From the NCBI GenBank assembly GCA_017464345.1, contig JAFUAH010000004.1, forward strand, positions 1,269 to 65,268: a stretch of DNA of 64,000 nucleotides, written 5' to 3'. Source of the stretch: Bacteroidaceae bacterium (GTDB taxonomy: Bacteria; Bacteroidota; Bacteroidia; Bacteroidales; Bacteroidaceae). The notes beneath the pieces are model-generated. The model worked only from the letters and a program-made list of their open reading frames with translations. It had not been told where the DNA came from and made no database searches. Positions 1 to 64,000 of the stretch are shown piece after piece. Within the stretch, counting starts at the first letter, position 1. Every line of letters begins with the position of its first letter. The position numbers were made by a program, and so were the translations under genes.

Positions 1-233
1 GGGCACAATTCGTGTTTGAGAACAGAAACGCCCCGAATGGCGACAGTGTGCATGATTATGACATCGTGTATGGGCCGATAGCCAACGACCGTGTAGGTTT
101 GCAGATACGCAGGTATATGGAGAAGGAAATCACCTTCGACACGTTCCTTGAACGGTTAAAGTACATGAAGGGCGTTACATATCAGTATTTCTTCGGTACC
201 GAAAGGGCCATAACGCAGTTGCGGAAACTATGA
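1..233 (+). CDS. DUF3990-like protein, C-terminal fragment (5' end outside window)
   Basis: The frame is open from the window edge. The sequence ...DYDIVYGPIANDRVGLQI...YQYFFGTERA resembles the DUF3990 C-terminus as I recall it. The stop overlaps the next start (ATGA at 230-233). Confidence 0.5.
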   Translation, partial: AQFVFENRNAPNGDSVHDYDIVYGPIANDRVGLQIRRYMEKEITFDTFLERLKYMKGVTYQYFFGTERAITQLRKL

Positions 234-448
234 CGGACTTTGACTTTCAGGTGGAACTGATGGCACGCGACTTGGTGCTGTTGCTGATGGAGCGGCGCGG
301 AGTCACGATGCCCGAGGCGCTGGACACCCTGTATAACTCCGATACGTACAGCCGACTGAAGGACAGGCGTTCGGGCTTATACTTCCAGAGTCCAGGCTAT
401 GTCTATGATTTCCTAGAAAAGGAAATCTCCACGGGGCGGATGGGCTGA
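230..448 (+). CDS. DUF3791-like small protein, usual partner of DUF3990
   Basis: 72-aa ORF translationally coupled to the upstream ORF. The DUF3990/DUF3791 pairing is a recurrent two-gene module in Bacteroidales and Firmicutes mobile DNA. Confidence 0.5.
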   Translation: MTDFDFQVELMARDLVLLLMERRGVTMPEALDTLYNSDTYSRLKDRRSGLYFQSPGYVYDFLEKEISTGRMG

Positions 449-503
449 CCTGTTTTCTCCTTTTCAATTACAGCATCCGCGTACACACGTACTTCTTTAG
501 GAG

Positions 504-716
504 TCATTCCACGTCTATGCAGTACCGTTCGGCGATGAAGCGGACGACGTTCGGGGGCAGGACGCGGGCCTTCGGTTGCAGGCCCATGGCCTCGAGGTCG
601 GTGCGGTAGCGTTCGCACCAGGCCATCAGCGTCTTCACGCTCACACCGGCACGGTCGGCCAATTGTTGTTTCGACATTGCTTTCATAGTTCGTAGGTTTT
701 TTCCATACACATACAC
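504..716 (-). CDS. DUF4248-like small HTH protein
   Basis: 70-aa ORF. MSKQQLADRAGVSVKTLMAWCERY...LPPNVVRFIAE matches the DUF4248 pattern seen next to VirE/primase genes in Bacteroides mobile elements. Confidence 0.55.
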   Translation of the reverse strand: MYVYGKNLRTMKAMSKQQLADRAGVSVKTLMAWCERYRTDLEAMGLQPKARVLPPNVVRFIAERYCIDVE

Positions 717-803
717 ATCTTACACGGGTATTTGCAATCTCTCTCACACGTACGCAGGAACTCTCGGAGCGGCGAAAAGTTCCTGCGTACGCGCGAAGGA
801 CTC

Positions 804-2963
804 TTAAGAAACATCTGTATCATCTGTATGTGTATCGGTTTTGTTCTCTGTTTCGGCAGTGGATTCATGTGCCATGTAGTGGCGAATCTGGTGCATCTCA
901 TCGCCTGTGCGGCGCACAACGATGTAGCCGCGCGTGTTGCAGTAGGTGCGACGTTCGTAGCCCTGCTCTACGAAGGCACGTCCCAGGGCCACGGTGGAGA
1001 GTTTCTGTGTGATGCCCATGCCCACGATTTGCAGGGCCAGTGCCACGGACATAAACTCGCCGCCCTCACGCTCACTGGGTCGGCGGAAGTACATCTGCAC
1101 CAGTTCGTGTTCCAGCCGTGGCGTCTCGAACTGGCGGTTGTGGGCCGAGAGGCGCAGGATTTCCTCGCGGGAGAACCAGTAGCGGAAGCCCTGGCGATAG
1201 AGGGCGTAGGCCTGACGGTAGATGGCCTCGTAGTCGAAGGGCGTTTCGCGGGGCGAACGGATGTGCTCCACCTCGAACGGCAGCCAGCGGCGGTTGCCCG
1301 TGGGGTCGGAGAGGAACTGGACGTTGTTGCCCGTGCCGCAGAACGAGGCGATGTGCTTGCGGTGCTCGTGGAAGTGGGCGTAGGCGGCGCGCTCGTCGAT
1401 GGAGGGCATCGTCACGGCGGCCTTCAGTTGGTTGAGGTCGCGGGGCGACATGGTGTCCAGTTCCTCGCAGCATACGAGGCCGTACTGCGCCAGGGTCAGC
1501 AGGTCGTCGCGCCCCATGCGGTTGGCGTTGGTCTTGGTGTAGAAATATCTTGACAGTTCGGGCGGCAGGAGGTAGTTGAACCACGTGGTCTTGTACGACC
1601 CCTGTTCGCCGATGAGCACCAGTATGACGTTGTTTACCACCGCATCGTCCACCCACGCGGCCACCATGCCCACGAGCCACTTCCGCAGGTACAGGCAGAA
1701 CAGCCGTTGCTCCGCCTCGCCGCCCTTCACCGTTACCGTCTCGGCCAGGGTGCGGATGGGGTCAGGACCAGACCCACCCCCCGCCCTCCCTGTGAGGGAG
1801 GGAGTGGGGAGGGTCTCCAGATATTCCCTGAACGGATGGAATTCGGGCACGAAGTCGCTCTCTATCACGCGGTAGATGTCCTGTGCCCTGACGGCCTTGC
1901 GCTTCGACAGTTCCGCCCACAGCGAATTGACCACGCGGTCGGTGATAGGTTGCCAGTCTGGCCCGTACTCCACCCGCCCCGTTATCACATTGTGCCGTAA
2001 TCGGATATGTTCCTTTAGGAACGCCTGTATCTCCTCCACCGTGGCCAGGCCGCCGTTGTCCCCACCGTGTCCGTGAGGGTGCTTCTGTCCGCCCCGTGTA
2101 CCATGTTCCTCCGTCTTCTCGTAGCACGATGCCACCACTTCGGCCGCCTTGTCGTAGTCGGGAAATTCCTTGACAGCCCACTCCATGGCCGCCTCCCTTG
2201 TACACCCGAACTGGTTCAACCGGTAGCCCACGCGCATCACGTAGTCGTTGTGCGAGCCGGGCGCATACACCGCCCCCTCGCTCTCCACCTCCGGCCTGAT
2301 GGTCTTCGCGTAGAGCGCGCGGATGCGGGCCAGTTCGCGGTTGCGCTTGCGGCTCTCCTTCATCGGCTGCTGCATCCGTTCCCATTCGCCCTCTATCCAT
2401 TCTCGGCTGAACGCCTCGGCCTCGGGGTTGTAATAGACCTCGCTGTCGTGCGCCACCACGGACAGGCGCGTCACGTTCTTGCAATGGCCGTCCGCCTCGG
2501 CCCCCAGGAGCCGCTCGTAGTAGGCATTGCCCGCCGCGAACGCCTTCCGGTAGAACTGCACCTGCTGCCGGAGTTCGAACCCCTCATCCAGTTCGTAGCG
2601 GTACAGCACCCGCAGCCCCTCCCCGCTGATGGTCGTATAGCACAACAGCGTATGCGGGTCGGCCATAATTAAGGATTTCAATCCTTCCATTTTTCCATTT
2701 TTCAATGTTTCAATTTTATCAATATCGACCATCGCCATGCCCGTCAGCCTCACGACATGCTTCTGTGCCTTGCCGCCCTCGAAGATGCACGGCACGGCGA
2801 AGAGCATACTCTCGTTCTTCAGCGAGTCCTGCCTGTCCTGCCGATACCCTTCGGTCAGTTCCCGCGTCCGCCGGTCAGAGCGAATCGCCTCCACCATCGC
2901 CTCCAGCGTACTGCTCCGAGGCACCGTGTCCCAGAAGTTCCGAAATACTGATACTTCCACCAT
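804..2963 (-). CDS. VirE-family / BT4734-like primase-helicase (P-loop NTPase) of a mobile element
   Basis: The long ORF extends to 3014; I prefer the start at MVEVSVFRN. The N-terminus is a BT4734/PriCT-like region. The central Walker A is LIGEQGSYKTTW, followed by a VirE-like core (RRWLPFEV). Confidence 0.8.
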   Translation of the reverse strand: MVEVSVFRNFWDTVPRSSTLEAMVEAIRSDRRTRELTEGYRQDRQDSLKNESMLFAVPCIFEGGKAQKHVVRLTGMAMVDIDKIETLKNGKMEGLKSLIMADPHTLLCYTTISGEGLRVLYRYELDEGFELRQQVQFYRKAFAAGNAYYERLLGAEADGHCKNVTRLSVVAHDSEVYYNPEAEAFSREWIEGEWERMQQPMKESRKRNRELARIRALYAKTIRPEVESEGAVYAPGSHNDYVMRVGYRLNQFGCTREAAMEWAVKEFPDYDKAAEVVASCYEKTEEHGTRGGQKHPHGHGGDNGGLATVEEIQAFLKEHIRLRHNVITGRVEYGPDWQPITDRVVNSLWAELSKRKAVRAQDIYRVIESDFVPEFHPFREYLETLPTPSLTGRAGGGSGPDPIRTLAETVTVKGGEAEQRLFCLYLRKWLVGMVAAWVDDAVVNNVILVLIGEQGSYKTTWFNYLLPPELSRYFYTKTNANRMGRDDLLTLAQYGLVCCEELDTMSPRDLNQLKAAVTMPSIDERAAYAHFHEHRKHIASFCGTGNNVQFLSDPTGNRRWLPFEVEHIRSPRETPFDYEAIYRQAYALYRQGFRYWFSREEILRLSAHNRQFETPRLEHELVQMYFRRPSEREGGEFMSVALALQIVGMGITQKLSTVALGRAFVEQGYERRTYCNTRGYIVVRRTGDEMHQIRHYMAHESTAETENKTDTHTDDTDVS

Positions 2964-3269
2964 AATCTTTTCATCCTTTAAGTAACTAATCAAAAACGAC
3001 TTTATTTTTAACACAGAGAATATCTTTTTTAGTGGAATTATACAAGAGGCATCGAAGATGCTGCACAGAGAGGCTACGCCCTTCTTGGACGAGCGGTGTC
3101 TCGCCGTAGGCCTCTGTGTAAGACCTTTGGTCTCTCTTGCGTCCTCTCATAAAATGATAATCTCTGTGTTGAATGCTTAGGCAAAGTTACGGCAATTCGC
3201 AGAGAGCAACAAGCATCTGCACGGCGATGTTCGTTCGCCGTGCGATTATTCAACCCATAGGTTACAAAC

Positions 3270-3431
3270 TCAGTCCCGGAAAAGGTCGCGGACGCGCACA
3301 TCGAGCGCATCCGCTATCTGGTGCAACCGTTCCAGCGAAGGGTCGCACCGCCCACTTATGAACTTGCTCATGGCCTGGGGCGAGATGCCAATCCGCCGGG
3401 CCAAGGCCGTTGCACTTACGTTTTTTCCCAC
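3270..3431 (-). CDS. XRE-family HTH protein; helix 1 is in another frame (apparent A6 homopolymer frameshift)
   Basis: Hand translation gives (V)GKNVSATALARRIGISPQAMSKFISGRCDPSLERLHQIADALDVRVRDLFRD*. An ATG at 3484 opens MKAKTRQYDSQLQLLRVMWEKT*, which would fuse in frame if the A6 run (3421-3426 on plus) were A7. Confidence 0.5.
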   Translation of the reverse strand: MGKNVSATALARRIGISPQAMSKFISGRCDPSLERLHQIADALDVRVRDLFRD

Positions 3432-3518
3432 ATCACACGCAGCAGTTGCAACTGCGAGTCGTACTGTCTTGTTTTTGCTTTCATTGCTTTTGTTACGATT
3501 AAAAAATTAGACAAAATA
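3341..3518. repeat. Left copy of 178-bp direct repeat (5' part and -7 region of the XRE gene)
   Basis: Hand alignment with 10293-10470 gives 170/178 identical positions with no indels. Confidence 0.9.
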
Positions 3519-3763
3519 AGTTGGGGAGTGCAAAGGTACTCTATTTCCTTATGCACCCAAAACTATTAACGATATTTGTGCTACGGATTCACGACTATTA
3601 CAAATTGAATATGCATTGTGGCAGAAGAAACGAGTAGGGGAGAATGGTTCGATTCTTAAATTGCATATCCTGCATCCCAGGTTGCACGGTACAAATACAT
3701 TGACCATAGGGATGAGCAAGGACGATAGGCTTTGGCCAAATCTTAATATATATGCACTTTCTG

Positions 3764-3794
3764 TTTGCAAATATGAGAATTATTTGTAATTTTG
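3764..3794 (+). promoter_or_regulatory. Bacteroidetes-type promoter (TTTG-N19-TAatTTTG) for the cassette's plus-strand operon
   Basis: TTTG lies at 3764-3767 and TAATTTTG at 3787-3794, with the ATG at 3812. This matches the published Bacteroides -33/-7 consensus TTTG / TAnnTTTG. Confidence 0.6.
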
Positions 3795-3811
3795 CAGAAA
3801 TATTTTCAATT

Positions 3812-4054
3812 ATGGAGAAACAAGCAGATAATAGCATTGCTAAGCGTTTCCTCAAAATGGAGATGCTTCGCCGTGGTATCAGTACAGAAGATTTACAAAT
3901 GTTGTTATCCAAACGGGGGCACACCTATACTCTGTCAAGCATCAACAGCAAAATAAGCCGTGGCACATTCAGTGCCTCCTTCATGATAGAGTGTCTTGAG
4001 GCAATGAAATGCGACAAAATAGAACTCAATAATATCGTTGTAGACAATGAGTAG
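3812..4054 (+). CDS. DUF6471-like small HTH protein (putative regulator of the cassette)
   Basis: MEKQADNSIAKRFLKMEMLRRGIS...INSKISRGTFSASFMIECLEAMKC matches the DUF6471 pattern (..NKISRGKFSA.F..QCL.A.). The ORF track starts at 3752; the ATG at 3812 fits the promoter. Confidence 0.6.
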   Translation: MEKQADNSIAKRFLKMEMLRRGISTEDLQMLLSKRGHTYTLSSINSKISRGTFSASFMIECLEAMKCDKIELNNIVVDNE

Positions 4055-6587
4055 TTGTATCAACAAATTAGTTCAATATGTCAATACCTCGCTTAGATAT
4101 CATGACAAAGCGGGAATGGATGAGATATGTGCATCCATTGCCATCATGTATACCATCAAAAGACTTTCAGAATCAGGTCTAAATGGAAATCCATTCCAAG
4201 ATGAATATACGGTATTGAAACTCCACTTTAATGATTTGGTTGAAAGTTACGACCACTATACAAGCCAACTACCTTCTGAGCAACTGCAACAAATTAGCAG
4301 CCTTCTTGATGACATACTCAAAGCCAATGCCAAAGATGACAATATGGTCTCATGGATATATCAGGAACTGAAATCGACTTTAGCCAAGGATGCCTTGAAG
4401 AAAATTGGAAGCGGTAAGAACAAACTGACAGGTAACGAGATTCTCGTCCAAACCCAGTTCTTTACTGACAGTTATATGGTTAGGTACCTTGTTGACGAAA
4501 CTTTCGACCTATGTGAAAAAAATCTTCCGCAGGTCGTGTTTATCGACCCGGCCTGTGGCGGTGGCAATTTCCTGACGTACATCTACACCAAATTGTTCAA
4601 CTGGTACTCCGCCCACACTGATAATGACGCAGAGGTTATTAACTCACTAATTCTCAAAAACAATATCATCGGTTACGACCTTGACAAAAAGCTGTCAAGA
4701 ATAGCAGCATTATCATTATATACGTGTAGCAGACTTCACTCCAGCATCCCAAATACAACAGAAGTATTTGTTTACGGAGGTCTCAATGATGACCCTAAAG
4801 GCTTCCTTGCGAATCATGTCAAATCCAACGCCATTGGGGGAATAGACCTATCGCAGAGGCTGGCATCCATACGTGAGCAGGAAGCCCCCATCGTTTATGT
4901 CACCAACCCACCATTTATGGGAAAAAGAGACATGGATACCAGTTTGAAAGAATACCTGCAAAGCTATTATTCCAGGTCAAAAGGTGACTTGTGCTTTACC
5001 TTCATGGAGCAGATTATGCGCAGTATGCGAGAGCAAGACATTTTTGCCGCAGTTACTCAAAACGGTTGGATGTCTTTGTCATCCATGAAGGATTTCCGTA
5101 GAATGTTACTTGATAAATATTATCTCCGTACATGTATTGATATGGGGCCTAATGCCTTTGAGAATATCAATGGCGAGAAAACCAACATCGTTCTGTCTGT
5201 TATCACAGGTAAGAAGCCAAAGGATGGGCTACATAGTTCCTTTGTCAATCTGAGAGGGCATAATATGGTCGATAAACGAACGGCCTTGTCTAAACGCAAC
5301 TATGAAGTATATTCCGTATGCCAGGATAATTTCTGGCACAATTCCAATCTTGAATTTTGCTATCAATTAGGCAATGACTTCGAACTATTCAAGTCAATGC
5401 ACCGATATAGCGTATTGGGGAAGTGCATGCAGGGTTCTTCGACTGGTGACAACAAATTGATGGTGAAATATATATGGGAAACCGACGAGGAGGGATGGGT
5501 GCTTGCCAGCAAGGGCGGAGGTTACAGCAAGTGGGGAGGCCTTAACTTCTACAAAGTAAAGTGGGGCAAGCGGGGAGAACTACTTAAAGGCAACAAAGGA
5601 AGTGCCCTGAGGAATTCTAGCGAGATAGACAATACGGCCATTGTATATAGCGACACAGGCACATTAGGATTAAGTACCAGAGAACGGCTTGACGGTCAAG
5701 TATTCATTGCTTCTGGGCCTGGCATCAAGGTGTTGAAAGGAGATCCTCTTTGTCATCTTGCTTTCCTGAACTCAAAGTTGGCCACCTATTTCCTAAAGGT
5801 CTTGAATCCTAAGTTTACGGTGAGTGCTGGCTACATTGGAAAGATACCCGTAGCCGACGGAATCCTAGACAGCCCTTTCATATCATCACTGGCAGCCAAG
5901 TGTATCAGGCTCAAGCAGGAATATTTAAGCAGAAAACTTCCAAACTTCGAATTCGTACATGTGGACTATAAGGCCATATTAGACGTGGACTGCTATGTGG
6001 AGGCATGTATTAAAGAGGATGTATTTAACCAATATCGCCGCTATGTGTATGAGCAAGCCATTGATATGTTTATTTTGGATAAATACCAACTCTCTGATAC
6101 ACAGGAAAAAGAGTATGAAAAGATGACTGGCAGCAATATGACCTACACTGGAGACCTGCTGAACATGCGAAAAATTGACAAAATGCTTGCATCCACGATG
6201 AATGGCTGCTGCCAGTCTGTAAGTCGGAAGTTGAACGGATACATCATAGGAACAGAAAATTGCATCGACATGATTTCTTATATGTATTCACTGCGCCCCA
6301 AGGACATTGCCAGATACCTCATAGAGAACGTATCGTCTTTGTCTATTACCAAACGACTGTATAAAAGAGACTTGATACACAAATTGATATTGCAGACTTC
6401 AGGAATATATTCTTTGTCACACGTCCAGCCAGTATTATCCTTGACGGTGGATGACATCCATGCACAACTCATGGAAAACTATCCTGAATTGTATCGGCTA
6501 CTGCAAATCACACCAGAGACGATAAGGGAGATTATTAGTGTAGTTCATCAGAAATGCTTCTTCAATCATCCCATTCTTAAATTATGA
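4047..6587 (+). CDS. N6-adenine DNA methyltransferase, PglX/BREX-like gamma-class architecture
   Basis: Motifs are QTQFFTDSYMVRYLV, motif I FIDPACGGGNFL and motif IV VTNPPFMGK, followed by a long C-terminal region (presumed target recognition). The ORF overlaps both neighbours (8 nt and ATGA). Confidence 0.75.
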   Translation: MSSCINKLVQYVNTSLRYHDKAGMDEICASIAIMYTIKRLSESGLNGNPFQDEYTVLKLHFNDLVESYDHYTSQLPSEQLQQISSLLDDILKANAKDDNMVSWIYQELKSTLAKDALKKIGSGKNKLTGNEILVQTQFFTDSYMVRYLVDETFDLCEKNLPQVVFIDPACGGGNFLTYIYTKLFNWYSAHTDNDAEVINSLILKNNIIGYDLDKKLSRIAALSLYTCSRLHSSIPNTTEVFVYGGLNDDPKGFLANHVKSNAIGGIDLSQRLASIREQEAPIVYVTNPPFMGKRDMDTSLKEYLQSYYSRSKGDLCFTFMEQIMRSMREQDIFAAVTQNGWMSLSSMKDFRRMLLDKYYLRTCIDMGPNAFENINGEKTNIVLSVITGKKPKDGLHSSFVNLRGHNMVDKRTALSKRNYEVYSVCQDNFWHNSNLEFCYQLGNDFELFKSMHRYSVLGKCMQGSSTGDNKLMVKYIWETDEEGWVLASKGGGYSKWGGLNFYKVKWGKRGELLKGNKGSALRNSSEIDNTAIVYSDTGTLGLSTRERLDGQVFIASGPGIKVLKGDPLCHLAFLNSKLATYFLKVLNPKFTVSAGYIGKIPVADGILDSPFISSLAAKCIRLKQEYLSRKLPNFEFVHVDYKAILDVDCYVEACIKEDVFNQYRRYVYEQAIDMFILDKYQLSDTQEKEYEKMTGSNMTYTGDLLNMRKIDKMLASTMNGCCQSVSRKLNGYIIGTENCIDMISYMYSLRPKDIARYLIENVSSLSITKRLYKRDLIHKLILQTSGIYSLSHVQPVLSLTVDDIHAQLMENYPELYRLLQITPETIREIISVVHQKCFFNHPILKL

Positions 6588-8929
6588 ATTACCTCCAATT
6601 ATATAGGGATACCTTGTCAGCCGTTTTGGCAACTCGACAAAAGGATGGTGCAATCATTGACCCTGCCCAGACACACAGACTGATGGTCACCGCCCGTGCT
6701 TATTTTGTAGTTTATTGTTATGTGGTGTCCCATGCTTATAAATGGGGCAGTGCTATGAGCACGCTTGAAGATTGCATCAACTGGATAAAGAAGAATCTTT
6801 CACCAGAAAATCCATTCCTGCTTGTATACGAACAAACAGATGGACAAATCAACTCATGCATAGAATATTATTTGCGACAGATAGACTCTGAAAGCCTTTC
6901 CTGTAATGTGGGTATCATCTATGAAACGCTGCTGCAAATTGATGTCAGTGGAAGTTCTGTAATTGACGGAGATACTTCAAGGAACAGTCAAGGTAGTTAC
7001 TATACTCCAAGTAAACTTGCATCATACGTAACAGAATCTGTCATCGCCAACTATGTAGAAAATAATGGTTTTGAGGCATTGGGCAAGGCTCGCATTCTTG
7101 ATTTTTCATGCGGATCAGGTGTTTTCCTGACAGAAGCACTTCGCAGCATAGGTAAAACCATGAGGATGTCGAAGGCTGGACTATCGGAGTTTGTAGAGAA
7201 TCTATATGCCTGTGATGTGGATTTCATTGCTTTAGAGATATGCAAGTTCAACATCATGGACTTTATCGAAGACATAGGCATATACGCTAAGTTATCCAAA
7301 AATTTCAAGCATGCAAATTTCCTTTTGGACACGATGAATGAGAAGGATAACATTGAAAAGATAAACTCCTATCTTGATGGCTTTCTGTATCACAAGGACC
7401 TTGCCATAGGCATTGACTTCTTGTCAGAATATGACATTATTCTTGGCAACCCGCCATGGGAGAAAATAAGGTTTGAGGAAAAGAGTTTCTATGCACAATA
7501 CGAATCATCCATCGGCAAGTTGAACTTCAAACCCAATTTGCAGACAGGCATAGAGAGTGCAGAGGTTTCGAATCTGCTACTAAAGAACTATTGTCAACAA
7601 TACAGGCAACAAATAATAGACACCAAGGCATTTATCAAAGTCTCGCCACGTTTCGCAGCCTCTTGCGCTGGAGAACTCAATACGAGCAACCTGTTTACAG
7701 AGGCTGCATACAACCTCATGTCAGGAAAAGCATGTGTAGGGATTATCATCAAGAGTTCCACTATTGCCACTAAGGCCAGTAAGCCCTTGTTCGTGAAAAT
7801 CTGTGATAGGATTGATACTGTCTTTGACTTTATCAACCGAAAAAGATACTTCAATATTGACAATAGGGAGAGGTTTACGCTATTGATGATGGATAACAAG
7901 CCACACCAAGGCTTTAGACTGGCTATGAACGTTCATGATGTTGACAGTATAGAGGAGAACATTGTTAAAATTACGAAAGAGGAACTGCACCTCCTTAATC
8001 CCGAGACAGAAATGATTCCCAATCTCTCTTCCTCGAAGGATTTGCCTATCATGCTGTCCATCTATAAGACTTTTAATACTATTGCTGACGAATTCCCGAA
8101 GTTAAAGTACGGCAGACTAGTTCATTTTACGAATCACGCTACAGACATAGAGCGAGAACAAGGGCCGAACAACATCCCTGTCTATGAAGGGAAATTCTTT
8201 TCTGCTTTTGATGGGATGTACGCAGGTTTTAACCATATTCCTGAAACCGACAGATACAAAGCAAAAGCCCATGCGCGAAAGTTGTCTGATAAAGAAAAGC
8301 GGAATCATTGTTATCCCGAGTCGAGATTCTTTATCAAGAAGAGGAAATGGAAAGCATTGTCAGCAACCTATAAAGACGATTATATGTTGGCCTGGCATAG
8401 CCTGACATCGGCCACCAACGAACGCGCTTGCATAGCAACGATACTGCCTTTCATGCCAGCCTCACAGTCTGTTCAGTTTCTGACAACTGGCTCCACTGAT
8501 GCGCTGGTCTATTTGTGTTGCCTATTCAACTCGGTAGTGTTTGACTATATTGTGAAGAACAAATTGACAGGCATCGACCTGACCCAAAGTTTCATCAAGC
8601 AGATCGCAATCCCCAGCATTGACGAGGTGAAAACATACGTTGTTAATTACTGCGGGAAAGCCACCAATGTCTTTTCGCTCCTTCACGATATTTGCAGGAC
8701 GATACTTAAAGACGACGAGCGTTTGACAGCCCTATGGCCACAAAACAAGGACTTGGGTCACATTTTACCGTCAGGCAGAAGGGATTTACTTGTCCTAATG
8801 GATGCGCTGATTTCCCTTGTATATCAGATTCCCGAGGATGATTTGAAATACATCTTCACATCATATTCAAACTATTCAGCAAGTGAGACTGAAAGTATAA
8901 TTGCACAAATTACTCGTCTAAAGGCTTAA
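6584..8929 (+). CDS. N6-adenine DNA methyltransferase, Eco57I / Alw26I-Eco31I-Esp3I-like
   Basis: Motifs are GSYYTPSKLA, motif I ILDFSCGSGVFL and motif IV LGNPPWEKIRF. The C-terminal half is unassigned. Confidence 0.75.
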   Translation: MNYLQLYRDTLSAVLATRQKDGAIIDPAQTHRLMVTARAYFVVYCYVVSHAYKWGSAMSTLEDCINWIKKNLSPENPFLLVYEQTDGQINSCIEYYLRQIDSESLSCNVGIIYETLLQIDVSGSSVIDGDTSRNSQGSYYTPSKLASYVTESVIANYVENNGFEALGKARILDFSCGSGVFLTEALRSIGKTMRMSKAGLSEFVENLYACDVDFIALEICKFNIMDFIEDIGIYAKLSKNFKHANFLLDTMNEKDNIEKINSYLDGFLYHKDLAIGIDFLSEYDIILGNPPWEKIRFEEKSFYAQYESSIGKLNFKPNLQTGIESAEVSNLLLKNYCQQYRQQIIDTKAFIKVSPRFAASCAGELNTSNLFTEAAYNLMSGKACVGIIIKSSTIATKASKPLFVKICDRIDTVFDFINRKRYFNIDNRERFTLLMMDNKPHQGFRLAMNVHDVDSIEENIVKITKEELHLLNPETEMIPNLSSSKDLPIMLSIYKTFNTIADEFPKLKYGRLVHFTNHATDIEREQGPNNIPVYEGKFFSAFDGMYAGFNHIPETDRYKAKAHARKLSDKEKRNHCYPESRFFIKKRKWKALSATYKDDYMLAWHSLTSATNERACIATILPFMPASQSVQFLTTGSTDALVYLCCLFNSVVFDYIVKNKLTGIDLTQSFIKQIAIPSIDEVKTYVVNYCGKATNVFSLLHDICRTILKDDERLTALWPQNKDLGHILPSGRRDLLVLMDALISLVYQIPEDDLKYIFTSYSNYSASETESIIAQITRLKA

Positions 8930-10157
8930 TGAAACCGTATGCACGGCCCGTTCCGTTTCCACCTCTTGCCCAGTCAGAGGACTGTGATACCAACGTGTCA
9001 TATTCGGATTCTTCAAGAATGTACAACTTGTATTTATCGGCTCGACCAATCCTCTCGAATACGAGAATCTTATGCATGAATCCACCGGGCAGCCCCAATC
9101 TAGGCTTGGAAATATCTGTCAGTTTCTCTTTTCCTATAGTTTCCCCCTTTAGTTGTATTCGCCAATTACTATTGTCAGTAGCATATAGAATCGTATTATT
9201 CTTGTAGGCCTTCCCATTATAGACTAAAGTGATGTCCTTGGTCTGGGCATGATTATCCTTGTCGATACCAAAGAACTCCACAGAGCCAGGTTTCTTCACA
9301 CCATTAAGTTTTCCTTTTGCCGAAAGGTCAAGTATGTTTCTTGAGCCTCCTGTCATCCTTTTTGTCTCTATCCACATACTTTCTCCCGCCAACTCTATGG
9401 ATGCCGTATGATATTTGATGTCGCTATTGGTTGGCTCCAACACTTCTGCCCTTACTCTCTTATTGGTACTTTTCCTAAGTCCTCTTCTTTTAATTTCTCC
9501 AAATGTATCTTTCAGTTTCTTAATATCAGAAAGAGACGTGGTAGTCAGTTTTCTTAATTGTTCATTAGTGAATACTCTTGTTGTTTTCTCTGGAAGTACA
9601 ATTTTTGCATTGACAAGCGTGAGCAGAACTTTCTCTGTCAGTTCTTTGCATGAAGTAGCCTCTCCATTAAGGAAACTATTGTAATAGTCGAAGATATCCG
9701 ATAATAGTTCCCGCCCATTTGTATCGTCTTTTTCATAAATATTTTCCACACAGATGGAGGCTTCCACATTTTGGAACAGACCTGATGTCGTGAGATTGGA
9801 AGAGCCAACAATAATGAAGTATTGTGCATTTCCCTCAAACGTGTATATTTTAGGATGATAAACAACCTTGTTGGGGGAATATACGATATAGGTAGGGATG
9901 CGTTCTGCCATCAGCAATTCAAGCGCCTCCTTGGATGTGGCATGCAAATTGACACCTATATATAATCGAACCTTACCGCCACGCTGAATGAACTTCTTCA
10001 AATTAGGAAGAATCTGCTTGACACCACCAGCACTGACAAAAGCCACAAATGCAGAAAAGTCCAGGTAGTCTGCACGCTCAAGAATCTCATTGATAACATC
10101 CCCAGCAGGTTTATCACCTGGTAAAGACAAACCTTGTCCAATGAATTTAACATCCAT
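8910..10157 (-). CDS. PLD-superfamily (single HKD) nuclease with unassigned C-terminal domain; candidate restriction endonuclease (BfiI/NgoFVII-like)
   Basis: The N-terminal domain has VVYHPKIYTF...IIVGSSNLTTSGL (HxK...GSxN). About 190 C-terminal residues carry no motif I recognise. The 3' end overlaps the convergent methylase gene by 20 nt. Confidence 0.7.
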   Translation of the reverse strand: MDVKFIGQGLSLPGDKPAGDVINEILERADYLDFSAFVAFVSAGGVKQILPNLKKFIQRGGKVRLYIGVNLHATSKEALELLMAERIPTYIVYSPNKVVYHPKIYTFEGNAQYFIIVGSSNLTTSGLFQNVEASICVENIYEKDDTNGRELLSDIFDYYNSFLNGEATSCKELTEKVLLTLVNAKIVLPEKTTRVFTNEQLRKLTTTSLSDIKKLKDTFGEIKRRGLRKSTNKRVRAEVLEPTNSDIKYHTASIELAGESMWIETKRMTGGSRNILDLSAKGKLNGVKKPGSVEFFGIDKDNHAQTKDITLVYNGKAYKNNTILYATDNSNWRIQLKGETIGKEKLTDISKPRLGLPGGFMHKILVFERIGRADKYKLYILEESEYDTLVSQSSDWARGGNGTGRAYGFIKPLDE

Positions 10158-10263
10158 ACTCTATCACTTTCTCCAATAATATAAACATATTGATTCTTAT
10201 GTGCAAAAATACAAAAAAAATTGGATAGTAAAGAATGTGCTATGCAGAAATGCAAAATACTAT

Positions 10264-10383
10264 CTAAAAATGTGCAATCAGAGGCGCGTCATGGTCGCAC
10301 CGCCCACTTATGAACTTGCTCATGGCCTGGGGCGAGACACCAATCCGCCGGGCCAAAGCCGTTGCACTTACGTTTTTTCCCAC
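10264..10383 (-). pseudogene. Truncated copy of the XRE HTH gene (inside the right direct repeat)
   Basis: Hand translation gives (V)GKNVSATALARRIGVSPQAMSKFISGRCD, then divergent HDAPLIAHF*. It has the same A6 tract and the same upstream short frame as the left copy. Confidence 0.6.
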
Positions 10384-10470
10384 ATCACGCTCAGCAGTTG
10401 TAACTGCGATTCGTACTGTCTTGTTTTTGCTTTCATTACTTTTGTTACGATTAAAAAATTAGACAAAATA
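10293..10470. repeat. Right copy of 178-bp direct repeat
   Basis: See 3341-3518. Confidence 0.9.
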
Positions 10471-10516
10471 GGTATGGAAATGCCTGTGCAAGCACAGACA
10501 TTATGATTGAAATAAT

Positions 10517-10555
10517 TTGGGAGTGCAAAGATTTTGAAAATCTCGGCACTCCCAA
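10517..10555. terminator. Nested hairpin (TTGGGAGTGC...GCACTCCCAA with inner GATTTT-G-AAAATC)
   Basis: Perfect 10-bp outer arms read directly from the sequence. It lies at the right boundary of the mobile region. Confidence 0.4.
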
Positions 10556-10626
10556 GCGATTCCTAATAGTTTTATTCCTCACAGAAGTCTTCCTTGCCAA
10601 CACCGTAAGGGGGAATGTGTTAATAA

Positions 10627-10770
10627 TTATGCTATTGCCTTGGCAAATTCCCATCCGTAATCCCTGTAGTCATCAAGTGTAGTAGTATCAGGCACCCAGA
10701 GTTTGCCAATGCCGTCGTTCACCAGTTCAAAGCCAGCCTCGGCGAGTTTGAGGCTAATCTGCTTTGCCAT
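10627..10770 (-). CDS. Possible 47-aa small protein coupled to the cupin gene
   Basis: Hand translation gives MAKQISLKLAEAGFELVNDGIGKLWVPDTTTLDDYRDYGWEFAKAIA*. Its ATG overlaps the cupin stop (TAATG). It is below the ORF-track length cutoff. Confidence 0.3.
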   Translation of the reverse strand: MAKQISLKLAEAGFELVNDGIGKLWVPDTTTLDDYRDYGWEFAKAIA

Positions 10771-11126
10771 TATGCTTTCTCGAATTTAACTTTCTGGCTG
10801 ATGTCGTCTTTTATCATCGTGATAATCATCTTGAACGGCTCCACGGCATTGACGGCATGAGGCGCATTGGCGGGGATGATGAATGTCTGGCCTGCTTCCA
10901 GAGTGTGGGCCGTGCCGCTGACGGAAATCTCCATCAGTCCGTCGATGATTTGCAGCACAGCATCAAACGGAGCCGAGTGCTCAGATAGTTGCTGACCCTT
11001 GTCGAAGGAGAACAGCGTGACGCTGCCACCCTCGGTGTGAATGAACTCTTTTGAAACGATGCCACCCTCGGCATAGTCAATTGCTTCGTTGGCTATGAAA
11101 GCCTTTCCTTTTTCTATTGTTGCCAT
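10770..11126 (-). CDS. Cupin-domain protein
   Basis: 118 aa. The pattern G..L.EHSAPFDAVLQIIDG...G....L.AGQ..IIPAN.PHA is typical of cupin_2. Confidence 0.7.
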   Translation of the reverse strand: MATIEKGKAFIANEAIDYAEGGIVSKEFIHTEGGSVTLFSFDKGQQLSEHSAPFDAVLQIIDGLMEISVSGTAHTLEAGQTFIIPANAPHAVNAVEPFKMIITMIKDDISQKVKFEKA

Positions 11127-11283
11127 AGTCTTCAGTATTTATACCTTGTCATCAACAAACCCGCAAAGACCGTGCCAGACGAAAAGTTGGAAACATTTGT
11201 GTCCACTCTGAAGAATCATGTAGGCTGAGCAGGCGATAATTTGGCAGAATTTTGTATCTTTGCGGCAAAATTCAACTGACAAG

Positions 11284-11970
11284 ATGGAAACAAAAGTGAC
11301 CAAGGCATTGTTGCTATGCCCTCTTTTCGAGGGGTTGACGGCAGACGAGATAGAACAGGCGATGTCAGCCGTCAACTATCGACTGGTACATTTCGACAAG
11401 AACGATGTCTATGTGCTGGCAGGCTTTCCTTGTCGCTATGCGGATATTATCGTGGAGGGCGAGTTGACTGCCCGTATGGTAGGCCCTTCCGGTAAGTTTG
11501 TACAGATGGCGACTCGCACCATGGGCAACCTATTGGCACCCGCTTTTATCTTCTCGAAAGACAATAGGATGCCCGTGAGCATTGAGACCAATTCGTCCAC
11601 CATCGTTCTGCGCATGTCTCCCGATGAATTACTGCAACTGATGAAGTCAGACGACCGCATCCATCTGAATTTCATTCGCCAGCTGTCGGCTGTAGGCCAG
11701 TTCCTTGCCAGGAAAGTGCGGATGCTTACCCTCCACACCGTTCGGGAAAAGGTGGCCATCTTCCTGCTTGAAGAAGCCAAGAAGTGCGGTTCCGATAGTT
11801 TCACCCTGAAGAAATCCCGTCAGGAGATTGCTGACAGTTTTGCCATTCAGAAGTTCTCCCTGCAGCGTTGCCTTAATGAGTTGGTAGCAGAGGGAACCAT
11901 CTTGTTAGATGGCAAGCATATAATCATTATAGACAAACAGAAATTAATGTCATTTGGGGCGGTTCCCTAA
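11284..11970 (+). CDS. Crp/Fnr-family transcriptional regulator
   Basis: A cNMP-binding-like N-terminus plus a C-terminal HTH (SRQEIADSFAIQKFSLQRCLNELVAEG). TATCTTTG at 11255-11262 supports the ATG at 11284. Confidence 0.75.
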   Translation: METKVTKALLLCPLFEGLTADEIEQAMSAVNYRLVHFDKNDVYVLAGFPCRYADIIVEGELTARMVGPSGKFVQMATRTMGNLLAPAFIFSKDNRMPVSIETNSSTIVLRMSPDELLQLMKSDDRIHLNFIRQLSAVGQFLARKVRMLTLHTVREKVAIFLLEEAKKCGSDSFTLKKSRQEIADSFAIQKFSLQRCLNELVAEGTILLDGKHIIIIDKQKLMSFGAVP

Positions 11971-12165
11971 TGCACATTATATCACGGCCAACCTCGAAGA
12001 AGTTGCTGGCACCTATCTCTCCCGGCAGGGAATATATCATTGTTTTCTGATAAACCGCTATAATCCACAAATATTTGACCCAAAGAACGCAACATTCCTG
12101 CGAATTATTTGGTTTATAACATAAACTTCTTTATCTTTGCATGGTAATAATTCATCATATACGAT

Positions 12166-12819
12166 ATGGCAATGGAAGATAAGGAAAAAGAGTTGACTCC
12201 GCAGGAGTCGATAGAGGTTATGCAGCGCATGGTGCGCCAGGCAGAAGCGACGGCACACTTCACGGGACAGCCGTTCCTGACGGCCGGTGTTTGCTTCGTC
12301 GTCACGTTTCTCACGATGGCTGTGCTTTATGCGGTGTGGCCCGAACGAAACTGGACGTGGGTTTTGTTTCTGTACGTCGTCCTGCACTTCGTCTTTTGGC
12401 ATCGTTCCCTGCCCAAAAAGGGCTCCCCACAGACGCTGGCCGAGCGGGTGATTGGCGAAGTGTGGAGTACAGGCGAGGGCATGATATTTGGCACCATCCT
12501 GTTTGGCTGCCTTGGTATCAATGAGCATAACTGGCTTGTGCCGCCCATCCTCCTGCTGTTTGTGACCACCATTGTCTGCAATTCCAGTTACACCAACGAT
12601 GACGAGTGGGGCTATCGCCTATCTACCATCGGCATAATTGGTGCCTTGGGTATCATCTTCAACGGAACGCGCTGGACGGTAATGACTTGGGGTGCTTGCC
12701 TCTACTATGCCGTGCTGTTTGCCGTCGTCCTCTTGGGCACGGGCTGGCGCTGGACGTATCTGGCCAAGCATCCCGAGAAACGGAAAACTATGGTGATAGA
12801 CGTGGACGACGATGAGTGA
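12166..12819 (+). CDS. Multi-pass membrane protein of unknown function
   Basis: Several hydrophobic helices. The ORF overlaps the downstream regulator gene by 8 nt. Confidence 0.6.
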   Translation: MAMEDKEKELTPQESIEVMQRMVRQAEATAHFTGQPFLTAGVCFVVTFLTMAVLYAVWPERNWTWVLFLYVVLHFVFWHRSLPKKGSPQTLAERVIGEVWSTGEGMIFGTILFGCLGINEHNWLVPPILLLFVTTIVCNSSYTNDDEWGYRLSTIGIIGALGIIFNGTRWTVMTWGACLYYAVLFAVVLLGTGWRWTYLAKHPEKRKTMVIDVDDDE

Positions 12820-13234
12820 CCAGCCAAGAACATTCCAACCGCTCGACCCGTTGCTGCACGCCGAACTCCGGCTGGCCGTCGTGTCGCTGCTCATCAGCGT
12901 GGGAGAGGCCGAATTCCCCTATATAAAGGAGAAGACGGGAGCCACGGCGGGCAACCTCAGCGTGCAGATAGACAAACTCTCGGCGGCAGGTTACATCGAG
13001 GTCGAAAAGACCTTCAAGGGCAAGAAGCCCTGCACCCGTTGCCGCATTACGCCCACAGGGCTGAAAGCCTTTGAGGCATACGTCGATGCACTGAAAACTT
13101 ACCTTGAAGTAAACGAGGTCGAAAAGACCTTCAAGGGCAAGAAGCCCTGCACCCGTTGCCGCATTACGCCCACAGGGCTGAAAGCCTTTGAGGCATACGT
13201 CGATGCACTGAAAACTTACCTTGAAGTAAAGTAA
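12812..13234 (+). CDS. Winged-helix regulator (HTH_34-like) with duplicated C-terminal 39 residues
   Basis: LDPLLHAELRLAVVSLL....EFPYIKEKTGATAGNLSVQIDKLSAAGYIEVEKTFKGKKPCT matches the HTH_34 pattern. The C-terminal wing and helix occur twice. Confidence 0.75.
   Translation: MSDQPRTFQPLDPLLHAELRLAVVSLLISVGEAEFPYIKEKTGATAGNLSVQIDKLSAAGYIEVEKTFKGKKPCTRCRITPTGLKAFEAYVDALKTYLEVNEVEKTFKGKKPCTRCRITPTGLKAFEAYVDALKTYLEVK
12997..13230. repeat. Perfect 117-bp tandem duplication (2 units) inside the regulator CDS
   Basis: Units 12997-13113 and 13114-13230 are identical by direct comparison. Confidence 0.9.
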
Positions 13235-13279
13235 TATGAAAAGTTTTTAGTACCTTTGTAACGAATAATCAGATAAACC

Positions 13280-14845
13280 ATGAAAAGACTATTTACATTG
13301 ATTATGCTGTTGTGTGCCATGAGCATGCAGGCAGAGACGGCGAAGCCCCGACTGGTGGTGGGCATTATGGTGGACCAGATGCGATGGGACTACCTGGAGC
13401 GGTACAAGGACCGTTACTGCGAGGGCGGATTCCGACGGATGATGGACGAGGGATACAACTGTACGCGCTGCCTGATAAACTACATCCCGGCCGTGACGGC
13501 AGTGGGCCATACGTCGGTCTATACGGGTTCGGTGCCCGCCTTCCACGGCATCACGAACAACTATTTCTATGTAGATGGGAAGGGCACATCGGCCCCCTAC
13601 GACGAAGATATGGCAACCGTGGGCAGCGAGACGAAGGCTGGCAAGCGGTCGCCCCACCTGATGATGGGCACGACGATGGGCGACGAACTGCGCATGGCCA
13701 CAAACTTCCGTTCGAAGGTCATCGGTGTGGCCATCAAGGACCGGGCCTCCATCCTGCCCGCCGGCCATTCGGCAAATGCCGCTTACTGGCTCGACGACAC
13801 GGACGACCGTTTCATCACCAGCACATACTACATGAAGGAACTGCCCCAGTGGGTGGTGGATTTCAACAAACACAACAAGAGCAAGGAATACATGAAGCGC
13901 GACTGGCCCGCGAAGATGATGTACCCCGAGGACACCTACGTGCAGAGCCATCCACGCGACACGCGCATTGAGCACACCGTGGGCAAGGACATCCGCTCAA
14001 CGCCCTGGGGAGCCACATTGACGCTGGACATGGCCCGTGCTGCCGTGGAGGGCGAACAACTGGGCAGCGACGAGTTCACCGACATGCTCTGCGTCAGCAT
14101 CTCCTCCACCGATGCCATTGCCCACCGCGTGGGATGCAACTCGCAGTACATCGAGGATGCCATGCTCTGGCTCGACCACGACCTGGAGGCCTTCTTCACC
14201 TTCCTCGACAAGCAGGTGGGCAAGGGACAGTGGACGGCCTTCCTGACCGCCGACCACGCCGGTAGCCACAACCTGCAGTGGCGCATGGACCACAAGATAC
14301 CCGCCCAGGTGTGGGAATCGACACAAGTCGTAAAGGACCTGAACCAGAAAATCGCCGATGAAACGGGCGTTACGGAAAACGTCGTGAAGAACATCGCCAG
14401 TTTCAAGGTGCTGCTGGATGAGGCCATTATCCGTGAGAAAGGTCTCGACCGCAATCGCGTGGCCGACATCGTCACCGGACACCTGCGCCAATTGTCGTGG
14501 GTAGAGTACGCCTACGACGTGGAGCGCATTCCCGACTACATCCCCGAGCCTCTGCGCACGATGACGCGCAACGGATATTACCCCGGCCGCACGGGGCAGA
14601 TACAGATTATCCCCACGGGCGGCGTGATGGAAGCCTTCAGTTACGGAGAGGGACAGAACCTGAAGGGTGCCAGCCACATGCTCTGGGGCCCCGACGACAC
14701 GCACATACCCCTCGTATTCGTGGGCTGCGGCGTGCCGAAGGGCGAGAACCACCACACGGTGCACATTACCGACATCGCCGCCACCATCTGCTCACTGCTG
14801 CGCATCCAACAGCCTTCGGCCTGCGTCGGCGAACCGATATTCTGA
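13280..14845 (+). CDS. Alkaline phosphatase / nucleotide pyrophosphatase family protein (PafA-like), secreted
   Basis: Signal peptide MKRLFTLIMLLCAMSMQA. Motifs are VVGIMVDQMRWDY, TAVGHTSVYTG and LTADHAG. TACCTTTG at 13250-13257 lies upstream. Confidence 0.8.
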   Translation: MKRLFTLIMLLCAMSMQAETAKPRLVVGIMVDQMRWDYLERYKDRYCEGGFRRMMDEGYNCTRCLINYIPAVTAVGHTSVYTGSVPAFHGITNNYFYVDGKGTSAPYDEDMATVGSETKAGKRSPHLMMGTTMGDELRMATNFRSKVIGVAIKDRASILPAGHSANAAYWLDDTDDRFITSTYYMKELPQWVVDFNKHNKSKEYMKRDWPAKMMYPEDTYVQSHPRDTRIEHTVGKDIRSTPWGATLTLDMARAAVEGEQLGSDEFTDMLCVSISSTDAIAHRVGCNSQYIEDAMLWLDHDLEAFFTFLDKQVGKGQWTAFLTADHAGSHNLQWRMDHKIPAQVWESTQVVKDLNQKIADETGVTENVVKNIASFKVLLDEAIIREKGLDRNRVADIVTGHLRQLSWVEYAYDVERIPDYIPEPLRTMTRNGYYPGRTGQIQIIPTGGVMEAFSYGEGQNLKGASHMLWGPDDTHIPLVFVGCGVPKGENHHTVHITDIAATICSLLRIQQPSACVGEPIF

Positions 14846-14890
14846 GGATATTTTCTTTAACCACGAATTACAGGAATCATATTTTCTTTC

Positions 14891-14983
14891 TTAACTACGA
14901 ATTACACGAATTTTACGAATTATTGCCTTCGGCGTTATTTGAGGGCGTAGCCAATTCGTAAAATTCGTGTAATTCGTAGTTAA
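14891..14983. terminator. Perfect 31-bp-arm inverted repeat between convergent genes; loop carries TTGCCTTCGGCGT...GGCGTAGCC
   Basis: Arms 14891-14921 and 14953-14983 are exact reverse complements, read directly. Confidence 0.6.
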
Positions 14984-15002
14984 AAATATTATTAATTAAT
15001 GT

Positions 15003-16184
15003 CTATTTCAGTATCTCCGTCAGCAGTGCCTTGACGTGTCCGGGCACCACGATGTGGTGGTTGCCAATCGGGTCGGTCAGGAAGTACTGCATCAGTGACG
15101 GGTCGTCCAACCGTATCACCTGTTGCGTACGGCAGAGGTTCGGGCGCGCCTCGTTTCGGAGCAGGGTGCCCTCGGCGACGAAGTGCCGACGGAGGTCGCC
15201 CGAGACCTTGAAGAGCGTGACGTCGCCCTCGCGCATGTAGCCCCGTATGCCCACGCCGATGCCCGACTCGAAGTGCGTGTCCAATTCGTAGCGCTCCACC
15301 ATGTCGAGGGGGATGGTGCAGTGGGCGAGCGTCATCTCTCCCTGCTCGGGGTCGATGCGGGCCGGATTGGCCTGGAAGCCCGATACGCCCGTCAGCGAGC
15401 GGACAATCATCATCGACAGCATGGCGGGCACGTCGCCCTCGCATCCGGCCACCAGCCCCATTCCCGAACTTTGTTCGCCTACCCGTAGCCCCTGGCTGTT
15501 CAGTCGGGCCAAGGCCAGGCACCCCGTATTGTGGACAGCCGACAGGAGGTCGAAGCACCGAATCGTGAAGCCCTGTAGGCGGTTGTCCTCGGTCACGCGC
15601 TTCAGCGCCTCGTATATCTTTTCGGCGCCCGGCAGACCAGCCTCCACCTCGCCCGGCAGGGCTTGCAGCACCTCGTCCATCGGTATGTCGATGAGTTCTA
15701 TGCCCAAGCGTCGGCGCACCTCGTCGCGGTCGGCATGGCTCGATATCAGCCAGTCGCTGGGCTGCCCGATGATGCCCAGCCGTGCGCCCCGGAGTTGCCG
15801 TTTGGCCAGTGCCACGCGCTCCAGCACGTCGATGCGCCGACGGACGTACTCGGCCGTTCCGTGCAGAATCTCCCCTTGCAGCCCCTGCTGGCGCAGATAG
15901 GAAAGAATCTCCATCGAAGCCGCCAGCGAATTGCTGGTGCCCGACGTGAGCAGGTAGAACGGCCCGCCCGCCTTCTGCAACTGGGGCAGCAAGGTCTTGA
16001 AAATGCCCTCCGTACCGCCCGTGCGCACATAAATCAGACTCAGCACCGACTGCCCGTAATCGGCATAGTCGGCACCCTTCATTTCATACTCGATGCCCAG
16101 CGAACTCAGGAACTCGCGGGTACTGGCAGCCACGGCCTCCTCGTCGTGCAACTGCGATGTCAGTGTATAGATAGCAATATTCAT
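15003..16184 (-). CDS. L-fucose/L-arabinose isomerase-like family protein
   Basis: The architecture resembles the fucose-isomerase family by eye. TACCTTTG (16189-16196, minus) lies 4 nt upstream of the ATG at 16184, so the longer ORF to 16283 is unlikely. Confidence 0.6.
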   Translation of the reverse strand: MNIAIYTLTSQLHDEEAVAASTREFLSSLGIEYEMKGADYADYGQSVLSLIYVRTGGTEGIFKTLLPQLQKAGGPFYLLTSGTSNSLAASMEILSYLRQQGLQGEILHGTAEYVRRRIDVLERVALAKRQLRGARLGIIGQPSDWLISSHADRDEVRRRLGIELIDIPMDEVLQALPGEVEAGLPGAEKIYEALKRVTEDNRLQGFTIRCFDLLSAVHNTGCLALARLNSQGLRVGEQSSGMGLVAGCEGDVPAMLSMMIVRSLTGVSGFQANPARIDPEQGEMTLAHCTIPLDMVERYELDTHFESGIGVGIRGYMREGDVTLFKVSGDLRRHFVAEGTLLRNEARPNLCRTQQVIRLDDPSLMQYFLTDPIGNHHIVVPGHVKALLTEILK

Positions 16185-16392
16185 GCTCCAAAGGTACGAA
16201 TAAGCGAGCGATTTCCCAAATATATTTGAGGAAATCCGTAATCGGACGGCCAAAGGCCTACGCTTGCGTAGTTTACGGAGCAAGAACGGCAGTACCTAAG
16301 ACCGAAGGTCAAAGGTACGAATATTTTTTTTATATCCTCACCCTTCTTCTTGAAAACTTTTGTTACCTTTGCCTTATAAATGCTACTAACGA

Positions 16393-18363
16393 GTGAAGAA
16401 ACTCTGTACAATACTGGCTATAGTTCTTTTGTGCTTTCAAGGAACAGCGCAAAATATCTACACGTGGCAAGATTTTGTGAACGAGATATCTGACGACGCG
16501 TATGCCGAGGAGCAGGGCTGGACGGAGCAGATGGAGGAACTGGCCCTGCTGGCGGCGCATCCCATGGACATTAACACGGCCACACAAGAGCAGTTGAGAC
16601 AGTTACCCTTCCTTACAGATAAACAGATAGAGGAGATACACGAATATGTGTTCCTGCACCGAGGTATGCGCTCGATAAGTGAATTAATGGCCATTTCATC
16701 GATAGATTTTCGCACCCGGCGGTTCCTTTCGCTCTTCCTTTATGCCGACCAAGCGGCGTTTGCCCGTCGAGATACACTGACACTGAAAAGCCTGCTGCAC
16801 AATAGCCGACACGAGGCTGCCGTGCGCATGGACATCCCATTATATTATCGCGATGGATATAGTTATCCCCCCCAACAGGGAGGTTACAATGGCAGTGCCC
16901 TGTACAACAACGTACGCTATCGGATGAAGAGTCAGCAGCACTTGGACCTCGGGCTATTGGCTGAGAAGGACCAGGGCGAACCCTTTCGCAAAAACAGCGG
17001 ATGGGACCACTACGGACTGCACGTGATGGTGCGTGACATAGGCATACTGCGCACGGCCATCGTGGGCGACTACAAGATGGGGTTCGGCGAGGGACTGGTG
17101 GTGAACACGGGCTTCACGACGGGAAAATCCAGTCTGATGGGACGTCCCAGCCAGGGCATCCGTGCCCATCAGGGACTGGACGAAGTGAACTTTTTCCGAG
17201 GTGGGGCCGCCACATTCCGAGTGAAGAAAGCGGAGCTAACGGCCTGGGTGTCGCACCGAAAACTGGATGCCACACTGAACAGCGACGGCACCGCACGGAC
17301 GCTACTCACCTCAGGACTGCACCGCACGGACAGCGAACTGGACAAGAAGGGTAACCTGGGCAGTACCCTGGCCGGAGGCAACGTGGCGTGGCAGCATAAG
17401 GGTGTACACCTCGGTGCTACGGGCTATTTTCAGCGGTTTCATCCGAATTTGTCGCCTGGCACAGCCCTCTATCGACGCATCTATCCAATGGGGCGAAACT
17501 TCGGTGTGGTGAGCATGAACTACGGCTACACCCACCTCTGGTTTTCCGTATCGGGCGAGACGGCCTACAGCACTAATCAGGGTGGATGGGCCACGCTGGA
17601 ACGTGCGAGTTGGAAAATCAGTCCCCGATATACCCTGAGCGGGTCGTATCGCTTCTATTCATACAAATACTACTCTTTCTATGCCTCTGCCATCGCGGAA
17701 AACAGCCACGTTCAGAACGAAAGCGGTGCCACGCTACGACTGGATGCCACGCCCGTGGGGCGTTTGTCGACGACCGTCTACGTCGACTTCTTCTATAATC
17801 CCTGGCCGACCTACACGACACCCCGCAGCAGTAGTGGACAGGAACTGACGGCCACGATCCAATATCAGTGGCGACAGCATCATACACTGTCGGTACGCTA
17901 TCAGTTAAAACACAAGGAACAATACGACCTCATGCGCTGGCACAACCGACTGCGACTGCAATACGTCTGGGCCAAAGCATCCTGGAGCCTACGGAGTCTG
18001 CTGAACCTGCACGCCATGGACGGCGACCGGCCGGGCTACGCTCTCTCGCAGCTGGTTCGCTACAAGCATACCACAGGGGACGTAGCCGTCATGGCCAGCT
18101 ACTTCGACACGCCCAACTACGACACTCGGGTCTTCGTCTATGAGCCCACGCTGAGCAACATGTTCCGCTATCCGTCGCTCTACGGAAGGGGAATCAGGTT
18201 GTCCGCCGTGGGCCGTTATTTTGTCTGGCACCGCCGCCTCTGTCTGGAAGTGCTCATCGGCAGCACCCGCTTCACCGACCGCAAAGTCCAAGGGTCGGGA
18301 ATGCAAAAAATCCGTAGTCCCTGGAAGAGTGACATCTCTGCCCAGATAGGACTACGGATATAA
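16393..18363 (+). CDS. Helix-hairpin-helix (ComEA-like) domain protein with large C-terminal beta-rich region
   Basis: GTG start and signal peptide KKLCTILAIVLLCFQGTAQ. The HhH segment is MDINTATQEQLRQLPFLTDKQIEEI...SISELMAISSI. About 500 aa follow with alternating aromatic/polar beta-strand-like patterns. Confidence 0.7.
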   Translation: MKKLCTILAIVLLCFQGTAQNIYTWQDFVNEISDDAYAEEQGWTEQMEELALLAAHPMDINTATQEQLRQLPFLTDKQIEEIHEYVFLHRGMRSISELMAISSIDFRTRRFLSLFLYADQAAFARRDTLTLKSLLHNSRHEAAVRMDIPLYYRDGYSYPPQQGGYNGSALYNNVRYRMKSQQHLDLGLLAEKDQGEPFRKNSGWDHYGLHVMVRDIGILRTAIVGDYKMGFGEGLVVNTGFTTGKSSLMGRPSQGIRAHQGLDEVNFFRGGAATFRVKKAELTAWVSHRKLDATLNSDGTARTLLTSGLHRTDSELDKKGNLGSTLAGGNVAWQHKGVHLGATGYFQRFHPNLSPGTALYRRIYPMGRNFGVVSMNYGYTHLWFSVSGETAYSTNQGGWATLERASWKISPRYTLSGSYRFYSYKYYSFYASAIAENSHVQNESGATLRLDATPVGRLSTTVYVDFFYNPWPTYTTPRSSSGQELTATIQYQWRQHHTLSVRYQLKHKEQYDLMRWHNRLRLQYVWAKASWSLRSLLNLHAMDGDRPGYALSQLVRYKHTTGDVAVMASYFDTPNYDTRVFVYEPTLSNMFRYPSLYGRGIRLSAVGRYFVWHRRLCLEVLIGSTRFTDRKVQGSGMQKIRSPWKSDISAQIGLRI

Positions 18364-18412
18364 GGGAAAAGTAAAACTGTGTATACAATCGTTTTTTTAG
18401 TTTTATCAGAAT

Positions 18413-19078
18413 TTAGCTATTTTCGTTTTTAATAAATCCCTTCACCTTATCCTTCCAGTTCTTCTTATCCTGATTCACGATAATTTGTGCCACCTTGTCG
18501 CCTGCTCGTACGGTAATGAGCCCTGAACGATTCTCGCTACCGTCGTTACTACTGGCTTCAACGGCTATTTTACCATTTGCCGTGTAGACGGTAATCCAAT
18601 CAGGCTGTGAGACTACGGACCACTCCTCAACATTGCAGGTGACCTTTACGTCCTGCTTGAATCCGCTCTTAGGCTTGGCCTTGAAGTCAAGTCTCGACGG
18701 TTCGACAAAAAGCTGTATTTCTACACGTTTTTCCTCCTTCTGCCTTTCTTTTACTTCCTTCTGGGACTGGACAGATACAGCAGTATCAGCCATTTTCTTA
18801 TCGGTAGATACTGGCTGTAATCGCTTGATAGTCTGCTCACATTTCTTTATTTGCTTGTCGCACTTGGCAGTGTTTTCTTCCACATTCTCCTTTGTCTTGG
18901 CATACGCCACTTTGGCTGCCTTGAACTTTAGAATGGCTGCTTGCTGCTTACTCTTTCCGTACTGTTTTTGCAAAGCCAAACCCTCGTTGTACAATTTGTC
19001 TCCCACTGTTTTTTGGCCGAATAACATCATTGGAGAGAGAAACATAAGGATGTAAAGTAATAATCTTAAATTCTTCAT
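18413..19078 (-). CDS. Lipoprotein/secreted protein with C-terminal BACON-like domain
   Basis: Signal peptide present. The C-terminus is ...WSVVSQPDWITVYTANGKIAVEASSNDGSENRSGLITVRAGDKVAQIIVNQ. It lies 14 nt downstream of the kinase gene. Confidence 0.65.
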   Translation of the reverse strand: MKNLRLLLYILMFLSPMMLFGQKTVGDKLYNEGLALQKQYGKSKQQAAILKFKAAKVAYAKTKENVEENTAKCDKQIKKCEQTIKRLQPVSTDKKMADTAVSVQSQKEVKERQKEEKRVEIQLFVEPSRLDFKAKPKSGFKQDVKVTCNVEEWSVVSQPDWITVYTANGKIAVEASSNDGSENRSGLITVRAGDKVAQIIVNQDKKNWKDKVKGFIKNENS

Positions 19079-19092
19079 TTTTGCAATATATT

Positions 19093-20541
19093 TTATTCTG
19101 AAATAATGTCAGCATTTGCTGAAAGATATGTATCTATGTGGCGGGCACGCTCGGCATAGGCCTGTGCCAGTTCAGTTTCGCCCAGCCCAGCAAAATCCTC
19201 AGCTTGTAGGGCCAAGCTCTGTCGGGCAGCATCCAGCTGTGCACCCACGTTTCTAAGGTCCGACTCCACCTTGAGGGCGAGGTCCTGCATGTCCTCTACC
19301 CGAGCTACTTCCAGAGCCTCGGCATAGAGGCGATGGGAGGTTATCAGATAGTTTTCGTAGTTTTCCATATCCTGGTCAGATCCCACGGTCTTGGCCGAAT
19401 CGGCTATGCAGACAAGCGAATCTATCTGATTCTGTATCATCTCATGGTGAATCATGGCCAGTTGTTCAGTTTCCTGACGGCGAACGGCAGACAGGTGATT
19501 GGAGACCGCTACGCAGATGCCGACGATGAGCAGCAGTGCCGCCAGTGTGCCCCCTGCAGCGATGACCAGTGGTTTAGGAATGTGTGGTCTGCCTCCTCCC
19601 TCACGGGTCTGCATTGTCTCCAAGGCGACGCGCATCTGGGCCGAACTCTGGTAACGCTGTTCCTGCCGTTTGGCACAGGCCTTGGCGATGATGTCCCGTA
19701 GGGCTTTGTTCTTGATTACGCCCAGTGGCAGTTTGGCCTTGAGCTGCTTCTCCAGAATTTCATGGCGAGCTCCGTCAAAAGGTGTGTGTCCTACAAGACA
19801 CTGATACAACAGAATGCCCATGGCATAGATATCGGTAGTCTGGTTTTGGTTCTTCACGTCTCCCAGAGCCAGTTCAGGTGCCGCGTACTCGGGTTTCCCC
19901 ATGAAGGCACCAGCCACGGTCAGCCCCTTGTCATTGGTCGTCAGGTTGTTCATCTGCTTGGCAATGCCAAAGTCGATGAGTTTGATGTGGCGGTCTGTCG
20001 TGAGCATGATGTTCGAAGGATCAATGTCACGATGGATGTAGCCTGCATCGTGCAGGGCCATGAGTCCAGAAAGCACGTTCTTCACCACGATGCGTGCAAA
20101 ATATTCAGGATCGTTCCTGTAGTAGCCTAGCATCTCCACAGCGTATGGGACATCCTGTCCGTCCCGGTCTTTCACCTTCCCCTCAAGCACATCGGAGAGC
20201 GAGACACCCGTCAGCAGTTCGCTCACCACGTGGTAGTGTTTGCGTACTTCCCCCGTTACGCTTGTTTCCTCAAGTTCGATGAAGCCCAGCATCTCCACTA
20301 GATTATCGTTACGGAGCTGTATGGCGGCCTCGCGGCGGGCACGCTCTATAGCATGGGCTGGAAGGTCGGCATACATGAACTTGATGGCTACGGGCCTACT
20401 GCTGCCAGTGCGCTCATCTACGCAGATGCCCTTGTATACCTGGCCCATACCTCCGACACCGATGGGCTGGTCATCGGAATTCACTTGATAGTAGACACCT
20501 CGCTGTCTTTCTTCTCTTCCTTGTATCTTTACGTATGGCAT
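19093..20541 (-). CDS. Hanks-type Ser/Thr kinase, bitopic, with about 130-aa extracytoplasmic helical tail
   Basis: Motifs are IGVGGMGQVYKG, VAIKF, HRDIDPSNIML, DFGIAK and GKPEYAAPE. The TM segment is LVIAAGGTLAALLLIVGICVAV. The start overlaps the PP2C stop (TAATG). Confidence 0.85.
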   Translation of the reverse strand: MPYVKIQGREERQRGVYYQVNSDDQPIGVGGMGQVYKGICVDERTGSSRPVAIKFMYADLPAHAIERARREAAIQLRNDNLVEMLGFIELEETSVTGEVRKHYHVVSELLTGVSLSDVLEGKVKDRDGQDVPYAVEMLGYYRNDPEYFARIVVKNVLSGLMALHDAGYIHRDIDPSNIMLTTDRHIKLIDFGIAKQMNNLTTNDKGLTVAGAFMGKPEYAAPELALGDVKNQNQTTDIYAMGILLYQCLVGHTPFDGARHEILEKQLKAKLPLGVIKNKALRDIIAKACAKRQEQRYQSSAQMRVALETMQTREGGGRPHIPKPLVIAAGGTLAALLLIVGICVAVSNHLSAVRRQETEQLAMIHHEMIQNQIDSLVCIADSAKTVGSDQDMENYENYLITSHRLYAEALEVARVEDMQDLALKVESDLRNVGAQLDAARQSLALQAEDFAGLGETELAQAYAERARHIDTYLSANADIISE

Positions 20542-21677
20542 TATTTCGATTTCTTTTTCAGTTTGTCTATTTCCGTTCTCAGCAATACCGATTCTTTCCG
20601 GAGCGAGTCGTTTTGCTCTTGCAGCGAATCCACCTTTCCTTGCAGGCAGACCTCATTCTCCCTAAGCGACTCGTTTTCTGTCAGTTGCTGCTTGTAGGTC
20701 TGATCACTGGAGGCAGTACGTGCCACCAAACTTTGTCGCAGTTCGTCACACTGCCGTGTCAGTTTCTCGACTTGGGCAGAGAGTTGTTGAACCTCTCCTG
20801 ACTTATCGTCTCTGAACAGCAGTGCACCATTACACAGAATGCTTAGCAGGAGTAAGCCTGCCAGTGTAGCGAATATAGTCTTGGTCTTCATATTCCATTT
20901 ATCTTTTAATGTAGAGTCTATCCCCATCTCTATCACAGCCAGTGTGTGATTGTCATAGTGCCCACCAGATGTCGTGCCTATGTTGTCAATTTCTCTTTGC
21001 AAGTTCTCCACCAGGTTGTCCATCGCCACTCCATTGCCTAGGCGTTGGAGCAAGTCGGGATGTGGCATCTCCCCCCATACACCGTCCGTGCACAAGAAGA
21101 AACGATCACCCTTCTGGTAGGGCACGAATGTTATCTCTGCCACATGATTGCTCGTATTGCCTAGTGCCCGCGTGATAACGTTCGACTGTGGGGAAAGGCG
21201 TGCCTGCTCCTCATTCAGAGCCTTGGCCATGACCAATTCGGCCACAAGGGAGTGATCCCGCGTACGAAAGGCTAGTTTGCTCCCATTCATCCGGTAGCAA
21301 CGGCTGTCACCAAGGTGTGCAACGGCTGCGGAATCCTCATTTACAAGTACGGCCACCAACGTGGATCCCATACCACGCAGGTGGGGCTCTTCGTCCATCT
21401 TGCGGTATAGAACATCATTGGCTCGCGACGTTGCCAACTTGATTACATCCTCGCGCGATGCTTGTGGTGAACTTTCGTAGATGGTCTGCATGAATACTTG
21501 TTTGGCCAGGTATGAAGCCATCTTTCCACCAGGACCTCCGCCCATGCCGTCGCAGACAACGAGCAGGAAGCCATGCGGTGTATCAGTCCAGCCCACATCA
21601 TCCTGATTTTCGGGCCGTCCACCAATCAGCGACGATGCATAGCCTGTAATGGGGTATTTTTTGGATTCTATCTGCAT
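20541..21677 (-). CDS. PP2C-family Ser/Thr phosphatase, bitopic, C-terminal coiled coil
   Basis: Motifs are GGRPENQDD, VCDGMGGGPGG and LCTDGVWG. The TM segment is IFATLAGLLLLSILCNGALLF, followed by a heptad-rich tail. Confidence 0.85.
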   Translation of the reverse strand: MQIESKKYPITGYASSLIGGRPENQDDVGWTDTPHGFLLVVCDGMGGGPGGKMASYLAKQVFMQTIYESSPQASREDVIKLATSRANDVLYRKMDEEPHLRGMGSTLVAVLVNEDSAAVAHLGDSRCYRMNGSKLAFRTRDHSLVAELVMAKALNEEQARLSPQSNVITRALGNTSNHVAEITFVPYQKGDRFFLCTDGVWGEMPHPDLLQRLGNGVAMDNLVENLQREIDNIGTTSGGHYDNHTLAVIEMGIDSTLKDKWNMKTKTIFATLAGLLLLSILCNGALLFRDDKSGEVQQLSAQVEKLTRQCDELRQSLVARTASSDQTYKQQLTENESLRENEVCLQGKVDSLQEQNDSLRKESVLLRTEIDKLKKKSK

Positions 21678-21691
21678 GTATCAACTTTTTC

Positions 21692-22318
21692 TCATAAGTT
21701 GGCAAAGATAACCATGACGGAAAAGACAATAATTGCAATGGAGAGGAAAAAGAAAGCCATCCCCCAACCATCCCACGTATCCTGTGCTTCGTTAAATGCC
21801 TCCGCATTCTGCCATCTGCGGTTCTCCCATGCCAGTCTCCGTCCTTGTACGCCGAAAATGATGCTGGGGATGAGTGTCCAGCCCACTGCTATATTGACAA
21901 GAAAGGCCCACCAGCAACCATTAAAAAAGCCCCACAGAGGATAGAACATGAAAGCTCCCCAGCTCCACTCGTCAATCTCGGGCTGAACTTCGGGCATGGG
22001 AGGGGTGATGGGCTGGACTACTACGGGTGGGGTGAAGACAGGTTCGGGTCGACGTGGCGGAAAAAATTGGTCTATCTGGTTCCATGTGACGGGATATTGC
22101 CCCGCCACCATGATAGTGTCACCGTGGTGGATGGGCACGGCTCTGTTCTTCACATTGATGTTATTTATCAACGTGCCGTTAGTACTGGTGTCACGATACA
22201 TCAGCTGGCTACCGTCGTAGTAGAGCGTGGCATGGTACTTGCTGGCATATTGGCAATGGTCATCCAGATAGATATCGCTGTTCTTCGAGCGACCGATGGT
22301 TACCTCTCTTATTGTCAT
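21692..22318 (-). CDS. FHA-domain protein with Pro-rich linker and Trp-rich two-helix membrane module (DUF2628-like)
   Basis: The FHA part is IGRSKNSDIYLDD...HATLYYDGSQLMYRDTSTNGTLIN. The C-terminus is WSWGAFMFYPLWGFFNGCWWAF. Confidence 0.8.
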   Translation of the reverse strand: MTIREVTIGRSKNSDIYLDDHCQYASKYHATLYYDGSQLMYRDTSTNGTLINNINVKNRAVPIHHGDTIMVAGQYPVTWNQIDQFFPPRRPEPVFTPPVVVQPITPPMPEVQPEIDEWSWGAFMFYPLWGFFNGCWWAFLVNIAVGWTLIPSIIFGVQGRRLAWENRRWQNAEAFNEAQDTWDGWGMAFFFLSIAIIVFSVMVIFANL

Positions 22319-22330
22319 GTTTGCTCTCTC

Positions 22331-23707
22331 CTATTGTGATATGTTAAGAATGATTGCACGCTTGTTTTTGGTATCGTACAGGGCAAATGTACCCGCACCG
22401 CCGACCATGTATTCTGCCTTCGTGGTGCCATTTATGCTTGTCTCCACATTGTAGGCACGGACTACTGAGTTTGCCAGGTCCTTGTAGGTAAAACCGTAGG
22501 TCTTTACTTTTTTCTTCTCGGACAGCAGTTTTACTTTCACTAGCTGATAAGCCTCTGCATTATTGCCCACCCCCGCCAAGTGGTATTCCACGCTGACTTT
22601 GGTGCTGCCTGTGCCTGTCGGGGATATACTGAGAGGGATGCTGAGACTGTCCAGCGCCAGTTGCTCATCCACCTCCTTTACTCCGACGAAGGTGGCTGGC
22701 TGGCGGTTCACCATCGCCTCGCCTTCTGCCAGTATGACATCGAAAAGAGGGTTGAACTTGGGATTCTTCTCACGTCTCAGGCTGACGAATTCAGACATGC
22801 TTACCTTGCGCATGTCGCCAGAAACAGTTCTGACCAGAAGGTAGTTCTCCGAGTCCTTCTGGCTCATATAGCTCTGTTCCAAGACTATGCCACGTACTTC
22901 ATCGTTGTATGTAGTATGTACTATATCCAGCAGTTCGCTCTGCTCGAAAATGTCTTGTGAGGCATTCACGGGATGGTATGTGTACTTGACAATGTCGTTT
23001 ACCTTGAATGTCTCTGTCAGCCCTCCCCTTACATACAGGCTTTGGGTGTACTTGGTTTCGTCAGCAGGCTGTCCATCCACGCTTTCCCCTGACTGTAGAC
23101 GGTAGGTACAGTCAATGCCGGAAAGGGCGTTCTTAGCTCGACGATTGGTCTTGATGACGGCCACGTCATCCCAGGAGAGGATGTATGTATTTGGGGAGAG
23201 TTCCAAGTATTTCACCTTGATACCCTTCTCCAAGACTTTCACCTTGGGAATGTTGCGCTTCTGCTGAAGATAATAGGAGAAGCGATGGACTTTGGCAGGC
23301 TTCGCATCATCAGCACTCTTATCAACGTATGTGGAGTCGTCGCCCTCATTGTCTGACCATTCGGCAACAGAGTCGACTTCTGCCTGAAAGCCTGTGAATG
23401 TAATGCTATTAAGCGTCAGTGTCTTTTTGCTACCAACTCTGTCATAAGCATCATTCTCACTGGCCCATTTTGCCCAAGCCTCATCCAGACTGTTCTCATC
23501 ATATACATGGAAACCGATATCAACCTTTGCACCGTCTATCATAATGGTAGCATTTTCGGAACAGAATATCAACCGGCCATCCCCTGACTGCTGGACATAA
23601 CCATTTAGGAGAGAACCATTCTTAAGGTACAGGTGCTGAACGACCTGCGCCTTAGCCACCATAGCCATTGCCAAGGCAGAAATGAGGATGAAAATATTCT
23701 TTTTCAT
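22331..23707 (-). CDS. Secreted protein of unknown function
   Basis: Signal peptide MKKNIFILISALAMAMVAKAQ. I recognise no motif. It is embedded in the operon with 9-12 nt gaps. Confidence 0.7.
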   Translation of the reverse strand: MKKNIFILISALAMAMVAKAQVVQHLYLKNGSLLNGYVQQSGDGRLIFCSENATIMIDGAKVDIGFHVYDENSLDEAWAKWASENDAYDRVGSKKTLTLNSITFTGFQAEVDSVAEWSDNEGDDSTYVDKSADDAKPAKVHRFSYYLQQKRNIPKVKVLEKGIKVKYLELSPNTYILSWDDVAVIKTNRRAKNALSGIDCTYRLQSGESVDGQPADETKYTQSLYVRGGLTETFKVNDIVKYTYHPVNASQDIFEQSELLDIVHTTYNDEVRGIVLEQSYMSQKDSENYLLVRTVSGDMRKVSMSEFVSLRREKNPKFNPLFDVILAEGEAMVNRQPATFVGVKEVDEQLALDSLSIPLSISPTGTGSTKVSVEYHLAGVGNNAEAYQLVKVKLLSEKKKVKTYGFTYKDLANSVVRAYNVETSINGTTKAEYMVGGAGTFALYDTKNKRAIILNISQ

Positions 23708-23716
23708 GGATTTATT

Positions 23717-25291
23717 CTATTTTCTGTGTGGATTACTTAACAATTCTTGGATATATTTTGCCTGTACACCGTAGTTGTAGCCTTGTGTTTCAGGATTCCC
23801 CGAGTTGAGCACACCTATCAGCATACCCTGTTCATTGAATATGGGTGAACCGCTGGCACCATGTGTAGAGATGGCATTGAATCCAAAGGTATACTCTGAG
23901 GCTGCCTGTGTGATGTTACCACCATTGCTGACAGCCTGGATGCCCTTTTCGTTGTCACGCTTCTGAATGATTTCCCAAGTATCGTCCATACCCAAGGGGA
24001 ATCCCATCGTGACCAGATGATTACCTACTTTCAAGGCCTCTTCGCTGATGTCCATGGAATCTTTGACATTGACGTAAGTGCACTTTGATGTGGGAAGTCG
24101 CATCGAAACGGTCTGAACCAGGGCTACATCCTTCTCTTTCTCATCGCCTGCAGACAGGACACGACACTTAATCATATTGTCCGGGTCAAAAATCTCACCT
24201 TGGGGAACTAACGCTATATAGTCCAGTTCACCATCTACCTTTACCTGAGATATGTAGGCCGAGAGACTGGTGGCGTTGCCTCTAAAGTATGTACGCTTCA
24301 CATCTATTGTGGCAATACTCTGGGCTAAACTCTTGGATATGAGATTTTGCAACACTTCTCTTGCGTTGGTGTACAACCATGGCTTGACCACATGCAGGTT
24401 GGTTATGGCCATTCCGTCCTCTGAAATAAAGAATCCAGTACCGGAATATGCTCCGGAATTCATAGTTATCTCATTTATCCAGTTTACAAGGTCTTTGGAA
24501 GATAGGCTACTTACGTCCAGCAATTTGTCACCCGCAAGTAATACCTTGGTAGGAATTTCGAACAAAGCCATTTGCTCAGGTGTCATGTCTCCCACCGTGA
24601 CATTGTAGTGATAGACACCTATCATCATGACTAAAGAACGATTGTAGCGTGCGAAAAGTTCACCGTCATCATATTTTTTATCATGAGTACCTATCAATGT
24701 CTTCACGCCCAGTCCAAGCCCGGCAACTACTATCAGACTGGCAGCTATCTTGAGAAGCGTGGAGAGGGTATCGGCAGGCCATGATATCTGATTCCTTAGG
24801 TTTACGGGCACTCCGCCACAGACGACTGCGCTCGATTTTTTTATGCGGAAGGGGGTGTTTGATGGAATTTTCTTTCCGTCCACGGTTGTGCCGTTCTTGC
24901 TATGGTCCACAATGTAGACTTTGTTGTCACGCCCAACCTTTATGGTAGCATGGTACCGACTCACGGTAGCACCGGATATCTGTATGTCGTTCTGAAAGTT
25001 GGAACCTACACCGTAAATGGCCTTATAGGCTGAATTATCCTCGGACATGGGCACCTGGCTCCATTGCAGTTCTACATCAGCAAAGCGTATGGCATCGCCC
25101 CGACGAACATTTACGGGCTTTCCCGGCTGTATGGGCTGGTTCATGATGAACGTTCCGTTGCGGCTGTTCTTATCTTCAATCTGCATGTCCCCGTTATCCA
25201 GCATCACCAGTTCGGCATGTAGCGAACTTACCCTGTCACTATGCAGCACAATATCACAGGTCTGTGCCCGGCCTATCTTCAGCAGTCTCAT
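23717..25291 (-). CDS. Tandem-FHA / TM / trypsin-like serine protease fusion
   Basis: There are two FHA units (IGRAQTCDIVL...SLHAEL...SRNGTFI and ...SRYHATI...SKNGTTVDG). The TM segment is LLKIAASLIVVAGLGLGV. The protease triad context is ITNLHVV, DVALVQ and GASGSPIF. Confidence 0.85.
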   Translation of the reverse strand: MRLLKIGRAQTCDIVLHSDRVSSLHAELVMLDNGDMQIEDKNSRNGTFIMNQPIQPGKPVNVRRGDAIRFADVELQWSQVPMSEDNSAYKAIYGVGSNFQNDIQISGATVSRYHATIKVGRDNKVYIVDHSKNGTTVDGKKIPSNTPFRIKKSSAVVCGGVPVNLRNQISWPADTLSTLLKIAASLIVVAGLGLGVKTLIGTHDKKYDDGELFARYNRSLVMMIGVYHYNVTVGDMTPEQMALFEIPTKVLLAGDKLLDVSSLSSKDLVNWINEITMNSGAYSGTGFFISEDGMAITNLHVVKPWLYTNAREVLQNLISKSLAQSIATIDVKRTYFRGNATSLSAYISQVKVDGELDYIALVPQGEIFDPDNMIKCRVLSAGDEKEKDVALVQTVSMRLPTSKCTYVNVKDSMDISEEALKVGNHLVTMGFPLGMDDTWEIIQKRDNEKGIQAVSNGGNITQAASEYTFGFNAISTHGASGSPIFNEQGMLIGVLNSGNPETQGYNYGVQAKYIQELLSNPHRK

Positions 25292-25333
25292 AGTAGTCTT
25301 TCTTTTTTATATTGATTACGTGTGTCATTAATT

Positions 25334-25942
25334 TCACCTATCGGCTCGCTTTACGTTTTTGCCCTCTTCATTTATTTTCTTTTCAGGCTCTTTTTTCTTT
25401 TTATCCTTGCTATCCGTCGGCTTGTTCTCCTTCTTATTGGTTGTCTGGGCAGGTCTCAGTTTGGCCAACGAGTCCTTTACAGCTTTCTCAATGGAGTCCT
25501 TTCTTTGCTTCTCCTGCTTTTGCAGTTCTTCGGCCTTGCGTAACCGTTCCAGACTGTCAAGTGCCATTTCTGCCGGAGTGGGAACTGGAGCCTCTTCCTT
25601 GCTCATCCGCTTAATACCAAATACTGCCCCGGCGACAATGACCAGCACTCCAAGGGCTATGATTGCCCAGCGCAGGTAGCCAGCCCCTCCTCTGGGTATC
25701 AGATTCCAGTCGAGCCGGGCCACGTGGGCAAAGGATATATTGTCTTTGCGTGTCACTGGTACGGGCACGTTAGGTGAAATGCGGATGCCATTGACATAGG
25801 TACCGTTGGTGCTCTGGTCCACAATGGTCATCTTTCCAAAACTCTCTACGCTCAGCGTGGCATGGCGGCGACTTATGATATCCGTACGGTCGTTGATGAC
25901 AATGTCACAGCCTTGTTCTCTCCCGATAGAATAAACTTTCAT
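25334..25942 (-). CDS. FHA-domain bitopic protein with Lys/Glu-rich tail
   Basis: The FHA part is IGREQGCDIVIND...RRHATL...STNGTYVNG. The TM segment is WAIIALGVLVIVAGAVFGI, followed by a charged low-complexity tail. Confidence 0.8.
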   Translation of the reverse strand: MKVYSIGREQGCDIVINDRTDIISRRHATLSVESFGKMTIVDQSTNGTYVNGIRISPNVPVPVTRKDNISFAHVARLDWNLIPRGGAGYLRWAIIALGVLVIVAGAVFGIKRMSKEEAPVPTPAEMALDSLERLRKAEELQKQEKQRKDSIEKAVKDSLAKLRPAQTTNKKENKPTDSKDKKKKEPEKKINEEGKNVKRADR

Positions 25943-25948
25943 GTGTAT

Positions 25949-26989
25949 TTACTTTTTAGTGGTTCCTTGTATTAAATCACCTATAGCCTTGAGCTGGCCG
26001 CTCACTTTCTCGAGCGAATCGTTCAGGTGCCTGACACTATCCTGCAGCACTGATTCACGGTGTTGCAGACTGTCCATTTCTACCAGAAAATCCTCGGGGG
26101 TCTTCTTCGAGCGATATTGATACATGTTGGCTGCGATACTGAATGTGCAAAGCAGCAGTAAAGTGAGTAATAGATATTTCGTAAATTGTGTCATCTTAGG
26201 TTGTAGTTTAGAGTTTTTCTTTGTTTCCACAATGGCTAATGTAAGGTTGTCGTGACCGCCTCCGTTTTCGCGCCCGTTATTGTCGATGGTGGTGGCTATG
26301 TCGTCTACCACGGCTCCCAAGGCAGTCTTATGATTTGCCACCATTCTCACTAACTCGGGCTCGGGCATAGTGCCATGAACGCCGTCCGTCGAGAGCAAGA
26401 AGCGGTCTCCCCTCTGATACGGAAGTTCTGCAATATCCACTTCCACGTCTGGTTTCATGCCGAGTGCACGGGTGATGACATTGGACTGGGCCGAAAGACG
26501 GGCCTGTTCTTCTGTGATGACACCCTGGCGCACAAGGTCGAAGACCATGGAGTGGTCGGAAGTGCGAAAGACCTTCCGGTGTCCCCTCACCTGATACACA
26601 CGGGTGTCTCCTACATGGGCCACATAGGCAGCACGGTCTGTAAGCAAAAGCACCGTGGCCGTAGTGCCCATTCCGCGCAATGACGGCTGTTCGTTCCCTG
26701 CGGTGATGATGGCCATGTTGGCGCGGCGTATGGCTTTGATAAGTATATTTTTGCTCTCCTCCTGAATGCCTGCCTCACTGATACTTGCAATAATTTCATG
26801 TACAGCGATGGATGAGGCTGTCTTCCCGCCAGGCCCTCCGCCCATACCGTCACAGACGGTCACAACAAACCCAAACTCTGTATGCTGTGCTCCGAAAGTG
26901 TCCTGATTGTCTTTCCGACCGCCTATCCGAGATTCGCCAAAGGCTGTGAACTGGTCTTCGTCATTGCGGTGTAAGGTGATTAATTCCAT
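25949..26989 (-). CDS. PP2C-family Ser/Thr phosphatase, bitopic (paralog of 20541-21677)
   Basis: Motifs are GGRKDNQDT, VCDGMGGGPGG and LSTDGVHG. The TM segment is YLLLTLLLLCTFSIAANMY, followed by a short helical tail. Confidence 0.85.
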   Translation of the reverse strand: MELITLHRNDEDQFTAFGESRIGGRKDNQDTFGAQHTEFGFVVTVCDGMGGGPGGKTASSIAVHEIIASISEAGIQEESKNILIKAIRRANMAIITAGNEQPSLRGMGTTATVLLLTDRAAYVAHVGDTRVYQVRGHRKVFRTSDHSMVFDLVRQGVITEEQARLSAQSNVITRALGMKPDVEVDIAELPYQRGDRFLLSTDGVHGTMPEPELVRMVANHKTALGAVVDDIATTIDNNGRENGGGHDNLTLAIVETKKNSKLQPKMTQFTKYLLLTLLLLCTFSIAANMYQYRSKKTPEDFLVEMDSLQHRESVLQDSVRHLNDSLEKVSGQLKAIGDLIQGTTKK

Positions 26990-27028
26990 GATAATCGTCT
27001 CCTTTTTCTTTATTTTATCTCGAACTTC

Positions 27029-27958
27029 TTATCCTGTCCAGAACTTCCACCAGGGTGCAGGTTCGGGTAGCAGAGCGTTTTTTATTGCCTCTTTGAAGTC
27101 TCTGGCCGTCTGGTATCGGCGTATCTGTTCTTTTTCCGTAGCCCTGCGGATGACAGAGAGTAGGCGACTGGGGATGCGGTCGGGACAGGGGGGAAGGGGT
27201 TCTTTCATCTGCCGGGTCAGTGTCTCCGCCTCTGTCTTGCAGGCCATGGGATTCTTGCCTGCCAGAAGTTCGTAGAATGTGATGCCCAGTTCGTAGATGT
27301 CGGTGGTTGCATTTATCTGTACGGAAGCTCCGTTCTGTTCACGCAGTATCTGCTCTGGGGCGGAATATTCCGGCGTACCGATAAATCCGAAGGAGGAAAA
27401 CTTGTTACCACCGTTCATGCGTGCTATGCCCAGATCCATGAGGCGCACATTACTGTCCTGTTCGACCATGATGTTTGAGGGTTTTATGTCACGGTGGATG
27501 ACCCCCCGGGAATGTACATAGTCCAGTGCGTCAAGCACGGACACAATGGCATGGCAGATTTTCTCAATACGTGTCGGCGAACTATCGAATTTTCGCACAT
27601 ACTTGTCGATGTCCTCTCCCTGTACGAAGTTGCTTAGTATGAATATGGGGCCATATTCGGGAGCATACTCACAATAGCCTATCATCTCCACCAGGTTAGG
27701 GTGGCGGAAAGCCAGGGATGCCTCTTGCTGGGCACGTTCTCGTATCATCTTGTTGTTGGCATAGAAATCCTTGACACGCTTGACCGCTATCCTGCTGCCC
27801 GTACGACACCGGTAGCCGATATAGACATCGCCCATGGCACCGCTACCGACAGGTTTGTCCATCGGATTATAGCAGTACCATTCGCCCATAACCTGCAGAT
27901 AGAGGTAGGGGTCGCCACGTCGCTGACGTACGGTCTGGGATTGGTATGCAGGACTCAT
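27029..27958 (-). CDS. Hanks-type Ser/Thr kinase, soluble
   Basis: Motifs are VGSGAMGDVYIG, IAVKRV, HRDIKPSNIMV, DLGIARM and GTPEYSAPE. Confidence 0.85.
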   Translation of the reverse strand: MSPAYQSQTVRQRRGDPYLYLQVMGEWYCYNPMDKPVGSGAMGDVYIGYRCRTGSRIAVKRVKDFYANNKMIRERAQQEASLAFRHPNLVEMIGYCEYAPEYGPIFILSNFVQGEDIDKYVRKFDSSPTRIEKICHAIVSVLDALDYVHSRGVIHRDIKPSNIMVEQDSNVRLMDLGIARMNGGNKFSSFGFIGTPEYSAPEQILREQNGASVQINATTDIYELGITFYELLAGKNPMACKTEAETLTRQMKEPLPPCPDRIPSRLLSVIRRATEKEQIRRYQTARDFKEAIKNALLPEPAPWWKFWTG

Positions 27959-27974
27959 GCTTGCTCCTTCTTCC

Positions 27975-28751
27975 CTACATACCTACGGTGCCCCCGTGCT
28001 GATTTCCAGAAGAACCATCAAACCCTACAGTACCTCCTTCGGGTTGGAAGTTTCCACCCCATGGGCCTGATGCCGCAGGATCGAAGGGCTGGAAACCACT
28101 GCGTGTACGGTTGTCGCCAAAGGGGTTGAAGTCGTCCACTGGCTCTTCTTCTTCCTGCTGCTGCAAAGGAACGAAGTTTTCAGCCACTTTCAGCCCCATG
28201 GTGACAGGGTCAAGCAGGATCAGGTAGAGTTCGTAGTTGTCGCCCACGGTGATGATGTCACCGTTCTTGCATTGTACTGCTTCCAAGAAGAGACTCTCAC
28301 CGTTGAGCAGCGTACCGTTGGTAGACTGCCCGTCGGCAATGGATGCCAAAACGCGCTCGGGATTCTTCATTTTGCGCACCACAAGCACGGCATGTTCGCC
28401 CGATACGGTTCCCTCTGGAAGCACTATGTCACACTGCGTGGATTTTCCGATGACGTTCTTACCCACATGCAGTGGCCAGAACTCTCCGGCCATGGTGCGA
28501 GACACACTATACAGGAATCCCACCACGGGTTTGCCAGAGAGCACGGTATTGTTAGCAGGCTGGTGAGGATTGCTTCTGTCTGGCTGAACGTTTACGGATG
28601 GCCGCTGTCCACCCATCATGCCAGGCACCACGGTCCCACGGCCTCCACCCTGTGCCTGGGCATCTGTGCTGCGCGTATAGAAACTCGGAGAACCACCAGG
28701 GCGGGCGCCATCCATCGGTTCAAGACCCTGAATCACTGTTTTGTTTGCCAT
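27975..28751 (-). CDS. FHA-domain protein with Gly/Pro-rich disordered flanks
   Basis: The central FHA is VGKNVIGKSTQCDIVL...SGEHAVL...STNGTLLNG. It is the first gene of the operon. Confidence 0.8.
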   Translation of the reverse strand: MANKTVIQGLEPMDGARPGGSPSFYTRSTDAQAQGGGRGTVVPGMMGGQRPSVNVQPDRSNPHQPANNTVLSGKPVVGFLYSVSRTMAGEFWPLHVGKNVIGKSTQCDIVLPEGTVSGEHAVLVVRKMKNPERVLASIADGQSTNGTLLNGESLFLEAVQCKNGDIITVGDNYELYLILLDPVTMGLKVAENFVPLQQQEEEEPVDDFNPFGDNRTRSGFQPFDPAASGPWGGNFQPEGGTVGFDGSSGNQHGGTVGM

Positions 28752-29306
28752 ATTGTTTTGTATTATGTGTTGAATGACTATTCATTAAGTTTCCATCTTC
28801 AGCGCATATACAAAAAAGCGTGGGAACCACTGCTTGTTGCCCGTCCCACTCTTAGAGGCTTCTCGCATTGCCCGATATTGTGAACGAGCAACGCCGAAGC
28901 CCACGCCGATATGCAATCCTCACTACCATGTCTGTGTGGTATGGCAGGAGTGTATCTGCACATCCCGAGGACATCTACCGTTGCTTCATCCTTGACAATA
29001 TCTGAGAATTTTGCGAGAATTCCTAAGAGCCAAAGACAAAGCGTCATGAGTAAACGCCTTTCATATATGTCATGTTCCTCTGCCCCATCCTTGTGTGATA
29101 TGCCCGCCACTCTTGGCTCGGCGTGAGCTTGCACCTGCAGGGACGCAGGATACACCTGAGGAACAGCGCAAAGTTACGAATAATATCTCTATATAAAAAA
29201 GAAAAAACAAAAAAACTTTTGTATATTGTATAAGTGAGTATAAAGGAAAAAACGTTGGCAGAATTAATAAATGGATAAAAAAGACTACGGTGCCTGACCA
29301 AAATCC

Positions 29307-29370
29307 AGGTTTGGAATGCACGTTCCAAACCTATGAACGCACGTACCAAACCTTGGAACGTGCGTTCATA
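29307..29370. terminator. Two adjacent perfect hairpins sharing the word CGTGC(A/G)TTCCAA
   Basis: The first is AGGTTTGGAA-tgcacg-TTCCAAACCT (29307-29332). The second is TATGAACGCACG-15 nt-CGTGCGTTCATA (29332-29370). Both lie about 90 nt downstream of the stop of 29462-30565 (minus). Confidence 0.5.
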
Positions 29371-29461
29371 ACCTTGGGAACTTCTATGCAGTGTAGTACT
29401 TTTCCTATCCCGCGATACCTTTATTCATAATATATAAGGGAAAAGAACATGTATGTTGTTG

Positions 29462-30565
29462 CTACTGCTGCAACTGAGGTATCATGAAGTAGACGGGTTG
29501 TCCATTAAACTCAATGTTGTCCGACCCGTTCCAGAGATTGAAGCTGGAACCGATAATCTTCGCAACATAGAGTTTGGTGTCCAGATGATAGAATTGCGTG
29601 TTGTCTTCACTGAAGGAATAGGTGAGTTTAAAACCGAAGTCGATAGTGGACTCACCGGGCTGCAGTTCGCGCACCTCGCCCTTGCGCAGCATATTAGACT
29701 TGCTGTCCGTCCAGTAGAACTGATACCACTGCTTCGTCGTGGCACCGATGCCAAAGAGTCCGCCACCCTGTACAGAGGAGAGCTGCTTCAGTTCGATATT
29801 GCCACCAAAGGGATTCTTGCCGTCTGTAGGGAAGAACTCCTGCTTGCCCAAGTCCAGTGTACTGTTGGCAGGAATGGCCACCACGCTCTGTGAGAATCCT
29901 GTGGCCGAGGCAGCCTGTCCGGCTTGTGTGGTCTGCGAAGCGGAAGACTGGGTGAAGGGAGTGCTGATGCCGTGGCGCAGGAAGAAAGTGTTGCCCAGAT
30001 AGACGTAGATGGTCTTGTCGGTCTTGTTCTTCACGTTCACGCCGATACCCGACGTGCGCGGTGCCATACGGGCATAAGTTGCACTTTTATAGATACTATA
30101 GGTAATCTCCACATTCTTGTCGGCCATCTTGGAGTCAGGCGACATGTGCAACAGGCCCACAATCTCCTTGGCTGCGCTGCTCGACACTTTCTTGGAAGAG
30201 TAGACGTTGGTCATATTAAAGTTGGCTATGCACTTTTCGTTGGCTTCCGGGTCACTGGCATCCAGCATCACGGGTTCTGGCTTTGTAGCAGGTGTAGCGG
30301 CCTTGGCTTCCGGCTGGGGCTCCACGCCGATGCGCACCTTCGTGCCGTCGGCCTTCTTCCACAGCAACACTTTGGCTTTCTCGATACTCTTCATCGGAGC
30401 ATCATCCTCGGCTCCGGTCTTGTAGTAAATCTTCTGTGCACCACTGGCATCCACGTCCCATGCCTGGATGCTCTCTCCGTCCTCCGTCATCAGTATGTCC
30501 TGTGCATGGCCTGCGACGGGCAAGAGCAGGAGCAAGAGCAGGAAAAAGAAATTCTTTTTGTTCAT
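29462..30565 (-). CDS. Secreted protein of unknown function
   Basis: Signal peptide MNKKNFFFLLLLLLLPVAGHAQ. No recognisable motif. Confidence 0.7.
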   Translation of the reverse strand: MNKKNFFFLLLLLLLPVAGHAQDILMTEDGESIQAWDVDASGAQKIYYKTGAEDDAPMKSIEKAKVLLWKKADGTKVRIGVEPQPEAKAATPATKPEPVMLDASDPEANEKCIANFNMTNVYSSKKVSSSAAKEIVGLLHMSPDSKMADKNVEITYSIYKSATYARMAPRTSGIGVNVKNKTDKTIYVYLGNTFFLRHGISTPFTQSSASQTTQAGQAASATGFSQSVVAIPANSTLDLGKQEFFPTDGKNPFGGNIELKQLSSVQGGGLFGIGATTKQWYQFYWTDSKSNMLRKGEVRELQPGESTIDFGFKLTYSFSEDNTQFYHLDTKLYVAKIIGSSFNLWNGSDNIEFNGQPVYFMIPQLQQ

Positions 30566-30696
30566 TGTCTCTTGTTTTTATAGTTAATTAATTTCTTACA
30601 AATGATGTAGTATCACTTTCTGGATGACAAAATTACACATATTTTGACATTCAGACAAACATAATTCTAAAAAAAGATGTACCTTTGTCTCCTGAT

Positions 30697-31479
30697 ATGA
30701 GTACAATCATCTATCCATCGCCCATCTTCGGCCCTGTCAGGAGCCGGCGGCTGGGCGTGTCGCTGGGCATCAATCTGTTGCCTGGCGACGGCAAGTGGTG
30801 CACCTTTGACTGCCTTTACTGTGAATGTGGACTGAACGAAGAACGACGGACAAAGAGTCCGCTGCCGACACGCTGTGAGGTGAGCGATGCACTGAAACGC
30901 CAGTTGGCCCGGATGCACGAAGAAGGGCCCCGGCCTGACGTGCTGACCTTCGCTGGCAATGGGGAGCCGACGCTGCATCCCGCATTTCCCGAGATTGTGG
31001 AAGACACCATCCGGCTGCGCGACCAGTTCTGCCCCGAAGCCCAGATTTCGGTGCTGTCGAATTCAACACAGATTCACCGTCCCAGGGTGCGCGAGGCACT
31101 GCTCAGGACGGACAATCCCATCATGAAGCTGGACACCGTGTCGGCGGACTTCATCCGTTTGATGGACCGCCCGCAGGGCCACTACGATGTGGAAAACATC
31201 ATCGCCCATCTGGCGGAGATGAGCCCGAAGGTCATCATACAGACCATGTTCCTAAACGCCACCTCCGACTCCTCCCTCACGGTAGGAACCAACACGGGCG
31301 ATGAATACGTACTGCCCTGGCTGGAGGCTGTGAAGCAGATACAGCCCAGACAGGTAATGATATACACTGTAGACCGCGAGACACCCGTTCTGGGACTGGA
31401 AAAGGCCAGTCGGGAGGTGCTCGATGGCATTGCGGAGAGAGTGAGACAAATGGGCATCGACTGCAGCGTCTCATACTAA
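30697..31479 (+). CDS. Radical SAM protein
   Basis: CTFDCLYCECG (CxxxCxxC). The ATG at 30697 is preferred over the TTG at 30685 because TACCTTTG lies at 30680-30687. Confidence 0.8.
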   Translation: MSTIIYPSPIFGPVRSRRLGVSLGINLLPGDGKWCTFDCLYCECGLNEERRTKSPLPTRCEVSDALKRQLARMHEEGPRPDVLTFAGNGEPTLHPAFPEIVEDTIRLRDQFCPEAQISVLSNSTQIHRPRVREALLRTDNPIMKLDTVSADFIRLMDRPQGHYDVENIIAHLAEMSPKVIIQTMFLNATSDSSLTVGTNTGDEYVLPWLEAVKQIQPRQVMIYTVDRETPVLGLEKASREVLDGIAERVRQMGIDCSVSY

Positions 31480-31526
31480 AAAAAATGCTGCGATGGCATC
31501 GCAGCATAGAAAAATAGAGAAAAGAG

Positions 31527-33017
31527 ATGAAGAAGAGCATATTTGGCATGTTACTGACACTGGAAAGCTTATTCATGGCTTTTACGCTGGCAGTGGCGCT
31601 GTACTATCATTACACGCTGGGGGAAACGGACTGGAAGGCCTTCCTCTGGACGACGGTCATCACCCTGCTGTCAGGCGTGCTGCTGACGAGCTATGGTCAC
31701 ACCAAACTTGGACGCTCGCAAAAACAGCTGTCGCGTGGTGGCTCGTTCATCATAGTGGGCCTGACGTGGGTGGTGTTCTCTTTGTTTGGCATGTTGCCCT
31801 TCATCCTCTATGAGGGACTGGATGTGGACATGGCCAGTGCCTACTTTGAGACGATGAGCGGGTTCACCACTATGGGGGCTACCATCATACCAGACATCGA
31901 GGCCATGCCACATGGCATATTACTGTGGCGCAGTCTGACGCAGTGGATGGGCGGACTGGGCGTGGTGGTCTTTGCCTTTGCCTTGCTACCTGTAAGGGAC
32001 ATGAAGAACTCCACCATGTTCATAGCTGAGATGTCGGGGCTGACCATCAACCGCTTGAAGCCCAAGATTGGGGCTACGTCGCGTCGCCTTTTGCTTATCT
32101 ACATTGTGCTGACACTCCTCTGCATAGGCATGTTCTGGCTGGGACCGATGAATCTTTTCGATGCCCTCTGCTACGGACTGTCCACGACGGCCACGGGAGG
32201 TTTCGGTACTCACACGGAGAGCATTGGCTACTTCCATTCGGCCTACGTGGAGTACGTCTGTGCCACCTTTATGTTAGCCTCAAGCCTAAACTTCGGGCTC
32301 TACTACTATATCTCCATCTGGCGTGGACGCGAATGCCTGAAGAATGAGGAATTGCGCTCCTTCCTGCTCACCGCCATGGGGCTTGTGGCCCTGTTCTGTT
32401 TGTTGTTCCGCTTCACGGCGGGCGATGGTTCAGTGGCCGTTCCACGGACGGGCGAGGAGGTTTTCCGCACGAGCCTCTTCCACGTGGCCACAATAATCAC
32501 CAGCAGTGGTTTCCAGGCCGAGGCCTTCGACTACGTGGGCTGGGGTACGGCCTTCTGGATGCCCACCGTGGCAATGATGATAATGGGAGGATGCACCGTG
32601 AGCACAGCGGGTGGCATGAAGATGATGCGCGTCATCATCTATCTGAAGTACGCAATGCGCGAGTTCCGCATCCATCTGCATCCCCACGCTGTTATCAGCA
32701 TCAAGCTGAACGGGCGCATCATTGCCGAACAGCACATCCGCCGTGTCATCTCTTATCTCATACTCTACGTCCTCATCCTGATTGTGGGCTGCGCAGCAAT
32801 GACCATGTTCATGGGATTCGACATCACGACGGCCTTTGGTGCCACGGTCTCCAGCTTAGGCAACACAGGGACGGCATTAGGCGCACTGGGTCCCGCCAAC
32901 AACTTTGTGGCCGTACCTGCAGCAGGAAAGTTGTTGCTTAGTTTCTTGATGCTCGTCGGACGTCTGGAAATCTTCACCGTCCTCTTCCTCTTCATGCCCA
33001 AGGCATGGCGGCTATAA
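31527..33017 (+). CDS. trkH: TrkH-family potassium uptake protein
   Basis: Polytopic protein with repeated pore-loop-like segments (MSGFTTMGAT, STTATGGFGT, TSSGFQ, SSLGNTGTALG). Confidence 0.85.
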   Translation: MKKSIFGMLLTLESLFMAFTLAVALYYHYTLGETDWKAFLWTTVITLLSGVLLTSYGHTKLGRSQKQLSRGGSFIIVGLTWVVFSLFGMLPFILYEGLDVDMASAYFETMSGFTTMGATIIPDIEAMPHGILLWRSLTQWMGGLGVVVFAFALLPVRDMKNSTMFIAEMSGLTINRLKPKIGATSRRLLLIYIVLTLLCIGMFWLGPMNLFDALCYGLSTTATGGFGTHTESIGYFHSAYVEYVCATFMLASSLNFGLYYYISIWRGRECLKNEELRSFLLTAMGLVALFCLLFRFTAGDGSVAVPRTGEEVFRTSLFHVATIITSSGFQAEAFDYVGWGTAFWMPTVAMMIMGGCTVSTAGGMKMMRVIIYLKYAMREFRIHLHPHAVISIKLNGRIIAEQHIRRVISYLILYVLILIVGCAAMTMFMGFDITTAFGATVSSLGNTGTALGALGPANNFVAVPAAGKLLLSFLMLVGRLEIFTVLFLFMPKAWRL

Positions 33018-33093
33018 CCGTAAAAAAGTCGTAAAATACTACCGCAAACCGGCATTTTTATGTAATTTTGTAGTCACATAGCAATTCAATACC

Positions 33094-34683
33094 ATGATAC
33101 GTAAATTCGATTTCCTTATTATTGGCGGTGGCGTGGCCGGCATGAGTTACGCCCTGAAAGTAGCAAACAGCAAGAAGGGCAAGGTTGCCCTCGTCTGCAA
33201 AACCACGCTCGACGAGGCCAACACGGCCAAGGCACAAGGCGGCATAGCCTCGGTGACGAACCTGCGGGTGGACAACTTCGAGAAACACATTCAGGACACG
33301 ATGATTGCGGGCGACTACATCAGCGATCCGGCAGCTGTGGAGCAGGTGGTCAGGAACGCCCCCAAGGGCATTGAGGATCTGGTCCGATGGGGCGTGAACT
33401 TCGACAAGAAGGAGGACGGTGAGTTCGACCTGCACCGCGAGGGCGGACACTCGGAGTTCCGCATCCTGCACCACGCCGACGACACGGGATTCGAGATACA
33501 GCGCGGACTGATGGAGGCCGTGCGCCACAACAAACGCATCACCGTCCTGGAGAACCACTACGCCGTGGAAATCATCACCCAGCACCACCTGGGCCGCGAG
33601 GTGAACCGCCACATGACCGACATCGAGTGCTACGGCGCCTACATCCTGGACCCCGACACGCAGAAGGTGGACACCTTCCTCTCCCGCGTCACCCTGATGG
33701 CCACGGGCGGCACGGGAGCCGTCTACGCCACCACCTCCAACCCCAACATCGCCACGGGCGACGGCATTGCCATGGTATACCGCGCCAAAGGCATCGTCAA
33801 GGACATGGAGTTCGTGCAGTTCCACCCCACCGTGCTCTACAATCCTGCTGAGACACACCCCGCCTACCTCATCACCGAGGCCATGCGCGGCTACGGCGGC
33901 ATCCTGCGCCTGCCCAACGGCGAGGAGTTCATGCAGAAGTACGACAAACGTCTCTCCCTGGCACCGCGCGACATCGTGGCACGCGCCATCGACCGCGAAA
34001 TGAAAATCCACGGCATCGACCACGTCTGCCTCGACGTCACACACAAGGACCCCGAGGAGACGCGCCACCACTTCCCCAACATCTACGCTAAGTGCCTCTC
34101 CATAGGCATCGACATCACCCGGCAGATGATTCCCGTCTGCCCCTCGGCCCATTACATGTGCGGCGGCATCAAGGTGGACCTCAACGGCGAGTCCACCATC
34201 CACCGCCTCTACGCCGTGGGCGAATGCTCGTGCACGGGCCTGCACGGCGGCAACCGCCTGGCCTCCAACTCCCTCATCGAGGCCGTCGTCTATGCCGACG
34301 CTGCCGCCAAGCACTCACTGCAGGTCATCGACCAGTACCAGTTCAACGAGCAAGTGCCCGAGTGGAACGACGAAGGAACGATGTCGAACGAAGAGAAGGT
34401 GCTCATCGCACAGGACATGAAGGAGGTGGGACAGATAATGTCCAACTACGTAGGCATAGTGCGCTCCGACCTGCGCCTGCACCGCGCTTGGACGCGCCTC
34501 GACCTGCTGTACGAAGAGACCGAGGAACTCTTCAAGCGCGTGAAGCCCACCAAGGACATCTGCGAACTGCGCAACATGATAAACGTAGGCTACCTCATCA
34601 CCCGCCAGGCCCTGGAGCGCAAGGAGAGCCGCGGCCTCCACTACACCGTCGACTACCCCAAGCACGCCTACGACCAGAAGTAA
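33094..34683 (+). CDS. nadB: L-aspartate oxidase
   Basis: FAD motif DFLIIGGGVAGMS. Also AQGGIA, HPT and the RGYGG..R region, with an SRG.HY C-terminus typical of NadB. TAATTTTG at 33063-33070 lies upstream. Confidence 0.9.
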   Translation: MIRKFDFLIIGGGVAGMSYALKVANSKKGKVALVCKTTLDEANTAKAQGGIASVTNLRVDNFEKHIQDTMIAGDYISDPAAVEQVVRNAPKGIEDLVRWGVNFDKKEDGEFDLHREGGHSEFRILHHADDTGFEIQRGLMEAVRHNKRITVLENHYAVEIITQHHLGREVNRHMTDIECYGAYILDPDTQKVDTFLSRVTLMATGGTGAVYATTSNPNIATGDGIAMVYRAKGIVKDMEFVQFHPTVLYNPAETHPAYLITEAMRGYGGILRLPNGEEFMQKYDKRLSLAPRDIVARAIDREMKIHGIDHVCLDVTHKDPEETRHHFPNIYAKCLSIGIDITRQMIPVCPSAHYMCGGIKVDLNGESTIHRLYAVGECSCTGLHGGNRLASNSLIEAVVYADAAAKHSLQVIDQYQFNEQVPEWNDEGTMSNEEKVLIAQDMKEVGQIMSNYVGIVRSDLRLHRAWTRLDLLYEETEELFKRVKPTKDICELRNMINVGYLITRQALERKESRGLHYTVDYPKHAYDQK

Positions 34684-34957
34684 CCCCCATCAATGTTCGT
34701 CAATTGGTTCGTGTTGATGAACTGAACACAACAGTATCCCTGGACGGAGTGTTCAGGGATTTTTGTTTGTTCGGTGCGCACGGAATGATTGTTCCGTCAC
34801 CACCGAATGATTGTTCGGTGCGTACCGAACAAAGAAATATATAGGAAGGAGGCAGACCTTCGCAGGCTTGCCCCCTTCTTTGCTTCCTGATGTTTTGATT
34901 TAGATTTTTATTCACATTCTGAAAATTAACAACGGAAGCCTCATTCTTAAGGGTAAT

Positions 34958-35551
34958 TCAGAAGTTGATGCTTAACCGTAGCGAGTGTCCGACCTTAGTC
35001 ATTTCATAGTAGGAATCGTATCCCTGCATGGTATCAAGGCCGTAGCCTATGGAGAAGCGGTCACAGACCTGCAAACCCAGCGTAAAGTCAATGGCACAGT
35101 GGTTGCTTTGTTCCACGCGATAATAAGATGAATAATAAGAATCGTGGTAGTCATTGTGCCAACTGCCGCCATATCCGAGAGCAAAGGACATGAAACCCTT
35201 TAACTTCTTGTTTACGAAGGCTGGGGTGAATCCCCTGACACCTGTGGTCAGGGCTATTTCATCCACGTTATCAGCATTTCCACTACCATAAAACCAGTTA
35301 TCCTCACTCCAATCGCGGGTATATTTAAAGGCAAGAATATCCCAGGCGAAATAGCGGCCGAAATTGTGCTGCCATCGTACGCCCAACTTGAACTGCTGAC
35401 CTATACCCAGATCGATGGCAAAACTGTTCTTTTTGGGTTTCTTGGCCGTGTCCAGGCCATAGATGTCGAAGCCCTCATATACGTTTGTCTTCTGGGCGAA
35501 GCCTGGCACGCAGAGAAGGGCAACGAACAGGATAGTAATCAGCCGTTTCAT
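34958..35551 (-). CDS. Small outer-membrane beta-barrel protein
   Basis: Signal peptide, alternating beta pattern and a C-terminal ...LSINF. Confidence 0.6.
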   Translation of the reverse strand: MKRLITILFVALLCVPGFAQKTNVYEGFDIYGLDTAKKPKKNSFAIDLGIGQQFKLGVRWQHNFGRYFAWDILAFKYTRDWSEDNWFYGSGNADNVDEIALTTGVRGFTPAFVNKKLKGFMSFALGYGGSWHNDYHDSYYSSYYRVEQSNHCAIDFTLGLQVCDRFSIGYGLDTMQGYDSYYEMTKVGHSLRLSINF

Positions 35552-35997
35552 TTCTTCTCGCTTTTAAAGACATTGAAACTGGTGCCGCGGTGACCACGGA
35601 AGACGGGGTCGGTCCAGACCTCGTCGCTCATCGAACGGAAGTTCTTGTACGTGGCCGGGCGACCAGTGACGGTGATGCTGGTCACCTTGTTGATGAGGAG
35701 GCCGAATGGGCCCTTCTTGTGCGAGAGCACGAACTGCGGTTCGAGCAGCATGTCGGCATTGCCGTTCTTCTCCAGAGCCTCGTTAATGGCGGCCTGCTTC
35801 ACGTTGGCCACACCTCCGGCCCTAACCTCCTTGCTGGGAGTCATGGTGTAGGTGATGCGCTTGGGTGCTACCTCAAGGTCGGCCACCGTGGCGTTGTACA
35901 TCGAATAGGGGACACTCTCGGTGCGTGCCGTTTTCGTTGTTGTGGTGCAGGAGGCAGCCATCAGTGCTGCCACTGCAATGAGCATATATTTCTTCAT
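35548..35997 (-). CDS. Lipoprotein of unknown function (paralog A)
   Basis: Lipobox MAASC. It is similar throughout to 36026-36487. Its stop overlaps the downstream start (ATGA). Confidence 0.65.
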   Translation of the reverse strand: MKKYMLIAVAALMAASCTTTTKTARTESVPYSMYNATVADLEVAPKRITYTMTPSKEVRAGGVANVKQAAINEALEKNGNADMLLEPQFVLSHKKGPFGLLINKVTSITVTGRPATYKNFRSMSDEVWTDPVFRGHRGTSFNVFKSEKK

Positions 35998-36025
35998 CGT
36001 TCTGTTCTCCTTTCTATATTACAGT

Positions 36026-36487
36026 TTATTTCTTTATGGGGCATGCTTCGGGATGCATGGGGGCACCTTTGTATATGTTCAGATTAGCCTTGCTGCCACG
36101 GAAGATGGGGTCGGTCCATACCTTATCGTCCAGTGAGCGGAAGTTCTTGTACTTGGCTGGACGACCGGTGACGGTGATGCTGGTTATCTTGGTGCCGAAC
36201 ATGCCCTTGCGCTTCGAGATGACGAACTGGGGTTCAACCAGCAGGTCGGCATTGCCGTTCTGCACCAGTACCTCCTGTATGGCGGCCTTCTTCACGTTGG
36301 CATCGCCTGCGCGGCGGATTTCCTTCGTGGGTACCATCGTAAAGGCTACACGGTCACCCACCTCAAGGTCGGCCACGTTAGCGTTGTACATGGTGTAGGG
36401 AATGCTCTCGGTGCGTGCCGTTTTCGTTGTTGTGGTGCAAGAGGCAAAAGCCACCACTGCACCTACGAGTAAAAGATACTTTTTCAT
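36026..36487 (-). CDS. Lipoprotein of unknown function (paralog B)
   Basis: Lipobox AFASC. The shared sequence is CTTTTKTARTES(V/I)PY(S/T)MYNA(T/N)VADLEV...ITVTGRPA(T/K)YKNFRS. Confidence 0.65.
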   Translation of the reverse strand: MKKYLLLVGAVVAFASCTTTTKTARTESIPYTMYNANVADLEVGDRVAFTMVPTKEIRRAGDANVKKAAIQEVLVQNGNADLLVEPQFVISKRKGMFGTKITSITVTGRPAKYKNFRSLDDKVWTDPIFRGSKANLNIYKGAPMHPEACPIKK

Positions 36488-36622
36488 AACTTTTGTTTTT
36501 TGGTGAATAATTAAAGTTGTATGATGTTAACTTTTTGCAAAAGTAACACTTCTGTAAACCAAAGTGCTGCATCCGTGCGTTGCACTTTGTGACACATGCG
36601 TTGCAAAGTGTCACACGGGCGG

Positions 36623-36952
36623 TCAGTCGAGCGACTCCCTGAGCAGTTGCAGGAGGGCAGGAGGCAGTCCAGCGGTCTGCACACGGCCGCCTACGATAGG
36701 CAGCACGATGGTTGGCGGCTGAATGTCAGGCGCGTGCTCCGGCGCAAAGTAGACATTATGGATGAAATCGTAATCAAGCACATCGGAAATGAGTATCAGG
36801 CGCTCGATGTCGATGCTCTTGCTCTCGAAGATGCGGTAGAGACTGGTGCGCGCCACATGTATCTGACGGGCAAACTCGGCATAGTTCATGTGCGAATCAT
36901 CCAACCGTTGCTGGATAATCTTACCTATGTATATATTATTGTAACTATGCAT
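36623..36952 (-). CDS. XRE-like HTH transcriptional regulator
   Basis: IGKIIQQRLDDSHMNYAEFARQIHVARTSLYRIFESKSIDIERLILISDVL. Confidence 0.65.
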   Translation of the reverse strand: MHSYNNIYIGKIIQQRLDDSHMNYAEFARQIHVARTSLYRIFESKSIDIERLILISDVLDYDFIHNVYFAPEHAPDIQPPTIVLPIVGGRVQTAGLPPALLQLLRESLD

Positions 36953-36973
36953 CTCGTATATAAATATAATTAA

Positions 36974-37166
36974 GGCGTGAGTATATTACTTATTAGCATC
37001 TTGAGGCCTTCGACTGCCCTGACTCTGTAATAAGTAAACTCACGCCATACGCATATATCACCCCCCGGACACGGGGTAGTTATATACACTGCGTGAGCAT
37101 TACTGCTTACCATCCAGAGTCATGAAGTTGTCGAAGTTTCAAGAAGGATAATAGCGTAATCGCTCA
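36974..37166 (-). other. Structured 5' leader / possible ncRNA: two related long hairpins
   Basis: Hairpin 1 (36974-37046) has 8 + 10 bp arms. Hairpin 2 (37094-37166) has 10 bp with one bulge. Both start with GCGTGAG. TAACTTTG on the minus strand at about 37217-37228 would place them in the leader of the HTH gene. Confidence 0.35.
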
Positions 37167-37339
37167 TTTTACGAAAATGTGCTGATGTGTCTCCCACGCT
37201 TGGGCGTCAGCATTAGCGCAAAGTTAAGAAATAAATTTTTTATACGACCTCATTTGAACTAAAAGTTGTAATATATTTGGCATTTCAGTCGCTTTACATT
37301 ATCTTTGCCCATGAGAATTCAAGACTGAAGGACAACACT

Positions 37340-38548
37340 ATGACCATAAGACGGACAACTATACTCCTCCTATACCTATTACTCTATACGTGCGCACAAG
37401 GCGCAAACGACATACTGCCGGACGACACGGCCACCTGGACGGGACGAATGCAGCGTCGGCTGGACTCGCTGGTGAACCTGCCCTTGTTCCGTACCACGCA
37501 AGTGGGACTGTACGTGCGCGACCTGACCACGGGGCGCGACCTGGTGAGCGTGAACCGCCACCAGCGTATGCGCCCGGCCAGCAACCAGAAGGTGGTGACG
37601 GCCGTGGCGGCCCTGCACTGTCTGGGGGCGAAGCACTGCTACCGCACGCAGATGTGGCTGACGGGCCAGGTGTGCGACAGTGTGCTGCAGGGCAACGTCT
37701 GTGTGGTGGGCGGTATGGACCCTCTGCTCTCACAGGGTGAGGTGATGCGCATGGCCGAGGCACTGCACGAGGCTGGCATCGACAGCATTGCGGGCAACAT
37801 CTGTCTGGACCTGACGATGAAGAACAGCGACGACTGGGGATGGGGATGGTGTTGGGACGACGACATGACGCCCCTGCGCCCGCTCTTGGTGGATAAGAAA
37901 GACCGCTTCACGAGCGAACTGCTCGGCGACATGGCCCATGTGGGCATACGCGGAGACTATGGCAGTCGTGTGACACAAGGCGAGTGCCCACAGGAGGGCC
38001 GCCTGTTCTGCGAGGTGACGCACACGGTGGAGCAGGCACTGCAGCGCATGATGAAGCGGTCGGACAACTACTATGCCGAGAGCATGTTCTACCTGCTGGG
38101 GGTACAGGGCGGCCGAAAGCGGGTGGGCCGGAAGGAGTGCGCCAGCGAGGTGGAGCGCGTCATCCGTGCCGTGGGACTGAATCCGGCGGACTACCAAGTG
38201 GCCGACGGCAGTGGTGTCTCGCTCTACAACTACGTGTCGCCCGAACTGCTGGTGCGCCTGCTCGAACATGCCTGGCGCACGGAGCGCATCCGTCAGGCGC
38301 TGTACCCCAGTCTGCCCATCGCCGGAGTAGATGGGACGCTGGAGAAGCGTATGCGCCGTACAGCCGCAGAGGGCAACGTACATGCCAAGACGGGCACCGT
38401 GGCCGGTGTGAGCAGCCTGAGCGGCTACGCCACTTCGCCCGAGGGGCACATACTCTGTTTCAGTATCATCAACCAGGGCATACCTTCCGCACAATTGGGC
38501 CGCGACTGGCAAGACAAGGTGTGCGAAGTGCTCTGTAGCAAACTATAG
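37340..38548 (+). CDS. dacB: D-alanyl-D-alanine carboxypeptidase/endopeptidase (PBP4, S13 family)
   Basis: Motifs are PASNQKV (SxxK), SDN (KRSDNYYAE) and KTGT (HAKTGTVAG). TATCTTTG at 37300-37307 supports the ATG at 37340. Confidence 0.85.
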   Translation: MTIRRTTILLLYLLLYTCAQGANDILPDDTATWTGRMQRRLDSLVNLPLFRTTQVGLYVRDLTTGRDLVSVNRHQRMRPASNQKVVTAVAALHCLGAKHCYRTQMWLTGQVCDSVLQGNVCVVGGMDPLLSQGEVMRMAEALHEAGIDSIAGNICLDLTMKNSDDWGWGWCWDDDMTPLRPLLVDKKDRFTSELLGDMAHVGIRGDYGSRVTQGECPQEGRLFCEVTHTVEQALQRMMKRSDNYYAESMFYLLGVQGGRKRVGRKECASEVERVIRAVGLNPADYQVADGSGVSLYNYVSPELLVRLLEHAWRTERIRQALYPSLPIAGVDGTLEKRMRRTAAEGNVHAKTGTVAGVSSLSGYATSPEGHILCFSIINQGIPSAQLGRDWQDKVCEVLCSKL

Positions 38549-38577
38549 GGCCCATAAGACCCATAAATCATAAGACT

Positions 38578-39813
38578 ATGAAGTACAAGCTTATTGTCCT
38601 CGACGTTGACGGCACAATGCTCAACTCGAACCGCGAACTGACAAAGCGCACGGTGCAGACCCTGCGCAGGGTGCAACAAATGGGTATCCGGGTGGCACTG
38701 GCTTCGGGACGGCCCACATACGGCATACTGCCGCTGGCACGGGCCATAGACCTGGGCGTGTATGAGGGTTATATCATCTCGTACAACGGTGCACAGGTGA
38801 TGGCGGCCCGGGACGGCCAAGTGCTCTTCGAGCGGCGCATCGACCCCCAGATGGTGCCCTACCTGGAGAAGAAGGCCCGGAAGATGGGACTCACCATGGC
38901 CTACTACGACGGCAACGAGGTGGTCTCGACGGACACGACGAACCCGCACATCGTGGATGAGGCCGAGATGAACGGCATGACACTGCGCCAGGACGACGTG
39001 CTCTCCCTCTCGATGGACGACTGGCCTGCCGAGGTGATGCTGGTCAGCGACGACGAGCAGGCGCTCAGTAGTCTGGCCGAGCACATGCAGCGCCACCTGA
39101 GCGGTGTCATGGACACCATACACTCCAACCCCTACTACCTGGAGATTGTGGGCTACCAGGTGGGCAAGAGCTATGCCATGAGTGCCCTGGTGCAGAAGAT
39201 GGGCATCGGGCTGGACGAGGTGCTGGCCATCGGCGACGGCGAGGCCGACATCAACATGATACAGATGGCCGGTACGGGCGTGGCCATGGCCAATGCCACC
39301 GAGGGTGTGCGGCGCTGTGCCGACTTCACGACGCTCTCCTGCGACGAGGACGGTGCTGCCGTGGCCATAGAGAAGGCCATCATGCAGGAAGTGCGCATCA
39401 CCGACGTACCCATCGACGCGCTGAACGCCCAGAGCGGCTCGACACTGATGGGCAACCTGGGCATACAATATACCTTTGCCAGCGCCGAGCGCGTGGAGGC
39501 AACGATGCCCGTCGATCACCGCACACGCCAGCCCTTCGGCATCCTGCACGGCGGAGCCACACTGGCCCTGGCCGAGACGGTGGCCGGACTGGGCTCCATG
39601 ATAGCCTGTCAGCCCGACGAGGCCGTCGTGGGTATGCAGGTCAGCGGCAACCACGTCAGCAGTGCCCACGAGGGCGACACCGTACGTGCCGTCTGCACTC
39701 CCGTCCACCTGGGCCGTTCGAGCCACGTATGGAACGTCGATGTCTTCACCTCCACCGACAAACTCGTCTCCAGCATCCGCGTGGTGAACGCCGTGATGAA
39801 GAAGCGCGGCTAA
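38578..39813 (+). CDS. Fusion of Cof-type HAD-IIB hydrolase and PaaI/YdiI-type hotdog thioesterase
   Basis: The N-terminus has LIVLDVDGTML, ASGR and AIGDGEADINM. The C-terminus has NLGIQY...ATMPVD...QPFGILHGGATLALAET..G. Confidence 0.8.
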   Translation: MKYKLIVLDVDGTMLNSNRELTKRTVQTLRRVQQMGIRVALASGRPTYGILPLARAIDLGVYEGYIISYNGAQVMAARDGQVLFERRIDPQMVPYLEKKARKMGLTMAYYDGNEVVSTDTTNPHIVDEAEMNGMTLRQDDVLSLSMDDWPAEVMLVSDDEQALSSLAEHMQRHLSGVMDTIHSNPYYLEIVGYQVGKSYAMSALVQKMGIGLDEVLAIGDGEADINMIQMAGTGVAMANATEGVRRCADFTTLSCDEDGAAVAIEKAIMQEVRITDVPIDALNAQSGSTLMGNLGIQYTFASAERVEATMPVDHRTRQPFGILHGGATLALAETVAGLGSMIACQPDEAVVGMQVSGNHVSSAHEGDTVRAVCTPVHLGRSSHVWNVDVFTSTDKLVSSIRVVNAVMKKRG

Positions 39814-39830
39814 GCCAACACCCATTATCA

Positions 39831-39985
39831 CCCGTAGGAACAAGTAACAAAGCCCATAGAAGCAAGTGACAAAGTCCGCAGGGACAACATGCTCTGCCAT
39901 ATAGTGGCAGAAATGTCTGCCATAGTATGGCAGAAACTTTTGCCATATAGTGGCAGACGAGGTAGCCCGTAGGGACAAGTACACG
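39831..39985. repeat. Degenerate 22-23-bp tandem array (about 7 units), middle three units palindromic
   Basis: Units start near 39831, 39853, 39875, 39894, 39917, 39940 and 39966. The palindromes are CTGCCATATAGTGGCAG, TCTGCCATAGTATGGCAGA and TGCCATATAGTGGCA. Confidence 0.75.
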
Positions 39986-40037
39986 CGTCTGTACAGATTA
40001 CCCCTTTTGTGGTATTGCACGGCCACGGGAATGTCCG

Positions 40038-40045
40038 TAACTTTG
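40038..40045 (+). promoter_or_regulatory. -7 box TAACTTTG upstream of cysK
   Basis: Exact TAnnTTTG match about 45 nt upstream of the ATG at 40090. Confidence 0.45.
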
Positions 40046-40089
40046 CACTCAGAAAAGGACAAACAGTTTAACCATTAATATAATAAGGT

Positions 40090-41031
40090 ATGATTTACAA
40101 GAATCTGACAGAGTTGGTAGGCAATACACCGCTCGTAGAGTTGCAGCGACTGGCTGCCCAGAAGGGTGCCAAGGCACAGGTAGTGGCAAAGGTGGAATAC
40201 TTCAATCCAGGCGGAAGCGTGAAGGATCGCATAGCCCTGAACATGATTGAGGATGCCGAACGGCGCGGCGTGCTGAAGCCCGGAGCCACCATCATTGAAC
40301 CCACAAGCGGCAACACCGGCGTCGGCCTGGCATGGATTAGCCGTGTGAAGGGCTATCAGGCCATCATCACCATGCCCGAGACCATGAGTAAGGAGCGCCA
40401 GAATCTGCTGCGTGCAGCCGGAGCCAAGCTCGTCCTGACCGACGGCTCGAAGGGCATGAAGGGTGCCATCGCCGAGGCTAACCGCCTGAAGGAGGAGATT
40501 CCCGGAGCCGTCATCCTGCAACAGTTCCAGAACCCTGCCAACCCCGAGATACACCAGCAGCGGACGGGTGAGGAAATCTGGCGCGACACGGACGGACGGG
40601 TCGATGTCTTTGTGGCCGGCGTAGGTACGGGCGGCACGGTGACCGGTGTCGGTCGCACGCTGAAGCGCTACAATCCCGACGTGAAGATTATAGCCGTAGA
40701 GCCACAGAGCAGCCCCGTGCTGAGCGGTGGTCAGCCTGGCCCGCATAAGATACAAGGCATCGGTGCCGGCTTCGTGCCCGATACGTACGGCAGCGACGTG
40801 GTCGATGAAATCATTCAGGTGGCCGACGACGATGCCATCCGCACGGGTCGCGAACTGAGCCTCAACGAGGGACTACTCGTAGGCATCTCCAGCGGCGCAG
40901 CCACCTACGCAGCCCTGCAAGTGGCACAGCGCCCCGAATTGGCTGGCAAGCGCATCGTGGTTCTCCTGCCCGACACCGGCGAACGCTACCTCTCCACACT
41001 GCTCTATGCTTTCGAAGACTATCCTTTGTAA
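40090..41031 (+). CDS. cysK: Cysteine synthase A (O-acetylserine sulfhydrylase)
   Basis: Motifs are [15 protein letters not shown] and GVGTGGT. Confidence 0.9.
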
Positions 41032-41055
41032 AATTCAAAATAAATAAATTCAAAA

Positions 41056-41697
41056 TTGATAATTGCCGATAGACAAGAAATAACGCGATATGCCTTGATG
41101 CAGCTCGCCAGAGAGCTGGGCATGACCGAAGGAATCACTATCGCCCTGAACACGTCAGCCATACGCGATGCGCTGCGTGTTCAGGGCGTGTCTGCTTCGG
41201 AGCTCGTCGTCCTCGACTACTCTACCCTCAACATCACCGAGGAGGAGCTACTCATGCTGCACTTCCGCTACCCATGTGCCCACTTTCTGCTCTTCAGCGA
41301 GCAACTTAGCCGCGACCTCCTGCGCCGCCTGCTTTTGGGCAACAAGCAGTTCAGCGTCGTACTCAAGGACTCTTCTATCGCCGAGGTGCGCCAGGCACTA
41401 CAGTATGCCCTGCGCAACCAGCAGTACATCTGCACCGATGCCCAGGCACTCATCAGCATGCCCGAGCATTCAGCCCCTGACCGTTCCCCACTCTCCCGCA
41501 CCGAGCGCGACATACTGCGCCTCATGGCCTTGGGCAAGAACAGCAAGGCCATTGCCGCCGAGCGTTTCCTCTCCGTCTACACCGTGATGACCCATCGCAA
41601 GAACATCTTCCGCAAACTGCAGGTCAATAACGCACAGGAGGCCATACGCTATGCACTGCGTGCCGGCATCGTAGACCCGCTGGAGTACTACATCTGA
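41056..41697 (+). CDS. LuxR-family regulator with degenerate receiver-like N-terminal domain
   Basis: TTG start. The C-terminal HTH is LSRTERDILRLMALGKNSKAIAAERFLSVYTVMTHRKNIFRKL. The N-terminus lacks the usual acidic DD pair (IIADRQEITR). Confidence 0.7.
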   Translation: MIIADRQEITRYALMQLARELGMTEGITIALNTSAIRDALRVQGVSASELVVLDYSTLNITEEELLMLHFRYPCAHFLLFSEQLSRDLLRRLLLGNKQFSVVLKDSSIAEVRQALQYALRNQQYICTDAQALISMPEHSAPDRSPLSRTERDILRLMALGKNSKAIAAERFLSVYTVMTHRKNIFRKLQVNNAQEAIRYALRAGIVDPLEYYI

Positions 41698-41789
41698 CAA
41701 CTGCTAAGGGAGGCAGTTTCCCCTTCCCCATTGCAAGTTACTCTCATCGTAAAGTTTTTTCAATATCATGTAATTCGTGGTTAAAATAA

Positions 41790-41832
41790 AAAGAGAGGCT
41801 ATGTCGTTTTCATTTTGACATAGCCTCTCTTT
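41790..41832. terminator. Bidirectional intrinsic terminator hairpin (16-bp perfect stem)
   Basis: AAGAGAGGCTATGTC-gttttcatttt-GACATAGCCTCTCTT, flanked by A/T runs, between convergent genes. Confidence 0.75.
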
Positions 41833-41850
41833 AACATGCGAAAAAGTGAA

Positions 41851-43143
41851 TTATATCTTGTCCAGGGCCTGCGCAAGGTCGGCCAAGAGGTCGTCGATGT
41901 GCTCCGTACCGATAGACAGGCGCACGGTGGACGGCGTGATGTGCTGTTCGGCCAGTTCGGCATCAGAGAGCTGGGAGTGCGTGGTGGTGTAGGGATGGAT
42001 GACAAGGCTCTTCACGTCTGCCACATTGGCCAAGAGAGAGAATATTTGCAGGGCATCGATGAAACGCCAAGCCTCTTCCTGTCCCCCCTTCACCTCGAAG
42101 GTGAAGATGCTGGCAGCACCGTTGGGGAAATATTTTTTGTAAAGAGCATGATCGGGATGGCTCTCCAGTGCAGGATGATTCACACGGGCCACCTTGGGAT
42201 GACTGGCCAAGAAAGCCACCACGCGCAAGGCATTCTCTACATGACGTTCCACACGCAGGCTCAGCGTCTCCAGTCCCTGCAGCAGTATCCAGGCATTGAA
42301 GGGAGAGATGGCTGCACCAGTGTCGCGAAGGATGACGGCACGGATGCGCGTCACAAAGGCGGCCGCACCAGCCACATCGGCAAACACGGCTCCATGATAC
42401 GAGGGGTCGGGCAGGGCCAGGGTGGGGAACTTGGCGGGCTCCTTCTTCCAGTCGAAACGGCCACCGTCCACAATTACACCACCCAGACTGCTACCATGGC
42501 CGCCCAGGAACTTGGTGGCTGAGTGCACCACGATGTCAGCTCCGTGCTCAATGGGGCGGATGAGGTAGGGCGTACCGAAGGTATTGTCCACGATGACGGG
42601 CACATGGTGACTGTGGGCAACGCGAGCCACACCATCGATGTCCAGTACATCACTGTTCGGGTTGCCGAATGTCTCTACGAAGACAGCCTTTGTGTTCGGA
42701 CGTATAGCAGCCTCCAAGGCCTGCAAGTCGTTGGCGCGGACAATGGTGTTAGTGATGCCCTGGGTGGAGAGCGTGTGCGTAATCAGGTTGTACGACCCAC
42801 CGTACAGATTGTCAGCAGCCACGATGTGGTCTCCGGCCTGAGCCACGTTCTGCAGGGCATACGTGATGGCAGCCGCACCTGAGGCTACTGCCAGTCCGGC
42901 CACGCCACCCTCCAGGGCAGCCACGCGTTCCTCGAACACCCCTTGGGTGGAATTGGTCAGACGACCATAAATGTTACCTGCATCACGCAGACCAAAACGG
43001 TCGGCGGCATGTTGCGAATTGCGGAAGACATACGAGGTGGTCTGATAGATGGGCACTGCCCGTGCATCCGTTGCAGGGTCGGGCTGTTCCTGCCCTACGT
43101 GTAATTGCAATGTCTCAAAGTGTAGTTTCTTTTCTTGTGCCAT
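41851..43143 (-). CDS. metY: O-acetylhomoserine sulfhydrylase (PLP-dependent)
   Basis: The fold is of the Cys/Met metabolism PLP family. [11 protein letters not shown] contains the PLP lysine context. Confidence 0.85.
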
Positions 43144-43230
43144 AGTGCTTCTTATTATTTATTTGTTATATTATTTGTTATGCTTACTTATCAATGCGAA
43201 TCATCTACACTGCAAAGTTACATATAAACA

Positions 43231-43272
43231 GCAGAATATCCCAAATATTTTACTTTATTTGGAATATTCTGC
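43231..43272. promoter_or_regulatory. 17-bp-arm inverted repeat upstream of the metY promoter
   Basis: GCAGAATATCCCAAATA-8 nt-TATTTGGAATATTCTGC (one mismatch). TAACTTTG (minus) lies just downstream, around 43211-43220. Confidence 0.45.
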
Positions 43273-43400
43273 CAAATCAGTTATAAGTAATAATAATAAT
43301 ATTCTATAAAAGAGTTTCAAACAAATAACAGACAGAATAATATTCTTCGGAGAGAATATCCGAACCTTTCCGCCCATTGTCGGCAAGACAACAGAGCAGG

Positions 43401-45638
43401 CTACGAAAGGACTTTCTTCAGTTTCATCAACTCTGCCGAACCTCCAGCCAACCAGAGTTTATCGCCAGTGCGAATCTCAAAGTCGGCCCCAGCCACATGC
43501 ATGTTTCCACTCTTCGACTCGAAGCCCACCACCATGCAATGGTACTGGTCGCGGATGCCACTGTCTTTAATGAGCGAACCCACAAGGGAACTCTTAGCTC
43601 CCACCTGTATGCACATCAGTTGCATCAGATTGCCATCGTCCTCTTGCCGGGGATGCTCCACATCGGTGTTCAGTCGCTGACGAAAGTGCTCTATGCGTTC
43701 ATCATCGCCCACTACCTCCAGTATGTCATGAGGGAAAAGCATCGTACTGCCACCAGGTACGTTCAGACGATGATGGTCGCGGAGGATGGCAGCCACATGC
43801 ACTCCCGTACGACCGCCGATACCCAATTGGGCCAGTGTGCGACCGCCCCAGGTGCTGCCCTCCGGCAATGACAGACGGGCAATGTGGAGGTCTCGCCCAC
43901 GCAATTGACGCGCATAGGCTGGTCCCGTATTTTCGCGCCGGGTCAGGTTCTCCATGAAAGTAGTCTCCATGCGCATGCTCACCTTACGTATCCAACGGCT
44001 ACGCACTATCAGCAGTACAATGACCACACTGGCCAATACATGCCAGTACCACCGATAGGGCGAAAGAAAGTTCAGTACATAGTAGACAATATTTGTCGCC
44101 AATACAAAACGAACAAAGATGGTGAAGTGAACCAGCAGACTGCCCAGCGTACCACGGCTGCGCAACAGATTGGCCTCACGAGACATGTTGTTCTTCATGA
44201 TGATGGGACGCAGCAGCGGAGCCAACAACAACAGTACCAGCACACCACAAACGGCATTGCCTACCCAGTGGCCGAAGACATGGCGACAGGCCACCAACAG
44301 CGACACAAACAGCAATGAGATGACAGCTATGCAGAGCACACCATAGACGATGGTCTGCAAAAATATCTTGCGCAGAAAACCTGAAATGGGCGAATAGGAT
44401 GCTTTCGACTTTACCCTACGCTCATTTCTTCTGCCTTCCTCATCCTTCATGCCTGGTTCCTTACCCTTCACACCCTGTTTTCCTCTCAAAGCTTCGGCCA
44501 GTTTTATCATATAGGGCGTGAGAAAGGTGGTAATGATGCTCACAGCCACTACAATGGGCATGAGAAAACTCTCCGTCACCTTCAGTGACTCGCCCAACGC
44601 GGCTATGATAAAGGCAAACTCACCTATCTGTGCCATGGAGAATCCACTCATCAGTGCATCGCTGCGACTACTGCCGGAAAGCAGGTAACCCATGGTACCA
44701 AAGACAGCCTGCCCCAGCAAAATGGCACATACCAACACCAGAATGGGCAGCCAGTGAGTCAGTAGGTCGGCAGGTGAAACCATCATGCCCACCGACACAA
44801 AGAAGATGGCCCCGAAGAGATCCTTTATCGATGAAATGGCCGAATCTATGCGCTCCGCCTCCAGCGTTTCGGCCAATATGCTACCCATCACAAAGGCACC
44901 AAGCGCTGTACTGTAGCCTACCGAATCGGCCACCACTACCATCAGAAAACACAGACCGATGGAGACTATTACCAATGTTTCCTTGTTGATGAAAGAGCGA
45001 TTGCGATGCAGGAAGGTGGGAATAATCCACATGCCCACCAAGAACCACAGCAACAGAAAGAAGCCCAGCTTCAGCAGTGAGGCTATGAGTTCCGCCCCTT
45101 CCAACTTATTGCTCACAGCAACAGCTGATAGTAATACCATGACCACAATGCCCAATATGTCCTCCAGAATGAGTACCGACATCACCTTAGAGGCAAAACG
45201 GCGACTCATCAGCCCCATATCGTCGAAAGCCTTATAGATGATGGTGGTACTGGACATGGCTAACATGCCACCCACAAACATGCAGTTGATGGGAGTCCAG
45301 CCCAGCAGATAGCCGGCACCACAACCGATGCCCCACATAGAGGTCATGATAAAAAAGGCTGCAATGATGGGCGAAGCACCGCCTTTGAGTATTTTCTTGA
45401 AAGAAAACTCTAGTCCCAAGGAGAACATCAGGAAGATGACACCTATCTGGCTCCATACTTCTATGCTCTCGTGCTCCTCCACACTGGGCATATATGGCAT
45501 ATGGGGCCCGGCCAGAAAACCGGCCAAAATGTAGCCTAGCACCAATGGCTGCTTCAGTCGCTTGAATATGATAGTAGTTACTCCGGCCACTATCAGTATC
45601 AACGCAAGGTCGCTAATGAGTTGAGGTAATTCGGACAA
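43401..45638 (-). CDS. Cation:proton antiporter (Kef/YbaL-like) with extra TM block and two RCK_C domains
   Basis: The N-terminus is LILIVAGVTTIIFKRLKQPLVLGYILAGFLAGP. The C-terminus has two TrkA-C-like repeats. Confidence 0.8.
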   Translation of the reverse strand: MSELPQLISDLALILIVAGVTTIIFKRLKQPLVLGYILAGFLAGPHMPYMPSVEEHESIEVWSQIGVIFLMFSLGLEFSFKKILKGGASPIIAAFFIMTSMWGIGCGAGYLLGWTPINCMFVGGMLAMSSTTIIYKAFDDMGLMSRRFASKVMSVLILEDILGIVVMVLLSAVAVSNKLEGAELIASLLKLGFFLLLWFLVGMWIIPTFLHRNRSFINKETLVIVSIGLCFLMVVVADSVGYSTALGAFVMGSILAETLEAERIDSAISSIKDLFGAIFFVSVGMMVSPADLLTHWLPILVLVCAILLGQAVFGTMGYLLSGSSRSDALMSGFSMAQIGEFAFIIAALGESLKVTESFLMPIVVAVSIITTFLTPYMIKLAEALRGKQGVKGKEPGMKDEEGRRNERRVKSKASYSPISGFLRKIFLQTIVYGVLCIAVISLLFVSLLVACRHVFGHWVGNAVCGVLVLLLLAPLLRPIIMKNNMSREANLLRSRGTLGSLLVHFTIFVRFVLATNIVYYVLNFLSPYRWYWHVLASVVIVLLIVRSRWIRKVSMRMETTFMENLTRRENTGPAYARQLRGRDLHIARLSLPEGSTWGGRTLAQLGIGGRTGVHVAAILRDHHRLNVPGGSTMLFPHDILEVVGDDERIEHFRQRLNTDVEHPRQEDDGNLMQLMCIQVGAKSSLVGSLIKDSGIRDQYHCMVVGFESKSGNMHVAGADFEIRTGDKLWLAGGSAELMKLKKVLS

Positions 45639-45663
45639 AAGAAAAAGAATTAAAAATTAATAA

Positions 45664-46671
45664 TTAGAGTCCCAATTGTGCCGAGATTTCCAACATACGA
45701 TTGATGGGACGCACGGCACGTTCGGCTACGGCAGGGTCTACCTCCACGGTGGGCCATTCGTACTTCAGACAGTTATAGAGTTTCTCCAGTGTGATGAGCT
45801 TCATGTAGTTGCACTCGTTGCAGGCACACGTAGAATCGTTTGGTGGAGCAGGAATGAAAGTTTTCTCCGGACAACGCTTCTGCATCTCATGCAGGATGCC
45901 GCTCTCCGTGGCCACGATGAACTCCCGGGCATCGTCCTGAATGGCAAACTTCAAGAGGGCAGCCGTACTGCCCACCTTATCGGCTACACGCACCACGGGT
46001 CCCTTGCACTCAGGGTGCACCAGTATCTTAGCCTCGGGATGCTCAGCCTTCAGGGCCAGAATCTTCTCCAGCGAGAACTTCTCGTGCACATGACAGGCAC
46101 CATTCCATAGGAGCATTGAGCGGCCAGTGATGCTGTTTATGTATCCACCCAAGTTCTGGTCGGGAGCAAAGATAATCTTCTCGTCCTTCGGGAACGACTC
46201 CACTATCTGACGGGCATTGCCGGAGGTCACCACCACGTCGGTCACAGCCTTAGTAGCTGCGGTAGTGTTCACATAACTGATGACGGTATGGTTGGGATGA
46301 GCCTTTACGAATGCCTCAAATGCACCAGCCTCACAGCTTTCGGCCAACGAACAGGTGGCGTTCAGGTCGGGCACCAGTACCTTCTTCTCGGGGCACAATA
46401 TCTTGTTAGTCTCACCCATAAAATGCACACCACACATGACGATGATGTCGGCACTCGTACGGGCAGCCTGCTGAGCCAGTGCCAACGAGTCACCCACAAA
46501 GTCAGCCAAGTCCTGTATCTCGCCGTCCACGTAATAATGAGCCATAATGACGGCATTCTTCTCACGGGCCATACGGCGTATCTCGGTCCTGAGGTCTGTT
46601 CCCTCGGGAATGGGTTCGTCGGCATAACCTTTTTCAGTCCATTTTGCAATGTTTTGTTCAGTTTTCATCAT
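45664..46671 (-). CDS. nadA: Quinolinate synthase
   Basis: Features include MCGVHFMGE, the Cys ligand context (CSLAESC, ACNECNYM) and a HPEC block. Confidence 0.9.
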   Translation of the reverse strand: MMKTEQNIAKWTEKGYADEPIPEGTDLRTEIRRMAREKNAVIMAHYYVDGEIQDLADFVGDSLALAQQAARTSADIIVMCGVHFMGETNKILCPEKKVLVPDLNATCSLAESCEAGAFEAFVKAHPNHTVISYVNTTAATKAVTDVVVTSGNARQIVESFPKDEKIIFAPDQNLGGYINSITGRSMLLWNGACHVHEKFSLEKILALKAEHPEAKILVHPECKGPVVRVADKVGSTAALLKFAIQDDAREFIVATESGILHEMQKRCPEKTFIPAPPNDSTCACNECNYMKLITLEKLYNCLKYEWPTVEVDPAVAERAVRPINRMLEISAQLGL

Positions 46672-47065
46672 TTTATTATTATATGCTTTATTTATTTTTT
46701 CAAAGATAGATAGATATGATGATGATAATAGTATGTTGAAAAGGGGAATAAATAATTGGAGAAATATTTGTCTATGAAGTTATTGTATAAAGGTATACTG
46801 TTATTATTCATTTATTAACATCATCAGAATACTTGTATCTTGCATAGATAGAATGACATATATTTTGTAATTTATCAATTATTAACAGACTATTGATAAG
46901 TGCAAAGATAACAAATATTTTTTGTTTATGGTGATGATAATTCAGCAAAATCTTGTGAATAGTGAATAATAACTTGTCCCCGATGTGGATAATTAAGTAT
47001 TGTTAATGGTGAATTGTCAATTTATTTGTACTTTTGCACCAGGTTATGAACAACTATTGTTAATA

Positions 47066-47602
47066 ATGAGAAAACTGAAAATAACGGAAATGGACCGCCT
47101 ATCGGTGGAAGAATATCGCGAAAGTGATAAGACACCTCTGGTGGTGGTATTGGATCACGTGCGCTCGCTCTATAATGTGGGTTCAGTATTTCGAACAGCC
47201 GATGCTTTTCGTCTGCGTGGAATATGTCTGTGTGGCATCACGGCACGTCCACCACACCCCGAGATACACAAAACGGCCCTAGGGGCCGAGTATAGTGTGG
47301 CATGGCACTACTTTGCAGAGACAGAAGAATGTGTGGTTTGGCTGAAGAAACAGGGATACATCGTCTTGGCAGTGGAACAGTGTGAGGGGAGTACGCTGCT
47401 GAGTTCAGAGTTCAAAGTTCAGAGTTCAAAGTTGGCGATTGTCCTAGGCAACGAAGTAAGGGGTGTACAGCAGCAGGTAGTAGATTTGTGTGACGGCTGT
47501 CTGGAAATTCCACAATACGGAACCAAACATTCCATGAATGTCAGTGTTACGGCTGGCATTGTCATCTGGGAACTATTTAAGAAGTTGAAAGTTGAAAATT
47601 GA
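47066..47602 (+). CDS. SpoU/TrmH-family RNA 2'-O-methyltransferase
   Basis: Motifs are VVLDHVRSLYNVGSVFRTADAF, LGNEVRGV and IPQYGTKHSMNVSV. TACTTTTG at 47026-47033 supports the ATG at 47066. Confidence 0.8.
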   Translation: MRKLKITEMDRLSVEEYRESDKTPLVVVLDHVRSLYNVGSVFRTADAFRLRGICLCGITARPPHPEIHKTALGAEYSVAWHYFAETEECVVWLKKQGYIVLAVEQCEGSTLLSSEFKVQSSKLAIVLGNEVRGVQQQVVDLCDGCLEIPQYGTKHSMNVSVTAGIVIWELFKKLKVEN

Positions 47603-47657
47603 AAGTTTTGCCTTCGGCGTGACAGCCAATAACAATGGCGTAGCCCAACTTTCAACT
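47583..47657. terminator. Hairpin between convergent genes with the same conserved loop ends as 14891-14983
   Basis: The arms are (AG)TTGAAAGTT / AACTTTCAA(CT). The loop starts TTGCCTTCGGCGT and ends GGCGTAGCC. The hairpin overlaps both stop codons. Confidence 0.55.
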
Positions 47658-48304
47658 CACAGCACTCCCGCTTCCACTTGTCGCACGACACGTTCCGTCA
47701 GTTTGTCGTCACCTTCGGGATCGTATTCCTTTTTTAGACTGGCCTTGAAGGTCCAGGCAAACATCTGGTAAAAGGTGGCCCTTGTGGGGCCCAAAAAGGC
47801 CTTCACCACCTCATAGCCCGACTGATTACACTCGCGGTCTACCAATTTTATCAGTAGTTTACCTTGTGAGTACGTCAGTTTCTTCATCTCTGGCTTATAG
47901 GTTTTCATAATTTCCTTTTCCACCATCTTGATGTGGGCTGCCTTTGATTTCTTGTCGGGTAATGTTTCCAGAACTTTGTATGTCTCCTGTATCATGGCAT
48001 TGACCTGCTGAGCCAATGGCAGTACTTTCTTGACATTATATACCAGTCGGTTGTAGCGTTGCTGTTCCTTCTTGTTTTTAAAATGTAAAGGTTGGTAGAC
48101 AGGCAATTCGGACATAAGAATAGTCCAGATGGTATCGCCCTCATAGATATAGTCTCTACCTACTAGATACCATACTTGCTTACGTGCATCCTTGAATTCT
48201 TCACCCTTGAAGTCCTGAATATCCATACCAAGGTCTTCGGTCTGGGCTAGTATGTTAAGCACCGGGCACAGAAAAAGGAATAATATGAAGAACTTATTTT
48301 TCAC
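47657..48304 (-). CDS. DUF4294-like secreted protein
   Basis: GTG start and a signal peptide. TACCTTTG lies 4 nt upstream of the start. Confidence 0.6.
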   Translation of the reverse strand: MKNKFFILFLFLCPVLNILAQTEDLGMDIQDFKGEEFKDARKQVWYLVGRDYIYEGDTIWTILMSELPVYQPLHFKNKKEQQRYNRLVYNVKKVLPLAQQVNAMIQETYKVLETLPDKKSKAAHIKMVEKEIMKTYKPEMKKLTYSQGKLLIKLVDRECNQSGYEVVKAFLGPTRATFYQMFAWTFKASLKKEYDPEGDDKLTERVVRQVEAGVL

Positions 48305-48421
48305 GACTGCAAAGGTACGTATTATTTTTCTTACTCACACTCATCCATAGTCTTTTTTAAGAAAGATTAAAGTTTCGTATTTCTATTTTTGCTTTGTCTC
48401 TTTCTATTATAAAATAAGAAA

Positions 48422-48455
48422 ATCTCTGGACAACCGAAATAGGTTGTCCAGAGAT
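48422..48455 (-). terminator. Intrinsic terminator of ddh
   Basis: ATCTCTGGACAACC-gaaata-GGTTGTCCAGAGAT (14-bp perfect stem), followed on the minus strand by TTTTCTTATTTT. Confidence 0.8.
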
Positions 48456-48492
48456 GTAAATAAGATAAGTATGAAATTTAATGTATGTGTAT

Positions 48493-49395
48493 TTACACTA
48501 GGTGACGGATGATGTCTTCGCGATTGCCGGGTAGTAGGTCGATGACTGGTATCTCTATCATCGTATAGCATCCGGGTTGCTGCTTCATGCTGGCACGGGC
48601 CACGTTTACGAGCACTTGGGCAGTCAGTGCGGGGTTATTTATCTTCATGTTGAACTCGAAGAGTTGGTTGTGGGTCTGACCACTCACACCCTTGCGCACG
48701 AGATTCACGCCGTGGCCTACGTCGTTCAGTGCATCCACACTATCGACCTGGAAGACGTGCGTCTCGTCGGAAGCAAAGTAGGGATCGGCCTTGATAGCGC
48801 GGGTCACTTCCTCCAGGTCGGTACCGTCCTCCAGCTCTACATACACCATACGACGATGTATGCCCTGGCCGACGGGAATGGTCATGGAGAGGGCATCGCG
48901 GACGCCGGCCTTGGAACGGACACATACGCTGTGACCCATTGAGCGGCCCGGGCCGAAGTTAGTGTAGGAGATACCCTTAGGGGCAAGGCTCTCCATCAGT
49001 GTGCGCACGACGCTATCACTTCCGGGGTCCCAACCGGCAGAGATGATGCTTACGGCACCATGTTCCTTGGCCACCTTGTCGAGCGAACGACGCAAATCGA
49101 CGATTTGTCCGTGGATGTCGAACGAATCGACGGTATTGATGCCCTTGGCCAGATATTGCTTAGCATATTCTTCCACGCTGCGCGTCGGGGTGGCCAGAAT
49201 AGCTACGTCCACCTGTCCCAGTTCGTCAATGTCCTTCACTACCTTATAGTCTTCCAGTTCCTTGGGCAGATTCTCAGCACCTCGGCGGCGCACTACACCG
49301 GCCACCTCCATGTCTGAAGCCTCCTGCAGAGCCTGCAAGGCGTACTTTCCAATGTTGCCATAACCTACGATGGCCACTTTAATCTTCTTTTCCAT
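48493..49395 (-). CDS. ddh: meso-Diaminopimelate D-dehydrogenase
   Basis: KVAIVGYGNIGK Rossmann motif. The roughly 300-aa length and overall pattern are typical of Bacteroidetes Ddh. Confidence 0.8.
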   Translation of the reverse strand: MEKKIKVAIVGYGNIGKYALQALQEASDMEVAGVVRRRGAENLPKELEDYKVVKDIDELGQVDVAILATPTRSVEEYAKQYLAKGINTVDSFDIHGQIVDLRRSLDKVAKEHGAVSIISAGWDPGSDSVVRTLMESLAPKGISYTNFGPGRSMGHSVCVRSKAGVRDALSMTIPVGQGIHRRMVYVELEDGTDLEEVTRAIKADPYFASDETHVFQVDSVDALNDVGHGVNLVRKGVSGQTHNQLFEFNMKINNPALTAQVLVNVARASMKQQPGCYTMIEIPVIDLLPGNREDIIRHLV

Positions 49396-49431
49396 AATAC
49401 CTATTAATTCTTAATTCTTCTTTTTTAATTC

Positions 49432-50826
49432 TTAATTTTCAACAGAGAACATCGGGTCCCAAGCCGGCAACTTCACGGGTTTCTGCTTTAAGAGGGAGAG
49501 AATGTTTTCGGGGATGTACTTCTTATTTACTACTACGCGGAACATGTACTCGCGGAACCATTCGTCGGTCATGATGAGGTGACCGCTGTAGCCGTAGGTA
49601 GGGCCCCAGGAGTTTTCCACCTTCCACTTTGTCGGTTTGCCGTCCTTGTCAAGGTCCACAGCCACGAGGGTCATGGCGTGACTCGAACCCGAGTCGTGGG
49701 TCTGTATGCGTTGCTTCTTGGTCATACCGAATGTGGTGCCGAAGAGGTCGGCGTAGTCGTAGTTGTTTACGTCCAGCAGACCATTGGCGCGATTCAGTTG
49801 TTTGCCTACGTCACACGAGAAGTACATGGGCACACTGTCCTGCAGCGAAGCGATGGCCAAGGGGGCGAGGTCGTCGATGTCGAGATTCAGATACAGCCAG
49901 TTGTGACCGTCATAGACGTGGCGGTCCATGTCTATCTCATATACCTTATTGTAGGGACGGCTGGGGTCGTTCATCAGCATCACGTAGTCCGCATTCAGGT
50001 CTTCCTCGGGAGCGCACACCTCCTTGTAGAACGACAGCGGCGTGTATCGCTTCGGTTCGGAGAGCAGTTTGCCCTTCTTGTCTCTGGGTGCCCAGGTGAA
50101 TTCCTTTACAGGCTCTCCGTATGCCATGACAAGCATCCGATAGACCACCTTCAGCTGTTCCACCTTGTAGGCTTCCAGTTCTTTCACGCTCTGTCCGGCT
50201 TCGCTCTGTTCGCGGATGTTGATGGCTATCTCGCGCAACTTGCGCTTCAGGTGACCGTTGAACTCGCTGGTCGAGTTCGATACGTAAGTCTCCGGCATGA
50301 TGTCCTTTGGCACCAGTCCGTACTTCGTCACCAAGTCGGCCACGCCCGTATAAGTACCGCCGTCCGAGAGTGGGTTCGACATGAGCCACTGCACCTGTTG
50401 CGAGTCGATGTCCTGCTTCCGTGTATCGATGATACCCTGTAGGAACAGGTTCGACTTCTCCAGTTGGTCGTAAAAGAACGTATAGACGTGGCTAAACATA
50501 AAGCCCTCAATGCGCAGGTTCTTCATGGCCCGTTGGCGCAGTACGTTTGTGCCCGTAAACAGCCAGCACCGACCCGAGCTCTCCTGATTCGAGATGCCCG
50601 AGTTCTTCACTTCCACCGAGAACCACGTGTCCAGTGCCTGCTGATTGTTCTGAACCAGTGCCATTTTATTGATACTATTACTCTGTATGGCATTCTGCAG
50701 TGCCCGTTCAGTTCCCGTCATACTTCCTGTGCTTTCTAACTTCGCAAGCACCTCCGGCGTTATCGCCTCTTGTGCCTGCATCATTCCGCAGCATAACAAT
50801 GCCGCAATAACTACTTTTCCTTTCAT
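49432..50826 (-). CDS. pepC: Aminopeptidase C / bleomycin-hydrolase-like C1 cysteine peptidase, secreted
   Basis: The catalytic Cys context is QESSGRCWLF, the His context is SSHAMTLV, and ENSWG is present. A signal peptide is present. Confidence 0.8.
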   Translation of the reverse strand: MKGKVVIAALLCCGMMQAQEAITPEVLAKLESTGSMTGTERALQNAIQSNSINKMALVQNNQQALDTWFSVEVKNSGISNQESSGRCWLFTGTNVLRQRAMKNLRIEGFMFSHVYTFFYDQLEKSNLFLQGIIDTRKQDIDSQQVQWLMSNPLSDGGTYTGVADLVTKYGLVPKDIMPETYVSNSTSEFNGHLKRKLREIAINIREQSEAGQSVKELEAYKVEQLKVVYRMLVMAYGEPVKEFTWAPRDKKGKLLSEPKRYTPLSFYKEVCAPEEDLNADYVMLMNDPSRPYNKVYEIDMDRHVYDGHNWLYLNLDIDDLAPLAIASLQDSVPMYFSCDVGKQLNRANGLLDVNNYDYADLFGTTFGMTKKQRIQTHDSGSSHAMTLVAVDLDKDGKPTKWKVENSWGPTYGYSGHLIMTDEWFREYMFRVVVNKKYIPENILSLLKQKPVKLPAWDPMFSVEN

Positions 50827-50942
50827 ATTGTCGGTATTTGGTTACAAAGTTAATACATTTTGTTAATATAGTAATAAATTATCAATTGAAATGTAATTGA
50901 AAAAATCATTATTCATTATAAATAGGTATCATTTTGATGAAC

Positions 50943-51599
50943 TTACAAACTATTTCCATATTTGTCTAACCACTCTTGTGCCTGTTTATAATTGGGGCAA
51001 TGAGAATTGAGTAATGTCTGAAACTTGATGGTATGTTTCATAATGATAGTATGGCAAAGTTCGTGGGTTATGACATAGTCGATGACAAAAGGTGGGGCTT
51101 TGATAATCCTCCAGTTAATGGATATATTCTTTTCTCTGGAACAATTGCCCCACTTCCTTTTCTGACTTCTGATATATAGGTGGTTGTAAGGTAGAAGTAG
51201 ATTTGATGATAAGAGACGAATCCTTTTCTCTATATATTTCCGCGCTTCCTTTTTTAGCCATTGTTCTTGCACTTCGCTATCCAAAAGATTCTGTCGGGCT
51301 TGGATAGTTTTGGTATTATGATTGATAACGATTTTATATTTATATGTAGTAGAATAGAAATAAGTATATCGGTTGCCTAACAATAATATTTCGTTTCTGC
51401 GTAAGAGAATCTTTGCTTTTTGTTTGAAATAGTTCTGTTTGGATGCAATCCACGAACTTTTCATGTTCAGCACCTTTTGAATGTCCTCATCTGTAAAAGC
51501 AAAGGGAACGAACAGATGTACGCTGCCATCCTCATGCACACGAAGTCTGGCATGTTTGACATCCCGTCGGACAACATTATAGTTTTCGGGCAGCACCAT
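50943..51599 (-). CDS. YgjP-like (DUF45 / M48-type) zinc metallopeptidase
   Basis: HELCH motif (VITHELCHTI). Its ATG overlaps the hsdR stop (TGATG). Confidence 0.7.
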   Translation of the reverse strand: MVLPENYNVVRRDVKHARLRVHEDGSVHLFVPFAFTDEDIQKVLNMKSSWIASKQNYFKQKAKILLRRNEILLLGNRYTYFYSTTYKYKIVINHNTKTIQARQNLLDSEVQEQWLKKEARKYIEKRIRLLSSNLLLPYNHLYIRSQKRKWGNCSREKNISINWRIIKAPPFVIDYVITHELCHTIIMKHTIKFQTLLNSHCPNYKQAQEWLDKYGNSL

Positions 51600-54500
51600 C
51601 AATTTAGGCTAAAATTTGTTTTTACGGAATTCATTATCAATTCCGCCGTTTGGTCGTCAGTATCAAGATTCATGGCTTCGTATTTCGGATTGGCAGCCAA
51701 TAATGCAAGTTCACCTTTTAGTCGGTTATATTCTTGGGGAACTTCTTGCCATCCAATGTAGATGTGTCCTCGAATTACATTTGTAAAGTCATCGGCAAAA
51801 TCCCTTACCAACTGTTCTTGGAAATTGGATATCTCGTTCTTGATAATCTGATAAATCTCAAATGTCCCCTTGTCTCTAAATCCCATTCGGCGAGGTATTT
51901 CAATAGCCTCATCTACATCTGTATAGAGTTCACTCAACTTTTTCAAGAGTCCTTCTATCTCAATGGTATTAGCATTCTTTTGTCGAATCAGGGCATCCAG
52001 TCGTTCCTGAAATTCTATGTATATGGCACTATTGTTCTGATTCGTACGAATCATGGTCTCAATGTCACGGATGATTTTCTCTGCCTTGTCACTGGGCGAG
52101 AGTTTTGTTTCCTGCAGTTTTGTCAGATAGTCGGCATCGATGGCTATTTCTGGTAAATGACCTCTGAAATCGAGTAAGGTGGCATTCTCTTTCAGCAGTT
52201 TTTGTGTCTGGGCCGCATAGAAGTCGGCATCGAAGTCAGAACGACGAAACTCCTCCATATAGAGTTCGTAGATGGTAACCAACCATAAATATGGATTTCT
52301 GAATGGGCGAAGCCCTGGATTGGGGCTGATTGCCTCCCACAATTGTACCACTTTGTGGAAGTCGTTTTCAAACTTTCCGTGGTCAATTTCGCTGAGTTTG
52401 CGTATCAGTGCCATCTGGCATTCGTAGGTATCCTCCAGTTTAATATTCTCAAAAGGCTTAAAAGCAGTGTGCAGTACTTTTGGAAAATCTTTCAACAGTG
52501 CATCCACGTCTTCAAACTCTCCAATGTCTTCGGGATCGTAGTTCAGTGCCTCTTTGTAATTTTGGAAAATGCCCACATAATCTACTATTCGCCCAAATTC
52601 CTTTGAGAGTTTAGTGACCTTGTCATCATAAGGTCTATTCGTTCTGGCCACGGCTTGCAACAGATTGTGGTCTCTCAGTGGGCTGTCCAGATACATGGTC
52701 TGCTCAATGGGTGCATCGAATCCCGTCAATAACATATTGCAGACAATGAATATCTTCAGGTTATTGCCCTTGGCTATTTCCTCGCCGGTGATGCGTGTCT
52801 TGAAATTCTCAATCAGTCGTTTCCGCTCTTTTTCATCGAGATAGAACGGAGAAAACATTTTGTATTGTTCGCTGGTTTCATATTGTCCTGTAGAGAATAT
52901 GATTTGCAGTTCCGACTTATCGAAGTATTTCAGTAGTTCGTGATAATACATTACGCAAGCCTCTTTGTCGATAGCCACCACCTGTGCCTTGTAGCCTTGC
53001 GGTTCCAAGCGCTCACGGAAATCTTCGGCTATGTCCTTAGCCAGCATAGCGATGCGCTCGGGCTTTTTCATCAGCGTTTTCCAGGGTTGCACCTTTTGCT
53101 CCACCTGTCGTCTTTCGTCTTCTTCCAGGTCGGCGGTGATTTCCTCATAACCCTTTTTCAGATTTTCTCTGTCCAAAAACCATTGTGTCGGCCCAAAAGT
53201 GTATTTGATGGGTTTGGTGGCCCCGTCTTCGATGGCATCTATCACGCTGTATTTGTCCAGATAGAATTCCATCTTTCCATCGCTGTCCTTGATACCAAAC
53301 TCACGGTGGGTCTTGGGGACTGGTGTTCCCGTGAAAGCAAATCGCTTGGCATTGGGCAGAACGGCCCTTAGTTCCATTTGGTAATCGCCGTATTCCGTGC
53401 GGTGCGCCTCGTCTATCAGCACGATTACGTTGTCCCGTTCGTCCTTAATATCTCCCAGTTCCCGAAATTTCTGTATGGTAGTGATAAACACGCCTGCGGG
53501 TTTATTCTTGATGATGGAGATTAGGTCGCCAATGGAGGTCACTTGTCTTGCATTGGGAAATACACAGTCGAGGAACGTATCGCCCATCTGGTCTTTCAGT
53601 TCCTTACGGTCCACAACGATGTAGATAGTTGGGTCGTTGAGCGACATCTCACGCCGCAGTTTGTAGGCTGTATAGAGCATAGTCAGTGACTTTCCCGAGC
53701 CTTGTGTGTGCCATATCACTCCCTGCTTTTTGTCGGTATGCGCCACGCGCTCCACAATCTTGTTGGCAGCACGTAGTTGTTGGTAACGGGCTACTTTCTT
53801 GATGATTTTCTCGTCTTCCCGTTCAAACACGATGAAGTGTTGCAGGAAGTCCAGCACTCGCTCGGGTTGCAACAATCCGATGATGCCGAACTTCATTTGT
53901 TCCAGCAGTTTCCCATTGGGTAGGTGTTCCACATCGAAGTGCATCGCTCCGTCTTCCTCGTCCCGATAGGTTGTGCACAGGTCATTGCCGGGAGCAAGGA
54001 TGGGATTGGCATGTTCGCAGGCGAGCGTAGAGTCTTTCCATTCGTTGAAGTACGACGATGAGGCTCCCGGTATGCCGTATTTGCAAAGTCGCCCATTGCA
54101 AGCCACACCAAATAGATGTGCCATAAAGAGTTTATCACCTCTTTGGTCGTAGGTCTGGAATTGACTGACACCCTCTAACCAGTTCGTACCTCTCCGTGCA
54201 CATTGTTTAGCCTCTATCGGCACTAGTGGGATACCATTTACCAACAGACAAATATCTACACGAATCTGTTGCACACTATATTGATTGGTCACGATAAAAC
54301 TGTTCTGCCAGATGTTCTCAAAGTCGATAAACCGAATGGTCTTGTCCTCTCTGTCAACAGTCAGCGTCACACCATTCACCAACTGATTCAGAAACTTCTC
54401 GTTTCCTTCTATTGGACTTTGATTCTGCAGGTTGTTTAGCAACATCTCTACAGCCGTCTTAGCCACAGATTGTGTAACGCCGTTTATCGCTTTCACCTTC

Positions 54501-54646
54501 TCCACCAAGATAGGCTCAATCACCGCATTCATCTGCAAACGGTTATAAGGCTTCAAATCCTCAGCCGACCGTAACGTCCAGCCCATCTTCGACAACCATT
54601 CCGTCACCTTTGCCTCAACAGGTATGTTTTCGTGTAGTGTTGACAT
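51599..54646 (-). CDS. hsdR: Type I restriction enzyme R subunit
   Basis: Features include a nuclease-like N-terminus, helicase motifs HTQGSGKSLT (I), LIDEAHR (DEAH box) and QAVARTNR (VI), and the characteristic length. Confidence 0.9.
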   Translation of the reverse strand: MSTLHENIPVEAKVTEWLSKMGWTLRSAEDLKPYNRLQMNAVIEPILVEKVKAINGVTQSVAKTAVEMLLNNLQNQSPIEGNEKFLNQLVNGVTLTVDREDKTIRFIDFENIWQNSFIVTNQYSVQQIRVDICLLVNGIPLVPIEAKQCARRGTNWLEGVSQFQTYDQRGDKLFMAHLFGVACNGRLCKYGIPGASSSYFNEWKDSTLACEHANPILAPGNDLCTTYRDEEDGAMHFDVEHLPNGKLLEQMKFGIIGLLQPERVLDFLQHFIVFEREDEKIIKKVARYQQLRAANKIVERVAHTDKKQGVIWHTQGSGKSLTMLYTAYKLRREMSLNDPTIYIVVDRKELKDQMGDTFLDCVFPNARQVTSIGDLISIIKNKPAGVFITTIQKFRELGDIKDERDNVIVLIDEAHRTEYGDYQMELRAVLPNAKRFAFTGTPVPKTHREFGIKDSDGKMEFYLDKYSVIDAIEDGATKPIKYTFGPTQWFLDRENLKKGYEEITADLEEDERRQVEQKVQPWKTLMKKPERIAMLAKDIAEDFRERLEPQGYKAQVVAIDKEACVMYYHELLKYFDKSELQIIFSTGQYETSEQYKMFSPFYLDEKERKRLIENFKTRITGEEIAKGNNLKIFIVCNMLLTGFDAPIEQTMYLDSPLRDHNLLQAVARTNRPYDDKVTKLSKEFGRIVDYVGIFQNYKEALNYDPEDIGEFEDVDALLKDFPKVLHTAFKPFENIKLEDTYECQMALIRKLSEIDHGKFENDFHKVVQLWEAISPNPGLRPFRNPYLWLVTIYELYMEEFRRSDFDADFYAAQTQKLLKENATLLDFRGHLPEIAIDADYLTKLQETKLSPSDKAEKIIRDIETMIRTNQNNSAIYIEFQERLDALIRQKNANTIEIEGLLKKLSELYTDVDEAIEIPRRMGFRDKGTFEIYQIIKNEISNFQEQLVRDFADDFTNVIRGHIYIGWQEVPQEYNRLKGELALLAANPKYEAMNLDTDDQTAELIMNSVKTNFSLN
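54571..54646. repeat. hsdR 5' end, copy A of a 76-bp direct repeat
   Basis: 68/76 positions are identical to 55538-55613 by hand alignment. Confidence 0.85.
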
Positions 54647-54647
54647 A

Positions 54648-55514
54648 TCAATTCTCCTCGTAATAATATGAATAATCTATTCCTTTCATAAACATTTCGC
54701 GGTCGTTAATATTGTCGGTGAGGGCATCTGACAGCAACTGCCGTATGGCCGAACTGTCAGCCCCACTTTGTTCCATCGCGCGAAGATAGTCATTTTTATT
54801 AATTTGACTCCAGTCCACACATTTTTGCAGGCGTTTCTTGAAAATCAGGTCAAGCCAGATACGAGTGCTACGGCCATTACCCTCCATGAAAGGATGCGCC
54901 ACATTCATCTCTACATATTTATTTACAATCTCATCGAATGTGTTTTCTGACATTCGATCTATAGTCTGTAGGGCTTGGGGTAAGTACTGGGCAAGACAAA
55001 AAGTAAAACCGCCTTTGGAGATAGTCTTTGTTCGTATCTGTCCTGCAAAGTCGTAGAGTCCGCCAAATAGGAAGGCATGGATTTTCTGCAAGCCTTTGGT
55101 TGTGCCAATTTCATTGTCATCAATCAGATTACTCTCCCAAAACTCGTATGCTTTCTTCTTACTCTTCCCATCTATCGTGTTATCACTATATGTGAACCAA
55201 TCCATGAAATCCGCAGTCTTCTTACTTGGAATGGCTTTTACCAGTTCTACGATGTCATCTTGCAAGAAGCAATCGGTGGCATATTTCTTGCCATCGGCCG
55301 CAGATATTTTCAGTTGACTACAGCGTGTAGTCAACTTGTTGCTGGCTTTTTTGAGACGTGTTTTCAGGACACTCCAATACTTTCTGGGATTGGGACTTTC
55401 GGTAATCGCTCCCACAACATCAACAGCGGTAAACCACCACTTGGCTCTTTCCTCGTCCCAAACAGCACGAACTTCATGGTCGTTATAAAATCGAATAGAT
55501 GTTTTCATTTTCAT
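54648..55514 (-). CDS. Bro-N-like DNA-binding domain fused to Fic (AMPylase-type) domain
   Basis: The N-terminus is IRFYNDHEVRAVWDEERAKWWFTAVDVVGAI. The Fic motif is HPFMEGNGRSTR (HxFx[DE]GNGRxxR). The stop lies 1 nt before the hsdR ATG. Confidence 0.8.
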   Translation of the reverse strand: MKMKTSIRFYNDHEVRAVWDEERAKWWFTAVDVVGAITESPNPRKYWSVLKTRLKKASNKLTTRCSQLKISAADGKKYATDCFLQDDIVELVKAIPSKKTADFMDWFTYSDNTIDGKSKKKAYEFWESNLIDDNEIGTTKGLQKIHAFLFGGLYDFAGQIRTKTISKGGFTFCLAQYLPQALQTIDRMSENTFDEIVNKYVEMNVAHPFMEGNGRSTRIWLDLIFKKRLQKCVDWSQINKNDYLRAMEQSGADSSAIRQLLSDALTDNINDREMFMKGIDYSYYYEEN

Positions 55515-55537
55515 TTACATTAAAAAAACTGTTGTTT

Positions 55538-55613
55538 GTAACATCCAGCCCATCTTGGACAGCCATTCCGTCACCTTTGCCTCAACAGGTATGCTTTCGT
55601 GTAGTTTGCTCAT
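55538..55613. repeat. Copy B of 76-bp repeat: remnant hsdR start overlapping the hsdS stop
   Basis: It encodes MSKLHESIPVEAKVTEWLSKMGW..., versus the hsdR N-terminus MSTLHENIPVEAKVTEWLSKMGW. It overlaps the hsdS stop as ATGA. Confidence 0.85.
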
Positions 55614-56902
55614 GATTCTATTCTTATTTTGCCAGTTAATAGATTTTGCATCAGAGATTTCTTCAAATGTTCTAATACAGCAATTTGTTGCTGCTTAGAC
55701 GAGATGATAGTATTGAATTGACATAAGCACTCTGAAATGGCATTTCTTTCATTTTTGTTTTTGGGATAATACAACCTCAATTTCCTTATTGCCCCTTGGA
55801 ATATGTTCCCTTGTACAGAAGATGCAACAGCCACCTTCATTTGGTTTTGTAAATAATGCGACTGAAACATTAATTCTGCAAATTGAGAATCTATCATATC
55901 CTTTTTCAATTTAACCAAAGCAGCACTTCTAACCATTCCACCAACGAAATCGTCTGGAACTATACAAACATTTCCAATTGTTCCAGAACAAGAAATCAAA
56001 ATATCCCCAGCTTGTGGATTGCATCTTTTCTGGATGCGAATCAATTCCTTTTCTGGGATATAATCAACATCTTCAAGTGACAAATAGCCATTCTTAATAT
56101 TACGAGCTGATAATAAATAAAAGCCATTATCCGTCCTTTCTGGAGTTTGATGCTCACCATCAGTTACAAGAATACTTAAATCTTGTACTTTCTTTACTTC
56201 CCAACCTACTGGTACTTTACCAAACTTTTCATCGACATAGAATTCGTCGGGCTTTCTGAATGTGCCGTCAGGTTTCATCTTACCAGTAAGGAGATTTTGC
56301 ATCAGGCTCTTTTTTAGCCGTTCAGCCATAGTTATGCTATGTTGAACAGACTCTATTGCTTCATCTACTTTAGAAAGGATATTGGCAATAGCGCTCTTCT
56401 CTGCTTTTGACGAAGGGAGAATAATGCGCATATTTCGGATATCACTATCACCAATGGCGGGATAGTTTGTTCCTGCAACATAACTATAGAATTGGCTTCC
56501 ACAAATATCACTTAGCAATTCATAATATGCTATCATACTATCTTCCTTTGCTTTTGCAGTTAATACGAAAAAACCAGTTGAACAAATCCAATTGTTGTTA
56601 TCTGGTTTCTTAAATACAGCAAATGCTTTAAGGTTTGGCCGAACACCAGAAATAAGGATATCTCCCTCTCTCACAATGCGTCGTGCTCTGCCAGGAGATT
56701 CACTGAATATGAAACTGTCACAACCAGCATATTCGATATGATTTGTACTAATCTGCTCAATAGGGATATACTTAAATTGATAATCAGGCGGAGTATTAGA
56801 AGGTAGAGACAACTCATTGATATCGAAAATATCCTTGAGTTTTTTCACTACCCATCCAGAAGGAAGTTCACCGAATCGTTCTTTTATTCTTTCTTCCATC
56901 AC
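55610..56902 (-). CDS. hsdS: Type I restriction enzyme S subunit (two TRDs)
   Basis: The conserved-region helices are duplicated (LKKSLMQNLLTGKM... and LKKSLMQNLLTGKI...), with two variable halves. Confidence 0.9.
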   Translation of the reverse strand: MMEERIKERFGELPSGWVVKKLKDIFDINELSLPSNTPPDYQFKYIPIEQISTNHIEYAGCDSFIFSESPGRARRIVREGDILISGVRPNLKAFAVFKKPDNNNWICSTGFFVLTAKAKEDSMIAYYELLSDICGSQFYSYVAGTNYPAIGDSDIRNMRIILPSSKAEKSAIANILSKVDEAIESVQHSITMAERLKKSLMQNLLTGKMKPDGTFRKPDEFYVDEKFGKVPVGWEVKKVQDLSILVTDGEHQTPERTDNGFYLLSARNIKNGYLSLEDVDYIPEKELIRIQKRCNPQAGDILISCSGTIGNVCIVPDDFVGGMVRSAALVKLKKDMIDSQFAELMFQSHYLQNQMKVAVASSVQGNIFQGAIRKLRLYYPKNKNERNAISECLCQFNTIISSKQQQIAVLEHLKKSLMQNLLTGKIRIES

Positions 56903-58395
56903 TCTCCTCCTTCCTTTTCTTGCTCAATGACTTCCCAATGACCACCCTTGTCGGGACCAACGCGACGGATAAGGCCTTGCTCACGTAATCTATTTAGAAT
57001 CTTCCAAACTCCACTTCTTGATAATCCAGTTACTTCTTGAAAAAGAGGAATAGGTGTATAAGGATTCGTTTTTATTTGTTCCATGATAGCAAGTTCTTTT
57101 TTCATGTTACTTTTCATGTTACTTTTCATGTTACTTTTCATGCTACCATGTTCCTCTTTTCTCCCTGTTTTCAGGCCACTTTTCGGGCCACTATTCAAGT
57201 TCTGCGTACTTTTCAGGCCACTTTCTTCCTTCAAAACCGAAGTTAGTTTCACCTTGACCATAAACTCCACCTGTTTGTACTCTGGGGCAGGATTGCCTGC
57301 CTCGGCCATTTCGCGGAACATACGGTCAACACCTTCGCCGAACTCCTTCACCAGTTTGTACTGCTGCATGAACTGAACAATTTTTGGATTTCGTGAGAAG
57401 TGCATCTGTCGGATGTTGTCAATACGCACCATGCCTGGCAGGATGCCAGGACTCTCCACCACATAGTGATGGTCGAAAATCTTTACTATAATATCAGTAC
57501 CCAAGATGCTGTAGTCGCGATGGGCAACGGCATTCACTATCAACTCCGTCCAACAGAAAGGCGGATATTGGGGAATGGTCACGAAATGGGCATCTTCGCC
57601 TAAGAATGTGTATTCCTTGATTTGCGTATCGACAAAGTCTATCGCTTTCTGGGTCATATCCAAGATGCGACCCTCAAACCAAACGTCCTTAACCACATTC
57701 ATCTCACGACCAAAGCGTTCCTCGTCGCCCAAGTAGCGGACAATACGGATGCGGGCACGCTGGAAAAACTTCTGCGGATCCTTACCAAATAACAAAATGG
57801 CTGCACCCGACACCTTTTCTACACCATTGACAGTTGTAATATAGCCTTTGTTGGTGCGCAGATAGGTGGCAGCATCTTTTGTATAGCCAATCTTACGGCA
57901 ATATTCGGTTACGAAGTCGAGGTCGATGTCATCAATGGTGGCCTTATAGACAGGCTCATCCTCGAAGTACCGCCCACCCTTAGCATAGAACAACTGCATG
58001 CGCATCTCGAAGTTCAGTTTCTTCGACTTGTCACCTACCCGATAGAAGGCATCGTCGGCCTGATTGGCATGAACCTGCATACTGGGCTCTACATGTATTG
58101 CCAACACCCGATTAGGCTGGCCATTCACATCTATGCAATCTATAAAATGAACCTCAACGGGAACAGATGGCACACAAAAGTCGAAGGGAGCACGCAACAG
58201 TTCGTTCAAATGGTCTTCATTACCATTGATTCCTGTGATATGGCCATCGTCTTCGATACCTATCACCACATCGCCACCATCGGCATTGGCAAAAGCGACC
58301 ATAATGACGGCCAGTGCCTTCGAGTCGATGCGAAAACTTTTGCGGTCGAATTGCTGACCCTCTGGCTCTTGCTGTAAATCCTTTATATCAATCAT
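56899..58395 (-). CDS. AlbA_2 (Schlafen-like) / HATPase-like / winged-helix putative regulator embedded in the R-M operon
   Basis: The N-terminus is FDRKS....KALAVIMVAFANADGGDVVIGIEDDG. The C-terminal wHTH is LSRSGVWKILNRLREQGLI. It overlaps hsdM by 8 nt and hsdS by 4 nt. Confidence 0.75.
   Translation of the reverse strand: MIDIKDLQQEPEGQQFDRKSFRIDSKALAVIMVAFANADGGDVVIGIEDDGHITGINGNEDHLNELLRAPFDFCVPSVPVEVHFIDCIDVNGQPNRVLAIHVEPSMQVHANQADDAFYRVGDKSKKLNFEMRMQLFYAKGGRYFEDEPVYKATIDDIDLDFVTEYCRKIGYTKDAATYLRTNKGYITTVNGVEKVSGAAILLFGKDPQKFFQRARIRIVRYLGDEERFGREMNVVKDVWFEGRILDMTQKAIDFVDTQIKEYTFLGEDAHFVTIPQYPPFCWTELIVNAVAHRDYSILGTDIIVKIFDHHYVVESPGILPGMVRIDNIRQMHFSRNPKIVQFMQQYKLVKEFGEGVDRMFREMAEAGNPAPEYKQVEFMVKVKLTSVLKEESGLKSTQNLNSGPKSGLKTGRKEEHGSMKSNMKSNMKSNMKKELAIMEQIKTNPYTPIPLFQEVTGLSRSGVWKILNRLREQGLIRRVGPDKGGHWEVIEQEKEGGE
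57099..57146. repeat. 12-bp tandem repeat x4 (TTTTCATGTTAC) encoding (KSNM)n
   Basis: Read directly; the last unit has one mismatch. Confidence 0.85.
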
Positions 58396-60442
58396 GGTTG
58401 TTTGCTTTTAGTGTATTCAACAAGTCGTTCAGAGACTTCATGGCCTCAGACTCTGTCTGCATGGCTGCCTGAAAATCGCGAATGGCCTCTTGCAGGTCAA
58501 TCTGCTCTTCGGGTTCAAAAGTATCGACATAGCGAGGTATGTTAAGGTTGAACTCGTTTTCCTCTATGTCTGCCATGTCCGCAATGGCAAAATAGCGTTT
58601 GCGCAACTCGGGGTCAGCAAACATTTGCATGAGTTCCGTTTCAACGTCTGTAATGGCCTTTCGCTGTTTTTCGGCTCGTTCTTGGGCAGCCTGAATCTTT
58701 GTTGATAAGGTTGTCTGCAACTTGTCCAATGCTTTTTGACTGATTTCAACTGCTTTTAGTTCACCCTTTGTTGGCTTTTTGTTTTTACCTTCTTTTTCGG
58801 AAATGATGTCTTTTGCCTTATTCAGTTTGACCGTTTGTTTGGCAATGTCGTCGGCAAATTCGTTATTGGCTTCGGAGATTTCAAACTCAAGGTTTATCTG
58901 TATGTCGCTGTATAATTTCAGTTTACGTTGTTTTATCCATGCCTTGGCCTTATCCACATCGCCCCAACTTTCCAGTATGGTGGAGATGCGAAGCACGTCC
59001 TGCGGCTCCAATACACTCATGTTGGCATCTTCCCGGTACCAGCCTTTCTTGGCAGCATATACCATGAGTACCTTGTCCTTACGCTCGGCAGGTTTGTTCT
59101 TGTCGAAAAAGATAATGGCACCAGGAATCGTCGTACCATAAAAAAGGTTACTTGGCAGAACGACAATGGCATCTATGATATTGATATGCATCTTGATATC
59201 TTTGCCTTGCAAGAATCCACGGCGGATGAGGTATTCGACATCGGCTTTACGATTCAGTCCGTCTTCCTCCTCTGTCTTTTCGGGTTGCCCACGGAAGAGT
59301 ACACCTTGCGGACATACCACACCAGCCTTGCCGTTCTCCTCGTCCATAGAGGCTACAATATGTTGCAGGAAGGCAAAGTCGCCGTTGCTGTAGGGCGGTG
59401 TGCCATATATTAGCCGTTTATAGTTATCTGTAAACTCTTTTTTGTATTCCAGTTGTGGAGTACCGTCTTTCTTGTTTATGGCCTTGCCTTTCTTGTCCTT
59501 TTTAGGCTCTCCATTTTGCGCCCAGTTTTCCAGCGAGAAGGGGAAGTTGGCCATGACTTTATTGAAAGTACGTAGTCGCAATTCGTCTTTTTCGTTTTTG
59601 AATTTCGGTTCTCGGATGGTGTCACCCTGTTCAATGCGTGCATCCAGGCCATGAAGAATCATGTTGATATTGCAGATGGCCCAGGTGTTCCAAACCAGTT
59701 CCTGCCCGAAGAGGCGAACGCTCTTTTGTGTGCCATAACTGGATTTTGCATATTTGGCCGCATTCAACAAGAAACCGCCAGAGCCACATGTCGGGTCGTA
59801 GATAGTTTCGCCGCTTTGTGGCTTCAGATAATTGACGATGATATCTACAACCTCCTGTGGAGTATAGAATTGTCCGGCCATGGTGCCGCCTTTGTTTTCA
59901 TCGGCAAACCGCTTAATGAGGTATTCGTAAGCATCACCCAGCACGTCAACCGTCACATTCTTGTTACTGAGATTGACTGCATCCAGATAACTGATAAGGT
60001 TAGAGAGCACCTCGGGGTCGAGTTTCTTTCCGCCAGAGCCGTCGGGAGCAGGCTCGTTCCAGCGTACTGTATTTATGATTCCTTTCAGGATATATTTTCC
60101 GTTGGCATCTTTGTTTGCATCTGCAATATAGTTAACGGCATCGTTAAGTTTTTCATTCTTTTTATCTATTGAGGCGCTACGGACATCTTCCCAGAAACAA
60201 CCTTTAGGGATGACAAAATCGTGCATACGCTTGGTGATAACTTCCAGTTCTCTTTCTGAAGGTTCGCGTAAATTACTTTCCTTAAAATGTTGCTTCCCAT
60301 TGTCAATTTCCCATTGATAGTTATCAGACAGGCGTTTGAAGAAAAGCAAGGAAAGGATATAGGACTTGTAATCCTCCACCTTATCCCGAAGAATATCAGC
60401 CATGCCGAAAAGCAGGCTTCCTAATGCTTGTTTTGTGAGCAT
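58388..60442 (-). CDS. hsdM: Type I restriction enzyme M subunit (N6-adenine methyltransferase)
   Basis: Motifs are the HsdM_N-type LFFKRLSD, GQFYTPQEVV, motif I IYDPTCGSGGFL and motif IV MANFPFS. TATATTTG (60470-60477, minus) supports the ATG at 60442 rather than 60481. Confidence 0.9.
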   Translation of the reverse strand: MLTKQALGSLLFGMADILRDKVEDYKSYILSLLFFKRLSDNYQWEIDNGKQHFKESNLREPSERELEVITKRMHDFVIPKGCFWEDVRSASIDKKNEKLNDAVNYIADANKDANGKYILKGIINTVRWNEPAPDGSGGKKLDPEVLSNLISYLDAVNLSNKNVTVDVLGDAYEYLIKRFADENKGGTMAGQFYTPQEVVDIIVNYLKPQSGETIYDPTCGSGGFLLNAAKYAKSSYGTQKSVRLFGQELVWNTWAICNINMILHGLDARIEQGDTIREPKFKNEKDELRLRTFNKVMANFPFSLENWAQNGEPKKDKKGKAINKKDGTPQLEYKKEFTDNYKRLIYGTPPYSNGDFAFLQHIVASMDEENGKAGVVCPQGVLFRGQPEKTEEEDGLNRKADVEYLIRRGFLQGKDIKMHINIIDAIVVLPSNLFYGTTIPGAIIFFDKNKPAERKDKVLMVYAAKKGWYREDANMSVLEPQDVLRISTILESWGDVDKAKAWIKQRKLKLYSDIQINLEFEISEANNEFADDIAKQTVKLNKAKDIISEKEGKNKKPTKGELKAVEISQKALDKLQTTLSTKIQAAQERAEKQRKAITDVETELMQMFADPELRKRYFAIADMADIEENEFNLNIPRYVDTFEPEEQIDLQEAIRDFQAAMQTESEAMKSLNDLLNTLKANNHD

Positions 60443-60528
60443 ATCATCAAAATATTTGGTTTCTGTCCACAAATATAGCAAAAAGAAATGATAAGGGTTG
60501 TCCTTTAGGACAAAAAAGAGTAAAGGGT

Positions 60529-61230
60529 TTATGATTCTTTCCTGAAGAGAGTATGGAAGTTTTTGTGCATCTGCCGGATGAGGGTTTCGATGTGGATGCC
60601 GAGCTGGTCAGCAACGGTGGCATAGAGGTCGGCAATGGGGTGGAGGACATCGTCGTCGGTCTCGAGAAGGAGGCGATGGAGCGGGCAGGCGATGAGGGCT
60701 TCCCTGTTGTGGCGATAGCCAAAACTGAAGTAGAAAGCATCTCTTCCGGTTTCCCTTGTGGAGGGAAGGGATTGCTCTGATGGTTTAAGGAGTTGCTGGA
60801 TTTGTTCGGCACCGCCACGGTAGCCGTGCCAGATGATGGGTTGGCGGGCGTGCAGTTCGTGACGGATGCGAAGCACGTCGTCGATGGCGCGGACGCAGTG
60901 GAGGAAGAGCGGGAGCTGGAGCTGTTCGCTGAGGGCTACTTCCTCGCGGAAGACCTGGAGCTGCAGGGCGTAGGGGGTGTCGCAGAGGCGGTCGAGACCG
61001 CTTTCGCCAATGGCGAGGAGGGAGGGGGAGTGGCTGCAACAAAACTGCAGCCCACCCGACGTTGTGGATAACGAGGGTGCGGATGACGAGGGTGTGAGGG
61101 ATGGATGGATGGCGGATGTAAGAAGATGCCAGGGATGGCGACCACGGGTGTGGATGCCATCTTGTATGACGCACTCACCCGCCAAACTGGGGTGGTGAGT
61201 GTGAAAGTCTATATATCTTTCATCCTGCAT
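60529..61230 (-). CDS. TatD-family metal-dependent hydrolase
   Basis: Motifs are IDFHTHH, AIGESGLD, LPLFLHC and LLLETDD. Confidence 0.75.
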   Translation of the reverse strand: MQDERYIDFHTHHPSLAGECVIQDGIHTRGRHPWHLLTSAIHPSLTPSSSAPSLSTTSGGLQFCCSHSPSLLAIGESGLDRLCDTPYALQLQVFREEVALSEQLQLPLFLHCVRAIDDVLRIRHELHARQPIIWHGYRGGAEQIQQLLKPSEQSLPSTRETGRDAFYFSFGYRHNREALIACPLHRLLLETDDDVLHPIADLYATVADQLGIHIETLIRQMHKNFHTLFRKES

Positions 61231-61268
61231 TCTTCACCTTTTCACCTTTTCATCTTTTCATCTTTTCA
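61231..61268. repeat. 8-bp tandem repeat (CTTTTCAY, about 4.6 units) between yidD stop and tatD start
   Basis: The minus strand reads GTGAAAAG ATGAAAAG ATGAAAAG GTGAAAAG GTGAAGA ATG. Confidence 0.8.
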
Positions 61269-61490
61269 CGGTACCGGATCATAGCCACTGCCGCCCCAGG
61301 GATGGCAGCGGAGGATGCGACGGATGGCGAGATAGGTGCCATAGAAGGGGCCATGCTTCTGTAGTGCCTCGATGGCATATTGGCTGCATGTAGGCGTGAA
61401 GCGACATGCGGGAGGGGTGAGGGGGGAAATGAAGCGCTGATACATGCGGATGGGGGCAATGAGCAGCGACGAGAGTAGTCTGTTTATCAT
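61266..61490 (-). CDS. yidD: Membrane protein insertion efficiency factor
   Basis: YQRFISP....[17 protein letters not shown]...[12 protein letters not shown] is the canonical YidD sequence. Confidence 0.9.
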
Positions 61491-61924
61491 AGATTTTCGG
61501 CGATTCGCCAGTTCTCGGCAATTCGTTGCAAGAGGTTCTTCATCCGGGTTTCGAGGGTGGCATAGTCGCAGCGTTCGTTTCCAATCCAGATGAATGCTAC
61601 GTGGAGGTGCTTTCCAGCGTTTAGGTGGTCGTAGAGGAGACGTTTGTTCAGCCGGTATGCTTCGCGGATGAGGCGTTTGGTGCGGTTGCGGTCTACGGCA
61701 TGTCTGAAGCGACGTTTGGAGACGGAGACCAGTATTTGCACCTGGGCAGCGTTCTCCTTGAGATTGTCTGCAGGTGCATAAACGGCTCGCAGGGGATAGG
61801 CCGAGAGTGAACGGCTGCCCCCTGCGTGGTCGGTGTCTACGCTGTGCTTTCCGAAGAACAGTGCTTCGATATGTTTTTTGCTACACAGTCGTTCAGCCTT
61901 GGTGAAGGTCTGTGGCTGCGACAT
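61487..61924 (-). CDS. rnpA: Ribonuclease P protein component
   Basis: The basic RNR-like region is [25 protein letters not shown]. It has the conserved position upstream of yidD. Confidence 0.85.
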
Positions 61925-62667
61925 TATGCATTGTGTTCTTTGACGTAGTCGGCAAGTGCCATGGTGATGCTGGTGTACTGGGGGGTGGGAGCCTCCAGTT
62001 GTACGGAGAGTCCGGCATCCTTGGCAGCCTTGGCAGTGTGGGCGCCGAAGGTGGCAATGGCAATGTCCCGCTGCTGGAAGTCGGGGAAGTTCTTCAGTAA
62101 AGCTGATATACCACTGGGGCTGAAGAAGATGAGCATATCGTAGTCGAATGGTTCGTCTTTGGCGAAGTCATTGCTGACGGTGCGGTACATGATGCCCTGT
62201 GTGAACTGCAGTTTCTTGCTCTCCAGCAGGTTCTGTATTTCATCGGTGTGCACATCACTCATGGGCACGAAGTACTTTTCGTTCTTATGCTTTATCATGG
62301 TGGGCAGCAAGTCGTTAATTTTGCCGGTGGAACCGAAGAATACCTTGCGCTTGCGATATTGGACATATTTTTGGATGTAGAGTGCCACCGTCTCGGTGAT
62401 GCAGAAGTATTTCATGTCCTCGGGAATGGTGAGTCGCATCTCCTTGCAAAGGCTGAAAAAGTGGTCGATGGCATGACGCGAGGTGAAGACGATGGCAGTG
62501 TGTTCCAGAATATTTATTTTCTGTGCCCTGAATTCGCGAGTGCTGAGGCTCTCCACTTTGATGAAGGGACGAAAGACCATTTCTACGCCATATTTTTTCG
62601 CGATGTCGAAATATGGTGACTTGTCGGAAGAGGGTTTAGGCTGAGAAACCAGTATCTTCTTAATCAT
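61924..62667 (-). CDS. Uroporphyrinogen-III synthase-like protein
   Basis: Bacteroidetes HemD-like pattern (ILVSQPKP......Y.......G.......FI). Confidence 0.65.
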   Translation of the reverse strand: MIKKILVSQPKPSSDKSPYFDIAKKYGVEMVFRPFIKVESLSTREFRAQKINILEHTAIVFTSRHAIDHFFSLCKEMRLTIPEDMKYFCITETVALYIQKYVQYRKRKVFFGSTGKINDLLPTMIKHKNEKYFVPMSDVHTDEIQNLLESKKLQFTQGIMYRTVSNDFAKDEPFDYDMLIFFSPSGISALLKNFPDFQQRDIAIATFGAHTAKAAKDAGLSVQLEAPTPQYTSITMALADYVKEHNA

Positions 62668-62676
62668 AAAAATGTC

Positions 62677-63489
62677 CTAATATTTTACTATTAAATTATC
62701 AGTAATGAGCCCCAAAGCCTTCCAAAGAATAAGCATGGGCATCAATTCAAGGGTGCAAAGGTACGCAAAAAGATGGAATAAGCCATAGATTTTTTGGAAA
62801 AAGATTTTTAACGCCTTGTATGCTAGTAAAATTTTAACGCTTATTAAGATAAAAAGAAAAAATAGGAGTATTTTTTCGGCAGAAATATCCAAATAAATGG
62901 AAAAGACAGTCAAAGGAAAAATCAAAATGGATTCGACGGAAATGAGATAGGAATTGCTGTCATTCCATAATTTTTGTTGAGATTTCGGAAAAAAAATCCA
63001 GTTGATGAAGGCACTGAGTATGCGCTTCGCGGTGAAGTAGGCAACGAAGCAACCGACATAGGCAGCCAGCAACAGTTCCGGAGGGGTCTGGTAGGGTGGA
63101 ATATCGGTTCGTTGCATGAAGTAGGCCAGGGCCAGCAATCCGCACATGAGGCATAGCTGGAGGATGACGAGCAGGCGGGCCTGGTTCTCGAAACTGGTCT
63201 CGACGGCAAAGAGCCCGACGCGTTCCTTGGGTGCAATGAAGAAGTCGTGGGTCTGCTGAGCCAACTGATGTCGCGTCTGATTGACGACATAGGCCAGAAT
63301 GAGCAAGCAGAAGAGCAGGGTGGCAGTGGCCAGGTCGCCGTTGCGCAACTGGTAGGGCACCGGCATGGCACTCTGCCCCCAGGTGCGGTAGGGCAGTTCG
63401 GGGTGGAGCAGTGGGTTGCCGTTGAAGAAGCCGGAAAGCCCATGGGGCTCTGTGGCTTCAGATTTTGGCAAAGCGTCGTATGCTTTCAT
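62677..63489 (-). CDS. DUF4271-like polytopic membrane protein
   Basis: Multiple TM helices. I chose the ATG at 63489 because the longer ORF (to 63630) overlaps the LOG gene extensively. Confidence 0.6.
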   Translation of the reverse strand: MKAYDALPKSEATEPHGLSGFFNGNPLLHPELPYRTWGQSAMPVPYQLRNGDLATATLLFCLLILAYVVNQTRHQLAQQTHDFFIAPKERVGLFAVETSFENQARLLVILQLCLMCGLLALAYFMQRTDIPPYQTPPELLLAAYVGCFVAYFTAKRILSAFINWIFFPKSQQKLWNDSNSYLISVESILIFPLTVFSIYLDISAEKILLFFLFILISVKILLAYKALKIFFQKIYGLFHLFAYLCTLELMPMLILWKALGLITDNLIVKY

Positions 63490-64000
63490 CGATGAGGGGG
63501 GTGGTGAAGACGAGGTCGATGGCCTCCTGGGCTGTCTGGGCCACGCGCCAGATGTCGGCATGGGCGCGGCGCATGAAGTTCTCCTCGATGGAGTGTTCGA
63601 GGTGGCGGAGCAGATGGTCGTAGTAGCCATCGACGTTGAGCACGACGATGGGTTTCAGATAGACGCCCAGTTGCTTGAGGGTGACAATCTCGAAGAATTC
63701 GTCCAGCGTGCCGCATCCGCCGGGCAGGATGATGGCGGCATCGCTGATGTCATTGATGGTCTGCTTGCGCGACTCCATGTCTGCGGTCTCGATGAGCTGG
63801 GTGAGGCCCGTGTGGTGCCAGTTCTGGGCTATCATGAAGGAGGGTATGACGCCGACAACCCGTCCGCCGGCGGCGAGTGCGGCATCCGATGCGGCCTGCA
63901 TCAGGCCCATGTTGCCGGCACCATTGACCTGCGTGACGCCGCGCTCGGCCAGTCCCCGGCCGAGTGCGCGGGCCACCTCGTAGTAGATGGGTTTTATCTT
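63458..64000 (-). CDS. LOG-family (TIGR00730) nucleotide phosphoribohydrolase, 5' end outside window
   Basis: Motifs are GAGNMGLMQ and PGGCGTLDEFFE. The frame stays open to the window edge. Confidence 0.8.
   Translation of the reverse strand, partial: KIKPIYYEVARALGRGLAERGVTQVNGAGNMGLMQAASDAALAAGGRVVGVIPSFMIAQNWHHTGLTQLIETADMESRKQTINDISDAAIILPGGCGTLDEFFEIVTLKQLGVYLKPIVVLNVDGYYDHLLRHLEHSIEENFMRRAHADIWRVAQTAQEAIDLVFTTPLIDESIRRFAKI

Follow-up and report, generated by a model that had tools for sequence, protein, structure and literature searches.

In E. coli the site-1 cut in RseA is made by DegS, an HtrA protease anchored in the membrane; DegS is regulated by a periplasmic PDZ domain, which binds the C-termini of outer-membrane proteins (OMP), and it works wholly on the periplasmic side. 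Proteases of the HtrA family function as oligomers. In Pseudomonas, phospho-signalling through FHA, kinase and PP2C proteins gates type VI secretion, and in Mycobacterium tuberculosis phospho-dependent FHA binding of Rv1747 reportedly drives clustering. We know of no bacterial protease for which inside-out phospho-control of proteolysis has been described, and Ser/Thr phospho-signalling has hardly been studied in Bacteroidales, the order that dominates among Gram-negative bacteria in gut and rumen. A protein that combines two FHA domains with a trypsin-like domain (FHA-FHA-Tryp) has been catalogued for B. thetaiotaomicron as NP_811686.1, in a table and one sentence that give no topology, operon context or function (Tripathi & Sowdhamini 2008; PMC2605481). 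Here we describe such a protein from a 64,000-nucleotide stretch of Bacteroidaceae DNA, hereafter the window. On balance we lean towards reading it as the bitopic inner-membrane protease subunit of a Bacteroidales threonine-phosphorylation cassette, whose periplasmic activity would be set by docking to phosphothreonine (pThr) in the cytoplasm.

The gene occupies positions 23717..25291 on the minus strand, begins with ATG, encodes 524 aa and has more than 1,176 full-length homologues. The sequence-only reading had proposed that two FHA domains, one transmembrane (TM) helix and a trypsin-like protease are united in this single polypeptide, and Pfam (FHA twice, with Trypsin_2), hydropathy and AlphaFold2 all bear this out. 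FHA (PF00498) matches two stretches (E 3.5e-34; 117.5 bits against the Pfam gathering score of 20.7). FHA1 comprises residues 1-82 (25046..25291, minus strand), with its Pfam stretch at 5-70, and its codons were checked. Its N-terminus, MRLLKIGR, is kept in all homologues aligned, and its pThr-contact residues (G7-R8, S22, H25 and N45-G46-T47) are all canonical in alignments of relatives. FHA2, placed at residues 88-165 (24797..25030, minus strand) by alignment to PDB 3gqs, keeps S111-R112, H114 and N133-G134-T135, and has Ser97 (in G96-S97) at the canonical position of the phosphate-binding Arg; in the alignment 3gqs likewise has Gly-Ser there, and across 131 relatives the position is occupied by R in 50, S in 24, K in 19 and T in 16. 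With that Arg missing from FHA2 in this lineage, phosphothreonine reading can be predicted safely for FHA1 alone. A single TM helix follows at residues 179-202 (24686..24757, minus strand; Kyte-Doolittle 2.11 over 19 residues), and AlphaFold2 models a continuous helix at 174-202. One hydrophobic segment is present in 113 of 150 representative relatives and two in 2 more.

The remainder of the chain, residues 210-524 (23720..24664, minus strand), is an HtrA-like chymotrypsin-fold protease domain, predicted to be extracytoplasmic and modelled at pLDDT 80-90, with a helical insert at residues 310-349 (24245-24364, minus strand). Trypsin_2 (PF13365) matches residues 284-494 (E 3.9e-12; 47.5 bits against the Pfam cut-off of 27.6). 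Foldseek comparison of the domain with the PDB returned HtrA1, DegP and DegQ as the best matches (E 3e-12; TM-score 0.72-0.75, normalised to target), and the top 50 were all of the HtrA family (HtrA1, HtrA3, DegP, DegQ, Deg1 and MucD; E 3e-12 to 3e-10). The motifs on which the case for an intact catalytic triad had been built are all present (NLHVV at 298, DVALV at 388 and GASGSP at 478), and alignment shows the triad to be intact in the order His-Asp-Ser: His300 (codon 24392-24394), Asp388 (24128-24130) and Ser480 (23852-23854, all on the minus strand) are invariant in 131/131 aligned relatives. We assign S480 as the nucleophile because GAS-GSP aligns with GDS-GGP and because of the pattern of invariance across relatives; S482 was rejected in this role, being replaced by Ala in 8 of the 131, whereas the first Ser of GASGSP (S480) never varies. 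Pfam finds no PDZ domain in the protein, and the chain ends about 40 residues past the catalytic Ser. The NCBIfam equivalogs score far below their cut-offs (HhoA/HtrA 33.2 bits against 450; degP_htrA_DO 27.5 against 416), and there is a weak NCBIfam match to MarP-family proteases (E 9e-4). From sequence and model, the domain is predicted to be a catalytically competent HtrA-like serine protease without PDZ.

A topology with the FHA domains in the cytoplasm and the protease in the periplasm, as the sequence-only reading had claimed, is supported by the domain layout, the single TM helix, FHA-less paralogues and the charge of the flanks. The long N-terminal pair of folded FHA domains has no signal peptide and leads into the helix. 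In the FHA-less paralogues the protease stands directly behind an N-terminal signal anchor, which is consistent with an exported protease domain. Over 223 homologues the flank before the helix has a net charge of +0.67 and the flank after it one of -0.58; the positive-inside signal is weak, being seen in 65% of homologues, and the N-terminal half of the AlphaFold2 model is of low confidence. The predicted arrangement fits all of this evidence.

The architecture had been thought unusual, which proved mistaken. It is the main form of its Bacteroidales protease subfamily, in which it accounts for 98 of 150 representative clusters (domains being counted with local HMMs built from the family's own FHA domains); clustering at 90% identity leaves more than 1,100 clusters that have it, and it was already in the 2008 catalogue (PMC2605481). 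The design is common in gut and rumen Bacteroidales: the order FHA-kinase-PP2C-FHA/TM-protease-secreted protein recurs in more than 60 loci of that order, from Prevotella, Bacteroides, Phocaeicola, Alistipes, Muribaculaceae, Tannerellaceae and Parabacteroides. The cassette is accessory and its distribution patchy, with 26/396 high-quality genomes in the family and 2/28 in the genus carrying it, and a search of 72,556 plasmid records gave a homologue in only one, by a weak match. Databases name the homologues only 'FHA domain-containing protein' or 'S1-C subfamily serine protease'. We found no functional study of the family in the literature on FHA-trypsin proteins of Bacteroides or on Hanks kinases of B. 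thetaiotaomicron, and a preprint atlas of bacterial kinomes leaves the family unmentioned. Half of what had been named as grounds against the sequence-only reading, an architecture already common and annotated with a known role, is thus the case, because the architecture is common and annotated but comes without a known role.

Ten closely packed genes, with gaps of -1 to 42 nt, make up an operon on the minus strand in which the protease gene is fifth; their products were identified with Pfam. The block upstream of the protease gene (25334..28751; intergenic gaps of 6-42 nt), repeated in the same order in more than 60 loci, begins with the FHA protein FHA258 (27975-28751) and continues with a soluble Hanks kinase, STK309 (27029-27958; canonical HRDIKPSN and DLG motifs kept), a PP2C-TM protein (25949-26989) and an FHA-TM protein (25334-25942). 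Beyond the protease gene lies that of a secreted 458-aa protein (22331..23707), and then a downstream block (18413..22318; gaps of -1 to 14 nt) that is present in a Prevotella-type subset of loci and encodes an FHA protein with two TM helices (21692-22318), a PP2C-TM-coiled coil protein (20541-21677), a membrane Hanks kinase with the motif HRDIDPSN (19093-20541) and a BACON protein (18413-19078). Besides the protease, the cassette therefore encodes two Hanks kinases, two PP2C phosphatases, three further FHA proteins and exported proteins. Pfam identified no sigma or anti-sigma factor gene among the ten or in their flanks, and neither RodA, PBP nor any other peptidoglycan gene was found among the open reading frames of the operon. 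The protease should be read as one subunit of this ten-gene cassette and not as a stand-alone device.

The neighbouring gene for a secreted protein was correctly recognised from the sequence: the 458-aa product has a signal peptide (AKA|Q), its gene starts 9 nt downstream of the protease gene, and it has no match in Pfam, NCBIfam or PADLOC. The AlphaFold2 model is all-beta (pLDDT 83) and includes an acidic, disordered linker (109-138); Foldseek against the PDB gave nothing at E<=0.001 and only local matches to SH3/Sm-like barrels, and a profile search of the PDB gave 0 matches. The idea that it is a dead copy of the protease was rejected because hhalign against the protease family returned a probability of 0.2%. 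Of 75 related loci, 72 encode the protease and 65 have a homologue of the 458-aa protein; in Bacteroides/Phocaeicola-type loci three other exported proteins are encoded between the two. This conserved synteny is the one observation that points to the earlier suggestion of a partner or substrate.

Upstream of the operon, at 28791..29085 on the minus strand, lies a leader of about 295 nt that is predicted to fold into five helices, the final stem (28900-28907/28817-28824) being followed by a U-run. Matches by nhmmer were found in 20 of the 75 loci; 16 pairs show compensatory changes, and 95.6% of cells are paired against 43-54% in slid controls. The leader, a conserved RNA of predicted structure, has no match in Rfam.

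Coupling of cytoplasmic phosphorylation to extracytoplasmic proteolysis, as the sequence-only reading envisaged, is what we infer from these domains and their setting. The co-encoded kinases would create phosphothreonine sites on cassette proteins, for which the best candidates are the invariant termini of FHA258: its homologues (approximately 60) have conserved Thr-bearing ends, MSQNKT(V/I)IQG... and ...GGT(V/I)GM-COOH. Docking of the protease's FHA domains on such sites would set its clustering or oligomeric state in the membrane and, because HtrA proteases are oligomeric, this state could gate the cleavage of a target in the periplasm. Such a target would most plausibly be the 458-aa product of the neighbouring gene, or else the tail of a PP2C, FHA or kinase partner on the periplasmic side. 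It also speaks for this reading that the cassette leads straight into a T6SSiii cluster in the one relative whose locus was extended. The cytoplasmic FHA domains would thereby stand in the regulatory place of the PDZ domains of DegS and DegP. A broader proposal makes the protein the output (or reset) element of a Bacteroidales-specific trans-envelope threonine-phosphorylation pathway, in which cytoplasmic phosphorylation would gate periplasmic proteolysis and in some lineages license T6SSiii firing, the whole cassette being switched at the RNA level by its previously undescribed leader; this we advance tentatively, as possible and rather doubtful. If FHA docking does control a periplasmic HtrA-like protease, it would be a new route for information across the inner membrane, within one of the most elaborate instances of Ser/Thr phospho-signalling in Bacteroidales. 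The system is open to experiment, since carriers are found among cultured isolates (Bacteroides ilei, B. rodentium, Phocaeicola intestinalis, Prevotella pectinovora and Xylanibacter caecicola) and B. thetaiotaomicron is reported to have the same architecture.

Several other readings of the cassette must be weighed against pThr-controlled proteolysis. The first is that the whole of it, protease included, is a post-translational regulator of T6SSiii, the Bacteroidales counterpart of TagQRST-PpkA-PppA-Fha1, in which FHA-TM proteins nucleate or license the membrane complex. The operon does encode together the Hanks kinase, PP2C and FHA parts of a T6SS phospho-pathway, and in one Tannerellaceae locus (L044) a run of genes in the same orientation comes after the cassette: ClpV, an open reading frame of 147 aa at the TssB position (no Pfam match), TssC (PF17541, E 1.5e-134), two Hcp genes, VgrG, a gene for a PAAR-like protein, TssK and, scoring below its cut-off, a weak match to TssF. 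A ClpV-like gene lies downstream of the cassette in 8 of the 75 loci, with a T6SSiii cluster confirmed in the one locus that was extended; of 26 high-quality carriers, 2 have TssC in the same orientation at a distance of 8-12 kb downstream, and in loci L059 and L066 the cassette leads into genes for TssR-like VWA proteins and an ABC ATPase. However, T6SSiii TssC (PF17541) is absent from 21 of those 26 carriers, including a 97%-complete genome of the same genus with a 77% identical orthologue, and PF17541 is likewise without a match in the window's own genome, which is 61% complete. PF17541 was adopted after that model was found at locus L076; PF05943 (VipB), with 0/36 matches in carrier genomes and also 0/150 in the whole family, is uninformative because that model detects no Bacteroidota TssC. 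PF20782 (TssR_VWA) had no match in the window's own genome, a result of little weight given that its control was likewise matchless. The T6SS-linked loci, moreover, form a separate branch, 39-42% identical, and have extra WG-repeat, OMP and lipoprotein genes, none of which is in the window. As an account of the cassette we therefore judge T6SSiii regulation unlikely, while its link to the cassette in some relatives suggests that the main weapon of gut bacteria against one another has a layer of post-translational control. Such a layer is not in a 2026 review of T6SS accessory genes, which gives only tagA, tagB and tagC for Bacteroidales T6SSiii (PMC13584744).

The patchy spread across family and genus would also suit a role in conflict, against phage or otherwise, with the protease as an effector set off by kinase signalling, as would the tyrosine integrase genes directly upstream of the cassette in two loci (L059 and L063), their relatives upstream in two more (L039 and L050), an R-M/BREX-like cassette about 10 kb away in the window, and generic PADLOC matches of the kinases (PD-T4-6), PP2C (PDC-M21C) and protease (RT-Protease_XI and PDC-M35A). 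Yet these matches are at domain level only, no system-specific model matched, and the protease and at least two other cassette products are predicted to be exported and so could not attack cytoplasmic phage or host targets; the single plasmid record, the cassette's own conserved leader RNA and its stable synteny across families also argue against conflict, which we consider improbable. The same low standing goes to a regulator of envelope growth or division, in which the protease would remodel an enzyme of the cell wall in the manner of MarP and RipA. It would account for a parts list matching the actinobacterial fhaA-fhaB-pstP-rodA-pbpA-pknA-pknB operon, one FHA-plus-TM protein of the cassette being FhaB/FipA-like, and for the weak MarP-family match, but the operon is without peptidoglycan genes, and absence from approximately 93% of related high-quality genomes is a poor fit to a core growth function. 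Most improbable of all is an ordinary periplasmic quality-control HtrA, incidentally anchored, whose FHA domains have no regulatory role: the HtrA-like fold and intact triad would be expected of it, but across 131 relatives conservation is as strong at the FHA residues as at the catalytic ones, 113 of 150 representative clusters retain the fusion of FHA, TM and protease, the gene always lies within the kinase/PP2C operon at the related loci compared, and the protein has no PDZ domain and scores only 27-33 bits against HtrA equivalog cut-offs of 416-450.

Set beside the described systems, the protein shares with NP_811686.1 its Pfam architecture and its order of bacteria; the two are likened by architecture alone and probably belong to the same family. 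The cassette has in common with the H1-T6SS pathway of P. aeruginosa (TagQRST-PpkA-PppA-Fha1) a membrane Hanks kinase with a periplasmic domain, PP2C, FHA adaptors, periplasmic or outer-membrane accessory proteins and, in a subset of relatives, contiguity with a T6SS cluster; that pathway, however, has no protease, whereas the FHA proteins of the cassette are membrane-anchored and most of its carriers are without a T6SS. The actinobacterial operon also pairs FHA proteins (FhaB/FipA being FHA plus TM) with a membrane PP2C and two Hanks kinases, but in the cassette a protease and exported proteins replace RodA/PBP, and the whole is accessory rather than core. Rv1747, with PknF, likewise has a pair of FHA domains placed N-terminally, in the cytoplasm, on a membrane effector, and has a Hanks kinase as presumed input; the effector there is an ABC transporter and here a predicted exported protease. 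The linker between the FHA domains (residues 83-92, SEDNSAYKAI) differs from that of an Rv1747-type module in being short and without a phospho-acceptor Thr, so that any phospho-acceptor must sit on another protein. With DegS the protein shares an N-terminal membrane anchor, an HtrA-fold protease on the periplasmic side and a fused regulatory domain that would switch the protease on signal; in contrast to DegS, its operon has no sigma/anti-sigma factor pair, and in place of PDZ its fused regulators are two FHA domains, predicted to lie in the cytoplasm.

The gene at 23717-25291 (-) encodes, in an open reading frame of 524 aa, an intact HtrA-fold protease joined through one transmembrane helix to two FHA domains, with an invariant catalytic triad. 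In Pfam, FHA matches over two stretches (E 3.5e-34; 117.5 bits, cut-off 20.7) and Trypsin_2 over residues 284-494 (E 3.9e-12; 47.5 bits, cut-off 27.6); between them lies a single hydrophobic segment (residues 179-202), over which the AlphaFold2 model places a helix (174-202). This bears out the sequence-only reading of tandem FHA domains, a membrane helix and a trypsin-like protease in one polypeptide, as well as its account of an intact triad context; NLHVV (position 298), DVALV (388) and GASGSP (478) are all present, and no substitution of H300, D388, S480 or G481 occurs among 131 aligned representatives, which reach down to approximately 25% identity. Two corrections are required. The predicted nucleophile is S480, because GAS-GSP aligns with GDS-GGP of trypsin and GNS-GGP of HtrA and because S482 is variable, being replaced by alanine in 8 of the 131 sequences; and the second FHA domain is non-canonical. 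The best matches of the model in the PDB (Foldseek) were exclusively HtrA-family protease domains, that is, HtrA1, HtrA3, DegP, DegQ, Deg1 and MucD, at E 3e-12 to 3e-10 and with target-normalised TM-scores of 0.69-0.75 against isolated protease domains. The protein has no PDZ domain, its score falls short of the cut-offs for NCBIfam HtrA equivalogs by an order of magnitude, and its protease domain differs from HtrA in two additions, a variable stretch at the N-terminus (residues 235-280) and, behind the catalytic histidine, a helical insert (310-349).

FHA1 possesses the full set of canonical phosphothreonine-contacting residues (G7-R8, S22, H25 and N45-G46-T47), which alignments show to be conserved across the protease family. 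FHA2 has Ser97 at the canonical arginine position while retaining S111-R112, H114 and N133-G134-T135; a solved FHA domain, 3gqs, which is its best PDB sequence match, likewise has Gly-Ser here. Since this position is occupied by R in 50, S in 24, K in 19 and T in 16 of the 131 representatives, loss of the arginine is, on alignment, a trait of the Prevotella-type branch and not of the whole family. The N-terminal region comprises 178 residues in two folded domains without a signal peptide, and FHA domains act on products made by cytoplasmic kinases; judged from sequence, the FHA pair must be cytoplasmic. With a single transmembrane helix, the protein is consistent with a protease domain outside the inner membrane. 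Among the best 150 representative relatives of the protease part, 17 lack FHA domains and have one hydrophobic segment, which in most is an N-terminal signal anchor with the protease directly behind it. Across 223 homologues, the flanks of the helix have net charges of +0.67 (N-terminal) and -0.58 (C-terminal), and the N flank is the more positive in 65%.

The earlier interpretation is supported in part. Its view of the design as unusual does not hold in the sense of rarity: the protein belongs to a large, catalogued Bacteroidales family. A word-indexed search matched at least 1,176 clusters at 90% identity, of which the best 120 are all full length with an identical Pfam set and, where named at all, are called 'FHA domain-containing protein' or 'FHA protein/S1-C subfamily serine protease'. 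Searched exhaustively by HMMER, the periplasmic part alone (residues 200-524) hit 1,237 representative clusters at 50% identity, with 284 falling below 1e-10; among the best 150, 98 have two FHA domains, a transmembrane segment and the protease, 15 keep this build with a single FHA domain, and the remainder are mostly fragments or anchor-only forms. 'FHA-FHA-Tryp' was listed without a function for B. thetaiotaomicron NP_811686.1 in 2008 (Tripathi and Sowdhamini 2008, PMC2605481). Given these cluster counts and that listing, the architecture is not rare, and the literature searched contained no functional study of it. The named loci belong to Prevotella, Xylanibacter, Bacteroides, Phocaeicola, Paraprevotella, Alistipes, Parabacteroides, Muribaculaceae and Tannerellaceae. 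In whole-genome sampling (E<=1e-20, the window's own genome left out), carriers numbered 3/400 in the phylum, 2/400 in the order (at most about four genomes per family in that sample), 26/396 high-quality genomes from 9/27 genera in the window's own family, and 2/28 in its own genus. The cassette is an accessory locus of patchy distribution; among 72,556 plasmid records, a single one held a homologue.

The protease gene is obligately embedded in an operon of kinases, PP2C phosphatases and FHA proteins with exported partners. It stands fifth in a run of ten minus-strand genes with gaps of -1 to 42 nt, in the order FHA258 (27975-28751), the soluble Hanks kinase STK309 (27029-27958), PP2C-TM, FHA-TM, the protease, a secreted 458-aa protein, an FHA protein with two transmembrane helices, PP2C-TM-coiled coil, the membrane kinase STK482 (19093-20541) and a BACON protein. 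By tblastn of the operon products, gene order is near-uniform across 75 related loci, the conserved core being FHA258, an optional additional membrane kinase, STK309, PP2C, FHA-TM, the protease and the 458-aa protein; loci of the Bacteroides/Phocaeicola/Tannerellaceae type insert a WG-repeat protein, a small outer-membrane barrel and a lipoprotein, all exported, between the last two. FHA258 has a central FHA domain and near-invariant termini, MSQNKT(V/I)IQGLEP... and ...GGT(V/I)(G/P/S)M-COOH, in approximately 60 homologues (loci L001-L074); they are reminiscent of the phospho-acceptor tails in GarA/OdhI-type FHA switches and stand as the leading candidates for phosphorylation by the kinases and for binding by FHA domains. 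The catalytic loop of STK309 reads HRDIKPSN, and HRD(I/V)KPSN occurs in 63/63 homologues in which it was located. That of STK482 reads HRDIDPSN, the Lys of the loop having given way to Asp, and since 76/79 homologues share it, it is a family trait and not decay; the substitution suggests that the membrane kinase may be atypical or a scaffold.

The FHA protein with two helices (21692-22318 (-)) consists of an FHA domain, a Pro-rich linker and a Trp-rich two-helix membrane module (WSWGAFMFYPLWGFF...), the last without a Pfam match at E<=0.01. Convergent with the operon end is a 656-aa exported protein (16393-18363 (+)) with a ComEA-like helix-hairpin-helix (HHH_3, E 1.3e-5, slightly under cut-off) and then a long beta-rich region. 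What is encoded immediately upstream of the cassette varies by lineage among the related loci: a tyrosine integrase (L059 5670-6884, L063 4132-5373, also L039 and L050), a NusG/UpxY-like protein (L041 4822-5406, also L050, L060 and L064), or a TPR-histidine kinase with a LytTR response regulator (L054 412-3324, L044 1555-4337), histidine-kinase relatives being present in nine loci.

The 458-aa protein (22331-23707 (-)) has a signal peptide with cleavage at AKA|Q, Gln at +1 being the rule in Bacteroidetes. It matches nothing in Pfam, NCBIfam or PADLOC, and the sources of its 219 homologues give either no name or 'hypothetical protein'; a homologue is present in 65/75 related loci. AlphaFold2 predicts an all-beta protein (pLDDT 83) with a disordered acidic linker (109-138), for which the PDB yielded no fold at E<=0.001, only local likeness to small SH3/Sm-like barrels, and 0 matches in a profile search of its sequences. 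Kinship with the protease was considered and ruled out; the two are unrelated. Synteny makes the protein a candidate partner or substrate.

The interval that separates the first operon gene from its upstream neighbour holds a leader RNA of approximately 295 nt (28791-29085 (-)), which is 73% nucleotide-identical to the equivalent region of Bacteroides loci, although the proteins there are just 35-50% identical. By nhmmer it precedes the cassette in 20/75 loci, and it has no Rfam match at E<=1. RNAalifold gives five helices with 37 pairs, 16 of which show compensatory double changes; 95.6% of cells are paired, a share that drops to 43-54% on shifting the partners by 1-3 columns, and 0/500 shuffles attained the observed values. 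Its end, a long-range stem GGCGUGGG/CCCACGCU (28900-28907 pairing with 28817-28824) and then a run of U, gives the element the look of a leader that terminates transcription conditionally.

Some loci adjoin type VI secretion genes. TssR-like VWA proteins occur in L059 and L066, and a ClpB/ClpV-like ATPase lies downstream of the cassette in 8/75 loci: L039-L042, L050, L060, L064 and L044, a Tannerellaceae MAG locus (17490-19988). When L044 is extended (L076), ClpV follows straight after the cassette on the same strand, then a 147-aa ORF that occupies the TssB position and matches no Pfam model, TssC (PF17541, E 1.5e-134), a pair of Hcp genes, VgrG, a PAAR-like DUF4280 protein, TssK and a weak, sub-cut-off match to TssF. 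PF05943 (VipB) detects TssC in 0/150 genomes of the family, where PF17541 does detect it, so that a PF05943-based census of Bacteroidota would yield false negatives. With PF17541, T6SSiii TssC was found in 5/26 high-quality carriers, adjoining the cassette in two (8-12 kb downstream, same strand), and was absent from 21, including a 97%-complete genome of the same genus whose orthologue is 77% identical; nor was it found in the window's own genome, which is 61% complete. As a module, the cassette is therefore tied to T6SSiii in one branch and not in that of the window, and it is improbable that it regulates type VI secretion in the window's lineage. A 2026 review of T6SS accessory factors (PMC13584744) lists no such pathway or arrangement for Bacteroidales.

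We judge it somewhat better than an even prospect that phosphothreonine docking of the FHA domains controls periplasmic proteolysis. The kinases would make phosphothreonine sites, probably at the ends of FHA258 or in juxtamembrane linkers, which would recruit the protease via FHA1 and perhaps FHA2; recruitment would set its clustering or oligomerisation and hence proteolysis of the co-encoded exported protein or of partners' periplasmic tails, and the PP2Cs would reset the system. It is decidedly unlikely that the locus is a defence system, and the same small chance attaches to its being a regulator of envelope growth. An unregulated quality-control protease, as the HtrA fold might suggest, is very improbable for a gene that is always found among kinases, phosphatases and FHA proteins. 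The enzyme itself is best regarded as a new variation on membrane-anchored HtrA proteases, from a family that is large, catalogued and uncharacterised; under FHA-controlled proteolysis, its FHA domains would do from the other side of the membrane what PDZ domains do in DegS and DegP.
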